A stretch of 64,000 bases of DNA from Macrostomum lignano (lineage: Eukaryota), in NCBI GenBank assembly GCA_002269645.1, contig NIVC01000717.1, positions 124,001 to 188,000 on the forward strand. The letters run 5' to 3'. A program made the position numbers and the translations under genes. Below, piece after piece: positions 1 to 64,000 of this stretch; within the stretch, counting starts at the first letter, position 1; every line of letters starts with the position of its first letter. Below the pieces are notes generated by a model. That model made no database searches and had not been told where the DNA came from. It saw only the letters and a program-made list of their open reading frames with translations.

Positions 1-296
1 GTTTACATGACTATGCCAGTTTTCACACGGCACAGCAAGCCAAGCGTCACTCTGCAGCGGAAGAGATCGGATCAGTCTGATTAGCCGGTTGGTTTCCAAC
101 AGAATTATGGTGGGCTAGTGCGCAGATGGAATTTATTAAATGTGCGTTTAAAACTGGCAGAACAAGCTTAATATCTGATACGATTATAGCCAGGCACAGA
201 ATAGCAATTGCTTGCTAAGCAGCTTCAATTGTCATTCGATTCGTATTCGAAGAACCAGCTTGCAAAAAGTCCTAAAGAGAGAGATTCGTCCTAACA

Positions 297-2207
297 ATGA
301 CTGTCTCAGTGGCTCCAACTGCGACCCTGTGAGTAAACTGTTATTTGATAACATTGCCTTTATTTTGCTGTGAGCACTGCACTAAATTAAGGTGATAGTC
401 AAGTAGTCAAGCACATTCAGCTTGCTCCTGAGTCAAACACGTACTTGCAGATGCAACACGAATCGCACAACAACCCCACTCTAATCGTCCGGTGCTAAGC
501 TACTCAAAATCCATTTGATTATGCAATTAATTTTTTGTTTTTTTGGGAGAGTAAAAGCTGATTACTAAACTATTCTCTGCACAAAATTAACGCAGGTGCT
601 ACCACAAGATCAATGGTCCCACTGCCGAGAGTCTATTGGCAACTCACGGCGTTGAGGGCGCCTTCCTGCTTCGTCCCAGCTCCAAATCTCGAGACGGCAC
701 CGGAGCTCAGGCCACGGTGCTGTCTGTGCTGCACCGAGCCAAAGTTATTCACGTGAAGATCGTTTCGAACGGCGAGGTCTGCCAGCTGGAGGGCGACACG
801 GAACAGTTTGCGTCCCCTTTCGAGATCATTCAGCATTATACCTCTGGCAAGCACACTCTTAACCTGTCTAATCACGTGCAGGTGAGGCTTAGCCAGCCGA
901 TATTCAAGGACAATCCGGTGTTCCTGGACGATCGCTGGTTTCACCGAAACATCAACGGAAAGCGGGCTGCCGCATTGCTTGATGGCAAGTCGGAGGGCAG
1001 CTTCTTGATCCGATTGGCTGCCCACGGCGAGCCTTTGTACGTGATCTCAATGGTAGGCCCGGACAACAAGGTGGTGCACGTGCAGATTCGCAAAGGTCAG
1101 GACTCGCGTGGTCAGCAAAAGTTTCACGTGTCACAGGACAGCACCTTTGTTTCAGTCCAAGAATTGGTCAGCTTCTACAAAGAACGCAGCATGGTGGACT
1201 CGAACGGCATCCAATACAAGCTTAAAAAACCTGTTAACACGTCAAGTCTGAAGGCGACAACCATCAAGCATCGCATCAACGATCTTGGCCACTCGGAGGA
1301 GGGCGGCTTCAGCGACGAGTACATGCAGTTGACAAAGTTCGACGAAGACAACCGCGAGAGGCCCAAGACTGAAGGCTTCAAAGCAGCCAATCGAAACAAA
1401 AACCGCTTCAAGAACATTCTGCCTTATGATGAAACGCGCGTGAAACTCACCGACACTGTTGAGCCACCGCTAAACGATTACGTGAATGCCAACTACATTC
1501 GACCTGATCTACACTTGCCGAACCACAATGTCTATATAGCCAGTCAGGGGCCGCTGCAGGCCACTGTCGTGGACTTCTGGCGCATGGTGTGGCAAGAGAA
1601 GGTCGAAGTGATCGTCATGACAACTAAGGAGGTTGAGGGCGGCAAGAGCAAGTGCGCCAAGTATTGGTCGACACGCGCTGACCCGGTCAAACAGGTTGAA
1701 ATCGGCGAGTCCGGCGGCGCTTTTATTATTCGCTACCTCGACGAAACTCTGAAGCATGACTACACCTTGACTAAACTGGAGGTGAGCCACAGCGCACGCA
1801 AAGAGCCACCGCGGTTGGTTTATCACTTCCAGTACCTGGCCTGGCCAGACCACAGCGTGCCAACGGACCCGACCTCCATTCTGACTCTGCTGCGCGACAT
1901 GAACCAGCTAGTGGACCGGATTCGGGCCGGCAAGCCGCGCCCCGGTCCACCAATTGTGGTGCACTGCAGCGCGGGAATTGGTCGCACTGGCACCTTCATA
2001 GTGCTGGATATCCTCATCAACCAGCTGCAAGCGATCGGCGTCAACTCCGATTTGGACATCTTCCGGGCGGCTAGGAATCTTCGAACGCAGCGCTCGGGTA
2101 TGATACAGACCGAGCCGCAATACCGCTTCGTGTACATGGCCATTCTCAAGTACATCGAGAACGAGACTAACAAGTCCCGGCCGATGGACGAAGTCTACTG
2201 TACATGA
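297..2207 (+). CDS. PTPN11: SHP2/corkscrew-like tyrosine phosphatase (SH2-SH2-PTP), 2 exons: 297-328, 596-2207
   Basis: The ORF-track start at 636 is a TTG. The frame stays open back to acceptor cgcAG|G at 595. An upstream exon ATG(297)..CT|GTGAGT(329) joins in phase 2 to give MTVSVAPTATLCYHKINGPTAESLL. Two SH2 domains (GAFLLRPS, GSFLIRL) and PTP motifs KNRFKNILPYD, DYVNAN, WPDH, VHCSAGIGRTG and QTEPQY are present. SHP2 versus SHP1 orthology is inferred from motifs, not from a tree. Confidence 0.9.
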
Positions 2208-2831
2208 GTGTTCCTGCTGTACTTTCGACTGCATCTATAGCGTGTACTGTTGACGTGGTTTTTTATTTATATTGTCTTTTAAGAATGAAAGACATCTCGA
2301 TATTTTAAAATTTTCAGCATAAAATCCACTTTAAAAATATAAAATGAACTAGACTTGTATATTTTATTATTGAGTATTGAATACGCTCGTAGTCCTGACA
2401 CCATTGCTTTTTTCATATACTTGTGTGCAAGTCAACTATTGTAAACTTGCGAATTGTGTCCCAGCTCACCCGAATAATATTTACAGCTTTTTTAATTTTT
2501 TCCATCTCATCTCTCAGTTTGTGTAATATCTAATACTCGTTAATGCTGAAAATGATTTTTGCATCCAATATTAATTTCCTCTATACCGTAGCAGCATATC
2601 AACAACAGCAATGTCAGTCGACGTTTTTGCCATCGACATCGATGGCAATTTAGTACTTTTACGTTATGCGAAGTTTGTCGACGTATAAATAATAGAATTA
2701 ACACTAATATAATAAAAATCATTATTATAATTACTATAATTATAATTATTACTATTATACATACGTCGTTATCCGTCGGTGTAATGTAAAAAGACCCATT
2801 TGCCAGCGACGTCCATCAATGTCGGGTACTT

Positions 2832-3702
2832 CGGCAGATGTCGGAATGTTGCACGGGTACTCTAGTTAAAATTGTTTTGTTTTTTCCCAATATGAATCTG
2901 TACCTTAATATTTTATCAATATTCAATATAAATATTTGCGTCTAAATTATAAACAGCGTCTATCAAAACGTCCTAAACGATTATGTGATATTTTATTCAG
3001 GATATTTCTGTAGCAGCTGCATAAATATTGTTTGCGATTTTGATCTATCAGAACTATAATTTTCTGTATTAAGTCATTAAAGAAGTCATTAAAGAATTTC
3101 TAGTAGTTGAAATTTGAAATTTGATATGAAATTTATATTCTAAGTGCATTTCTTGCACACACAGTATTACTTTCACTAGTATCACGTGCGCACAATAGCT
3201 ACATTCACTTTATTCTACGCGACAATATACAGTAAGGAGAAACATTTTTTATCAGCGGCAATAGTTTTTCCACAAGATTACTACGCTACGCATATCGCAA
3301 AACACTACGACGGAAATCTGACCAGAAAATTGGAATTTTCTCTTTTGGTGAAGCATTTTGCAAGTATCGACAAACACAGAGCAAACAATTGATTCGTTGA
3401 TATGCGTGTTACAAATAAACAACAACAAAAAGCGCGTCACACGCACGCCTCTCATCTGTACACAGTAAAGTAACGCATTCAAGCTTAAAATCAAGCTGAA
3501 GCTCTCATGTTGACACCCAGCAGTGTCATTGTTGCAATAGCGGATAGTGAAAACAGTGTCGTTGATCCGGCAGTCGATGACGCTTCTGTGGGTGGGGTAC
3601 GTTGATAGACATGCAATAAGTGACGGCATTTTCTAGCACTGATTTCCATCCTAAAGGAGCAACGAGCGTAGACTTGTCAGTGCAACATTCCGACGTCTGC
3701 CG
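2832..3702. mobile_element. Possible degenerate MITE bounded by a 23-bp inverted repeat
   Basis: cggcagatgtcggaatgttgcac (2832-2854) versus gtgcaacattccgacgtctgccg (3680-3702): 22/23 reverse-complement match, with weaker similarity continuing outward. No TSD identified. Confidence 0.4.
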
Positions 3703-4307
3703 GTGTATCCAACGTACCTGATGTCAAGAGACACTCAAACTTTTCATCAAGTTCAGTCGATAAGGAATTAATCTATTTTGAGGAAACTCAACACTAGCTA
3801 AAATCATATACGCTCGTAGTTGTATTGTAGGAACACGCAGTGACTGATTTATACGCGTACCTCGTAATACGCGGATTATCCAGCTATTTACAACCCCTTA
3901 CTGTTTTTCTATCTTTACAAAAAGACGGGGAATTCTGACGCCCAATTTCCGCTTCAGAGATCGCAGGACACGAATAGGAAGAGCCAGTTGGATGAGACAA
4001 GCAGGCAGCGGGTGGGTGAGGAGGTACGGAACGACCGTCAACCGGAGGTCGAAAATCAACAGTAGGAAGCTATGCAGGCCTGCAAAGCTGCACAATTATT
4101 ATTAGTTGCAGTCTTATCGCAGCATACTGACCGGAGCCTAGGAGGCAGACCGATGCTTGATGGAGTGGAAAATTGCCAATCGCAAGGGTACGCCGGGTGT
4201 TCAGGGCGATTATTTTGGCTAATGGAAAATCTGCGAAGAGCTATTTTAAGCTTCACAACTAGCTAATACTAGCTGTATTTAGCAATAAATGAATGCTTCA
4301 ACCATAG

Positions 4308-5530
4308 ACTACGGAGTCTACTCCACCAAGTCTACTGTACCCATTCTACTCGTCTACTCTACCCAGTCTACTCCTTGGAATATACTTTTTGGAGTCTACT
4401 CTTTGGAGTCTACTCTTTGGAGTCTACTTGTCTACTTTTTGGAGTTTTCTTTTTGAAGTCTACTCTACTGTGTCTACATGTACTCTTTTAGAGTCTACTG
4501 TTGCGAGTCTACTCTAGCGAGTCTACTTGTCTTCTCTACCGAGTCTACTCTATTGAGTCTACTTGTCTACTTTTTGGAGTTTTCTTTTTGAAGTCTACTC
4601 TACTGTGTCTACATGTACTCTTTTAGAGTCTACTGTTGCGAGTCTACTCTAGCGAGTCTACTTGTCTTCTCTACCGAGTCTACTCTATTGAGTCTACTTG
4701 TCTACTTTTTGGAGTTTTCTTTTTGAAGTCTACTCTACTGTGTCTACATGTACTCTTTTAGAGTCTACTGTTGCGAGTCTACTCTAGCGAGTCTACTTGT
4801 CTTCTCTACCGAGTCTACTCTATTGAGTCTACTTGTCTACTTTTTGGAGTTTTCTTTTTGAAGTCTACTCTACTGTGTCTACATGTACTCTTTTAGAGTC
4901 TACTGTTGCGAGTCTACTCTAGCGAGTCTACTTGTCTTCTCTACCGAGTCTACTCTATTGAGTCTACTTGTCTACTTTTTGGAGTTTTCTTTTTGAAGTC
5001 TACTCTACTGTGTCTACATGTACTCTTTTAGAGTCTACTGTTGCGAGTCTACTCTAGCGAGTCTACTTGTCTTCTCTACCGAGTCTACTCTATCGAGTCT
5101 ACTTGTCTTGTCGACCGAGTCTACTCTACCAAGTCTGACCCACCCAATCTACTCAACCCAGTCTAATCTACCAAGTCTACTTTGCTGAGTCTACTCTTTG
5201 GAGTCTATTCTTTGGAGTCTACTCTACCGAATCTAATCATCTACCATACTGAGTCTACTCGTCTACTCTACCGAGTTGACTTTTCTACTTTTCGGAGCCT
5301 ACTCTAACATGTCTACTCTCTAGAGTCTACTTTACCGTTTCTACTCTTTGGAGTCTACTCTATTGAGTCTACTTGTCTATTTTTTGGAGTTTTTTTGGAG
5401 TCTACTCTACCGTGTCTACATGAAATCTTAAGAGTCTACTCTTTCGAGTCTACCCTACCGATTCTACGAGTACTCGTCTTCTCTACCAAATCTACTCTAC
5501 CGAGTTTGCGCTACGTATATTACTCCACTG
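4308..5530. repeat. GAGTCTACT-core minisatellite with a 135-bp higher-order repeat (~5 copies, 4420-5095)
   Basis: The same block recurs at 4420, 4555, 4690 and onward (period 135). The flanks are degenerate short units with the same core. Confidence 0.9.
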
Positions 5531-6155
5531 AGTCTAACAGATTACGCTCTATGTTCGTTCTCCGTCAATGAGTCATCTATATTCTACAAAACACATTCTA
5601 CGTCGCAGCCGATTTGAGAATAGAGGTATGAAACAGGTCAGTCAGTCAAGCTTCCATATACCATAAAAATAATCATATTTACTATACAAGCTGCTCCTCA
5701 GTTACTCTTCGCGAGAAGAAAATCTTTTCGCTCCACCTCCGAAGTGCTTTTCAATGCCTCGACTTCCGGAGTTGGGTCGCGGCTTCGCACAAATCACTCA
5801 AATTTCTTTCTGTTCCTCTGTTCTCTCTCCCACCCTCTCCCTCCCTCTGGGCCGTCAGCTCAAAAGCTGTGTGTGTGTGTGTGTGTGTGTGAATTGCAAG
5901 GCCTTCTCAAAGACGAAGCCCCTACAACTAAAAGAATCAGATTTTCGGGTTGGCTTAAAATTTTTCTGAAAATATACATGAGAAGGCAGAAGCTCCAAAA
6001 AATTGTGCACCCAAAATACAAAACGTTAATCTGCACAGACGAAATTTTGTTCTTAAGCTATCATGGCTGATTTAGATTTACGATTCTTGCCCGTAAACAA
6101 CTGGCCCTCTAGTGAGTACGATTTCGCACTGAAATAGTGCTTTTACTGACGTTAG

Positions 6156-6452
6156 TAATAATAATAATAATAATAGTAATAATTAAGTACACCTGGACTA
6201 ATGGGAAGATGGGCAACCGACAGCTCAGCCGCAGCTATTGCGCGGTGCATCTGAAGGTTGCGTACGGCTGTTCAGTCCAAGGACTGGGGGGTCGCCACAC
6301 ACCCTCAATTACCCCAGCTAATGCTGGCACCCATTTTACAGCTGGGTGAACTGAAGCAATGCAGAGTCAAAGTGTCTTGCTCAAGGGCACAAATTGTTTC
6401 GTGTGGGTTCAGAATCGAACCCCCGACCTTTCAGTCGTGAGTCCGACGCTCA
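6156..6452 (-). mobile_element. tRNA-derived SINE, family A, copy 1
   Basis: Reverse complement of the copies at 37530 and 54826: B-box-like GGTTCGATTC, the CCTTGAGCAAGACACTT central block and an (ATT)n tail. Confidence 0.85.
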
Positions 6453-6542
6453 AAACTTGATGAATTTTGGTAGAATTTCCAAGATGTCCTATTCCCGCGA
6501 GGAATCTTTGGTCTCGCAGTCCTCATTGTGTCGCCGGCCAGT

Positions 6543-13120
<6,578 letters not shown>

Positions 13121-13984
13121 TCCAGTTGAATCAAAGCTAAGGTTAGGGTTAGGGTCAGAAACCAAAGTATCAAAACTCAGCCAGCGGCAACTCTGACAGT
13201 GACTCTTTCTTCCTCTTGCGCTACCGGCTGTCCGAGGTCCCTATTGATAAGATAGATCAATTAAGCAGAGCCTTATCTGGGGAGTTGGGAATTTAGTATA
13301 CACAGACCAATAAGCTGACGCCGATCCAGCAGCGCCTTTACTAATTCATGCGACAGACTAGAGTATAGATCGACAGCGCTGCTAGTCTTGTCTGTCCGAC
13401 CCTTTCAACTGCCCAGAGCTCCCTTGTTCAAGTCAAATAGCTTTGCGTGGACAGAACTCACGGACGGGTCTTGGCTGACTGGCTGGCTGGGAAAACTCCA
13501 TTATAACAAAGAGAGACCTCTGAACCAATACGAAACTGGCAATCGCGTCTCCAGTTCATTCCCTCTGTAAAAGTCAGCTGTTCTCTCTCTGCTCCAGAAA
13601 CACTCCGTTATATGCCAAAATATCAAACCCACAGAGCTTAAGCCTGCATGGTGAAGCTCTCAGCACTCTAAATTTTGGCAATTTATCCCTTTCTCTCTCT
13701 CATCCTCTTTATCGCTAACCCTCCTGTCCCTCGCACTCTATCAATATGGTTAATTCCAGCTGGCCTTGGCAATATTTTTACGCTTTCATATTGAACACAA
13801 ACCATCAAATAGTACGCTTGTAGAGCTGAGGACTGACAAATTACTCGTAATTAGGCGTGGCCGTGGTTACATATATTGCCACACTGGTTTTAGGTGGCTA
13901 CGAGTACGAGTATCAATATGAAGTTACCAGTTAAATTTATTACAACAATTAACTCATGTTATAGAATGTCGTCTTGGTTCAGCG

Positions 13985-14495
13985 ACGTTAAGTGCAACAA
14001 TGTTAAGTGAAGCGATGTTAAGCAAAGTGACGTTAAATGAATTTATGTGAAGTGAAGTGACGTTAAGTGAAGTGACGCTAATGGAAACGATGTTAAGTAA
14101 AGTGTTGTTAAGTGAAGTGATGTTAAGTGAAATGACGTTAATGGAAGCGATAGTAAGTGAAGTGACATTAAGTGAAGTGACGTCAAGTGAAGTGATGTTA
14201 AGTGAAGTGACGTTAAGTGAAGTGACGTCAAGTGAAGTGATGTTAAGTGATGTGACGTTAATGGAAACGATGTTAAGTGAAGTGATGTTAAGTGAAGTGA
14301 CATTAATGGAAGCGACAGTAAGTAAAGTGACGTTAAGTGAAGTGACGTTAATGGAAGCGATGGTAATTGAAGTGACGTTAAGTGAAGTGACGTTAATGGA
14401 AACGATGTTAAAGTGAAGTAACGCTAAGTGAAGTGACGTTAAGTGCAGCGATGTTAAGAGAATTAACGTCAATGGAAACGATGTTAAAGTGAAGT
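13985..14495. repeat. 15-bp minisatellite (AGTGAAGTGACGTTA and variants)
   Basis: Directly visible periodicity. Confidence 0.9.
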
Positions 14496-16741
14496 GGCGT
14501 ATTTTGTTAATTTTCAGTTGTTTGTGAATTCATTTATGAATTTTGCTATCAAGCGACAGTACGAGTATCTAAGCGTTAAGCGCCCTTTTTAAAAGACGTT
14601 CGACTCGTATGTGCCGCTGTCGAAACCTCTGAAGATGATGCAGTTTTCTAGCAAAATATTTCGTTCATCCAAATCTTTCTATTAGAACACTTTCTAATTC
14701 AAGATTTAGTTCACTAACGACACAGAGAGTTTCACATACAGACTACAGAAAGCTAGTCGAAATAGAGGAGTCAAGAAAGAGCAGTTGCTGCAAGTACGTT
14801 TGGACAGTTAGGTAGATTTCAGCCAATAAACTGTTTAATATTTCATCAGCCCGATGCTCAAAGCCAGGACTCAGAACTGTGCATAGCAGATAGGCCCGGA
14901 GATATTGTAATTTTCACTCTCGTATTCCCATCCCCTAGGCCCCTAGGGGGAAAACCCGAAATTCGCTGGGTTTAGCTTATGTTCATGCCTCCCATGTCTA
15001 CTCTGCGTATACAACACTAGCAGGCTTTCACTGAGATATGAAGAGTACGAGAGAGCAGGTTTAAGCCAGGCACGCAAAATACCCCATGGGGATGGCATCG
15101 GTGTCGCCCTCTCACCTACATCTGCGATTCCCAGTCATCTTATTGGCATCCAGGAGGTAATCCAGCAAATTCTGAGATGCTCGCATGGAGATTAACTGCA
15201 CTCGTCACTGCTATGTCACAGTTCCTAAATTGACTTCTCTCTCTCTCTCTCTCTCGCACTATTTCGTTTGCTTATCTTTAGATATTTTCTTTAAAATGAA
15301 GCACTCGTGCCTGGATGAATAATTAATTCATGGTTTTATTGTCTAATTCTGGTCTGTAGAATCTAAACAGCCTCTGCAAGGCCCTTAGAAAGTGACTCAA
15401 TTCTGCTTTAGCTGAGATCTGCTGAGAAGAGCGGGGAGCAGCTCAGCGGTGAACGCACCTGACTCTTGCGCCACAACCCCTGGTTTAATTCTGAGCCCGA
15501 TCACATTTATCGTTGTCGTTCAATATTCACACCTATGAAGGCCAAGCCCAACGCACAGAGTGTACACAACGATGTCGCTGAAGACGTTGCACCAGGGTGC
15601 TCGTAATCCTCCTGTAGTTATTAATATATTATAATGTGTAGAGAGCCTTATTAAAGGTCTAATAAAATATTAGCCAAGTTCAACTAAGCCTATTTCTATT
15701 GAGCTTTATCCGTAAATGGTCTAAGCTAGTCTTATTTCAGGTTTAATGAGGTGCATCAGTGAACTTTTCGCATGTCTAGAAGCCAAATCTAATAGAACAT
15801 TACTCGACCTTGATCAAAACGCGCTCTATGAGAGGCTCTAGGAGTTCTCTAATCTCTAATGTCCCAATGTCCAGCCTAATGCCCTCAACCCCCGATCGCT
15901 TCAGGTTTCAATTCAACCGCAGACGCACATGCGCTGTGCACTTTAACGGAGAGAATGGGTTGCTAGCGAACATGAGAAATGGTCATGGTCATTAAAAGAG
16001 GCCATTCTATGCGGCTCATTCTTGCTTGGCTCTTTTAACATTGCCGTTAATGTCAACCTCGTCCCTCATCAACACGGGCACCGTTTCCTATCCCGGCGGC
16101 GAAAAGTGATGCATCGTGTGGAAGCAACGAAGCTAATTCGGCTCTTGAGTCTTACAAGCTTGTCACTTCTATGCTCATGTTTCCTTTGTTGTTAATTAGT
16201 GAAAAGAGTGAAGATCTACATGTAAGGCTGACCAGACTACTTTAGACGGAAATGGATGCAGTGCACATGTTTTGGATGGCACATAGCTAAATGTAGTAAC
16301 TCGTATTTAGTACATTACCATAATGAATCCGTCCCTATGCATCAAGACTTCCGCAGCATCAGCATGCCTCATCAGCCGTTTGCCACCGTGTAATTCACAC
16401 ATCTTTTTCTCTGTTTTAATACATTCTTTTATTTTCAATATACGGAAAGCATAAAAGTATGCACCCTTTCATCATATATATTACTCATAGGAGTCTAATA
16501 GGCTGACGACTTTCCAAATCACAGCCAGACGAAATTTCCTGGGAAAATGGCGGTTCCAAATGTTTCATTATACCAGGGTGGCTACCAAATTACAGTAGGC
16601 TAAAATATCATATGGTCAGAATGTAGAACAGTCAGAACAGTCAGAATGCATCACTGGTGATATACATTTCATTCCCCGGACCTAAAAGCACGGCGTACAA
16701 AGATTGTATACATGTGCGACAATAATATTATGCCATAATTC

Positions 16742-17599
16742 TGTAGTGACTGGCTGCTAACTGGCTATTCAGCAGCATTCACTAGCTGTCCTTAAGAGTG
16801 CTGTGATCCGCTGCACAGTATCTCAGTCCACCTGAGCTAGTGAGAGAGTTACCCTGTGCTGGGCCTAAGTGTTTACTGCCCGATGACTCATCGCCTGAGC
16901 GGGCGCGGGCAGCCACACTCAATGTCTTCCCACTCGCGCTGAGGAGGCGTAGCAGGATGACTCATCACCTGCGCGGAGTATAATGGCTGCCTAGAGGGAG
17001 TAAACAGGATGACTCATCCGCCCATGTTCTATTTTTAGCACAGAATAAGCACGTGACTGTGCACGCACTCTGAGCGTGGCCACTGACCTTGAGTCACGCC
17101 ACTGATGCGTGACAGGATTGCCTTATTTGGAAGTTGGCCTTGAATCACGCGTCGTTCGCATGATTTCAATGCCCAAATAAGGAAGTTTCACGCGCTCACC
17201 GCATGAAACTCACGTGACTTTTGGGGGTCCGCTCGTCTATAAATACGGAGCATCTGAGCCAATTTTCTCCAGACCGTGTTCGTAGACGGCGTCGTCTCGC
17301 GGAGCATTGTGGCTAACTCGTGAAGCCTCTGCCTCCGAGCTCTCCTCTCTCATTTCAGGTTTTACAGGTTTTCAGGTCCGAGCAGCATTCAACTAAGACG
17401 ATCGACTGTCGAGACATTTTCAGATTTGGCCTTTGCCCCGAGTGTCTTCGTTAATTTTATTTCAGGTGACGGATAGACAACTCTGCCGACGCGTCCAGTC
17501 CGCACACCAAGGTGGCAGCAACCCTACCAAGTCAAGGCTAACGTTTTAGGTTTATTTTCAGGCAAATCGATAGGACCGAAGCAAAGGGCAAACGTTACA
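16742..17599 (+). mobile_element. Solo LTR, 858 bp
   Basis: Ends are TGTAG...TTACA with a 4-bp direct repeat ATTC (16738-16741, 17600-17603). There is an internal TATA box and enhancer-like motif cluster. No canonical AATAAA was seen and no second LTR lies in the window. Confidence 0.7.
16884..17245 (+). promoter_or_regulatory. AP-1 / CArG-Ets / E-box / TATA promoter cluster inside the solo LTR
   Basis: TGACTCA at 16884, 16958 and 17010; TGAGTCA at 17090; CACGTG at 17050 and 17211; CCTTATTTGG at 17121 and CCAAATAAGG at 17173, each overlapping GGAAGT; TATAAATA at 17238. Confidence 0.65.
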
Positions 17600-17710
17600 A
17601 TTCACATAGTATTTAGTGAGGATGATTTTTTTGTATTTTCCTTAAAACGAACTAGAATGCCTACTTTCATGAGAGATTCAATGGTCGGTTTTAAGGCATC
17701 CTTACATGTA

Positions 17711-18330
17711 CAGCATCATCAAAAAAGTTAAAGCATTCCCTTTTTATTGTCTCATGAACTTTTTGCCCTTCGGACATACACTCAGCAACATTTAAAACGC
17801 AACACTCTAACTAGAAGAAAAATCAACTCACTCAGAAGAGTCAAAGCGCATAGTCTATGGTTCAAATCGAGCTTCAGAAACGCGTGTAGCCTCCTCTCGC
17901 AAGTAACAGGGCGTTGACTCGACGTGGCATTCCCAGAACAAGGCGTCGAAAAAAGTCCTGGGGAATTTCCTGCCACGCGTTAGCAACAGCGTTTCGCAGT
18001 TCAGCGACTGTCTGCGGCGGATTCTGCCGTTGAACACTCCGCTTGATAAAGTCCCAGACATGTTCAATTGGGTTCATATCAGGGGATCTTGAAGGCCACC
18101 GAAGAGTACGCAGGTGCAGCTGGTCCTTGAGTTCGCTGACAGCTGCTGCCCGGTGCGCCGGTGCATTATCGTCCTGCAGTATGCAGTTTGCGACGCCACC
18201 AAAGTGGTTGTTAACAAAAGGGAGCAGATGCGTCTGCAGCAAACGAGCGTACTCATCGCCGTTCACGTTTGCGTCTAAGAAAACCAGCTGGGTCCTGCCT
18301 CGCATTGAAATCCCTGCCCACACGTGTACG
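17711..18330 (-). mobile_element. 5'-truncated Tc1-family (DD34E-type) transposon: 3' part of the transposase plus one end
   Basis: ORF 17874-18359 carries VWAGIS, LQDDNAPAHRA and WPSRSPDMNPIEHVW, ending GGYTRF. A TA|CAG.. terminus is at 17709-17711. The partner TIR was not found. Confidence 0.85.
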
Positions 18331-18419
18331 TCTATATATACGTCTATTGGTACCACCATGCTTTGTGGGCGTTAATGGTATATTCAGCATTTCATCCAAA
18401 AGACCATTACGCTTTACTT

Positions 18420-19150
18420 GCACCACCGCTTCGTTTGAAGCTCCAATGAGGGAACGGCGTTGCATGTAGAAAAAAAGACAAGGAGCCGAAAGTTCCAAAG
18501 ATGCATTGTAGTTAACTGGGCATTGTGTTTGCCAAAATGGGCCTTTAGCTCAGCCTCAACAAGTCTATGAGTTTTTATGGTAGTTTCCTTAATTGACATC
18601 CAGCAGACCTACATGCAGCTACTCACGGAATCTCCTAAGCAGTTTTCAGCCTTTGAATGGAAGCCAACCTCTTTAGTTAATGCGGATGAGTTGGTGAGGC
18701 CCTAGAAACATTAAACAACACGTTCTAAACTAGTGAAGGCATCGTCACCTGTCATGCGGTCTAAAAAGTCTGTCTTAGTTTGCTTAATTGGCATTTGCTT
18801 TCGGAATCCCTCAAGCAAGGGTTCGTCATGGACAAAAGGGAAGCGGAGCCGAGGGAGGGATGATGAGGATGTTTCTGAAATCCTTGCATAGCAACGCATC
18901 TACTCAAGCAGCATGCAGTTTTCAGCTAATTAGCGCCGCTGTAGCAGGCTTTCTGTTGCAAATAAGAAGGCCAACTTAAGTCAACCCAGAAACAGAGAGG
19001 CTTCTCGCTTGCTTTTGGTAGCTTTCTTCTGCAACATGTCTGCTTCTCTTATTGCTGCTGCAGTTCTCTTGAACTGCGTGTCTCCGATTTTGACTGCCGC
19101 CAGCTCACAGTCGGGTAGGTCAATTGTAAAATTTTCTTGCTGAAAGCCTA
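18420..19150 (-). mobile_element. Possible highly decayed Academ-like transposase fragment
   Basis: Frameshifted fragments LHAA(E)..RCYAR, DDAFTSL and ELKAHFG..RLLVFF resemble, from memory, the YHxxCY region of Academ transposases. Multiple stops. Confidence 0.3.
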
Positions 19151-19195
19151 CTTGATGAGTTAAAAATTGGAAGACAAATTGTTTTCATATTTCAG

Positions 19196-20468
19196 TGCTT
19201 TCGGCTGCCGAGGTTTCGCCAACCATAGCTGCTTCGATGACGTCAGAGCCTGGTCGAAGCGTTGTCGATTGCGCGATGAAATGCGAGCCCCCGTATATGC
19301 AATACTGCTCCGCTTTCGCCTTTGTCCCTGAGAGTAAGGTCTGCCTGCTCACGGAGACGCAGAATGCCGACTTCTCATCCGCCGCTCCTAGCGGCTTGGT
19401 TTATCGAAAGAGCATCGACAGCGATAGTGAGTTGTGGGGAAATTAAATGGGATTTAAACAAATACGCGAATAAACTGTAGCTTGTATTAATTAAAAGCCA
19501 TAAAAATATTTACACTGAACATCTTTACATCGAACATCAAATTTTGCGTCTATTTCAGAAAAGATAGTTGTGATTGACGGCAAGACATTCCAAGTGATCG
19601 AGCACAGATCGAAGGGCGAGCTCAGCTTTGCCAGGGGATGGACTCAGTATGAGGACGGATTTGGAGATGAGACAGACTTCTGGATCGGTAAGCAGAATTA
19701 ATTGTTTTAATGAGATAAGGCCGGGGAATATAGGAATAAAACGCTATGTGTGGAAGAAGGGTCTATGAAATTTGCTTGCAAGAAGTTTGCTTGCGGGACT
19801 TTTGCTTGCGGAAATTTTCTTGCCGAAGTCTGCTTGCCGAAATTTGCTTGCCCAATCTCGGCAAACTTCTGCAGATTGCCGAGTTGCCGAATTGCAAAAT
19901 GCCACAAGCAAAGCTCGGCAAGCAAAGTTCGGCAAGCAAAATTCCTGCAAGCAAAGTTCGGCAAGCAAACTTCCCGCAAGCAAACGTCGTACTCCCGTGG
20001 AGGAATGGTACGACGGTAACAAAAGCAACTGTAATTTTAGGTCTTCGCACAATCCACAAGCTAACTGGCAGCTCACCGAAGCTTCTACGAGTCGAAGCCG
20101 TCACCTGGTCGGATGAGCTGTACGTCAGCGAGCACTCCGGCTTCTCTGTGGCCGATGCCAGCACCAACTACAGAATGACCTACACTTCGTAACTGAGCAA
20201 TAGCTCCAACACGACTAGCAACCCACTTGTTAATCTGAATGGAATGCAGTTCTCTACCATGGACCGCGACAACGATGAGGGCCATAGCTTTTGTGCCACT
20301 CAGCGCGGAAACTCGGGCTGGTGGTGCAATCACTGTAGCAGGTCCGTTCCGAATGGGATCTATTTCAACTCTGCTGTGGTTCACCACGAAAGCATGCACT
20401 GGGGTGGCACCGCAGCCCAGGATAAAACTGCGCTGAAGAGCATGCGAATGATGATCCAGCTGGCTTAA
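19196..20468 (+). pseudogene. PAN/apple + fibrinogen C-terminal (FReD) gene, exons 19196-19426, 19559-19687, 20041-20468; in-frame TAA at 20190-20192; first exon not found
   Basis: PAN-like CAMKC..CSAFAF..C, FReD motifs FARGWTQYEDGFG..FWIG, GMQFSTMDRDND and GWW. Intron phases (1,1) are consistent. The ORFs either side of the TAA share one frame. Confidence 0.8.
19759..19996. mobile_element. Fold-back-like MITE made of opposed TTTGCTTGC / GCAAGCAAA subrepeats, in a FReD intron
   Basis: The left half has tandem TTTGCTTGC units and the right half their reverse complement. Imperfect ends GGGTCTATGAAATTTGCTTGC / GCAAGCAAACGTCGTACTCCC. No TSD identified. Confidence 0.6.
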
Positions 20469-22485
20469 TGTCGCGTAGCTGGAGACAATCGTTAACTAAT
20501 AACAAGTGTACTTTCTGTGTTGTAGTTCATTTTCGCCTCTTCAGTGAACTACTCAATAGTAGGGACAGGAAATAAAAAAAATTAAGGCCGATCTATTAAT
20601 TACTAAGTAATTAAAAACCTATCCAAGTCATGGCTTTGGATAACTAAGCATATTGAGTAGTTCCTGCGTCTCATATATGCTTAAAAATAAAGTTTTTCTT
20701 TCTAGGATATTTTATTATAGAATCCCAGATTTAATGTACCAACTAATATTATATCCGATTCCTGAAAACGCATGTAAAACCGATCTCTTGATGATACTGA
20801 ACCAATTCAAAACTTTAAACTAAAACATATTGATTTTCTGTTGTCGGTTTTTATTAGATCACGACGTAATATATAATGTCTTACAGTTTGAAAGAAACAA
20901 AATAAATATATTTAACATCTACTAAAGATCATATAGTTCACTTAATTTCCTATGACGGTCTATTATCACTGAGTCTGAATCTTTTACGCATCCAGAAATA
21001 GGACCAAATTTGATTTAAAATCCTTTACCTGTCGCTTTCGATGCCAAATAGTTAAAGGAAGTGATCCTCAGTCAACTTTCCTATTTTAACCATTGGAACT
21101 TTTATGATTTATGACCATCGTAGCTGCGTTTCTGGCTCAAGATAGTTTAGCATTTTGACATTCCTAGTTTGCCCCTTACCATTTAACTCACTTTTCATTA
21201 TGGTTTATAATGGGCGCCGAGCTGTTCTATAGACACCTGGACGTCACAGGGCGTCTGAAAGAGTCAATTTTGGCTTGTTTTCCAACAAAATTGATCTATC
21301 TGAAAGCTGTACCAGCCCCCATTATCGGCGAGAAAATCCAGCTGGGGCTATAGAAGAGCAACATCAGCCTGCTTCACTATAGCCGCAGCTTCATCCACGA
21401 CGATCGTCTAGCTGCCTCCTTGCAATTCGCATTATTGCACCTGGTGCACATGTAGGACCCATACTGCTTTTTGAGTAATCCAAAATCATAGAGTATGTGT
21501 TCCGTTGTATTACTCTTAGTAGTCTAGTAGACTGGTCCTTTGGAAATTCCGCAGAAATCATGCACCCTCGACGTACTCGACGTACTCATGTTGAAGGACG
21601 TCGCTAAAACTCGCTACAGCATAACAACTATTACGCTGACGGATAAACAACGTTGTACCTAATATCAATCAGTCAGTTTCTGAAAACATACAAACCCATT
21701 CAACAGGCATGCACTTTTAGTGCTGTCTAATTAAGGCGGCAAAGCGGCAGTAATAAGTGTCATTAAATTGTTACTGTAGTCTAGGATCTTCTGAGAAGGC
21801 TCTCTGATAGTCCTGGTCCCTGGATCAGCGCTACCTGCCCGACAAATCTATTTGACACATTTTAGGCCAATTTAATGTTATAGTGAGCAAGTATAACTTG
21901 TAAATGAATTTTCTAGGTATTCGATTAATTATGTAACATGCATCAGTGCATTCTGTGGTGTAAAAGAGACTCGACAGCAGAAGCAGAAAACCCGCTGCAA
22001 GAAGTTCTCATGCAGCTCTCTGTATCTACAGCTGTACTATACATGGTCCCTTAATCGCGGCAGTGCATGACTTCGAGATTGACAGCTAAAATTGACACTA
22101 TTGGCAGGTTATACTGAATAGAGCACTTTTACTTGGAAACCCAATTTTGAAAGATCGAGCTTATAGCAATTGTTAGGTGAGCCAGTTTGCAGGGTCGGTG
22201 GCAAGCGGATTAGCTCCAAAACGACTACACAAGAAACGTCAACTTCGTTAACATTCCTACAACGTTGCATGACACAGTAGGTTAAACGACCAGCTTCTGC
22301 ACTATGAGGCCCGAAAATCTCCCTGATCAAATGCTAAATATCCATAATATAATACATGTATATGTAATGCGCTGTTAAAAAATATTTAATTAATTCAAAA
22401 CGGTAATATATTTCTATATAGTTAGCCATATAATTCCTTAGCGTTCCCTAAGAAATTTACCGTTTTAGGTAGTTACTGATTTGTT

Positions 22486-22763
22486 GATTTGCCCAGCTAG
22501 GGAAGCTCACACTCTACGTGTGTGGCTATATGAATTTGAATAAATTCTGGCCGGAGTGCACGACGCGTGTATATACATACAAAGATCGATTCTCTCTCTG
22601 CGTGTGCATGTGCTACCACATGTACATGTGCATGTGATTTGCCCAGCTAGGGAAGCCCACACTCTATGTGGCTATATGAATTTGAATAAATACTGGCCGG
22701 AGTGCACGACACGAGTATATACATACAAATATCGATTCTCTCTCTGCGTGTGCATGTGCTACC
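22486..22763. repeat. Tandem duplication, 150-bp period, 2 copies
   Basis: gatttgcccagctagggaagc..gcatgtgctacc recurs at 22486 and 22636. Confidence 0.85.
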
Positions 22764-25432
22764 GCAAGATTTACATTGACTGCATAATACATCAATCTAT
22801 AATTGCTACATAGATCTTGTTTTGGCGTCTTGTCCTGGATCATTTAATCCATTTTTCAAAGCGTCGAACGCACGCAATATTTATAAATAATTATCGCAAC
22901 ATCAAGGTATAAGCAAAAAACGTTATAGATATCTATTTTAATATTTTAAAGCATCTTTTACAGTTTTAAGCTATAAAAATAAAAATAAATAAAAAATAAA
23001 CCCAAAGCAAGCAAAATTTGGTATACTGATTCTTTCTTGTCTTTTTCCTAGAAACGCGGTAATTTAAGTCGATGGGAGTGCGACCCTTAAAATTAAAAAA
23101 TATCAGTCAGACAGACCAAACCTTCAAACGTAAACAACGATAATGCTGAAGTTCTAACTAACAAGTTAACGTCTAAATCAATGCAAGCTCAAGTTACTTG
23201 CTTAGTTTTAACATAACTTACTAAAAAAATTAATGTTTGAATATTTTTCCGTATTAAATGCAAAGATTAAATTGCTGCTAAATAAATAATGCGGAGGTAT
23301 TAGCATTTGTGTGCTTAATTGGTAATTATATTTAAACTATTAAAACTCATCCACAAGTCGTTGTCGCTTTTTTAAGTATAGGAATATTTTTTTTCTTAGG
23401 CTAACTTAGTGATTTATGTTCTGAGCTTAATGGATGCTGGTCCATCTGGATCTGGTGCAAGTTCAAGCCCTACTTCAAAATTAACTCGGAGCACTGCCAA
23501 ACTTGATGGAACAGTTCAAAATGTAGGCACAGACGCTGACAACAGAGACAAAATTATTGATTCAAGTCGACAGCAAGATGAAGATCGCCATAATGAACAG
23601 CTCAGACAAGGTAAACCCAAAAACTAAAAGTGTTTTGTTATTGCTAATATTTGACAATTTGTCCTGGTATTAAAGTTTAATGCATTCTTTTAGATTAAAA
23701 TTGGTCAGTTACAAAAATTGCAGTTGGTTTTGAATGAAGAAAGACAAGTAAAGGTTTTTATTTTTCTAAAGGGTTTACTTGCTAGAATTTTAGCAAATTT
23801 AACATTTTAAAAATATTATAAATTCAAAGTTTAGATTTGATATCACTAAAAATTGACTAGTATAATATTATTCTAAAATGTTATTAAAATTTTTGGATTA
23901 TAATCCTCAAACATTGGCATCTAGCAAGTATGCATGTTTGGCATAGTTTTTAGTAAATGGCAGGAATATCTATGACTCTTATCGGCAATCCTACACTTCC
24001 GTTCGGTAAATTATTTTGACATTTGAATTTTGAATTTGAAACCACTGCATTGCAGACAGCATGTCCTGGGTGACGATGAGCAGATCCCGTAGCGACATGT
24101 TGAGATTGAGTAGCTCGGCGGTGTTTCGAACCTCGTTTAACGGGATGATGAACCTGGGTGCTGCAGGTCGCCCAGCCATGGCAATGAAGACAGGAAGATA
24201 TGAGAAGCTCAATAAAACAAACTGTCAAAAAGCTAGACGAGTAAGGAGATGGATCAGCTTCTCTGTTTGAACTGACTGGGGCTAGGAAAAAGAATGTTTC
24301 TTATACTGTTCGTGCTGCCCATTCCTTTTGTACAGGGACCAGTATGCTTCCGACCGGAAAAAATATCTATGGCTCAGTCAGAAGCCAAATAGTCTATGGT
24401 TTAGACTATAGTTTAGTTTAGAATAGTTTGCACCCCTTTAAACTCTGTTCGCTCAAACTTTTGGCCATAGACACATTGCCAATCAATGTCATTTGACTCG
24501 GTGGTACGAATTCAAATGTGAAAATAATTTACCGAACGGAAGTGTAGGATTGCCCTCTTATCCCTATTAGAATAAATGTTAAAAACCCGTGGACGCGCAC
24601 TTTAGAAAAGAGTCAAACTATTTTACTGCGCTTTAGGATTATTAGAGATGTTCCAAAAAATCTGCAGTTTTGTCAAAATCAAAATTTGCTAACTTTCCAA
24701 AATCAAAATTGAAATTTCCCAAAATCATAATTTAGAAAAACAAAGTTTAGTATGATCAACACTCACTTTTTTACTTTCAATTTATTGCTTGAGCAAAAAG
24801 TAATACATGTATATGTAGTAGAAAGTAGTTTTATTTTTAGCAACTTTTTAGACACAACCAAAATTTTCACTTCTAAATTTTTTTTGAAATTGAAATTCGC
24901 TCTAAAAAATTCAAAGTATGGAAAATTGAAATTGAATTTTCAGAACATCTCAAAGCTTAATAAATTACGAGTTTATAAGCCCCTTCAACAGAGGCATTAT
25001 ACCCATTTCCATGTATATGTATTTGCTAGAGCAGCAGCCAGTAATAAAGGGCAGCGTGTACGCAGACGATGCGCCTGTGCGCGCGCTATGCTTTAGAAAA
25101 ATTTCAAAAGTATGCCAGACACCGTCTGCAGTTTTACAACTTTTTCCTATAGGGACTCTTATCAAGGCTAAATGCCTCATCATTTAATTAGTACTTTGCC
25201 TATATTCAGTGCAAAAGTTAATGTTTTTTGTCATGTCTCATTTTTGAGCTACAATTTTAGACCTAATGTTACATGTCTAAAGGTTTTCTATATAGGCCTA
25301 ATTTATTTATTCTAATAGGGATATCAAATTTTCAAGATTTTTTTTGACTTGAGATCTAGGCCTATACTTTTAACTTTAAGATAATTGACATACAAGCCCA
25401 ACCTCAAAATTTCACCCATCTAGTGCAACTTA

Positions 25433-25800
25433 TTTTTTTTTTATTAGAGGCAGGGGGGTTGTGTGCACCCTGGCGCACTTTAAGCGTCATAGGCACACAA
25501 CCGGCGAGAGGCATTGCTGCCCATTCCGCCGACTCCCCTGAGCAGGCATACAAGCGCGCGGATACGTACACAGGCACACACTCACACAGGAGTGTACAGC
25601 GGCCCTAACTTTATATTATCGTTAGGCATGTACACTTCACTGCGCCTTGGTGGGTTGGCTCTCAAGGCCGCTAATTGCACGAGCAGAGCCAAGCCGAGAT
25701 TCCAATTCAGCCCCAAATTAATGTGACTGCACTTGGAATCGAGCCTGGGTCGCTGGCACACTAGAGCAGCTGCGCTACCGCTGGGCTACGGCCCCCCTCT
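25433..25800 (-). mobile_element. tRNA-derived SINE, family B, with a 13-bp TSD
   Basis: The minus strand starts GGGGGGCCGTAGCCCAGCGGTAGCGC (A-box-like), has GGCTCGATTCC (B-box-like) and ends in an A-rich tail. It is flanked by CTAGTGCAACTTA at 25420-25432 and 25801-25813. Confidence 0.85.
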
Positions 25801-27354
25801 CTAGTGCAACTTAGTTTTGTCTAGATTTGCAACTTAATTTCTCAAAATTGCAATTTAGTTCCCCTGATTGCTACTTAATTTTTATTTTGTATGACTTTTC
25901 TTGCCTTTTTCTCTTTCTTTTCTTTCTCTTTCTCTTCTCTTTTTTCTCCTTCCTTTCTTTTCTCTTTCTCTCCCTCTTCCTTCTTTTTTCCAATTTTTCA
26001 TTGTTTTGCATTTTTGATTTTGCAACTTACCTTGGCCAGTGGCCATTTCACTCATTTGGTTTGGATGGACATGGATTGGATATGTGTTGGGCATATATGA
26101 TAATTGATATTCAAGATTAAGCCTAACTTGCATATACTTGGCCTATTTATTTATATTTTTATTTATTAATATTATTATTATCACTTGTTAAATGTATACA
26201 ATGATGATAATAGAAAGATAACAATAATTACTTAATATTTGAGCTTGTTAATAACTTGGTGTATATCAAATGTAAGTATGATAACATTGGTAAGCTTGTC
26301 TCTAGTTTGTTTTGCAATTCTATTTTCAAGTTTGATTTGGTACCACAATATAATACCTCTGGCTCTGGGCACTGGATAGAATAGTTGATAGAAAATTAAA
26401 TAGAGCAGTAGCTAGAATATTAGATAAAGCAATAGATAATGCAACAAAAGTAGTGATACGAGGGGCACTACAAAAGTTTTTAGCTACATCTAAACGGAAG
26501 CATCTATGAAGCTGAAAGGGGATGTGAACTTAAGAGTCAAAATGGAGCCTGAAGCATTGGGTCCCGATTTCTCTACGCCAATCCCTTTATTTGGAGCCAA
26601 CTAGCTCCCGTTATGCCGAAAACCCGACCACTTCAGAATTTGGGGATCTCTGTGGGGAGAAAGGGGATAAATGGGGATTTCATATGAACTTAGGGCTATA
26701 GAATGGAGCCTGAAGCATTGGGTCCCAATTTCTCTACGCCAATCCCTTCATTTGGAGCCAACTAGCTCCCGTTATGCCGAAAACCCAACCACTTTAGCAT
26801 TTGGGGATCTCTGTTGGGAGAAAGGGGATAAATAGGGATTTCATGTGAACTTAAGGCTCTAGAATGGAGCCTGAAGCATTGGGTCCCGATTTCTCTATGC
26901 CAATCCCTTCATTTGGAGCCAACTAGCTCCCATTATGCCAAAAACCCGACCACTTTAGCATTTGGGGATCTCTGTGGGAAGAAAGAGGATAAATTGGGAT
27001 TTCATGTGAACTTAAGGCTCCAGAATGGAGCTCAAATGAGGCCAGCAGACCAAACCGACTGGAATCGATAACTTGTCGCCCCAGATGACTATAACCATCT
27101 GGAAATTTAGCCCTGTACTCCTATTTAATGAATGAGAAGTCAAAGAGCAATTGTATTTTAAATGCATGTAATGTCTTTGTACACTCGTATTATTATATTT
27201 ATTATTGCAGCACTCCTTTATTAGTCGGAAGCAAATATAAAATATTTTTAATTAACAAGTTGAAGGTTTTGAAAAAAAATTACTTTAATGTTTGTCATCT
27301 TGAAAGCAAAATGCGCTTTAGCTGTCGTCATACTAGTAGCAGCTCACTAACTGC

Positions 27355-28189
27355 CTAAGCCTGCACCATTGCGATCAATGTAAGGAATCCTGTTTCATGA
27401 ACAAATGGATTCCAACCTGGTTCAATCCTCATGTCATCGATTTTATACCAGACGTTGCTTTTAAAGATGCAGCAGGTGTAGTGCCCTTCTTGCATAGAGC
27501 GGCCTTAATGCGAAATAGTAAACACTGGGCAACCAAGGGACGAGACACTTCCTGCTCGATCTGACCAATTGATACTCGTGTGCAGCTTGTGCCCATTAGA
27601 TCCCGTCTGGTTAATGTGCAGCAGTGTCACTCTCCCGGCAACAGCTTTTACTTCTTGGACGGACTCACCATTGCACTCTGGATTCACACATTGCAAACGC
27701 TGTGGTGTTTGTTGTCCACGCATTGTAGAGGTTCTCAATGTTGATTGGTGCACTTGAAAACTGCTGTAATGCGATTGAAATCACTCTGCCATCGATGGTT
27801 CCATTGGGAAGCTCTTCAATGGAGCTGAGGCAGCTCTGGCAAGTTCGAACCAGAGAAAACTCTGTGAGACTGCGCGGCTCCAGTTCCATTCGCTGCAGAA
27901 CGCACTGCAGCAGTTCATTCATGCAGTGCTGCTGTCTAGGCGCGAATTGATCTGGTAGTTGGCCTCTCAATGCTTCCAAAAACCGATCTACGCTGGCAGG
28001 CCCTGTCGCCATGGCGGTCAGCAGGTCTCTCATGGCGTTATGTACCATACCGCCATTCACAGGCAATATGATCTTCATGTCGTATTGAAGAAAGTGAAAG
28101 AGCTGCACGACAACATTAGCGTAACATTGCAGACCTCTATTTGAGAGACCGACAAGTCTCGGATTCTGCGAACGGCCAAAGTCTGACTG
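27355..28189 (-). pseudogene. Ubiquitin-specific protease (peptidase C19/USP) domain inside the transposon, in frame with the transposase; one frameshift (~27720) and one internal TAA (27505-27507)
   Basis: Cys box PRLVGLSNRGLQCYANVVVQLF, QQ-box-like PRQQHCMNELL, Zn-ribbon-like CQSC and CVNPEC, and His box H*GRSMQEGHYTCCIFKSNVWYKIDD. Terminal TAG at 27355-27357. Confidence 0.82.
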
Positions 28190-30070
28190 TTAAGTCTCAT
28201 GTTGACTCTGCTGATCTTGACGATGATGTTGGGGATGCTGGCTCCGGTCCCGTTGGCTGTTTTGGTGAGCCTGAGGTGTTGTTTCATCTACACTGCCATA
28301 TAATCTGGAAATGAGTACGCGCGGAAGGACAGAATCAACGAAACGAACTCTTGCACCGGAATTCTTGTAACTTTGAGGCTCGTAGGCGTAGCAGCCTAAT
28401 ATCTTCAGCACGGCCATGACATGGCAGTCACAACCTGCTGTTTTGCTACCGGCAACTGATGTCGTGTAGTAGCCATGTAGAAATTGCAGGCCAGAATCTC
28501 GAAAGCCAAATCGGTTGCCATAGGGAGTTTTGCAGATTCGAAGAAGTACGCGATAAATCTTGGACTTGTGACGCGAGAAGACAGCAGCCAAATAGATCCA
28601 TGATGGTTGCCATTGGCCGAATTTGCTGCTCCAGTTGGTTGGCTGAGTCACTTGCAGGAACTTCCAGCATTTCAAATGACTGGGTAATTCTGATGTTAGA
28701 GCCTCAAACTGTTGCCAGGAGTCACCATCATAGCTGCCGAGTACTTCCCTGACTCGAATATTTTGAATGTAGCTGTCAGACTGTTCAAGCTGATATGGTC
28801 CCACTGACACCTCCTCTAGATTTTCGGGACAGATTCTGGGAAACCCAGAGCTTTGAGGATCTAGCGGATAAACCACGGTCCAAATCCTGGAGCTAGCAGT
28901 AGGAATTCGCGTTAGATCGCAGTTGTAGCCCAACTGCTCAATTTCATCCAGTTCGTTTGATAAAAACACACGTTGTGTAAAGTTCTGGCCGTATTCAAAG
29001 AGCGAGAGCCCGGACCATGATGGCAGAAGCTTTCTATGCGACTCAAAACCCGGATGCGTGCGATTGTACATGGCCATAGAATTCTCGATGACAACATCGA
29101 GGCGGCTGCGATCACAGAACATCGCAGGCTGCAGCCACTGATATGGTTCATGTCTTTCGTTGATGCACTTGTCTTGCTTGATTGCAGCAAAGCTGCACTC
29201 GACAAGATAACGAAACATTGTTGCACAGCGACTTGTGTTGGCTTCCAATGCCGTTAGCTTTCCAGTGATTGGTCGTCCTTGTTTTGGAACTTGGTTCTCA
29301 ACAAGTTCAAAATTCTCGTTTAGCACCTCGTCACCTGGACCAGTGGGAAAGAGGAGCGATGTATTGCCTTCGCTCTCTCTCTTTACAAAATCAGCGAAGT
29401 TTAAACTCGTTGGAGAGCAGGGCTGGCGTGTATAGCCTTTATCAAAGATAGCGACAACCTGAAAGGCACTGCAACCTGAGCACAGAATTCGTAGTAAATC
29501 TGCTTCAATTGTGCCACTTGCCTCCATTTCGAGTTGTAGTGCCGTCAGGTTTCCATCGCCAAGAACTGGTGAGATAGCGCCTGTTAGCGGCCCACAGTAG
29601 ATTATGTGTCCATGGCTGTTTACAATAGCCATCTTTTTTGTCACATTACTACTTTTGTGAGCAGAGTAGGTTCGGGTCTGAGCGTGGTGGCAGCTGCTCT
29701 TATGAAGATAAAAATAGGTGTGGTCTCCGACAAGCAATACCAGCTGCTTTCCTTTTAGCAGTCGATTGAAAACTCCAAGGATGAACTCGTCTCTCACCAC
29801 ACAGCGTTTCAACAAGCCAGATGGATCATCGCTTCTGGCAAGGAACCGTGGGTGGAAAGGATCATGGCGATACTGCTGCTCTGCTAGTTCCCAAAAAATA
29901 TCGCAAGCTCGACGGCCAGATATGTTAAAGTCAAAAGCCAGAGCTTCGAAGCTTTGACCCTGTCGTATCTTCTTCAGATAAATAAACACGCGATTCTCCT
30001 TAGACAGAAAGCGCAATCGTATAGTATCCGGAAGAAACGCGCAAAAATCATTAAACTGGTTTCGATCCAT
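28190..30070 (-). CDS. Harbinger/ISL2EU-like transposase (HTH + DDE_Tnp_4-like + degenerate SWIM-like C-terminus), 626 aa
   Basis: HTH-like YLKKIRQGQSFEALAFDFNIS; candidate triad D116 (VGDHTY), D210 (IFDKGY), E291 (RYLVECSF); QTRTYSAHK..K motif; C-terminal GYYTTSVAGSKTAGCDCHV. The frame is open ~37 codons upstream of the ATG. Confidence 0.85.
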   Translation of the reverse strand: MDRNQFNDFCAFLPDTIRLRFLSKENRVFIYLKKIRQGQSFEALAFDFNISGRRACDIFWELAEQQYRHDPFHPRFLARSDDPSGLLKRCVVRDEFILGVFNRLLKGKQLVLLVGDHTYFYLHKSSCHHAQTRTYSAHKSSNVTKKMAIVNSHGHIIYCGPLTGAISPVLGDGNLTALQLEMEASGTIEADLLRILCSGCSAFQVVAIFDKGYTRQPCSPTSLNFADFVKRESEGNTSLLFPTGPGDEVLNENFELVENQVPKQGRPITGKLTALEANTSRCATMFRYLVECSFAAIKQDKCINERHEPYQWLQPAMFCDRSRLDVVIENSMAMYNRTHPGFESHRKLLPSWSGLSLFEYGQNFTQRVFLSNELDEIEQLGYNCDLTRIPTASSRIWTVVYPLDPQSSGFPRICPENLEEVSVGPYQLEQSDSYIQNIRVREVLGSYDGDSWQQFEALTSELPSHLKCWKFLQVTQPTNWSSKFGQWQPSWIYLAAVFSRHKSKIYRVLLRICKTPYGNRFGFRDSGLQFLHGYYTTSVAGSKTAGCDCHVMAVLKILGCYAYEPQSYKNSGARVRFVDSVLPRVLISRLYGSVDETTPQAHQNSQRDRSQHPQHHRQDQQSQHET

Positions 30071-31496
30071 GCCAGTAACCCGCTCTACTAAAGTGTCTTT
30101 ACTAATGCTAGGGAAAATATTAGGATTCAGAAAACATCGGATGTATTCATCTGCTGAGTCTAAAAACCGCGCCGCGCTTCTCTAGCGTTGCGTAAAACTG
30201 GCGGCGGAACAAGAGTAGTTTTTGAAGGCGAAGATCCACATCTGCTCGTCTGCAGATGTTTAGTTAAGTTGCTAGTTTTGCTAAAAGCATGACCACACTC
30301 TGGACATGAATTGCCAGACATGACTGTGCAATCAGAAAAGTCAGATGCAAAGAAAACAAACGCAGTAAACGCAAACGGAAAAGTCCTATTACACGATAAA
30401 GTGACTCTCTGATTCGTAGCAGACTATTATGAATGAAAACCTAGCAGGAATAATATTGAAATCAAGTAGCTTGTAGCTATTAAGTAAACTGTTTAAAACT
30501 TGCTAAAGCATAAAAATAATGCAGAGCATTAAAACTTTCAAACCACTTACGCAGGCTTTCGATGTCATACTCAGCACAACATTTGAGAGCAACAGAGTTA
30601 AATACAAAAGCAAGTTAAAAAAAGCTGGCTATTGCGTTTGATGGTTCAATAAAAACATGTGCAGGTCGTTCTCTGTACAAAAATCTGCAAATAGGAAACA
30701 AAATTCTTGGTAAAATCGCATATAAATATTGATCTCACACTTTCGGTGCTTGCGAATCGGTTTTCAAAACTATAAATAAGAATGTCGAAAAATACCATAA
30801 TATAAAGATTTTTTGAGGGGGGAGGGGGCGGATCCAACTGGGTGGATTAGCCAAGGGAGGGTGGAGTTAGACAGGCTTGGATTTTTGCGAAAATTCGATT
30901 GGTCCTCCCAAACATTTATTGCGGGTCGCCTCCTAAGGTGGGGGGAGGGCGACCGCTTCCCCACCCGCCAGCCCGAATGGCGCTGATGGCACCTTATGGT
31001 CTTGGGCAATTATACCGTAAAAAACTCGCGGCCTAAACCAAAAACTGAAATGTGAGGGCCATTGACTCGCTTCTTGGTTTCCAAAATAATCACTATCCTT
31101 AACATGGCTTAAGGGCTGCATAACACTGCGCGTTTTTGAGATAAACTCTAGAGCCTTAAGTTCACATGAAATCCCCATTTATCCCCTTTCTCCCCACAGA
31201 GATCCCCAAATGCTAAAGTGGTCGGGTTTTCGGCATAACGGGAGCTAGTTGGCTCCAAATGAAGGGATTGGCGTAGAGAAATCGGGACCCAATGCTTCAG
31301 GCTCCATTCTAGAGCCTTAAGTTCACATGAAATCCCCATTTATCCCCTTTCTCCCCACAGAGATCCCCCAAATGCTAAAGTGGTCGGGTTTTCGGCATAA
31401 CGGGAGCTAGTTGGCTCCAAATAAAGGGATTGCCGTAGAGAAATCGGGACCCAATGCTTCAGGCTCCATTTTGACTCTTAAGTTCACATCCCCTTT

Positions 31497-32557
31497 TCAC
31501 AGCTTCTCAAAGTATTCTCCACCAGCCTGGATGCAGCGCCTCATCCTCTCAAACCAGTTGACGAAGCAGTGGTGCCACTCAGAAGTCGACATCCCTTCCA
31601 CCATCTTGTCGAATGCATCAGCAGCCTCCTCTGCAGTCGAAAATCGGCGCCCACGCAGCGAGTCGTTGACTTTAGGGAACAAAAAAAGTCACACGGTGCC
31701 AGATCAGGAGAGTATGGCGGGTGACTGGTCAGCTGCAGTCCCTGAGTCTGCAGGAACTGCCGTGTTGCCTGAGCCGTGTGAGTGCTCGCGTTGTCCGGAT
31801 GCAGTGTCAGGCCTCGGACACCTGACTTCGGACGCGTCCTGCTCAGGCTGTGAATGACCTGCGGCAAGCAGACGCCGGTATACCAGGCCACAGTCACCGT
31901 GCGCTGGTCCAGCAGCTGCACAGTCGCCACGTGACCTGAGCGACGGAAAAAAGTTGCGACCATTTGCTTGCCGGTGCTCCTGCCTCGCACGACCTTCATT
32001 GGCGGCACCTCGTCCGGAAACGCCCACACCTGCGACTGGCACTTGCGCTCTGGCTCGTAGCAGTAAACCCAAGTCTCGTCGCATGTTACAATGTCGGCGA
32101 CCGCCTTAGACGCTCCATCGCTGTACTTCTGCAGCATCTGGCGACACCAGTCGACCCTGGCCTGCTTCTGCTCAGGCTTCAGCAGGTGGGGCACCCAACA
32201 ACTGGTCAGCTTGCGCAAGCCGATGTGGTTGTGGAGGATTTTGGCGATGGCCGGCGAATGGATGCCCAGGGATGCCTCGATCTCCTTGTAGGTTATCCGC
32301 CAGTCAGCTTCTACCAGCTGGCGGACACGAGCCACTGTTTCTGGTGTCGTGGCAGTTGAAGGTCGGCCTGTACGCTCCTCATCTTCCAACGAGTCTCGGC
32401 CACGACGAAACTCGCGGAACCAGTTGCTGACGGTCGCAAGTGATGGAGCAGCTTCTGGAAAAGTCGCTGACAGCCTTTCGTGGCACTGGCGGCAATCAAG
32501 GCCGCTGCGATAATCATAGAAGATCATGGCACGAAAGTGCTCGCGATTCAGTTCCAT
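31497..32557 (-). pseudogene. mariner transposase with a 1-nt deletion in the homopolymer at 31681-31687
   Basis: WVPHLL, TCDETW, HPDNAS and YSPDLAPCDFF are present. Adding one T restores CDFFLFPK..GGEYFEKL*. Confidence 0.92.
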
Positions 32558-34159
32558 GAGCTCCGCTGGAAAGTGGGCAGAGGTGCTGTAAGTTATCTGG
32601 CTCTAGCGGCTAAATGCTGCGAGATATTTGCGTGAAATTTTATTCATCATGGTCATATATATTGTCCTGTAAGCCTGTAAAAAATTAATCTGATAGGACA
32701 AACGGCTGAGGTGTAGCTAAAAACTTTCGTAGTGCCCCTCGTATATAGAGTGGTTTATAGAGTAGTAGAAGATAAGAGCTAGAGGCTAGAGCATTTTCTG
32801 ATACCATTTTCTATTCCTTTTGGCCATAAACATCATTTTCTACCATGGCACTATATTGCAACACTGATTATAACTTGAAAAAATATCAGGAAACAAACTA
32901 AAAGATTACTATAACAGCATAATATCATAGTCACAAGTAGTCAAATAATATCAAATCTTTATTTTTTAGATCTCAAAACTGAGATTGAGATTAAAAAAGT
33001 CATAAGATATTGACAATCGAGATTGAAATCTTGTCCAACTCTTGTCTAACTTTTTATGCAATATTTTTAAGTTAGAAATAAAGTGAATCATTTAGATTTT
33101 AATAAGTCTAAATAGCAACTAATAAGCAAATCAAATTAATTCCTGCTTTTATTACTTAAAATATAACTTTTGTTAAGTAAATAATTCAGTCATATTTTTT
33201 CCTAGGTTTTTTCACTAGAAACAAGATGAATCTATTGCAGTCTAATGCAATTTTTCCTTAGACAACTTTTTAAAATATACCTAGTTCTAAAATAACTTTC
33301 CTACACTCTATATACTTTATAGAATTGTTACATGTTTTTTTATATTTAGAAAATCTTTTAAACTAGGAGTCTGTTTATAGCATAGGTCTAAACTATATTA
33401 GATGACCTTTTTTCCTATGACCTACATTGGACACCTATTTCCTTCCCCCATATGCTTGCAGTTTGCAGTAAAAATATCCAACTAAGTCAAAGGCAGACCT
33501 AGAAAATTTCGAGGGTTGGGGCAAGTTGTTCTAAGCGACTGTAACCCAATATTAGGAAACAGACCTTGCATGGTTATAGGGTAAAAAAGTATAGCCCAAT
33601 TTTTTTTGGGCATGGCACTATAGCCCCCCCCCTTGGGCCCTCTCCTTGGATCTATCCATGCATTAAGCATTTTAGACTATACTTTTAAATTGGGTTGGTT
33701 GGTATCTAGGTTTTTTTAAATAATAGATTTGTAGTATTGTTTGACAAATTGGGTCCAAATTCAAGTTGCCAAATTGAAAGCCAGAATGCTAGTTGGCATT
33801 AGTTAAACAATTAAAAATTAAATAAATTACTAAAGTCTCTACCCTACTCTTTACAATGATAAGTCTTTCTCATCTATAGAATTTACAAAGCATATAGACT
33901 TCATGCTTGTGGATTACTGAGACATAACAATTGATAAAAAATTTTCATAAATGAATTCAATAATTAATGGATTATAGATACTTCAACAAATGCCCATTTT
34001 GAATTCAGAGTCCACATTCAAGGTGGCAACATTACAGTTGAAATATCATAACACAGTATCACAAAAACCTTACCTATGCCTTCAACTTAAAAATTTAACA
34101 TGTTTAATGTAGGCTATTTTTATAAAACAAAATCTTAATAGACATTTCTTTAATTTTAG

Positions 34160-37100
34160 AGCTCTACTACTTGATTATAAAGTTTCTTGAGACTGGACCA
34201 TGTGCAGAGGTTGCTACTGTAAGTACTAGATCTTAATATTATTATTGTTATTGTTTTAATTTCCAATTTTTTCAAATGTGTTTCTTGCATACAATTGATA
34301 TAAAAATGTACTTTCTTTATTTTTTTCAGCAACTAAAAGCTCTTTGCGAAACAAATCAGGTTGGTAATTCAGATTAAATTAGTTAGTATTAATAAAATTC
34401 TATTTATTTAAAATTTTGGTAAACTTGTTTTTTATAGCTTCTGCCTCCGCGCAAGGATTGGACTGGACGTAATCATGTTCGAAGTTTTGAAGAATTTGTA
34501 AGTTGCTCCTCAATACTCAATTTTGAATTTTGAATTAACATCTCACGATTGGGATTTCCATGCTGTCATCCCATAATTGAGATTTCCGTGCTGTCATCCC
34601 ACGATTGGGATTTCCATGCTGTCATCCCATGATTGAGATTTCCGTGCTGTCATCCCATGATTGGGATTTCCATGCTGTCATCCTATGATTGGGATTTCCA
34701 TGCTGTCATCCCATGATTGGGATTTCCATGCTGTCATCCCATGATTGGGATTTCCATGCTGTCATTCCATGATTGGGATTTCCATGCTGTTATTCCATGA
34801 TTGGGATTTCCGTGCTGTCATCCCATGATTGGGATTTCCATGCTGTCATCCCATGATTGGGATTTCCATGCTGTCATCCCATGATTGGGATTTCCGTGCT
34901 GTCATCCCATGATTGGGATTTCCGTGCTGTCATCCCATGATTGGGATTTCCATGCTGTCATCCCATGATTGGGATTTCCATGCTGTCATCCCATGATTGG
35001 GATTTCCATGCTGTCATCCCATGATTGGGATTTCCATGCTGTTATTCCATGATTGGGATTTCCATGCTGTCATCCCATGATTGGGATTTCCATGCTGTCA
35101 TCCCATGATTGGGATTTCCGTGCTGTCATCCCATGATTGGGATTTCCATGCTGTCATCCCATGATTGGGATTTCCATGCTGTCATCCCATGATTGGGATT
35201 TCCATGCTGTCATCCCATGATTGGGATTTTTATGCTGTCATCCCATGATTGGGATTTCCATGCTGTCATCCCATGATTGGGATTTTTATGCTGTCATCCC
35301 ATGATTGGGATTTCCATGCTGTTATTCCATGATTGGGATTTCCATGCTGTCATCCCATGATTGGGATTTCCATGCTGTCATCCCATGATTGGGATTTCCA
35401 TGCTGTCATCCCATGATTGGGATTTTTATGCTGTCATCCCATGATTGGGATTTCCATGCTGTCATCCCATGATTGGGATTTCCATGCTGTTATTCCATGA
35501 TTGGGATTTCCATGCTGTCATCCCATGATTGGGATTTCCATGCTGTCATCCCATGATTGGGATTTCCGTGCTGTCATCCCATGATTGGGATTTCCATGCT
35601 GTCATCCCATGATTGGGATTTGTGATTTGTGTGTTAACTTTTCATGCATAAGTTTTTTGATGGTATCCTAGGATGTGGTACTTTTTGTTGCTATCCCATG
35701 CGATAATTATGGATTATATTAAATTCCAAGGAAGGTCAATATATTTTTTTGTATTTTTACTCACCAATCGTTCTCAGGATCGCTTCCATCCTCACGTGAC
35801 CGGCAGTCATCTGGTCGAAGTGTGCTCAGCTATGGGCCCCCTGCTAGAGCGCGCTTATCCGTCTGGCGCTTCAGCGCCCGATGCCAGCAGTCGGGCGCTA
35901 ACAGGGGGCGCCTGTTCCAGCCTTCTGGGGTCAGCTGTGCAGTCCCTGCTGCGGTCGCCTGCCGGTGAGTGTTAAGGCAGTGCTTTTGGCTTAGATTTTT
36001 TGCTGATAAACTGGCTGGTGTTGCCTAGTTACTTTCCAGGAAGCCAGATCCTAATATACCCAAATCTAATCTCATATAGATCCTAATCTATCCAAATGTA
36101 ATCTCATATGGATCCTAATCTATCCAAATCTAATCTCATAGTATAGATCCTAATCTATCCAAATGTAATCTCATGGATCCTAATCTATCCAAATCTAATC
36201 TCATAGTATAGATCCTAATTTACCCAAATCTAATCTAATATAGATCCTAATCTATCCAAATGTAATCTCATATAGATTCTAATATATCCAAATCTAATCT
36301 AATATAGATCCTAATCTATCTGAATCTAATCTCATATAGATCCTAATCTATCCAAATCTAATCTCATAGTATAGATCCTAATTTACCCAAAGCTAATCTC
36401 ATATAGATCCTAATCTATCCAAATGTAATCTCATGTAGATTCTAATATATCCAAATCTAATCTCATAGTATAGATCCTAATCTATCCAAATCTAATCTCA
36501 TATAGATCCTAATCTATCCAAATCTAATCTCATAGTATAGATCCTAATTTACCCAAAGCTAATCTCATATAGATCCTAATCTATCCAAATGTAATCTCAT
36601 GTAGATTCTAATATATCCAAATCTAATCTCATAGTATAGATCCTAATCTATCCAAATCTAATCTCATATAGATCCTAATCTATCCAAATCAAATCTCATA
36701 GTATAGATCCTAATTTACCCAAATCTAATCTAATATAGATCCTAATCTATCCAAATCTAATCTCATATGGATCCTAATCTACCCAAAGCTAATCTCATAT
36801 AGATCCTAATAAATCCAAATCTAATCTCATAGTATAGATCCTAATCTACCCAAATCTCATCTCATATGGATCCTAATCTAAATCTACCTAAATCTCATCT
36901 CATATGGATCCTAATCTATTCATATCGAATCAAATTTATTCGACGCTTGCAATTGCAGGAGCCACTGGCGTGTCTTTGCAAGGCAAGTTGTAGCATAACT
37001 CCCCTATAGAAGTATTTATCTATGTTAATTTGCTTTTTTCTTTTAGTTGTTAGAATGCATAGAATTAATCATATAGCAATATTTTTGTTTGGTTGTGTCG

Positions 37101-40100
37101 GCACTAATATTTGGTCATTGTGCTTGAGAATTAGTATTTTCTTTTTAGTTTTGTATATACGCTTGCATAAATCCTCTAAACATCTGCATAGTGTGTCATC
37201 CCTACTCGCTGCTGTGTACTTCTACACAATAGTGCCATTGCTATACTGTCTCTTGTTAGTTGCATGTCCTGTTTAGTTCAATGTAGCAAACCTAGTAGTT
37301 ATCTAGCAGTTTATTAAAAAAAGCTTCGATACAAAATTTACAGATCACGGCAGTATTTATCTGACGCTTAGTCAGAGCTTTCCAGTGCATAAGCGCGGCT
37401 TTCGATTGCCAGTGAATTGTGTTCGATCAAAGCGGAACGTTCGTAAGTTGATAGTGCAAATATTTTCCTGCTATCAAATGCTATCACCTCTACTAACTCC
37501 ACCATTTAAAGTAGTCTGTAGCGCGTATAGGGGGTTGTAGCCCAGTGGTTAGAGCGTCGGACTTGCAACTTAAGGTCGGAGGTTCGATTCCCGATCCCAC
37601 TGGAGCAAGACACTTAACTCTGCATTGCTTCAGTTCAGCATTAGCTGGTGTAATTGAGGCTGTGTGTAGCGACCCCCCAGTCCTTGGACTGAACAGCCGT
37701 ACGCAGCCTTCAGAGGCGCCGCGCAATAGCTGTGGGCAGCGGCTGAGCTGTCGGTTGCACATCTAGCTCATTTGGACCAGGTGTCATTAAGGTAGTGCGT
37801 AAAAAGGCAAAATAGTCTGTTGCACTTTTTCAAGTAAATTGTATCCTCATTTTGTGTGAAAGTAGTCTGTACCGCTTATGCTTGATTTTTTTTAGCCAAC
37901 TGCGTTCTACAAAGCGCCTACGATCCGCGGCATCGCAACCAGCTGGAGAGCGCCATCTACAAACGATTGAAGTTTCGCAAACGTATCGTTGGTCACGGCA
38001 ATTCAGTCTACTGCGTTGTGTTCGATAGAACGTCTCGATTTGTTATTACTGTAAGTAGCAAAATTTTTTGCTTGCTAAAATCTTAATTATTTAGTAAAGA
38101 AAGTTAATTAAAATCAGTATAGATTTTAGAATAGGATTTTACCTAATTTAAGTATCATTTCGATACATATCGGCAATGAAATAATAGAGGTGGTACAGGT
38201 TCTCCTTAATAAAAAAATAATGTCATAAACATAATCATGTTTCCCTTACTAAAGTGTCGTTTCGATACATATCGGGAACAGGATTTTAAGAATTTAATTC
38301 TTTTTGAGGCTTATAATTTTTTTAAACTATCAATGTTTTCAAAAAAAATTCCTATAATTTTGAAAGTATTATGCATAGCTTTTTAAAAGAAAAATCATTA
38401 AAGATTTTTGAAAAATTAATTGCAGGGCGCAGACGATTCCCTAATTAAAGTGTGGTGCTGCCGTTCGTTGCGCCTATTAGCCACTCTGCGCGGGCATCGC
38501 AATGAAATCTGCGATCTGACCATATCGCACGATAATCGCCTATTAGCTTCCGGCGCATGCGATAAGCGCGTCATGGTTTGGCGTTTAGATAATTGCGCTC
38601 CAATTGCGGTGCTGAGCTTGCACACTTCGGCTATCATCTCCGTAGCTTTTTCCCCGTCGGTCCGGGGTTCGAAACGATGGCTGGCATCGACAGCTAAGGA
38701 CGGCTGCGTCTGCTTCTGGTCCTACGATCCAGCCAGCTTGGAGTTTGAAGAACGGCCTGTCAAGTTTATCGAACGATCCAGGCCCGGCTGCTGCATGATG
38801 GCCAGCTGCTTCAGCGCCGGCGGCGGCTTCTTTGTTGGCGGTTGCTCCGATCACGCCATCCGGGTGTACAGCTTCCAGCCTGGAATGCCGGAGAAAATCG
38901 GCGAACTCGAGGGTCACAAGGGTAGCGTTGATAGCGTCGCCTATAGTCACTGGGATGGCAGATTTGCCAGCTGCAGTACAGATGGAACATGCCGAGTGTG
39001 GAGCTACTCTAGACAGCTGTGGCGCTCTCTGGTGCTGTGCCCGCCCGGGCCAAGTCAACAAGCTAGAGGCGTTAGTTGGACAGCTGACGATAGGTTAGTG
39101 ACTTTTTTGCCTTTGTAAAGTATTCTTTCGATACATATCGGTTGTGTGTTATTCTATGAATTAGGCTTTCAAATTGTCATTTGAAAGTAACATGTAGTTA
39201 CTAGGTTAGTTTCAGAACCTAAAAGTTGGTATATATAAAATTTTAGTTTTGTAAAACATTATTTCGATACATATCGTTGATTTAATTTTGCATTGTTTTG
39301 ATGCATTAAAATTAAAAGAGCTTTGTTTAATAATAAATGAGATAATTTGTGTAAGTGTTCTTTCGATACATATCGGATGCATACTAGTTTGTGAATAAGG
39401 CTCTTTAAATTGTCTTTTCTAAAGTTATATGAGTCAGGTTTCTGTTCCCAGAAATTAGGGTATATAATTTTGTTTTTCGCGTTTTGAAAAGTATGGTTTT
39501 GATTGTTATTATCAGTGAAAAGGATTCGTTTAATAATAAATTATACGCTTTGTAAAGTGTTCTTTCGATACATATCGGACTATCTAGTCAAGAGCGCCAT
39601 CGGATGCATAATGTCATTTAAATTAATAAAAATTTCTTAATACATTTTTCGATACATATCGTTTGATAAGCTTTTGTCTTTACAATGCATACGCTTGTAT
39701 AACGTATTAGTTTAGTAGTTAGTTAGTCTGTTTTATCTTTATTCTAAATAATTGTTTCGATACATATCGGCTCCAGGTGCATAGTTACTACCCATTCGAA
39801 TCACCTGGTGCACTGCTGGAACAGCCGGCGCGGTCATTTATTAGCCGTATTTCGCGACCACCGCGACGACGTATTCGTTGTGGATTGCCACCCGTCGAAC
39901 CCGCGGCTGTTCCTCACGGCCGGCTACGATGGCAAAATTGCTGTGCGAGATTTGCAGTCGTCTAGTTCGGCGTTCCGGCATTTCAACCAGGTTATTTTGC
40001 TTTTTCTAGATGCTTTTGTATGTCTAAATAATTATCATCAAAGTCATTTAAATAATTCCCCCTTCAGAATCATTAGAAAAATGCCCCAAAATCATCTGAT

Positions 40101-43100
40101 TTATTCCCCCCTCAGAACCATCTGAATAATTCCTCCTAAGAACCACCTTAATAATTCCCCCATAAGAACCATCTGAATAATTCCCCTTAGAGTCATTTGA
40201 ATAATACCCCCTAAAGTAATACCCCCTAAGAATCGTCTGAATAATTCCCCCTAAGAATCGTCTGAATAATTCCCCCTAAGAATCGTCGAATAATTCCCCC
40301 CTAAGAATCCTCTAAATAATTCCCCCTAAGAATCATTTAAATAATACCCCCTAAGAATCGTCTGAATAATTCTCCCTAAGAATCATCTGAATAATTCCCC
40401 CTAAGAATCATCTGAATAATTCCCCCTAAGAATCGTCTGAATAATTCCCCCTAAGAATCATCTGAATAATACCCCCTAAGAATCGTCTGAATAATTCCCC
40501 CTAAGAATCGTCGAATAATTCCCTTCTAAGAATCCTCTAAATAATTCCCCCTAAGAATCATCTGAATAATACCCCCTAAGAATCATTTGAATCATACCCC
40601 CTAAGAATCATCTGAATAATACCCCCTAAGAATCATTTGAATAATACCCCCTAAGAATCATCTGAATAATAACCCCGTAAGAATCATTTGAATAATACCC
40701 CCTAAGAGTCATCTAAATAATACCCCCTAAGAATCGTCTGAATAATTCCCCCTAAGAATCGTCTGAATAATACCCCCTAAGAATCATCTGAATAATACCC
40801 CCTAAGAATCGTCGAATAATACCCCCTAAGAATCATCTGAATAATACCCCCTAAGAATCGTCGAATAATACCCCCTAAGAATCGTCTGAATAATTCCCCC
40901 TAAGAATCGTCTGAATAATACCCCCTAAGAATCATCTAAATAATACCCCCTAAGAATCATCTAAATAATACCCCCTAAGAATCATCTAAATAATACCCCC
41001 TAAGAATCGTCTGAATAATACCCCCTAAGAATCATCTGAATAATACCCCCTAAGAATCATTTGAATCATACCCCCTAAGAATCATCTGAATAATACCCCC
41101 TAAGAATCATTTGAATAATACCCCCTAAGAATCATCTGAATAATAACCCCGTAAGAATCATTTGAATAATACCCCCTAAGAGTCATCTGAATAATACCCC
41201 CTAAGAATCATCTGAATAATACCCCCTAAGAATCGTCGAATAATACCCCCTAAGAATCATCTGAATAATACCCCCTAAGAATCGTCGAATAATACCCCCT
41301 AAGAATCCTCTAAATAATTCCCCCTAAGAATCGTCTGAATAATCCCCCCCTAAGAATCGTCGAATAATTCCCCCTAAGAATCATCTGAATAATACCCCCT
41401 AAGAATCGTCTGAATAATTCCCCCTAAGAATCATCTGAATAATTCCCCTTAGAATCATCTGAATAATTCCCCTTAGAATCATCTGAATAATTCCCCTTAG
41501 AATAATCTAAATAGTTGCCCTCAATCATCTGAATAATTCCCCTCATAAGCATCTAAATAATTCCACTTAAAATAATATGAATAATTCCCTATGCGATCAT
41601 TAGCAATCTGAATAATTCCCCCTGAATTCTTGGACAATCAGAATAATTCAGAATAATAAAGTCCTTCTTTGAGTCCTTATAAATCTTAATAATTCCTTTA
41701 TTTAGTTTTTAACCTGTGGTGAAATTTACACAAGACTCTAGCTTTGAATTTAAACTTTATAGCCTACTATTAGTAGTGTTAAAATTACAAAGCATGGCTT
41801 ATTTCTCGAATACCGCAGGCAAGCAACACTCGCCAGCCTGTCAGCCTATTTGAAGCCAAATTCAGTCCCGACGGCGACTCCCTGGCGGTTGTGGACGCGA
41901 TCGGACATCTGCTGTTGTTCGGCTTAGCCTCTGATGACGAAATCGATGCTCACGCGCTGGACGAGCAGTTCTTCCACACGGACTTCTTCGCCCCGCCCGC
42001 GCTTGACGCTAACGGATGGCCGCTGGACGAGGCAACGCAACGGCAGCCGCATTTGATGCCGCCTCCTTATCTGGTTGATGCACTGATGCAGCCTTATCCT
42101 GCTGATGTGCAGAGAAGGGTGAGATTTCCGGGTGTGCTTGTGAAAGAGTGAGATTTTCGTGTGTGAAAGAGTGAGATTTCCGTGTGTAAGAGTGAGATTT
42201 CCATGTGTAAGAGTGAGATTTCCGTGTGTGAAAGAGTGAGATTTCCGTGTGTAAGAGTGAGATTTCCGTGTGTGAAAGAGTGAGATTTCCGTGTGTAAGA
42301 GTGAGATTTCTGTGTGTGTAAGGGTGAGATTTCGGTGTGTAAGAGTGAGATTTCCGTGTGTGTAAGAAAGAGATTTCCCTGTGTGCTTGTGAAGGAGTGA
42401 GATTTCCGTGTGTAAGGGTGAGATTTCCGTGTGTGTAAAAGTGAGATTTCCGTGTGTGTAAAAGTGAGATTTCCGTGTGTGTAAGAGTGAGATTTCCGTG
42501 TAAAAGAGTGAGATTTCCGTGTGTAAGGGTGAGATTTCCGAGTGTGTAAGGGTGAGATTTCCGTGTATAAGAGTGAGATTTCCGTGTGTGAAAGAGTGAG
42601 ATTTCAGTGTGCGTAAAAGCGAGATTTCCGTGTATGTAAAGGTTAGATTTCCGTGTGTGTAAGAGTGAGATTTCCGTGTGTGCTTGTGAAAGAGTGAGAT
42701 TTCCGTGTTTGCTTGTGAAAGAGTGAGATTTCCGTGTTTGCTTGTGAAAGAGTGAGATTTACGTGTGTGGAAGAAAGATTTTCGTGTTAGGAGAAGATGA
42801 ATAAATTTCTACAAAATGAGTGAGATTTCGTTGGGGGAGAGAACTACTGTGAAAGAGAAGTTTCAAAAAGAAGCTGGTTAGATCTGTGTCAGATTTATTG
42901 AAATTTTTAAGAAAAGGGGTGAGATTTCTACGAAAGAGGGTAAGATTTCTGTGGGAGGGAGTGAGATTTCTGTGAATATAAGTGTGAGATTTCTGTGGAT
43001 AAGTGTAAGATTTCTGTGAACGGTGTGAGATATCTGTGAAAAGGTGTGAGGTTTCTGTGAAAGAAGTGAGATTTCTGTAAAAGGGGTGAGATTTCTGTGG

Positions 43101-46026
43101 AAAGGGGTGAGATTTCTGTAAAAGGGGTGAGATTTCTGTGGAAAGGGGTGAGATTTCTGTAAAAGGTGTGAGATTTCTGTAAAAGGTGTGAGATTTCTGT
43201 AAAAGGTGTGAGATTTCTGTTAAAGGGGTAAGATTTGTGTGAATAAGTGTTAGATTTCTGTTAAAGGGGTGACATTTCTGTGCAAAGGGTTGAGATTTCT
43301 GTGAAAGGGGTGAGATTTCTGTGAAAGGGGTGAGATTTCTGTGCAAAGGATTGAGATTTCTGTGAAAGGGGTGAGATTTCTGTGAAAGGGGTGAGATTTC
43401 TGTGAGAGGACAACGCATCAATCATCACCAAATCTGGCACAGGTGCCGGGTCGCGAGTCGCTCCCCCTGCAGGAGCTGATCCCCTACAGCCGGACGGACG
43501 AGGCTGGCGACATGAGAGTCATCGATGACTCCATTGCTGAGTCTATTGCCGCCCGAGATCGGGTGTTCGGTCCGCCCCGAGCCTACCTGCAAACCTCCGT
43601 GTGGCAGACCCGGCGACTTGTGCCGCCGCTGACCGGCTCCCAGCTCGAGCAGTCCACAGCACGTCGTCTGGCTGCCGGGGATCGGGAAGTTCGACAATTC
43701 TGCATCGAATGCCGGTTGAAGCCGGCCGACTCTCAGGCGCCGATGTTGGCGAGAGCTTCTCGACAGCAGCAGCATCAGCATGATGCTCAGCTACCAGCCC
43801 TTCATAGCGGGACTGCAGGCTCTTCGAGTCAATCGTCGACTATTGTCGGTCATTCGTTTTCGTCCACGTCAGCTGGATCGGCGGCGGCGGCGTCAGCAGC
43901 TGATCAACAGTCGATGTCTCACAGAGAGTCGCAACAGCAGCAGCAGCAGCTGATGTCGCAACAGCAGGTTGGTGCCTTATTAATTGAGGAACTGTCCGAG
44001 TTGTTTTATCATGTAGATCTCTTCAATACCTTCCATAGGGAGCTCCCAGTCTGGGAATTTCCCTAGATACATAAGAAGCTCCCAATGTGGGAATTCCCCT
44101 AGTTACTTAGGGAGCTCCCAGTTTGGGAATTACCCTAGTTACTTAGGGAGCTCCTAGTGTGGAAATTCCCCTAGTTACTTAGGGTGTTCCTAGTTTGGGA
44201 ATTTCCCTAGTTACTTAGGGAGCTCCCAGTGTGGGAATTCCCCTAGTTACTTAGGGAGCTCCGAGTTGGGGAATTACCCTAGTTATTTAGGGAGCTCCCA
44301 GTGTGGGAAATTCCCCTAGTTACTTAGGGAGTTCCCAGTGTGGGAAATTCCCCTAGTTATTTAGGGAGCTACCAGTGTGGGAATTCCCCTAGTTACTTAG
44401 GGAGCTCCTGGTGTGGGAATTCCCCTAGTTACTTAGGGAGTACCCACTTTGAAAATAACCTCAGTTACATAGGAAGCTCTTAGTGAAGGAATTCCTATAG
44501 ATACAAACGGAGCTCCCAATTAGAGAAGTTTCTAGTTACATATAGAGCTCCCAGTTTGGTATTCCCCAGGTATTTAGGGTTACTAAGATTACTAAGATAG
44601 TAATTCTCAGTAGTTAAGAAGACAGTCTACAAATGCGATCTCTTTGATCGTACTCTAGTAAGAGATGAAGTTTGGAGTAGGGAATTCCCTTTGTAGTATA
44701 ATTGTTGCTTAAAATAGTCTCCATTTCCTTCATAATTATCATTAAACGTACGCCCGTTATACAACCGCACCATTTCAGCAGCCGTTAAGTCAGGCCCTCC
44801 CTGTCGAGTCCACGGTGCCCGCTGCGGTGGAGTCCGCAACCTTCAATCGCCTAACCGCTCGCGCTCTGTACGACACGGATGTTGAGACTGGCGGCAGCGG
44901 CGAAGATGTTGACAGAGTGTACGCTCAGCTAGAAGCAGCTGGGGACGACTCCAGCGACGATAGAACTACGGAGTCTGAGTACTCTGACTGGCTGGAGGAT
45001 GAGGTGAGCTTTGCGGTCCTTTTTCTGCGGGATATTTCATTTTCAGGGATTCCCCATTTGCAGATAGTATGAGGGAATTCCCATTTAATGTAGCTAATCT
45101 AAGGAAATTCCCATTTGGTGTAGATAATGTAAGGGAATTCCCATTTGGTGTAGATAATCTAAGGGAATTCCCATTTGGTGTAGATAATGTAAGGGAATTC
45201 CCATTTGGTGTAGATAATCTAAGGGAATTCCCATTTGGTGTAGATAATGTAAGGGAATTCCCATTTGGTGTAGATAATCTAAGGGAATTCCCATTTGGTG
45301 TAGATAATCTAAGGGAATTCCCATTTGGTGTAGATAATGTAAGGGAATTCCCATTTGGTGTAGATAATGTAAGGGAATTCCCATTTGGTGTAGATAATGT
45401 AAGGGAATTCCCATTTGGTGTAGATAATATAAGGGAATTCCCATTTGGTGTAGATAATGTAAGGGAATTCCCATTTGATGTAGATAATGTACGGGAATTC
45501 CCATTTGGTGTGGATAATGTACGGGAATTGCTGACCCACACGCATCCGCAGGGCGCCGGCAGGATGGCCATGCCTAAACGGGTGCAACGTCGAAAAGTTC
45601 GTCGACCAGCGGCAGTCGCTGCCGCGGCCGCTGCGGCTGCTGCTGCTGCAGCTTCAACATCTCAGGCAGGCAGGGAGTCTTCATCGTCCGATGGTTCGAG
45701 CGATTCTGGCAGCTCAGATGATGAAGAAGAGTCTGAGACGACGACTAGTTCGAATTCAGATGATTCTGACGAATCGGAATCAGCTGGAGAGGCAAAGGTT
45801 GGTGAAAAGTGACAATATGTGAAGCTTAGTTGTTGTATCCAAATTTCTCCGTTCTAAATTCCTTTGTTGATTAGTTATACAAGAAGTAATTAGCTAGCTA
45901 TTTAGTTAGTTAGTTCGTTAGATAATTACTCAGTCAGTTAGTTAGTTTTTTGTTAGTAAGTTAGCTACTTAGTTAGTTAGTTAGTTAGTCAGTCAGTTAG
46001 TTAGTTAGTTAGTTAGTTAGTCAGTC

Positions 46027-46061
<35 letters not shown>

Positions 46062-46322
46062 CAGTTAGTTAGTTAGTTAGTCAGTTAGTCAGTCAGTCAG
46101 TTAGTTAGTCAGTCAGTTAGTCAGTCAGTTAGTCAGTTAGTCAGTCAGTTAGTTAGTTAGTCAGTCAGTTAGTTAGTTAGTTAGTCAGTTAGTCAGTCAG
46201 TTAGTCAGTCAGTTAGTTAGTTAGTTAGTCAGTTAGTTAGTTAGTTAGTTAGTTAGTCAGTCAGTTAGTTAGTTAGTTAGTCAGTTAGTTAGTCAGTTAG
46301 TTAGTTAGTTAGTTAGTTAGTC

Positions 46323-46353
<31 letters not shown>

Positions 46354-46732
46354 CAGTTAGTTAGTCAGTCAGTTAGTCAGTTAGTTAGTCAGTTAGTCAG
46401 TCAGTCAGTTAGTTAGTTAGTTAGCTAGTCAGTCAGTTAGTTAGTTAGTTAGTCAGTTAGTTAGTTAGTTAGTTAGTCAGTCAGTTAGTTAGTTAGTTAG
46501 TTAGTCAGTCAGTTAGTCAGTTAGTTAATTAGTTAGTTAATTAGTTAGTTAGTTAGTTAGTTAGTCAGTTAGTCAGTCAGTTAGTCAGTTAGTTAATTAG
46601 TTAGTTAGTTAGTTAGTTAGTCAGTTAGTCAGTTAGTTAGTTAGTTAGTCAGTTAGTCAGTCAGTTAGTTAGTTAGTTAGTTAGTTAGTCAGTCAGTTAG
46701 TCAGTTAGTCAGTCAGTTAGTTAGTTAGTTAG

Positions 46733-46785
<53 letters not shown>

Positions 46786-46810
46786 CAGTTAGTTAGTTAG
46801 TTAGTTAGTG

Positions 46811-46841
<31 letters not shown>

Positions 46842-46895
46842 CAGTTAGTTAGTTAGTCAGTTGGTTGGTTAGTTAGTTAGTTAGTTAGTCAGTTG

Positions 46896-46933
<38 letters not shown>

Positions 46934-46934
46934 C

Positions 46935-46993
<59 letters not shown>

Positions 46994-47047
46994 CAGTTAG
47001 TTAGTTAGTCAGTTGGTTAGTTAGTCAGTTAGTTAGTTAGTCAGTTG

Positions 47048-47109
<62 letters not shown>

Positions 47110-47163
47110 CAGTTAGTTAGTTAGTCAGTTGGTTAGTTAGTTAGTTAGTTAGTTAGTCAGTTG

Positions 47164-47213
<50 letters not shown>

Positions 47214-47214
47214 C

Positions 47215-47261
<47 letters not shown>

Positions 47262-47319
47262 CAGTTAGTTAGTTAGTTAGTCAGTTGGTTAGTTAGTCAG
47301 TTAGTTAGTTAGTCAGTTG

Positions 47320-47389
<70 letters not shown>

Positions 47390-50300
47390 CAGTTAGTTAG
47401 TTAGTCAGTTGGTTAGTTAGTCAGTTAGTTAGTTAGTCAGTTGGTTAGTTAGTTAGTTAGTTAGTTAGTTAGTCAGTTAGTTAGTTAGTTAGTTAGTCAG
47501 TTAGTTGCTTAGCTTTTTTAGCGAATCGAAATGTCAAAAAAGGTTTTATTTACTATTAAGCTACTTCTGAGTAGCATAAGCGAATTGTAATTTTAATTAA
47601 AAAATCGTTGATTCAATCGCTCTCTCGCCTTCTCGCCCTGTTTGCAGTCGCCGGTCGTCGCCAACTCGCCCTCGCCCAGACGCCGTGGCCGCCCGCCAAA
47701 GCAGTCCAAGCGTTCAATATTAGCCAATTCTATTAATAACAATCGTTCCAGTAGCAAGGCAACGTCAATGCCGGCAACTTCAAAGGCTACAACATCGAAA
47801 CCGACTCGGTCGTCGTCTCGTCGTCCCGCGGTCAGAGCAGACGCCGACGCCGCCCCGTCATCGTCTATGGCCGGTCCTTCCTATCAGTATCACCAGCAGC
47901 TGCAGCATCAAAGTCGTCGTAAACTGAAGCTGTCTGACGACTACCGGCCGCCCGAATGGCTGACCTCTACGCTGCCCAGGCACAGTCCCTACGTGCCGCA
48001 GATTGGCGACGAGATTGTGTACTTTAGGCAGGGCCATCAGCAGTACATTGATAGCGTCCAGGTGAGAATATGTGTTTACGTGTCGAAGGTTGTCGATAGC
48101 AGGTAAATATAAGCATATATGATTGCTAGATGAGGGTTATTTAAAGATAAAATAGATGCATAGAATGTTCTAGAAACGTTTGAATGGAGATGGGTGATAT
48201 AGTTAATTCTGGGATAGAGTTGGATGGGATAGAGTTGGATGGGATAGGGGTTGATGGGATAGATTTGGATGGGTTAGAGATGGATGGGATAGGGGTTGAT
48301 GGGATAGAGATGGATGGGATAGGGGTTAATGGGATAGAGATAGATGGGATAGGGGTTGATGGGAAAGAGATGGATGGGATAGAGATGGATGGGATAGAGA
48401 TGGATGGGATAGGGGTTGATGGGATAGAGATGGATGGGATATAGGTTGATGGGATAGAGATGGATGGGATAGAGATGGATGGGATAGAGATGGATGGGAT
48501 AGAGATGGATGGGATAGAGATGGATGGGATAGAGATGGATGGGATAGAGTTGGATGAGATAGAGATGGATGGGATAGAGATGGATGGGATAGAGTTGGAT
48601 GGGATAGAGTTGGATGGGATAGAAATGTATCAGATGGAGATGGATTAGATGGTAGATAGAGTTAATAGAGATAAATGGGATAGAGATCGATGCGATATAG
48701 GTAGAGAGAACGAGTGGTTTAGCATGGATTCAGGCGAAGGTTGCTAGGTAACTATCGGTTAAAAAATACATTAATATAAATTCGCAACCAACACGTCAGT
48801 CAAACCGTCATAAATCATACAAAAATTTTCTGTCAGGCTATCGATGCCTACAAAGTTGACCGCGAACTGCCCTGGCTACGAATGCCCGACTTGTCGCCAC
48901 ACGAGCAAATGAAAGTGTCCGGTATGAAGCCTTTGTTAACAAAATCGCCTCGCTTAGTACAAATGACCCTGGCATTTGCTGACGGCTCTCGAGGCAAATT
49001 TCAATTACGCTTTCACGACATGGACAACGTGCTGGATTTTATGGTCCTGCGTCAGACTTACGATCGAGCGTTGGAGCGGAACTGGCAGGTTGGAGATCGA
49101 TTTCGGGCCATTATCGACGACTATTGGTGGTCGGGAACCATTGTGGGCATAGCGGCTCACGATGCAGCGTTCCCGGAATCTCATTGGCTCAGCGTTCGAG
49201 CTAAATGGGATAACGATGGCAGTGAGGAGAACTTGAGTCTGTGGGATCTGCATCCGCTAAATGTTGGAGAGGATGGGTGAGTAGTTCTCTATGGCCCCAT
49301 ATGATCCTCTTATGAACGTCTGTCTATGACCCACTTATGAGCATCTGTCTATGACCTTATGAGCGTCTGTCTATGACCCACTTATTAGTGTTTGTCTATG
49401 ATCCACTCACGTCTGTCTATGACCCACTTATGAGCGTTTGTCTATAATCCACTGATTCCACTCATTAGCGTTTGTCTATGACCCACTTATGAGCATCTGT
49501 CTATGACCCGCTTATGATCGTTTGTCTATAATCCACTCATTAGCGTCTGTCTATGACCCACTTATGAGCGTCTGTCTATGACCCACTTATGAGCATCTGT
49601 CTATGACCTTATGAGCGTCTGTCTATGACCCGCTTATGAGCGTCTGTCTATGACCTTCTTATGAGCGTCTATCTATGACCTTCTTATGAGCGTGTTTCTA
49701 TGACCCACTTATAAGCGTCTATGACCCTCTTATGGACCTCTGTCAATGACCTTAGGATACTTCGAGTAATAATAAAAGTACAAACAACAATAATGCCAAC
49801 AATGAATTTCCAGCTCGGAAGCGGAAGCCGCCGAGAACCGACCCGTCACCGCCGCGGAATTCGCCAGCCTCCAGTACACCCCATGTCCGCGCGAATGGCC
49901 TCACCCCGACGGTCGACCAGCCGATTGTGCCAGACTAGCCGCCGCCCTCGACTACCTAATCGACCTGCCCGTATTCGCTGAGTTCGCCAAGCCAGTAGAC
50001 TTGGAACTGTATCCAACCTATGGATTTATGATTGCCTATCCAATCGATTTGAGCACCATCCGGAGCCGCCTAAGGAACATGTACTATCGTCGGCTATTGT
50101 CTGTGCAATACGATGTTCGATTTCTAGCTAACAATGCCGAGTACTTTAATGAGGCCGACACCGTGATTGTTAGGCGAGCCCGGCTGCTCACCGATCTGCT
50201 GTTGGAGTTTATTAGCAAGACCGACTGCTCGGATATTGGCCAGCTCCATCGAGAGATGCTGGATAGCCTGGATGAGGAGCATCGCAACGGATTGCATTTG

Positions 50301-50533
50301 AGCGAGTTTGAAGACGATGAGGAAGAGGAACCGCCGGATGCTGAGGGTGGCAGCGGCGACGGTAGCGAAGGTGACGCTTCGATTGAGAGCGAAGGCGATT
50401 CGGCCTCGGCTGATGAGGACGAGGAGGATGAGGCTGCGGAGGCTGTGCCCAGGAAGCGGAAGAGAATTTCCAGCGATGCAGATGTGAGTGGCGGTTTGAT
50501 AGATTGCCTGTCTGTCTGTCTGTCTGTCTGTCA

Positions 50534-50597
<64 letters not shown>

Positions 50598-50640
50598 GTC
50601 TGTGTGTCTGTCTGCCTGTCTGTCTGTCTATCTGTTTGTG

Positions 50641-50685
<45 letters not shown>

Positions 50686-52840
50686 GTCTGTGTGTCTGTC
50701 TGCCTGTCTGTCTGTCTATCTGTCTGTGTGTCTGTCTGTCTGTCTGTGTGTCTGTCTGTCTGTCTGTCTGTCTGGCTATGTCTGGCGCTGGGTCAGGCAG
50801 ATAGGATGGACCCAAACCTGCCAATATTTCTTATCCTTTAATATTTCCACTGCTCAGGTTGCCGCCGGTCAGCCTCATCAGGAGAAGCAGCAGCCGGACG
50901 CCGATCCCGAAGCTTCATCATCGCTCCCAGCGGATGGGCCGCCCCTGTGGACCCGGTTGTGCTACCGGGTGCTGGCCAAGCTCACCCAGCGAGACGAGTC
51001 CCTGCCCTTCCAGCAGCCAGTGGATCTGGAAGCTTATCCAGACTATTTAGACGTGGTCTCCGATCCCATAGATTTAAGCACAGCCCGGCAACGCCTTAGC
51101 AACGGTTGCTACGCAAGTCCGTTGGATTTTTTCCGCGATCTACAGAGAATGTTTAGCAACTCTCGGGCCTACAATACTGTGCCAACTTCGAGAATTTATC
51201 AGATGACGCTGAGCCTGCAACGGGAATTTGAACGACTAATGAGCGGCGCTTTGAAACGATGGCGCCGATTGCGAGCGCGCGGTCTCGACGGCTCGGCTGG
51301 CGCCGCTGCTGCCGCCGCCTCCACAGGTGGTGCATCTGGTGCCAGATGTAGACCAACCAGGCGTCAGCAGCCGCAGCAGCAGCAGAGAAGCTCTAGAATT
51401 AGAGAACGGAAACGAAAACAGGCGTCAGTTGAGTCGGTTGCAGCTCCGACGGTTGGCAAACGAAATCTTCAGCGGGATCGGCAGCAGCAACAGCAGCAAC
51501 AGCAGCAGCAGAATTTGCGAAAGAAAGCCACTGCGGCACCGAATCGAGGCAGATCGGCTGCGGCTTCCTCGTCGTCCTCGGCTGGATTGGGAAGCGGCGG
51601 CGGCGGACTCAGGAAGCGAGTTGCCCAGGTGGGATTTTATTGTTTTTCTTTCCTGCGTCTAATTTCCTATATAAGAGTCCAATAATCCCCATTACCAAGT
51701 CCCATGATCCCAATTCCCAGTCCCATGATCCCATTTCTCAATCCCATGATCCCATTTCTCAATCCCATGATCCCACTTCCCAATCCCATGATCCCACTTC
51801 CCAATCCCATGATCCCATTTCTCAATCCCATGATCCCATTTCTCAATCCCATGATCCCATTTCCCAATCCCATGATCCCATTTCTCAATCCCATGATCCC
51901 ATTTCTCAATCTCATGATCCCATTTCCCAATCCCATGATCCCATTTCCCAATCCCATGATCCCATTTCTCAATCTCATGATCCCATTTCCCAATCCCATG
52001 ATCCCATTTCCCAATCCCATGATCCCATTTCCCAGTCCCACAATTCAACTTCCCAATCCCATGATCCCATTTCCCAATCCCATGATCCCATTTCTCAATC
52101 CCATGATCCCATTTCTCAATCCCATGATCCCATTTCCCAATCCCATGATCCCATTTCCCAGTCCCACAATTCAACTTCCCAATCCCATGATCTCTTCACT
52201 AATCAACCAAACCCAGTGTAAGACTCACCTGCTCATCAAAAAATCTATCCAGGTGAACTACTGCGAATCAGACGACGACGATGATGATTCGGACGAAGAC
52301 CACGACGCTGAAAACGACATGGACAGCGCCGGGGACCGCTGCAACCACGGCACCGACAATGACAACTCAAACAACTCCAACATGGACAGCTCAGTTGACC
52401 GAAAGCATCATCCGCGTACCAGACGTCGTGTACAGCTTCAAGAGCGTCGTCGACTTCGACGCCAGCGGCATCAGGTGGCGGTGGCGGCGTCTACTCGGCC
52501 AAAACGACCTCGACGAGCTGTGATGGTGGACACCTCGGAGGATGAGCAGCTGCAGCAGCAGCCGGTTGCTCAGTTAGAAGACGAGGACAGTCAACAAGCC
52601 AGACGGAAGCGTCAACGACGCCAGTCTCCTGAACAGCAGCAGTCTGCCAGCGGTCGACCATTGCGTCGGCATCGACCAGATTATCGAGCCATGCTAGAAG
52701 GAGACGATGAAAATGTCGATGACAGCGACGAAGGCGCTTCTGAGATTCAGAATAATGCCGATACTAATGATGATGAAGCACCTGCCGAGGTTGATGCTGA
52801 AGGTAACGACGACTCGTCTGCGAAGTCTGATGAAGATTAA
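34160..52840 (+). CDS. BRWD3: BRWD3/PHIP-family WD40 + Tudor-like + 2 bromodomain protein; first exon not identified
   Basis: Phase-consistent exons: 34160-34218, 34330-34359, 34438-34497, 35778-35964, (36959-36982), 37896-38050, 38426-39093, 39777-39990, 41819-42118, 43443-43967, 44779-45003, 45552-45797, 47648-48061, 48837-49276, 49814-50483, 50858-51628, 52253-52840. Family motifs: [81 protein letters not shown]. Confidence 0.93.
34545..35620. repeat. 28-bp minisatellite (TTGGGATTTCCATGCTGTCATCCCATGA), BRWD intron
   Basis: Directly visible, highly homogeneous units. Confidence 0.95.
36045..36920. repeat. 32/35-bp minisatellite (ATAGATCCTAATCTATCCAAATCTAATCTCAT), BRWD intron
   Basis: Directly visible. 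Confidence 0.92.
37530..37790 (+). mobile_element. tRNA-derived SINE, family A, copy 2 (two internal deletions), BRWD intron
   Basis: GGGGGTTGTAGCCCAGTGGTTAGAGCG..GGTTCGATTCC head; body shared with the copies at 6156 and 54826. Confidence 0.85.
40070..41600. repeat. ~25-bp minisatellite (CCCCCTAAGAATCATCTGAATAATA), BRWD intron
   Basis: Directly visible. Confidence 0.93.
42119..43405. repeat. 20-23-bp GTGAGATTT-core minisatellite (two sub-arrays), BRWD intron
   Basis: GAGTGAGATTTCCGTGTGT units run to ~42770, then GGGGTGAGATTTCTGTGAAA units to ~43405. Confidence 0.92.
44035..44570. repeat. ~36-bp minisatellite (GGGAGCTCCCAGTGTGGGAATTCCCCTAGTTACTTA), BRWD intron
   Basis: Directly visible. Confidence 0.9.
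45070..45530. repeat. 30-bp minisatellite (AAGGGAATTCCCATTTGGTGTAGATAATGT), BRWD intron
   Basis: Directly visible. Confidence 0.93.
45900..47510. repeat. (GTTA)n/(GTCA)n tetranucleotide satellite, BRWD intron
   Basis: Directly visible. Confidence 0.97.
48195..48690. repeat. 15-bp minisatellite (GATGGGATAGAGATG), BRWD intron
   Basis: Directly visible. Confidence 0.92.
49300..49750. repeat. ~25-bp minisatellite (TGTCTATGACCCACTTATGAGCGTC), BRWD intron
   Basis: Directly visible. Confidence 0.88.
50507..50775. repeat. (TGTC)n microsatellite, BRWD intron
   Basis: Directly visible. Confidence 0.95.
51700..52195. repeat. 21-bp minisatellite (CCCATGATCCCATTTCTCAAT), last BRWD intron
   Basis: Directly visible. 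Confidence 0.93.
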
Positions 52841-53019
52841 TGATTCTAAATCTGATTATATCTCAATCTCACTAGCGCTGTGTGAGTCGTAGATTATGAA
52901 GACAAAATCGATTTGGTTATTATTTGAATTAAACTAGTCACAGATTGGTGACTTTAGCTTAGAGACGATCGATTTAGTGTACGTCGCTTCTAGAGTGTAC
53001 ATTGCAATTGCGATGCCAT

Positions 53020-53550
53020 TGGGAATGTACATTGCTGGCGTGAGAGGCAGTCGATAAGGAATGTACATTGGGAATGCACATTGCTGGCCTTAGAGGCGAT
53101 TGAAAAGCAATGTACAGTGGGGATGTACATTGCTGGCGAGAGAGGCAGTCGATCAGGAATGTACACTGGGAATGCACATTGCTGGCCTTAGAGGCGATCG
53201 ATACGCAATGTACAGTGGGGATGTACATTGCTGGCGTGAGAGGCAGTCGATAAGGAATGTACACTGGGAATGCACATTGCTGGCCTTAGAGGCGATCGAA
53301 AAGCAATGTACAGTGGGGATGTACATTGCTGGCGTGAGAGGCAGTCGATAAGGAATGTACATTGGGAATGCACATTGCTGGCCTTAGAGGCGATCGATAC
53401 GCAATGTACAGTGGGGATGTACATTGCTGGCGTGAGAGGCAGTCGATAAGGAATGTACATTGGGAATGCACATTGCTGGCCTTAGAGGCGATCGATACGC
53501 AATGTACAGTGAAGATGTACATTGCTGGCGTGAGAGGCAGTCGATAAGGA
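53020..53550. repeat. 98-bp higher-order repeat of ATGTACA-containing subunits, 3' of the BRWD stop
   Basis: The same motif recurs at 53123, 53221, 53319 and 53417. Confidence 0.9.
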
Positions 53551-54329
53551 ATAAGACACAATTTAGACTGTACCGTTAATATTATTTGCTAATACACGAA
53601 CTAAGATGTGCCTACAGTTGCTGCTGTGCTTATGTTTGCTGTGTGATCTATAAATTTGTTGCCGACAAAATGTGCACGGTTATTATTTGTATTGTTAATT
53701 ACAAGTGTAATGCAGTCATGAATACTAGCAGGAATTTGTAAAGAAACCAATAACTATTTTCATTAACTTGCAAGGTTTTATTTTCATAGCATATGTAACT
53801 TATGCTTTCTTGATAGTGTAAATGCTTTTCTTACTACTTATTAACAGTAGTATGCTGTGTCCGAATTCGGCTCTCTCTAGTATAAATAGTTGGCTTTTAT
53901 TTATTTCATTTTCCTATTGTTAGTGTAAGCGTTGGCAATTACCTTTTTTGTCTTTTCTGACTTTCCTTCTGTCATATTTGTACAGTGCCATATATTAACT
54001 AATTACGATTGTATGGCCATTGTTTCATCTTGTTTTAATCATTTTCTCTGTGCCAACTTGCTCTTTCCGGACTATGAATAATAAAAATTAGCAATATTTT
54101 AGCATCCCCAAATCATCCGTCTGTGGGTGTTATTTTTGTTTTAATAGTTTGAAAATGTGAACTAAAAATTAAAATTATATTAATATTCTGTTGGACTTGT
54201 ATATACGTGTATTCTAATAAATTATCCTCAGTAATCTTATTAATAATGCTTCTCTGTCTCTGCAACGCCTTAATTTATTATCGATTTTATTGTAGTATAC
54301 AAGACTAGATTTTTGTAGACCATAGCTTC

Positions 54330-54791
54330 GTATGTAGCACAGAAACTAGAATATCTAGATGGGCCACTCAGCACATTTGCATTTAAGCTACTTTTAGTTC
54401 AGTAGTAAGTTGAACAGGAGCATTTTAATGTATTTTAAAGCCAAGGCTCATTTATTGGCTCTTACCCCTCCCCAGCTTAAACCATCCGACCACCTTTCCA
54501 CACTACCTCCGCCCCGCCCCAATTTTTATTGCCTTTCTCGGAATTCCAGCCTAAAGCTGCCATGTACATTTCAGTGGACTGACTAATGTACATAATTGCT
54601 GAACCAATTAGCAAGTTGTTTACGCCTGCAAGATTGGGCTTCTAAGCTTATCAAAATCATTTCAGCTGCCTTGTTTTGATGAAATAGTTTACGTATTCTT
54701 CTTTGCTACTGAACTGAAAGTAGAAAGCTGTTTTACTAAGTATATATGCCTGAGTGGCCCATCTAGGTATTTTAGTATGTGTGGTATGTAC
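54330..54791. mobile_element. MITE-like element with long imperfect TIRs
   Basis: ctagatgggccactcag (~54355) versus ctgagtggcccatctag (~54750), and ctacttttagttcagtag versus ctactgaactgaaagtag. TSD not resolved. Confidence 0.65.
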
Positions 54792-54825
54792 TAATGCTAA
54801 TCAGTAGGGGGTAAGGGGCCCACTA

Positions 54826-55092
54826 GAGGGTTTGTAGCCTACTGGTTAGAGCGTCGGACTTACGACTTGAAGGTCGGGGGTTCGATTCCTGATCCCACTG
54901 GAACAATTTGTGTCCTTGAGCAAGACACCTAACTCTGCATTGCTTCAGTTCACCCAGCTGTAAAATGGATGCCAGCATTAGCTGGGGTAATTGAGGGTGT
55001 GTGGCGACCCCCCAGTCCTTGGACTGAACAGTTGTGGCTGAGCTGTCGGTTGCACATCTGCTCATTAGCGCAGGTGTAATCAATTATTATTA
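54826..55092 (+). mobile_element. tRNA-derived SINE, family A, copy 3
   Basis: Same head and CCTTGAGCAAGACACCT central block; ends in ATTATTATTA. Confidence 0.85.
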
Positions 55093-55289
55093 CGATTCAT
55101 TTTAGCTTCGTAGTTTGTATTTTCGCGTTCACTTTAGATTAACTCAAGCTTATCTCTAAAGAGTAATAATTATACTAATTGCTGTATTGGTATAATTAAA
55201 GTAATAAAAACAATTTATTTACAATAAATTACCTGTGATAAGAACACGCGCAATCTAATTATCTGTGCTTTTCTGTCAGCCGTCGTCTC

Positions 55290-58163
55290 ATGGCCGCTCT
55301 TCGTCTGGAATCGAACAAAACCGCGACACATTGCTCACCGTCTTCAGTACCTGCAGAGTCTGCTCTGTCCAGCTTTGTTAATCTTGAGCGCATTGTCCTG
55401 GATCTAGAGAGCCAATCCATATCTAGAATCGAATTGCCAGCTAAATCAGACGGCATTGAAAAATGCAATCAGTCCGGCACTTTAACTAAACTCCTCCATT
55501 TAAAACCAGTTGTTAAATTGACTCGATTGAAAATCTTACCTGCAGCCAATCGCTGTTCAAGCCAAATCGACCAGCCTAGGCAACAGATTATATCAGCCTC
55601 CATATTGCCTTACACGCCTCAGGTTGGCGATCTGGCTGTTTACTTAGCTGACGCCCACACCGGCTGGTTTAATAATTATCGACAGAAGCATAAACTCGTT
55701 GCTCCTACTTATAGTAGTAAACTTGTTGAAGAAGCACCCGACGCTGTTAGACCCGAGCGAGCTGTGGTCCGAGTGCGCGGCATTCGCTACGTCCAATGTC
55801 GGAAACCCGACCAGTCAGCCGACTGGTTGATGCGGCTGCGCCTGAGAATTATCGGTGAAAATTGTGCTCAATCTAAATCAACAGTGCCGGAATTTATTGA
55901 TGCCACCTGGCCTTTGATTGGTAGTAATTCTACAGAGTCTAGCAGCCTTGCTACGCCACAGTTTCTTGTGCCTCATTCTGTCTATAATACTGCTATGCAA
56001 ATGCAGTGGCACGTTGGTGACAAGTGTCGTTACCGCTGTTGTTATGGCAACAATAGTAAAGCGGAGTCTGACCGATTTGGCACAGTGCTGGGCTTTGACA
56101 AACGAAATCTAGTCAGCGGCTGGCGTTGCGTCAGAGTTCAGTGGAATGATGAAGTCGGCGAGGATCGTGTCAGCCCGTGGGAGATGCTGCCGGTTAGTGA
56201 AATTTGTGTTTGAGTCTGTTTATCCGCTCTTGTAGTCTGTTTATCCACTCCTTGAGGCTTGGGTCTGTTTATCCACTCCTTGAGGCTTGAGTCTGTTTAT
56301 CCACTCCTTGAGGCTTGAGTCTGTTTATTCGCTTCTTGAGGCTTGAGTCTGTTTATCCACTCCTTGAGGCTTGGGTCTGTTTATCCACTCCTTGAGGCTT
56401 GAGTCTGTTTATCCACTCCTTGAGGCTTGAGTCTGTTTATCCACTCCTTGAGGCTTGAGTCTGTTTATCCACTCCTTGAGGCTTGGGTCTGTTTATCCAC
56501 TCCTTGAGGCTTGAGTCTGTTTATCCACTCCTTGAGGCTTGAGTCTGTTTATCCACTCCTTGAGGCTTGAGTCTGTTTATCCACTCCTTGAGGCTTGAGT
56601 CTGTTTATCCACTCCTTGAGGCTTGAGTCTGTTTATCCACTCCTTGAGGCTTGAGTCTGTTTATCCACTCCTTGAGGCTTGAGTCTGTTTATTCGCTTCT
56701 TGAGGCTTGAGTCTGTTTATCCACTCCTTGAGGCTTGGGTCTGTTTATCCACTCCTTGAGGCTTGAGTCTGTTTATCCTCTCTTTGAGTCTGTTTATCCG
56801 CTCTTTGAGTCTGTTTATCCGCTCTTTGAGTCTGTTTATCCGGTCCTTGAGTCTGTTTATCCGCTCTTTGAGTCTGTTAATCCCGTCTTTGAGTCTGTTT
56901 ATCCGGTCTTTGAGTCTGTTTATCCGGTCTTTGAGTCTGTTTATCCGCTCTTTGAGGCTTGAGTCTGTTTATCCACTCCTTGAGGCTTGAGTCTGTTTAT
57001 TCGCTTCTTGAGGCTTGAGTCTGTTTATCCACTCCTTGAGGCTTGGGTCTGTTTATCCACTCCTTGAGGCTTGAGTCTGTTTATCCACTCCTTGAGGCTT
57101 GAGTCTGTTTATTAGCTTCTTGAGGCTTGAGTCTGTTTATCCACTCCTTGAGGCTTGGGTCTGTTTATCCACTCCTTGAGGCTTGAGTCTGTTTATCCTC
57201 TCTTTGAGTCTGTTTATCCGCTCTTTGAGTCTGTTTATCCGCTCTTTGAGTCTGTTTATCCGGTCCTTGAGTCTGTTTATCCGCTCTTTGAGTCTGTTAA
57301 TCCCGTCTTTGAGTCTGTTTATCCGGTCTTTGAGTCTGTTTATCCGCTCTTTGAGTCTGTTTATCCGCTCTTTGAGTCTGTTTATCCGGTCCTTGAGTCT
57401 GTTTATCCGCTCTTTGAGTCTGTTAATCCCGTCTTTGAGTCTGTTTATCCGGTCTTTGAGTCTGTTTATCCCGTCTTTGAGTCTGTTTATCCGGTCTTTG
57501 AGTCTGTTTTGTCCCGTCTTTGAGTCTGTCTCTATTCCATAAATCTCTGAGAAGTTGTCGGTTTTAACTCTGAATACCATGACCTATTTTTAAAGTTCAG
57601 TTGCCTTAATTATCTCGCATAAATTTCAACCAATCCCAAAACAGTTGGACCAAGACAACGCGACAAAGACTGCCGTTTTGTCGACAACCGAATCTGCCTC
57701 ATCTCGGCGCTCAGAGTCGCTACTGCTGGACCGCATGCTCTCCTGTCTTCAAGAATGTCGCCGACCCTGCTGGCGTCGCCTGTTCGGCCTCGCTTTCTTA
57801 GCCGACCGTCGACCTCGCCGTTGTCAGAAGAGTTGGAAATCGAATTTTCCACTAAACGTTTCCATGGTGACGAAGCGGCTTCGACTTGGACAGTATCGGC
57901 ATTCGCTGGCCGTTTTGCACGACTTAGCCGCTCTGTCCACCAACTATCGGAAGCGTTGGAGACTCGCCTATCGTACTGGCAGCGTCCGGAACACGGCCGA
58001 GGCGGCGGTCGACGTTAAACGAGCCAGTCTGCTCTGCGACTCTGTAGCCGTTTGTTGCAGCCGGCTGGGCCAAGGAATTCAGGAGGACGAGAATTTGCGA
58101 GAGATGCTGCTTGTGCCTGGCAGGGAAGGCCTGCTGCCCTTAGTTAATGGCGTGTTCCGCTGA
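55290..58163 (+). CDS. Truncated BRWD paralogue: Tudor-like module + degenerate bromodomain, 473 aa, exons 55290-56192 and 57645-58163
   Basis: LPYTPQVGDLAVY, WHVGDKCR and VRVQWNDEVGEDRVSPWEM align by eye to the neighbouring BRWD ([38 protein letters not shown]). Donor CCG|GTTAGT and acceptor acAG|TTG are both phase 0. FPLNVSMVTKRLRLGQYR resembles [18 protein letters not shown]. Confidence 0.8.
56212..57530. repeat. Compound 28-bp / 21-bp GAGTCTGTTTATCC minisatellite with a superimposed 420-bp duplication
   Basis: Both unit types are directly visible. The block at 56735 recurs at 57155. Confidence 0.93.
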
Positions 58164-58339
58164 AACTGATTAGTTAATGTTGTCCATGTACCTTCATCAA
58201 ACCATATTTATTGATAAGATTCTTAATCTACCTCTTTAGCGAACATTTTCTAACGGTTGATTTTGGGGTGAAGGTGGCTGTCCTTGCCCCGATCAATAAT
58301 ATTGTTAAGGTTCGGTTTCTGGAATAAAATCAATATATT

Positions 58340-58620
58340 TTTATCAAAACCCAGTTGGGGTGGGTGTCTTGACTAAACCGATCGATATTTAAGTGGGGTG
58401 GGTGTCTTGGCTAAACCGATCGATATTGAAGTGGGGTGGGTGTCTTGGCTAAACCGATCGATATTGAAGTGGGGTGGGTGTCTTGGCTAAACCGATCGAT
58501 ATTGAAGTGGGGTGGGTGTCTTGGCTAAATCGATCGATATTGAAGTGGGATGGGTGTCTTGGCTAAATCGATCGATATTGAAGTAGGGGTGGGTGTCTTG
58601 TTATAATCGACCGATATATA
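58340..58620. repeat. 38-bp minisatellite (AAGTGGGGTGGGTGTCTTGGCTAAACCGATCGATATTG)
   Basis: Period 38 (58391, 58429, ...). Same family as the array at 60390. Confidence 0.9.
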
Positions 58621-59214
58621 GTTATATGTATTTATCTGCAAGTCATGTTTTGTATTTATAATTATAGGTGATCTGGGGTGTCTGTGTTTTAAATCGTGTT
58701 TTACACTTCTTTGTTGTGTTTTCTTTTTACTCGTAAGCTAAGAATCTTACTCTCTTCTTTCACGTTTTAAAGGTAATCAGTTGGCTAATATAGAATAAAG
58801 CCTTCTTCTTTCATGACAATGCCACTGTGAATGTCGATGTATTGAATATTTGTTCATCTATAGTTAATAATCACGTGCTTTACCAATCATAAAATTGCAA
58901 TCTACTTCTGTGCAAATGCAAATTTAGCCATTGGCTAAATCTATCCTGTAATTAAATTTTATCTGTTATCTAGAGTTCCTTTGTTACCTACCGATGCTTT
59001 TATGCATTCCTTTTAAAATATTTCCACACTAATATGCAGTATATCAAGTTAATAATTTCCTACATGTGTCTTATTTTCATATGCGCTTAAATTAAGCAGT
59101 AACCTATTTAAATGCATAGTTAATTAATATATATATTTGGAGCCATGTGCCATATTAATTATTGCAGTGAATGTTGATTTCATAAAAATATTCCTGTCCT
59201 TATTATTCACTTTA

Positions 59215-59450
59215 TACCCATCGCGCACCCACCCCACTTCCCGCTGGGTTTGGCTGGCTACGCTTTGCAGTTCAGACCCATCGCGCACCCACCCCACTCC
59301 CCGCTGGGTTTGGCTGGCTACGCTTTGCAGTTCAGACCCATCGCGCGCACCCACCCCACTTCCCGCTGGGTTTGGCTGGCCACGCTTTGCAGTTCAGACC
59401 CATCGCGCACCCACCCCACTCCCCGCTGGGTTTGGCTGGCCACTGTGTAT
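59215..59450. repeat. 60-bp tandem repeat, ~4 copies
   Basis: Lines 59221 and 59281 are nearly identical. Confidence 0.92.
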
Positions 59451-60164
59451 TTCGGACCCGTCAGATACAGGAGTACTCGTACATGTAGAAGTAAAAAAAG
59501 TTAGACAGCTAGCTCTTGAATACAAGCAGTTTTGATACGCCATATCAAGTACGTATAGACTTTCAAAGCGTTTTTATATTTGATATTATTTAATCAAAAT
59601 ATGAAGCTTCTACAGATTCAAGGTTGGAAGTTGAGTCGCCTTGCGAAATTTTATTTTTCTTTCGATGAGACAAATCAACTGCATCAAATACCTATATTAT
59701 AGTTTGTACGAGTGTGTACCAGATCTGGCATGCGTTACAAATGAAATTATCCATTGAATATTGGCACTGAATATATATGGGGAATAATTGATTGAAACAA
59801 TGACGAGATTACCTTACATCGATAGCTACAACACGCTGTACATGAAAGTGATTTTAGAAAGAGAAATTTAACACTAATTCCAATTACTTAATTTTCATTT
59901 CGTATAAACGAGTGGGCTTCTTATCACTATCAGGTACCGGTATAGGTAACAAATCACAAGCAATCGAAGGTTAACTAAAAAGTGTGAGCTACAGTTTGGT
60001 GTACAAATAACAAAATCAAAGCGATTTACTAAGATAATAAATCAATCAATCAATTTTTAACAATTATTTGATCGTAGCACTGTTTCAGTGAGACCTTAGC
60101 CACTTGTTTTTTGTACTCTAACAGAAAAAGTCCTACGAACGCACTACTAGCAGTAGCTTGCCGG

Positions 60165-61387
60165 CTAAACAGAGGGCTGACTGCGATCGTTAGTGACGGC
60201 CTTCTTTAAGCCGTCCTTGCGGAATCCGGCGATATCCGACAGCAGCGCGCCGCGGCCCTGGCCACCGCCAGCCGCTCCAGGGTCACCGCTTGGTGGCATC
60301 GGCGGTGGTGGCGGCGGTGGGACACCAGGAGGCGGAGGAGGAGGAGGCGGCTGCTGCTGTTGCGCGCTCGCTGTATTAATAAAAATGTACGATTTGTCCT
60401 GGTCAAATCGATCGATATTGGAGTGGAATGGTGTCCTGGTCCAATCGATCGATATTGGGGTGAAATGGGTGCCTTTGTGAAATCGATCGATATTGGAGTG
60501 GAATGGGTGCCTTGTCCAATCGATCGATATTGGGGTGGAATGGGTGCCTTTGTGAAATCGATCGATATTGGAGTGGGATGGGTGTCCTGGTCAAATCGAT
60601 CAATATATTGGACTGGAATGGGTGTCTTAGTTTAATCGATCGATATTTGAGTTGGGATGGGTGTCCTGGTCAAATCGATCGATATTGGGGTGGAATGGGT
60701 GTCTTGATCCAATCGATCGATATATTGGACTGGAATGGGTGTCTTAGTCTAATCGATCGATATTGGAGTGGGGTGGGTGTCTTGGTCAAACCGATCGATA
60801 TTGAAGTGGGAGTGGGTGTCTTAGTCTAATCGATCAATATTGGAGTGGGATGGGTGTCTTGGTCCAATCGACCGATTTTTGAGTGGAATGGGTACCTTAG
60901 TTAAATCGATCGATATTGGGGTGGGTGTCCTGGTTAAATCGATCGATATTGGGGTGGGTGTCCTGGTTAAATCGATCGATATATGAGTGGAGTAGGTGTC
61001 TTGGTCTAATCGATCGACATTGGAGTTGGGATGGGTGCCTAGGTCAAACCGATCGATATTGAAGTACTCGGCTTTTCACTTACGGTTGGCTTTAGTAGCA
61101 TCACCGTCTGCGGACTGCAACAAGACGGAAGAATAAAGAGAACCGTTTTAATTCATAGAAAGAAAACTGCTATTCGAAGCTGTAGGAGCTGGTCAAACCA
61201 AAGCTTTTAAAACAGAACTCACCGAAAATTTCGCTGTCCTTCTTGCCCGCCTTTCATCCTCAGTAAGGTTGGCCGCTCTCGAACGCCGTTTCACCAGGCT
61301 CACTTGGCGCTGGTCCTCTCGCAGTCGGAACTCTTGAGCAGCCTTATAGGCGGTGAGCACCTCTTTAGCTCTGCCAGCAATCTTCCA
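60165..61387 (-). CDS. 3' exons of a polyproline + C-terminal WH2 (WIP/verprolin-type) actin-binding protein: 61387(or 61450)-61223, 61114-61084, 60370-60165
   Basis: GT/AG sites and phases (0,1) chain to ..PSAQQQQPPPPPPPPGVPPPPPPPMPP..GRGALLSDIAGFRKDGLKKAVTNDRSQPSV*. A possible upstream exon at 63566-63486 is uncertain. Confidence 0.75.
60390..61050. repeat. 38-bp ATCGATCGATATT-core minisatellite in the last intron of the WH2 gene
   Basis: Directly visible. Confidence 0.9.
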
Positions 61388-61570
61388 CTGTGGCTTGGCC
61401 AGATAGTGAACCGGCGTGGATGCGAAGAAGCTTGAGTTGGGATTTGAGCACTTTATTTATGAGTCATTGCGTTCCGTATAAAAAAATAATCCCCAATTCC
61501 TCTTTGGTTAAAAGACCAAGTTTCCAACTAAGCATTCTGGCCACAGAACTTCATTTCCTTACTCAAAGAA

Positions 61571-63473
61571 GCCTCTATGGTCGCTGCGCTCCCCAGGAAG
61601 GGACACTATAGTTTGGGCAGCATACAAGTTTAGGGGTAAAAACCCAATTGGAAAGCAGTAAATGAATAGGAAAATGCAACGTTTTTCATTTTTTGATTGA
61701 TAACTTTTTAACTCAAAGTCATAGAAAGATGCAGCTTGCACTATTCAACGCAAAACATTCAGAACTTTAGGTCTCCAAGGTAAGGTTGTATTATTCAAAA
61801 AACTCCCGTTTTTAGTGCGAGAAAAAATACTTTACGACCCATCAGGCCATGCAAACATATGAAATAAAAATTGAATTGGTTACCCTTAGGTGATAATCAA
61901 GCAAAAGAGAGTGAAATTAACTTACCTACACAGCAGACAATTGCTGGTGCAAGCTGTATAAAAATAGCACTTTGTATGACTCTGTAAAACAAAAGCAAAG
62001 TCTACAACGAGTATACATCAGAGCTATAGCTCAATTTCTCAGATAGTTTTGACTTCAAAATGTTTCTGCCTCATCCTAGCAGCGACGCATGGCACTCTCT
62101 CGCCGAGTCTGAGCAGATGTCATTGTGGTAGGTCGCTTCTCAGGAACAGTTTCGATGAAGTAGGATGGCGCGCTTGGAAAGATGCTGGGTACGGCATCAG
62201 AAGTGAACCAAGCGTCGATTTTTCAGCTTCTTTGCTTGTCCATCTGCATATGCAAATGCCGGAGCGCTTACGGCTGGAGTTGGAGTACTGAGAGTTGGTT
62301 ACAAATAACCTTTCAGAAAAATGCAGCGAGCAGATCCGGTAGTTGTGCTTTGGATCGCAGCGCAACTTCTCCAACTCTGCTGCTGTCCACTTTCGGGGAA
62401 TTGCAGAGATCCATTTTCCCGAAGCTCCGGCTGTGTATATATTCTTTTTCCAGTTAGCAAGCTATGAAATACGAGAGGTGTTACAAAAGTTCGCGTACAA
62501 ACTGCTCTAGCGAGAAATCGATAAGCAGCAGCATCATTTCATATTTTATGCCATTCCCCTAAACTTGTATAGCGGAGTGGCGTGGGGCGGGTGAGTGTCA
62601 TGGAGGAAAGAATAGAATGGAGTGCTAATCTGAGCCAGTTATTTTTATCTCGCTCGATCTTCGCTTTTAACATCCCTTCCCCCCGTTCTTTCCTATTGGC
62701 TCGTGACTACCATAGACAAAGTCTTTTTCGTCTCGATTTCGTTTTCGCCCCCTCGGAAAGTAACACCATCTGAAAGTAGTATCGTGGACTATATATGACT
62801 ATAATGCCAGTGGATACAGCATGCGAAGCTTTGAGCAAAAATTCAATCTACTTGATTCTGTACATTCGGTCAATTCATTTTAAGATTCACTTGAATCTAA
62901 AAACGTTATATTACTAAAATACATGATGCGTTATATTTTGCAGCGTATATACAAGAGTCGTTGTGTGACCGTACTATGTTATGACCGTACATACATAGAA
63001 ATTCAAAGGCAGCACTAAATTCTTTTGAAAAATAAACATTAAACTAATGGCTTTCAGTTTATGTAGTAACTACCAGAAATTTTTAACTTTAACTTAAAAC
63101 TTAAACTTAAAGAAACTTAACGTACAATAAACTTTTATCAATTTTTGTGAAATTAAATGCCTGATGATTCTGGCAGCGAAAGGCATGTCATTTTAGTTAA
63201 GCTACACAAAAAACTAAAACTCTGAAAAAAACATATTTTGACGTGAGCTCGCACTTTGGTGTGACATATTTTTCAGAGGGGGCGAAAACGAAATCGAGAC
63301 GAAAAAGACTTTGTCTATGGTAGTCACGAGCCAATAGGAAAGAACGGGGGGAAAGGGATGTCGAAAGCGAAGATCGAGCGAGACAAAAACAACTGGCTCA
63401 GATTAGCACTCCATTCTATTCTTTCCTCCATGGTGAGTGTCCCTTCCTGGGGAGCGCAGCGACCATAGAGACT
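61571..63473. mobile_element. Nested non-autonomous DNA elements with long inverted arms and a decayed THAP domain
   Basis: 62599-62754 is inverted at 63276-63433, and 61571-61607 is inverted at ~63437-63473. The intervening ~1-kb insert has its own 15-bp IR (ATACAAGTTTAGGGG, 61622 / 62556) and minus-strand remnants VFHSL..PELR..KWISAIPRK..RICSLHFSERLF. Confidence 0.6.
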
Positions 63474-63789
63474 TCCCTGCCTTACTATTGCCTGCAAGGC
63501 AAGCAAGTTGATACTTCGGCCATAGACATCTGCACAATGAAGGATGCCAGCAGCAACCACTGCCATAGACTCTCAATTTTCAAAACTATTGTTGAATTTT
63601 TGAGCTTATTGAAATCATGCCATAAAAATCGAGTTCCATTTTCCCTCGTTATGCGCCGGGCCAAATCGATTGCTTCTGAATCGGAATAATTTTATAAAAA
63701 TACCCCACCCAGCCAACGGATTAGGCCAGGATCGGCTAACTCCGGCCCGCGAAGCCTCTCTATCTGGCCTTCGGGTCTCAATGTTTGTG

Positions 63790-64000
63790 TCTCTTCTCCC
63801 CTCTCCCCTCTCATCTCTCGACTCACCTCTCTCCCCTCTTCTCTCTCCACTCTTCCCTCTCTCTTCTCTCTTCCCTCTCCCCTCTTCTACCCCCTTCCTC
63901 TCTCCCATCTCCTTTCTTCCCTTTCCCTCCTTTCTCTCATGTCTCTTCTCCCATTTCATCTCTCGCCTCTCCTCTCTTACTCTTTTCTCTCTTATCTTCT
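63790..64000. repeat. CT-rich low-complexity tract
   Basis: Directly visible. Confidence 0.9.

What the first reader, a model, noticed from the sequence alone, without database searches (positions are those of the whole stretch)
27355..30070. DNA transposon whose transposase is followed in frame by a ubiquitin-specific protease
Seen: the 626-aa HTH-DDE-SWIM-like ORF ends at TAA 28190-28192 after a Q/H-rich linker. The same frame continues QSDFGRSQNPRLVGLSNRGLQCYANVVVQLF (USP Cys box), then CQSC/CVNPEC and GHY..WYKIDD (His/Asp box). All of it lies between the element's TIRs. Known: SUMO (Ulp1/C48) and OTU proteases are recognised cargo of several DNA-transposon groups. I do not recall a USP/C19 deubiquitinase described as part of a Harbinger/ISL2EU/Spy-type transposase, but I cannot search. 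Inference: the ancestral product is a ~900-aa transposase-deubiquitinase that could protect itself from degradation or strip histone ubiquitin at target chromatin. This copy's USP is decayed (one frameshift, one stop).
Basis: partly seen in the sequence, partly recalled or inferred. Interest (0 to 1): 0.88.

Follow-up and report, generated by a model that had tools for sequence, protein, structure and literature searches.

The report
Spy-type transposon with built-in deubiquitinase
The window holds a decayed copy of a cut-and-paste DNA transposon whose transposase normally ends in a ubiquitin-specific protease, a fusion that is intact in other copies, conserved across distant relatives, and not described for this transposon group in the papers I could search.

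Summary
The element spans window 26518-31493 on the minus strand. It sits inside a mariner copy between AAAA and TTT with no target-site duplication, which is the Spy hallmark. Both ends carry inverted arrays of 161-bp repeats.

The window copy is broken: one frameshift after an N-terminal C2H2 finger, the TAA at 28190-28192, and one frameshift plus one stop in the USP. A 99%-identical twin locus (C3075) has an intact 1022-codon frame: C2H2, HTH, DDE, Q/H-rich linker, USP.

A sister family (67% nt identity) has at least 12 copies that are 99-100% identical, each with an open 995-codon frame. Pfam UCH scores 37.5 bits against a cut-off of 23.9. The catalytic Cys, His and Asp are conserved in seven diverged lineages, including marine metagenome contigs. 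The AlphaFold model matches USP2, USP18 and USP46 (E about 1e-15).

One-off capture and a nested element are both refuted. Deubiquitinase cargo is known in Helitron-like and Ginger elements. I found no report of a USP fused to a DDE transposase of the PIF/Harbinger-ISL2EU-Spy (PHIS) superfamily. What the USP does is inferred, not shown.

The parts
26518..31493 (-). Whole element (4976 bp). Termini read 5'-GGGGATGTGAACTTAAG...CTTAAGTTCACATCCCC-3'. It is a pseudogenised autonomous copy.
   Evidence: The joined flanks equal uninterrupted mariner copies, GTGAAAA|TTTCAG. Both termini are preceded by AAA.
31147..31493 (-). 5' terminal inverted repeat region: terminal motif plus 2.1 units of a 161/162-bp tandem repeat. 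Each unit carries a copy of the terminal motif, GGGGAT(TTCA)TGTGAACTTAAG.
26518..27036 (-). 3' terminal inverted repeat region: 3.2 units of the same 161-bp repeat in inverted orientation.
30184..30321 (-). N-terminal segment with the start Met (30319-30321) and a C2H2 zinc finger (CPECGHAFSKTSNLTKHLQTSRC). In this copy a frameshift at about 30163-30185 cuts it off from the main frame.
   Evidence: Pfam zf-C2H2 E 4.4e-5. The intact twin reads straight through.
28193..30181 (-). Transposase body: HTH_Tnp_4-like helix-turn-helix (29894-30007), proposed DDE triad D 29723-29725, D 29441-29443, E 29198-29200, a large conserved C-terminal domain with a degenerate Cys/His motif (GCDCH at about 28421-28435), then a Q/H-rich linker.
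   Evidence: AlphaFold model of the sister-family homologue: pLDDT 86.8.
28190..28192 (-). Premature TAA between linker and USP. The intact twin has a Ser codon here.
27358..28189 (-). USP (peptidase C19) domain, decayed. Catalytic Cys 28124-28126. Zinc-ribbon CQSC 27830-27841 and CVNPEC 27673-27690. Frameshift at about 27706-27712. In-frame stop 27505-27507. Catalytic His 27481-27483 and Asp 27436-27438. Natural stop 27355-27357.
31494..32602 (-). Upstream part of the host mariner-like element that received the insertion. Its transposase frame is 31541-32602, and the last bases before the insertion read ...GTGAAAA.
26457..26517 (-). Downstream remainder of the same mariner element (TTTCAGCTTCATAG... 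to its 3' end).
   Evidence: other mariner copies match the joined flanks up to position 168-169

Best explanation
**What it is (shown).** The locus is a dead copy of an autonomous cut-and-paste DNA transposon with Spy-type insertion behaviour, in the PHIS superfamily (Repbase files Spy under ISL2EU). Its single intronless gene natively encodes one polypeptide of about 980 aa. The order is an N-terminal C2H2 finger, a helix-turn-helix, a DDE catalytic core, a large conserved C-terminal transposase domain, a disordered Q/H/S-rich linker, and a compact (about 270 aa) USP-class deubiquitinase.

**How it moves (inferred).** The DNA-binding parts recognise the terminal motif GGGGATGT[C/G]AACTTAAG. 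That motif is repeated in every unit of the 161-bp arrays at both ends. The DDE core cuts at AAA|GGGG and inserts between AAA and TTT without a target-site duplication.

**What the USP does (inferred).** It is a working deubiquitinase tethered to the transposase. Most probably it strips ubiquitin from the transposase or transpososome, so that the host cannot degrade or extract it. Removing ubiquitin marks from chromatin or from break-repair signalling at the donor or target site is the main alternative.

**This copy (shown).** The window copy lost the frame in four places and is non-functional. Intact relatives in the same genome are probably still mobile.
For: **Architecture**
- Open frames of 995 and 1022 codons in the sister family and the twin locus.
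- Pfam on the 978-aa protein: zf-C2H2 (18.6 bits, below its 25.2 cut-off), HTH_Tnp_4 (22.7 bits, below its 27 cut-off) and UCH at aa 715-958, 37.5 bits against a cut-off of 23.9.

**Mobility and family**
- At least 12 copies are 99-100% identical with no stops.
- Homology between copies ends exactly at the termini.
- 21 of 21 termini are preceded by AAA followed by unrelated flanks.
- A paralogous empty site in mariner copies shows no TSD.
- Internal-deletion derivatives exist.

**USP is real and competent-looking**
- A profile of the fusion proteins hits human USP2, USP46, USP12, USP18 and USP21 at E about 4e-18.
- The model has pLDDT 80.3. Foldseek gives USP2 at E 2e-15, TM 0.67.
- Catalytic Cys, His and Asp/Asn are conserved in all seven lineages aligned.

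**USP is kept by selection**
- Between the two families, synonymous sites are saturated (pS 0.81-0.88).
- Non-synonymous difference (pN) is 0.38 in the USP and 0.22-0.25 in the transposase.

**The fusion is old and widespread**
- Fusion proteins are found in ENA, Logan, TARA and JGI metagenome contigs at 22-35% identity: P0011, P0034, P0023, P0171, P0047, P0007.
- One JGI sample has the same architecture and a similar terminus, AAA|GAGGATGTCAAC.
Against: - No experiment shows deubiquitinase activity or a role in transposition.
- The QQD motif of cellular USPs is replaced (HC.NE), and the domain evolves about 1.6 times faster than the transposase core.
- Membership in Spy rests on insertion behaviour. 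The DDE spacing is D(93)D(80)E, against the published D(79-80)D(44-62)E. The terminus is GGGGATGT, not GGANNNNG. The transposase has a C2H2 finger, which most Spy elements lack.
- The transposase model has only weak PDB matches: Tn5 transposase, E 0.046.
- Some homologues appear to lack a USP. Several of those are truncated gene calls.
Confidence: 0.8

Rival explanations
1. The USP acts on chromatin or DNA-break signalling, not on the transposase. It would remove histone H2A/H2B ubiquitin or repair-pathway ubiquitin (PCNA, or RNF8/RNF168-type marks). That could open target or donor chromatin, or steer repair of the excision break toward copying the element back.
For: The USP is tethered to a DNA-bound enzyme by a flexible linker, with pLDDT below 50 in the linker. 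The closest structures include USP46 and USP12. The suggestion that these act on chromatin or repair substrates is my own recollection, not something I checked.
Against: Nothing in the sequence points to a substrate. No histone- or PCNA-binding motif was identified. Fold similarity among USP cores does not predict substrate.
Confidence: 0.3
2. The USP domain is kept as a ubiquitin- or UBL-binding or scaffolding module, or is specific for another ubiquitin-like modifier, and is not a general deubiquitinase.
For: USP18, which is ISG15-specific, is among the best structural matches. The QQD motif is altered and the domain is unusually compact.
Against: The full catalytic triad is conserved in all seven lineages despite 22-40% identity. 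That pattern is expected for an enzyme and not for a scaffold.
Confidence: 0.12
3. One-off gene capture or a nested second element: the USP belongs to a host gene fragment or a separate transposon that landed next to this transposase.
For: In the window copy alone, a stop codon separates the two parts.
Against: Intact in-frame fusions exist in the twin locus, in at least 12 sister-family copies, and in several other lineages and organisms. No inverted repeats flank the USP. Deletion derivatives keep the USP next to the 3' end.
Confidence: 0.02
4. The locus is a domesticated host gene derived from a transposase, not a transposon.
For: The twin locus has a long intact frame in a conserved position.
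Against: It retains both inverted-repeat ends and sits inside a mariner copy. Its twin is explained by a duplicated genome region. Related families are multi-copy with unrelated flanks.
Confidence: 0.03

Closest known systems
Spy transposons (Han et al. 2014, PMC4122938; cgSpy and cvSpy, PMC11304231). They belong to the PHIS superfamily and are filed under ISL2EU in Repbase (PMC12730594).
   Same: Insertion precisely between AAA and TTT with no target-site duplication. A single long ORF. An N-terminal HTH plus a DDE core with PIF/IS5-type motifs. TIR length highly variable. The transposase part is about 700 aa, as in active Spy elements.
   Different: A C-terminal USP domain, not mentioned in any of the Spy or PHIS papers read. 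An N-terminal C2H2 finger. DDE spacing of D(93)D(80)E. Long TIRs built of 161-bp tandem sub-repeats, whereas the 2014 paper reports no sub-repeat structure. Terminus GGGGATGT rather than GGANNNNG. Hyvu-Spy-1 of Hydra is listed with a 963-aa ORF and may be of this type, but I could not check it.
Helitron-like elements carrying deubiquitinase domains: OTU, VTD/Herpes_teg_N and UCH in HLE2 (PMC9741609, PMC11417382)
   Same: Mobile elements that stably carry a cysteine deubiquitinase, sometimes in the same ORF as the transposition enzyme. The authors suggest it protects transposition proteins from proteasomal degradation.
   Different: Those are rolling-circle RepHel elements, not DDE cut-and-paste elements. 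The UCH report there is a domain census without characterisation.
Ginger DNA transposons with Ulp1/OTU proteases (PMC2836005). Mutator-like elements with Ulp1 are recalled from my own knowledge and were not checked here.
   Same: Cut-and-paste transposons that carry a ubiquitin-like-modifier protease.
   Different: The protease classes differ (C48 SUMO protease and OTU, not USP/C19), and so do the transposase superfamilies.
Cellular USPs with minimal catalytic cores (USP2, USP18, USP46/12, USP21)
   Same: Fingers-palm-thumb fold, Cys box, His box, Asp/Asn and a zinc ribbon.
   Different: Only 15-19% identity. About 270 aa, shorter than the 300-350 aa cores. QQD motif altered. Fused to a transposase.

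Membership tests
Spy group of PHIS DNA transposons | No target-site duplication on insertion | tested here: met
   The joined flanks of the window element are identical to uninterrupted paralogous mariner copies, GTGAAAA|TTTCAG.
Spy group of PHIS DNA transposons | [quoted passage not shown] | tested here: met
   21 of 21 termini from about 14 insertions are preceded by AAA followed by unrelated flanks. The empty site shows AAA and TTT are host bases.
Spy group of PHIS DNA transposons | Single ORF encoding an HTH + DDE transposase related to PIF/Harbinger, ISL2EU and IS5 | tested here: inconclusive
   There is a single ORF. HTH_Tnp_4 scores 21-23 bits, below its cut-off of 27, and DDE_Tnp_4 only 12 bits in the window copy. 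Homologues P0008 and P0009 pass DDE_Tnp_4 at 32.4 and 27.4 bits against a cut-off of 24.8. The motifs xDxTY, xDxGY and RxxVE are conserved.
Spy group of PHIS DNA transposons | Published DDE spacing D(79-80)D(44-62)E | tested here: not met
   My assignment gives D(93)D(80)E here and D(92-96)D(74-102)E across 20 homologues. The published triad may have been assigned differently.
Spy group of PHIS DNA transposons | Terminal consensus 5'-GGANNNNG-3' | tested here: not met
   Termini read GGGGATGTG/C. GGA is present only from the third base. Active cgSpy also starts GGG.
Spy group of PHIS DNA transposons | Transposase clusters with reference Spy transposases in a phylogeny | not testable with these tools
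   No Repbase or Dfam reference sequences were available.
USP / peptidase C19 deubiquitinases | Match to Pfam UCH (PF00443) above the gathering score | tested here: met
   37.5 bits in the intact sister-family protein and 24.3 bits in the window fragment, against a cut-off of 23.9. Metagenome fusions score 38.9-55.2 bits (P0034, P0023, P0011, P0007).
USP / peptidase C19 deubiquitinases | Catalytic Cys box, His box and Asp/Asn | tested here: met
   Conserved in all lineages aligned and aligned to the USP2 catalytic residues.
USP / peptidase C19 deubiquitinases | USP fold | tested here: met
   AlphaFold pLDDT 80.3, pTM 0.79. Foldseek gives USP2, USP18, USP46 and USP15 at E 2e-15 to 1e-13, TM 0.60-0.67.
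USP / peptidase C19 deubiquitinases | Isopeptidase activity on ubiquitin conjugates | not testable with these tools
   Needs a biochemical assay.
PIF/Harbinger sensu stricto | 3-bp TWA target-site duplication and a second Myb/SANT ORF | tested here: not met
   No TSD. No second ORF of 120 aa or more inside the sister-family element, and none over 100 aa in the window element.
ISL2EU sensu stricto | 2-bp AT TSD, THAP domain, YqaJ exonuclease ORF | tested here: not met
   No TSD. A C2H2 finger in place of THAP and no second ORF.
   No SWIM hit at E up to 1. Relatives share C-x3-5-C-x7-CC-x-H, but the two lineages of this genome lack the first two Cys.

The most novel reading that the evidence does not exclude
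A widespread and so far undescribed clade of Spy-like (PHIS) cut-and-paste transposons has an active USP deubiquitinase built into the transposase itself, and transposition depends on that activity. This would make ubiquitination a general host brake on DNA transposition, one that unrelated mobile elements (Helitrons, herpesviruses and now DDE transposons) have each countered by acquiring a deubiquitinase. The intact, nearly identical copies in this genome would then be a naturally active element that inserts without a target-site duplication and carries its own stabiliser.
Probability: 0.3. Interest if true: 0.8.

Novelty: new variant of a known kind. Interest (0 to 1): 0.68.

Why it matters
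- **It extends a known theme to a new class.** Transposon-borne deubiquitinases were known from rolling-circle elements and SUMO/OTU cargo. This adds a USP-class enzyme fused in frame to a DDE transposase. Independent acquisition of different deubiquitinase classes by unrelated mobile elements argues that the ubiquitin system limits transposition.
- **The question becomes testable.** Intact copies exist, and Spy elements already work in human-cell transposition assays (PMC11304231). Wild-type, catalytic-dead and USP-deleted transposases can be compared directly.
- **The host may be a tractable model.** The genome's size and scaffold count match the Macrostomum lignano Mlig_3_7 assembly. If that identification holds, the host is a flatworm with transgenesis.
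- **Annotation and enzymology.** The about 270-aa USP core is among the smallest and may interest deubiquitinase enzymologists. Genome annotators should expect 'USP-like genes' that are really transposon ORFs.

Tried and rejected
1. **Word-index protein searches.** They found almost nothing: one hit, then three. The exhaustive HMMER search was needed.
2. **Fetching the more diverged lineages of this genome.** Their architecture is known only from the coordinates.
3. **dN/dS between the two families.** It cannot be given as a ratio because synonymous sites are saturated, with pS above 0.75. Only pN and pS are reported.
4. **Ends of the TARA-contig element (L048-L051).** Its left boundary does not look like AAA|GG, and its right end is not reached by the contigs. 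I left this unresolved.
5. **Foldseek of the transposase model against the PDB.** Only weak DDE-enzyme matches came back: Tn5 transposase, E 0.046. This is not usable for classification.
6. **SWIM domain.** No HMM support.
7. **Whether USP-bearing transposases form one clade.** The result is ambiguous, with 4 changes on the tree. Many 'USP-less' rows are truncated gene calls.
8. **tRNA-like string near 25.4-25.8 kb.** ARAGORN found no tRNA.
Full report
**Observation.** On the minus strand a 663-codon stop-to-stop frame (30181..28193) ends at TAA 28190-28192 after a Q/H-rich stretch. The same frame then reads QSDFGRSQNPRLVGLSNRGLQCYANVVVQLF.... Pfam gives HTH_Tnp_4 (E 2e-4) and a faint DDE_Tnp_4 on the first part. 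It gives UCH (PF00443) on the 174-aa continuation at 24.3 bits, just above the cut-off of 23.9. The rest of the USP lies in a second frame after a frameshift at about 27706-27712. That frame holds CVNPEC, an in-frame stop at 27505-27507, then GHY, WYKIDD and the natural stop at 27355-27357. Upstream, a Met at 30319-30321 opens a C2H2 finger that another frameshift separates from the main frame.

**Element boundaries and insertion behaviour.** Inverted arrays of a 161-bp tandem repeat lie at 26522-27031 (3.2 units) and 31147-31489 (2.1 units). The outermost bases are GGGGATGTGAACTTAAG at both ends. The element sits in the 3' part of a mariner-like element. When the two flanks are joined, they match uninterrupted mariner copies elsewhere in the genome base for base across the junction...GCTGTGAAAA|TTTCAGCTTC.... 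So the element is 26518-31493, made no target-site duplication, and inserted between A's and T's. In all 21 termini available from about 14 independent insertions of this and sister families, AAA directly precedes GGGGATGT[C/G]AACTTAAG and the sequence further out is unrelated. Absence of a TSD together with an AAA|TTT target is the diagnostic property of Spy transposons (PMC4122938). Spy belongs to the PHIS superfamily and is filed under ISL2EU in Repbase (PMC12730594).

**The fusion is the native gene.**
- A second locus, C3075, is 99% identical to the window element. It shares the same mariner context and flanks for more than 2 kb on both sides and differs in the number of 161-bp units. It is therefore the same insertion in a duplicated or allelic region.
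- That twin has an intact 1022-codon frame: MSGNSCPKCGH... (C2H2), HTH, DDE...QDQQSQHET-S-QSDFGRSQNPRLVGLSNRGLQCYAN..., ending ...GHYTCCIFKSNVWYKIDDMRIEPGWNPFVHETGFLTLIAMVQA.
- A sister family (67% nucleotide and 57% amino-acid identity) has at least 12 copies that are 99-100% identical to each other, each with an open 995-codon frame.
- On its 978-aa product, Pfam finds zf-C2H2 and HTH_Tnp_4 (both below their cut-offs) and UCH over aa 715-958, covering profile positions 2-237 of 254, at 37.5 bits.
- Homology among these copies stops exactly at the termini, and the arrays vary from 2 to more than 25 units.
- Further lineages in the genome at 37-50% identity are collinear from the transposase into the USP.
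- Short non-autonomous derivatives are internal deletions that keep the ends. Some keep the USP remnant next to the 3' end.
- None of this fits a one-off capture or a nested second element.

**The USP looks like an enzyme under selection.**
- A profile of seven fusion proteins matches human USP2, USP46, USP12, USP18, USP21, USP15 and USP8 in the PDB at E down to 4e-18. The Cys box, His box and Asp/Asn align to the USP2 catalytic residues.
- An AlphaFold model of the sister-family domain has pLDDT 80.3 and pTM 0.79. Foldseek returns only USP catalytic domains at the top: USP2 at E 2e-15 and TM 0.67, then USP18, USP46, USP15 and USP4.
- The catalytic Cys, His and Asp/Asn are present in every lineage aligned, although identity to the sister-family domain is only 17-40%. 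The four zinc-ribbon cysteines are kept in most of them.
- Between the window family and the sister family, synonymous sites are saturated (pS 0.81-0.88). Non-synonymous difference is 0.38 in the USP against 0.22-0.25 in the transposase. The USP is constrained, but less tightly than the core.
- In the 978-aa protein the catalytic residues are C723, H938 and D952.

**The transposase.** The motifs LVGDHTY, IFDKGY and RYLVECSFAAIK fit the PIF/IS5 pattern. The three acidic residues are conserved in some 20 homologues with spacing D(92-96)D(74-102)E. This is not the published Spy spacing of D(79-80)D(44-62)E. The terminus is not the published GGANNNNG either, and the protein has a C2H2 finger that most Spy elements lack. 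The 700-aa transposase part models with high confidence (pLDDT 86.8). No solved structure is close; the best match is Tn5 transposase at E 0.046. The C-terminal domain carries a Cys/His motif (C-x3-5-C-x7-CC-x-H) in relatives. It resembles SWIM but is not recognised by Pfam, and it is degenerate in this genome's lineages. I therefore file the element as Spy-like on behaviour. Phylogenetic membership remains untested.

**Distribution.**
- An exhaustive HMMER search of 1.84 billion representative proteins found 123 relatives.
- Among those I scanned, several are transposase-USP fusions from marine and other metagenome contigs. They are P0011 (1048 aa), P0034 (1119 aa, TARA Oceans contigs), P0023 (955 aa), P0171 (1340 aa) and P0047 (1639 aa), at 22-31% identity.
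- One protein, P0210, may carry the USP on the N-terminal side. Its UCH score of 22.9 bits is just under the cut-off.
- Two overlapping contigs from one JGI sample rebuild the same architecture at about 50% identity. They have a terminus AAA|GAGGATGTCAACTTAGG.
- Other homologues have no USP. Several of those are truncated gene calls, so the number of gains and losses is unresolved.
- One relative is a UniRef protein of Macrostomum lignano.
- The genome has 764,410,778 bases in 5269 contigs. The Mlig_3_7 assembly of that flatworm has 764 Mb and 5270 scaffolds and is known to contain duplicated chromosome sequence (PMC8629364). The host is therefore probably M. lignano, which would explain the twin locus. 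This is an inference.

**What is known.**
- The Spy, PHIS and cgSpy papers do not mention ubiquitin, a protease or UCH.
- The cgSpy supplement lists a Hydra Spy with a 963-aa ORF, against about 660-700 aa for the others. It may be of this type.
- Deubiquitinases in mobile elements are known. OTU and viral-tegument-like deubiquitinases occur in Helitrons, with activity shown for the latter (PMC9741609). UCH is listed among domains stably captured by Helitron-like HLE2 elements (PMC11417382). Ulp1 and OTU occur in Ginger (PMC2836005).
- I found no description of a USP fused to a DDE transposase. I could not search Repbase or Dfam.

**Mechanism and verdict.**
- Shown: the architecture, the ends, the TSD-less AAA|TTT insertion, the multi-copy intact sister family, and the USP fold and catalytic residues.
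- Inferred: the finger and HTH bind the terminal motif reiterated in the 161-bp units. The tethered USP removes ubiquitin, most likely from the transposase complex itself to escape degradation. This parallels what has been proposed for Helitron and herpesvirus deubiquitinases.
- Rival: the USP acts on chromatin or break-repair ubiquitin marks.
The feature is a new variant of known kinds (Spy-type transposon, deubiquitinase cargo) rather than a new category.

Noticed in passing
window 26457-26517 and 31494-32602 (and further upstream): The Spy-like element interrupts a mariner-like element. The mariner's transposase frame (353 codons) is frameshifted near its 3' end. At least 40 related mariner copies exist in the genome.
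   Followed up: partly
C3075:75000-84999 (L035) versus window 25200-32600: A twin locus, 99% identical including flanks and the mariner context, differs in the number of 161-bp repeat units. The twin's gene is intact while the window's has four disabling changes. This is probably a duplicated chromosome region of a neopolyploid genome.
   Followed up: partly
G000 C1388:60067-64852, C199:382940-391772, C659:479208-485600 (coordinates): The 161-bp subterminal repeat forms arrays of more than 25 units at some element ends and in places without a detected transposase. It behaves like a satellite seeded by the transposon ends.
   Followed up: no
G000 C1171:61885-63135, C946:313629-314879, C197:162550-163806, C46:232298-233551: Four loci have open 448-481-codon frames that are 43-44% identical to aa 388-808 of the fusion protein (transposase C-terminal domain plus the start of the USP) and have no stops. 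They could be another family or a domesticated derivative. I could not fetch them.
   Followed up: no
P0210 (924 aa, ENA metagenome contig): A relative in which the UCH-like region (aa 265-504, 22.9 bits) seems to lie N-terminal to the transposase, the reverse domain order.
   Followed up: no
L048:1568-2932 (TARA Oceans contig): The marine relative encoding the 1119-aa transposase-USP also carries a conserved upstream 454-aa ORF with no Pfam match. The ends of that element could not be defined.
   Followed up: partly
window about 25400-26030: Just outside the mariner remnant lies a stretch that looks like a tRNA-derived SINE head (GGGGCCGTAGCCCAGCGGTAGCGCAG...GGCTCGATTCCAAG). ARAGORN finds no tRNA there. 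A GA-rich microsatellite sits next to it.
   Followed up: partly
L039:906-1328 (C1039): A histone H3 gene lies about 0.8 kb from one end of a sister-family copy.
   Followed up: no
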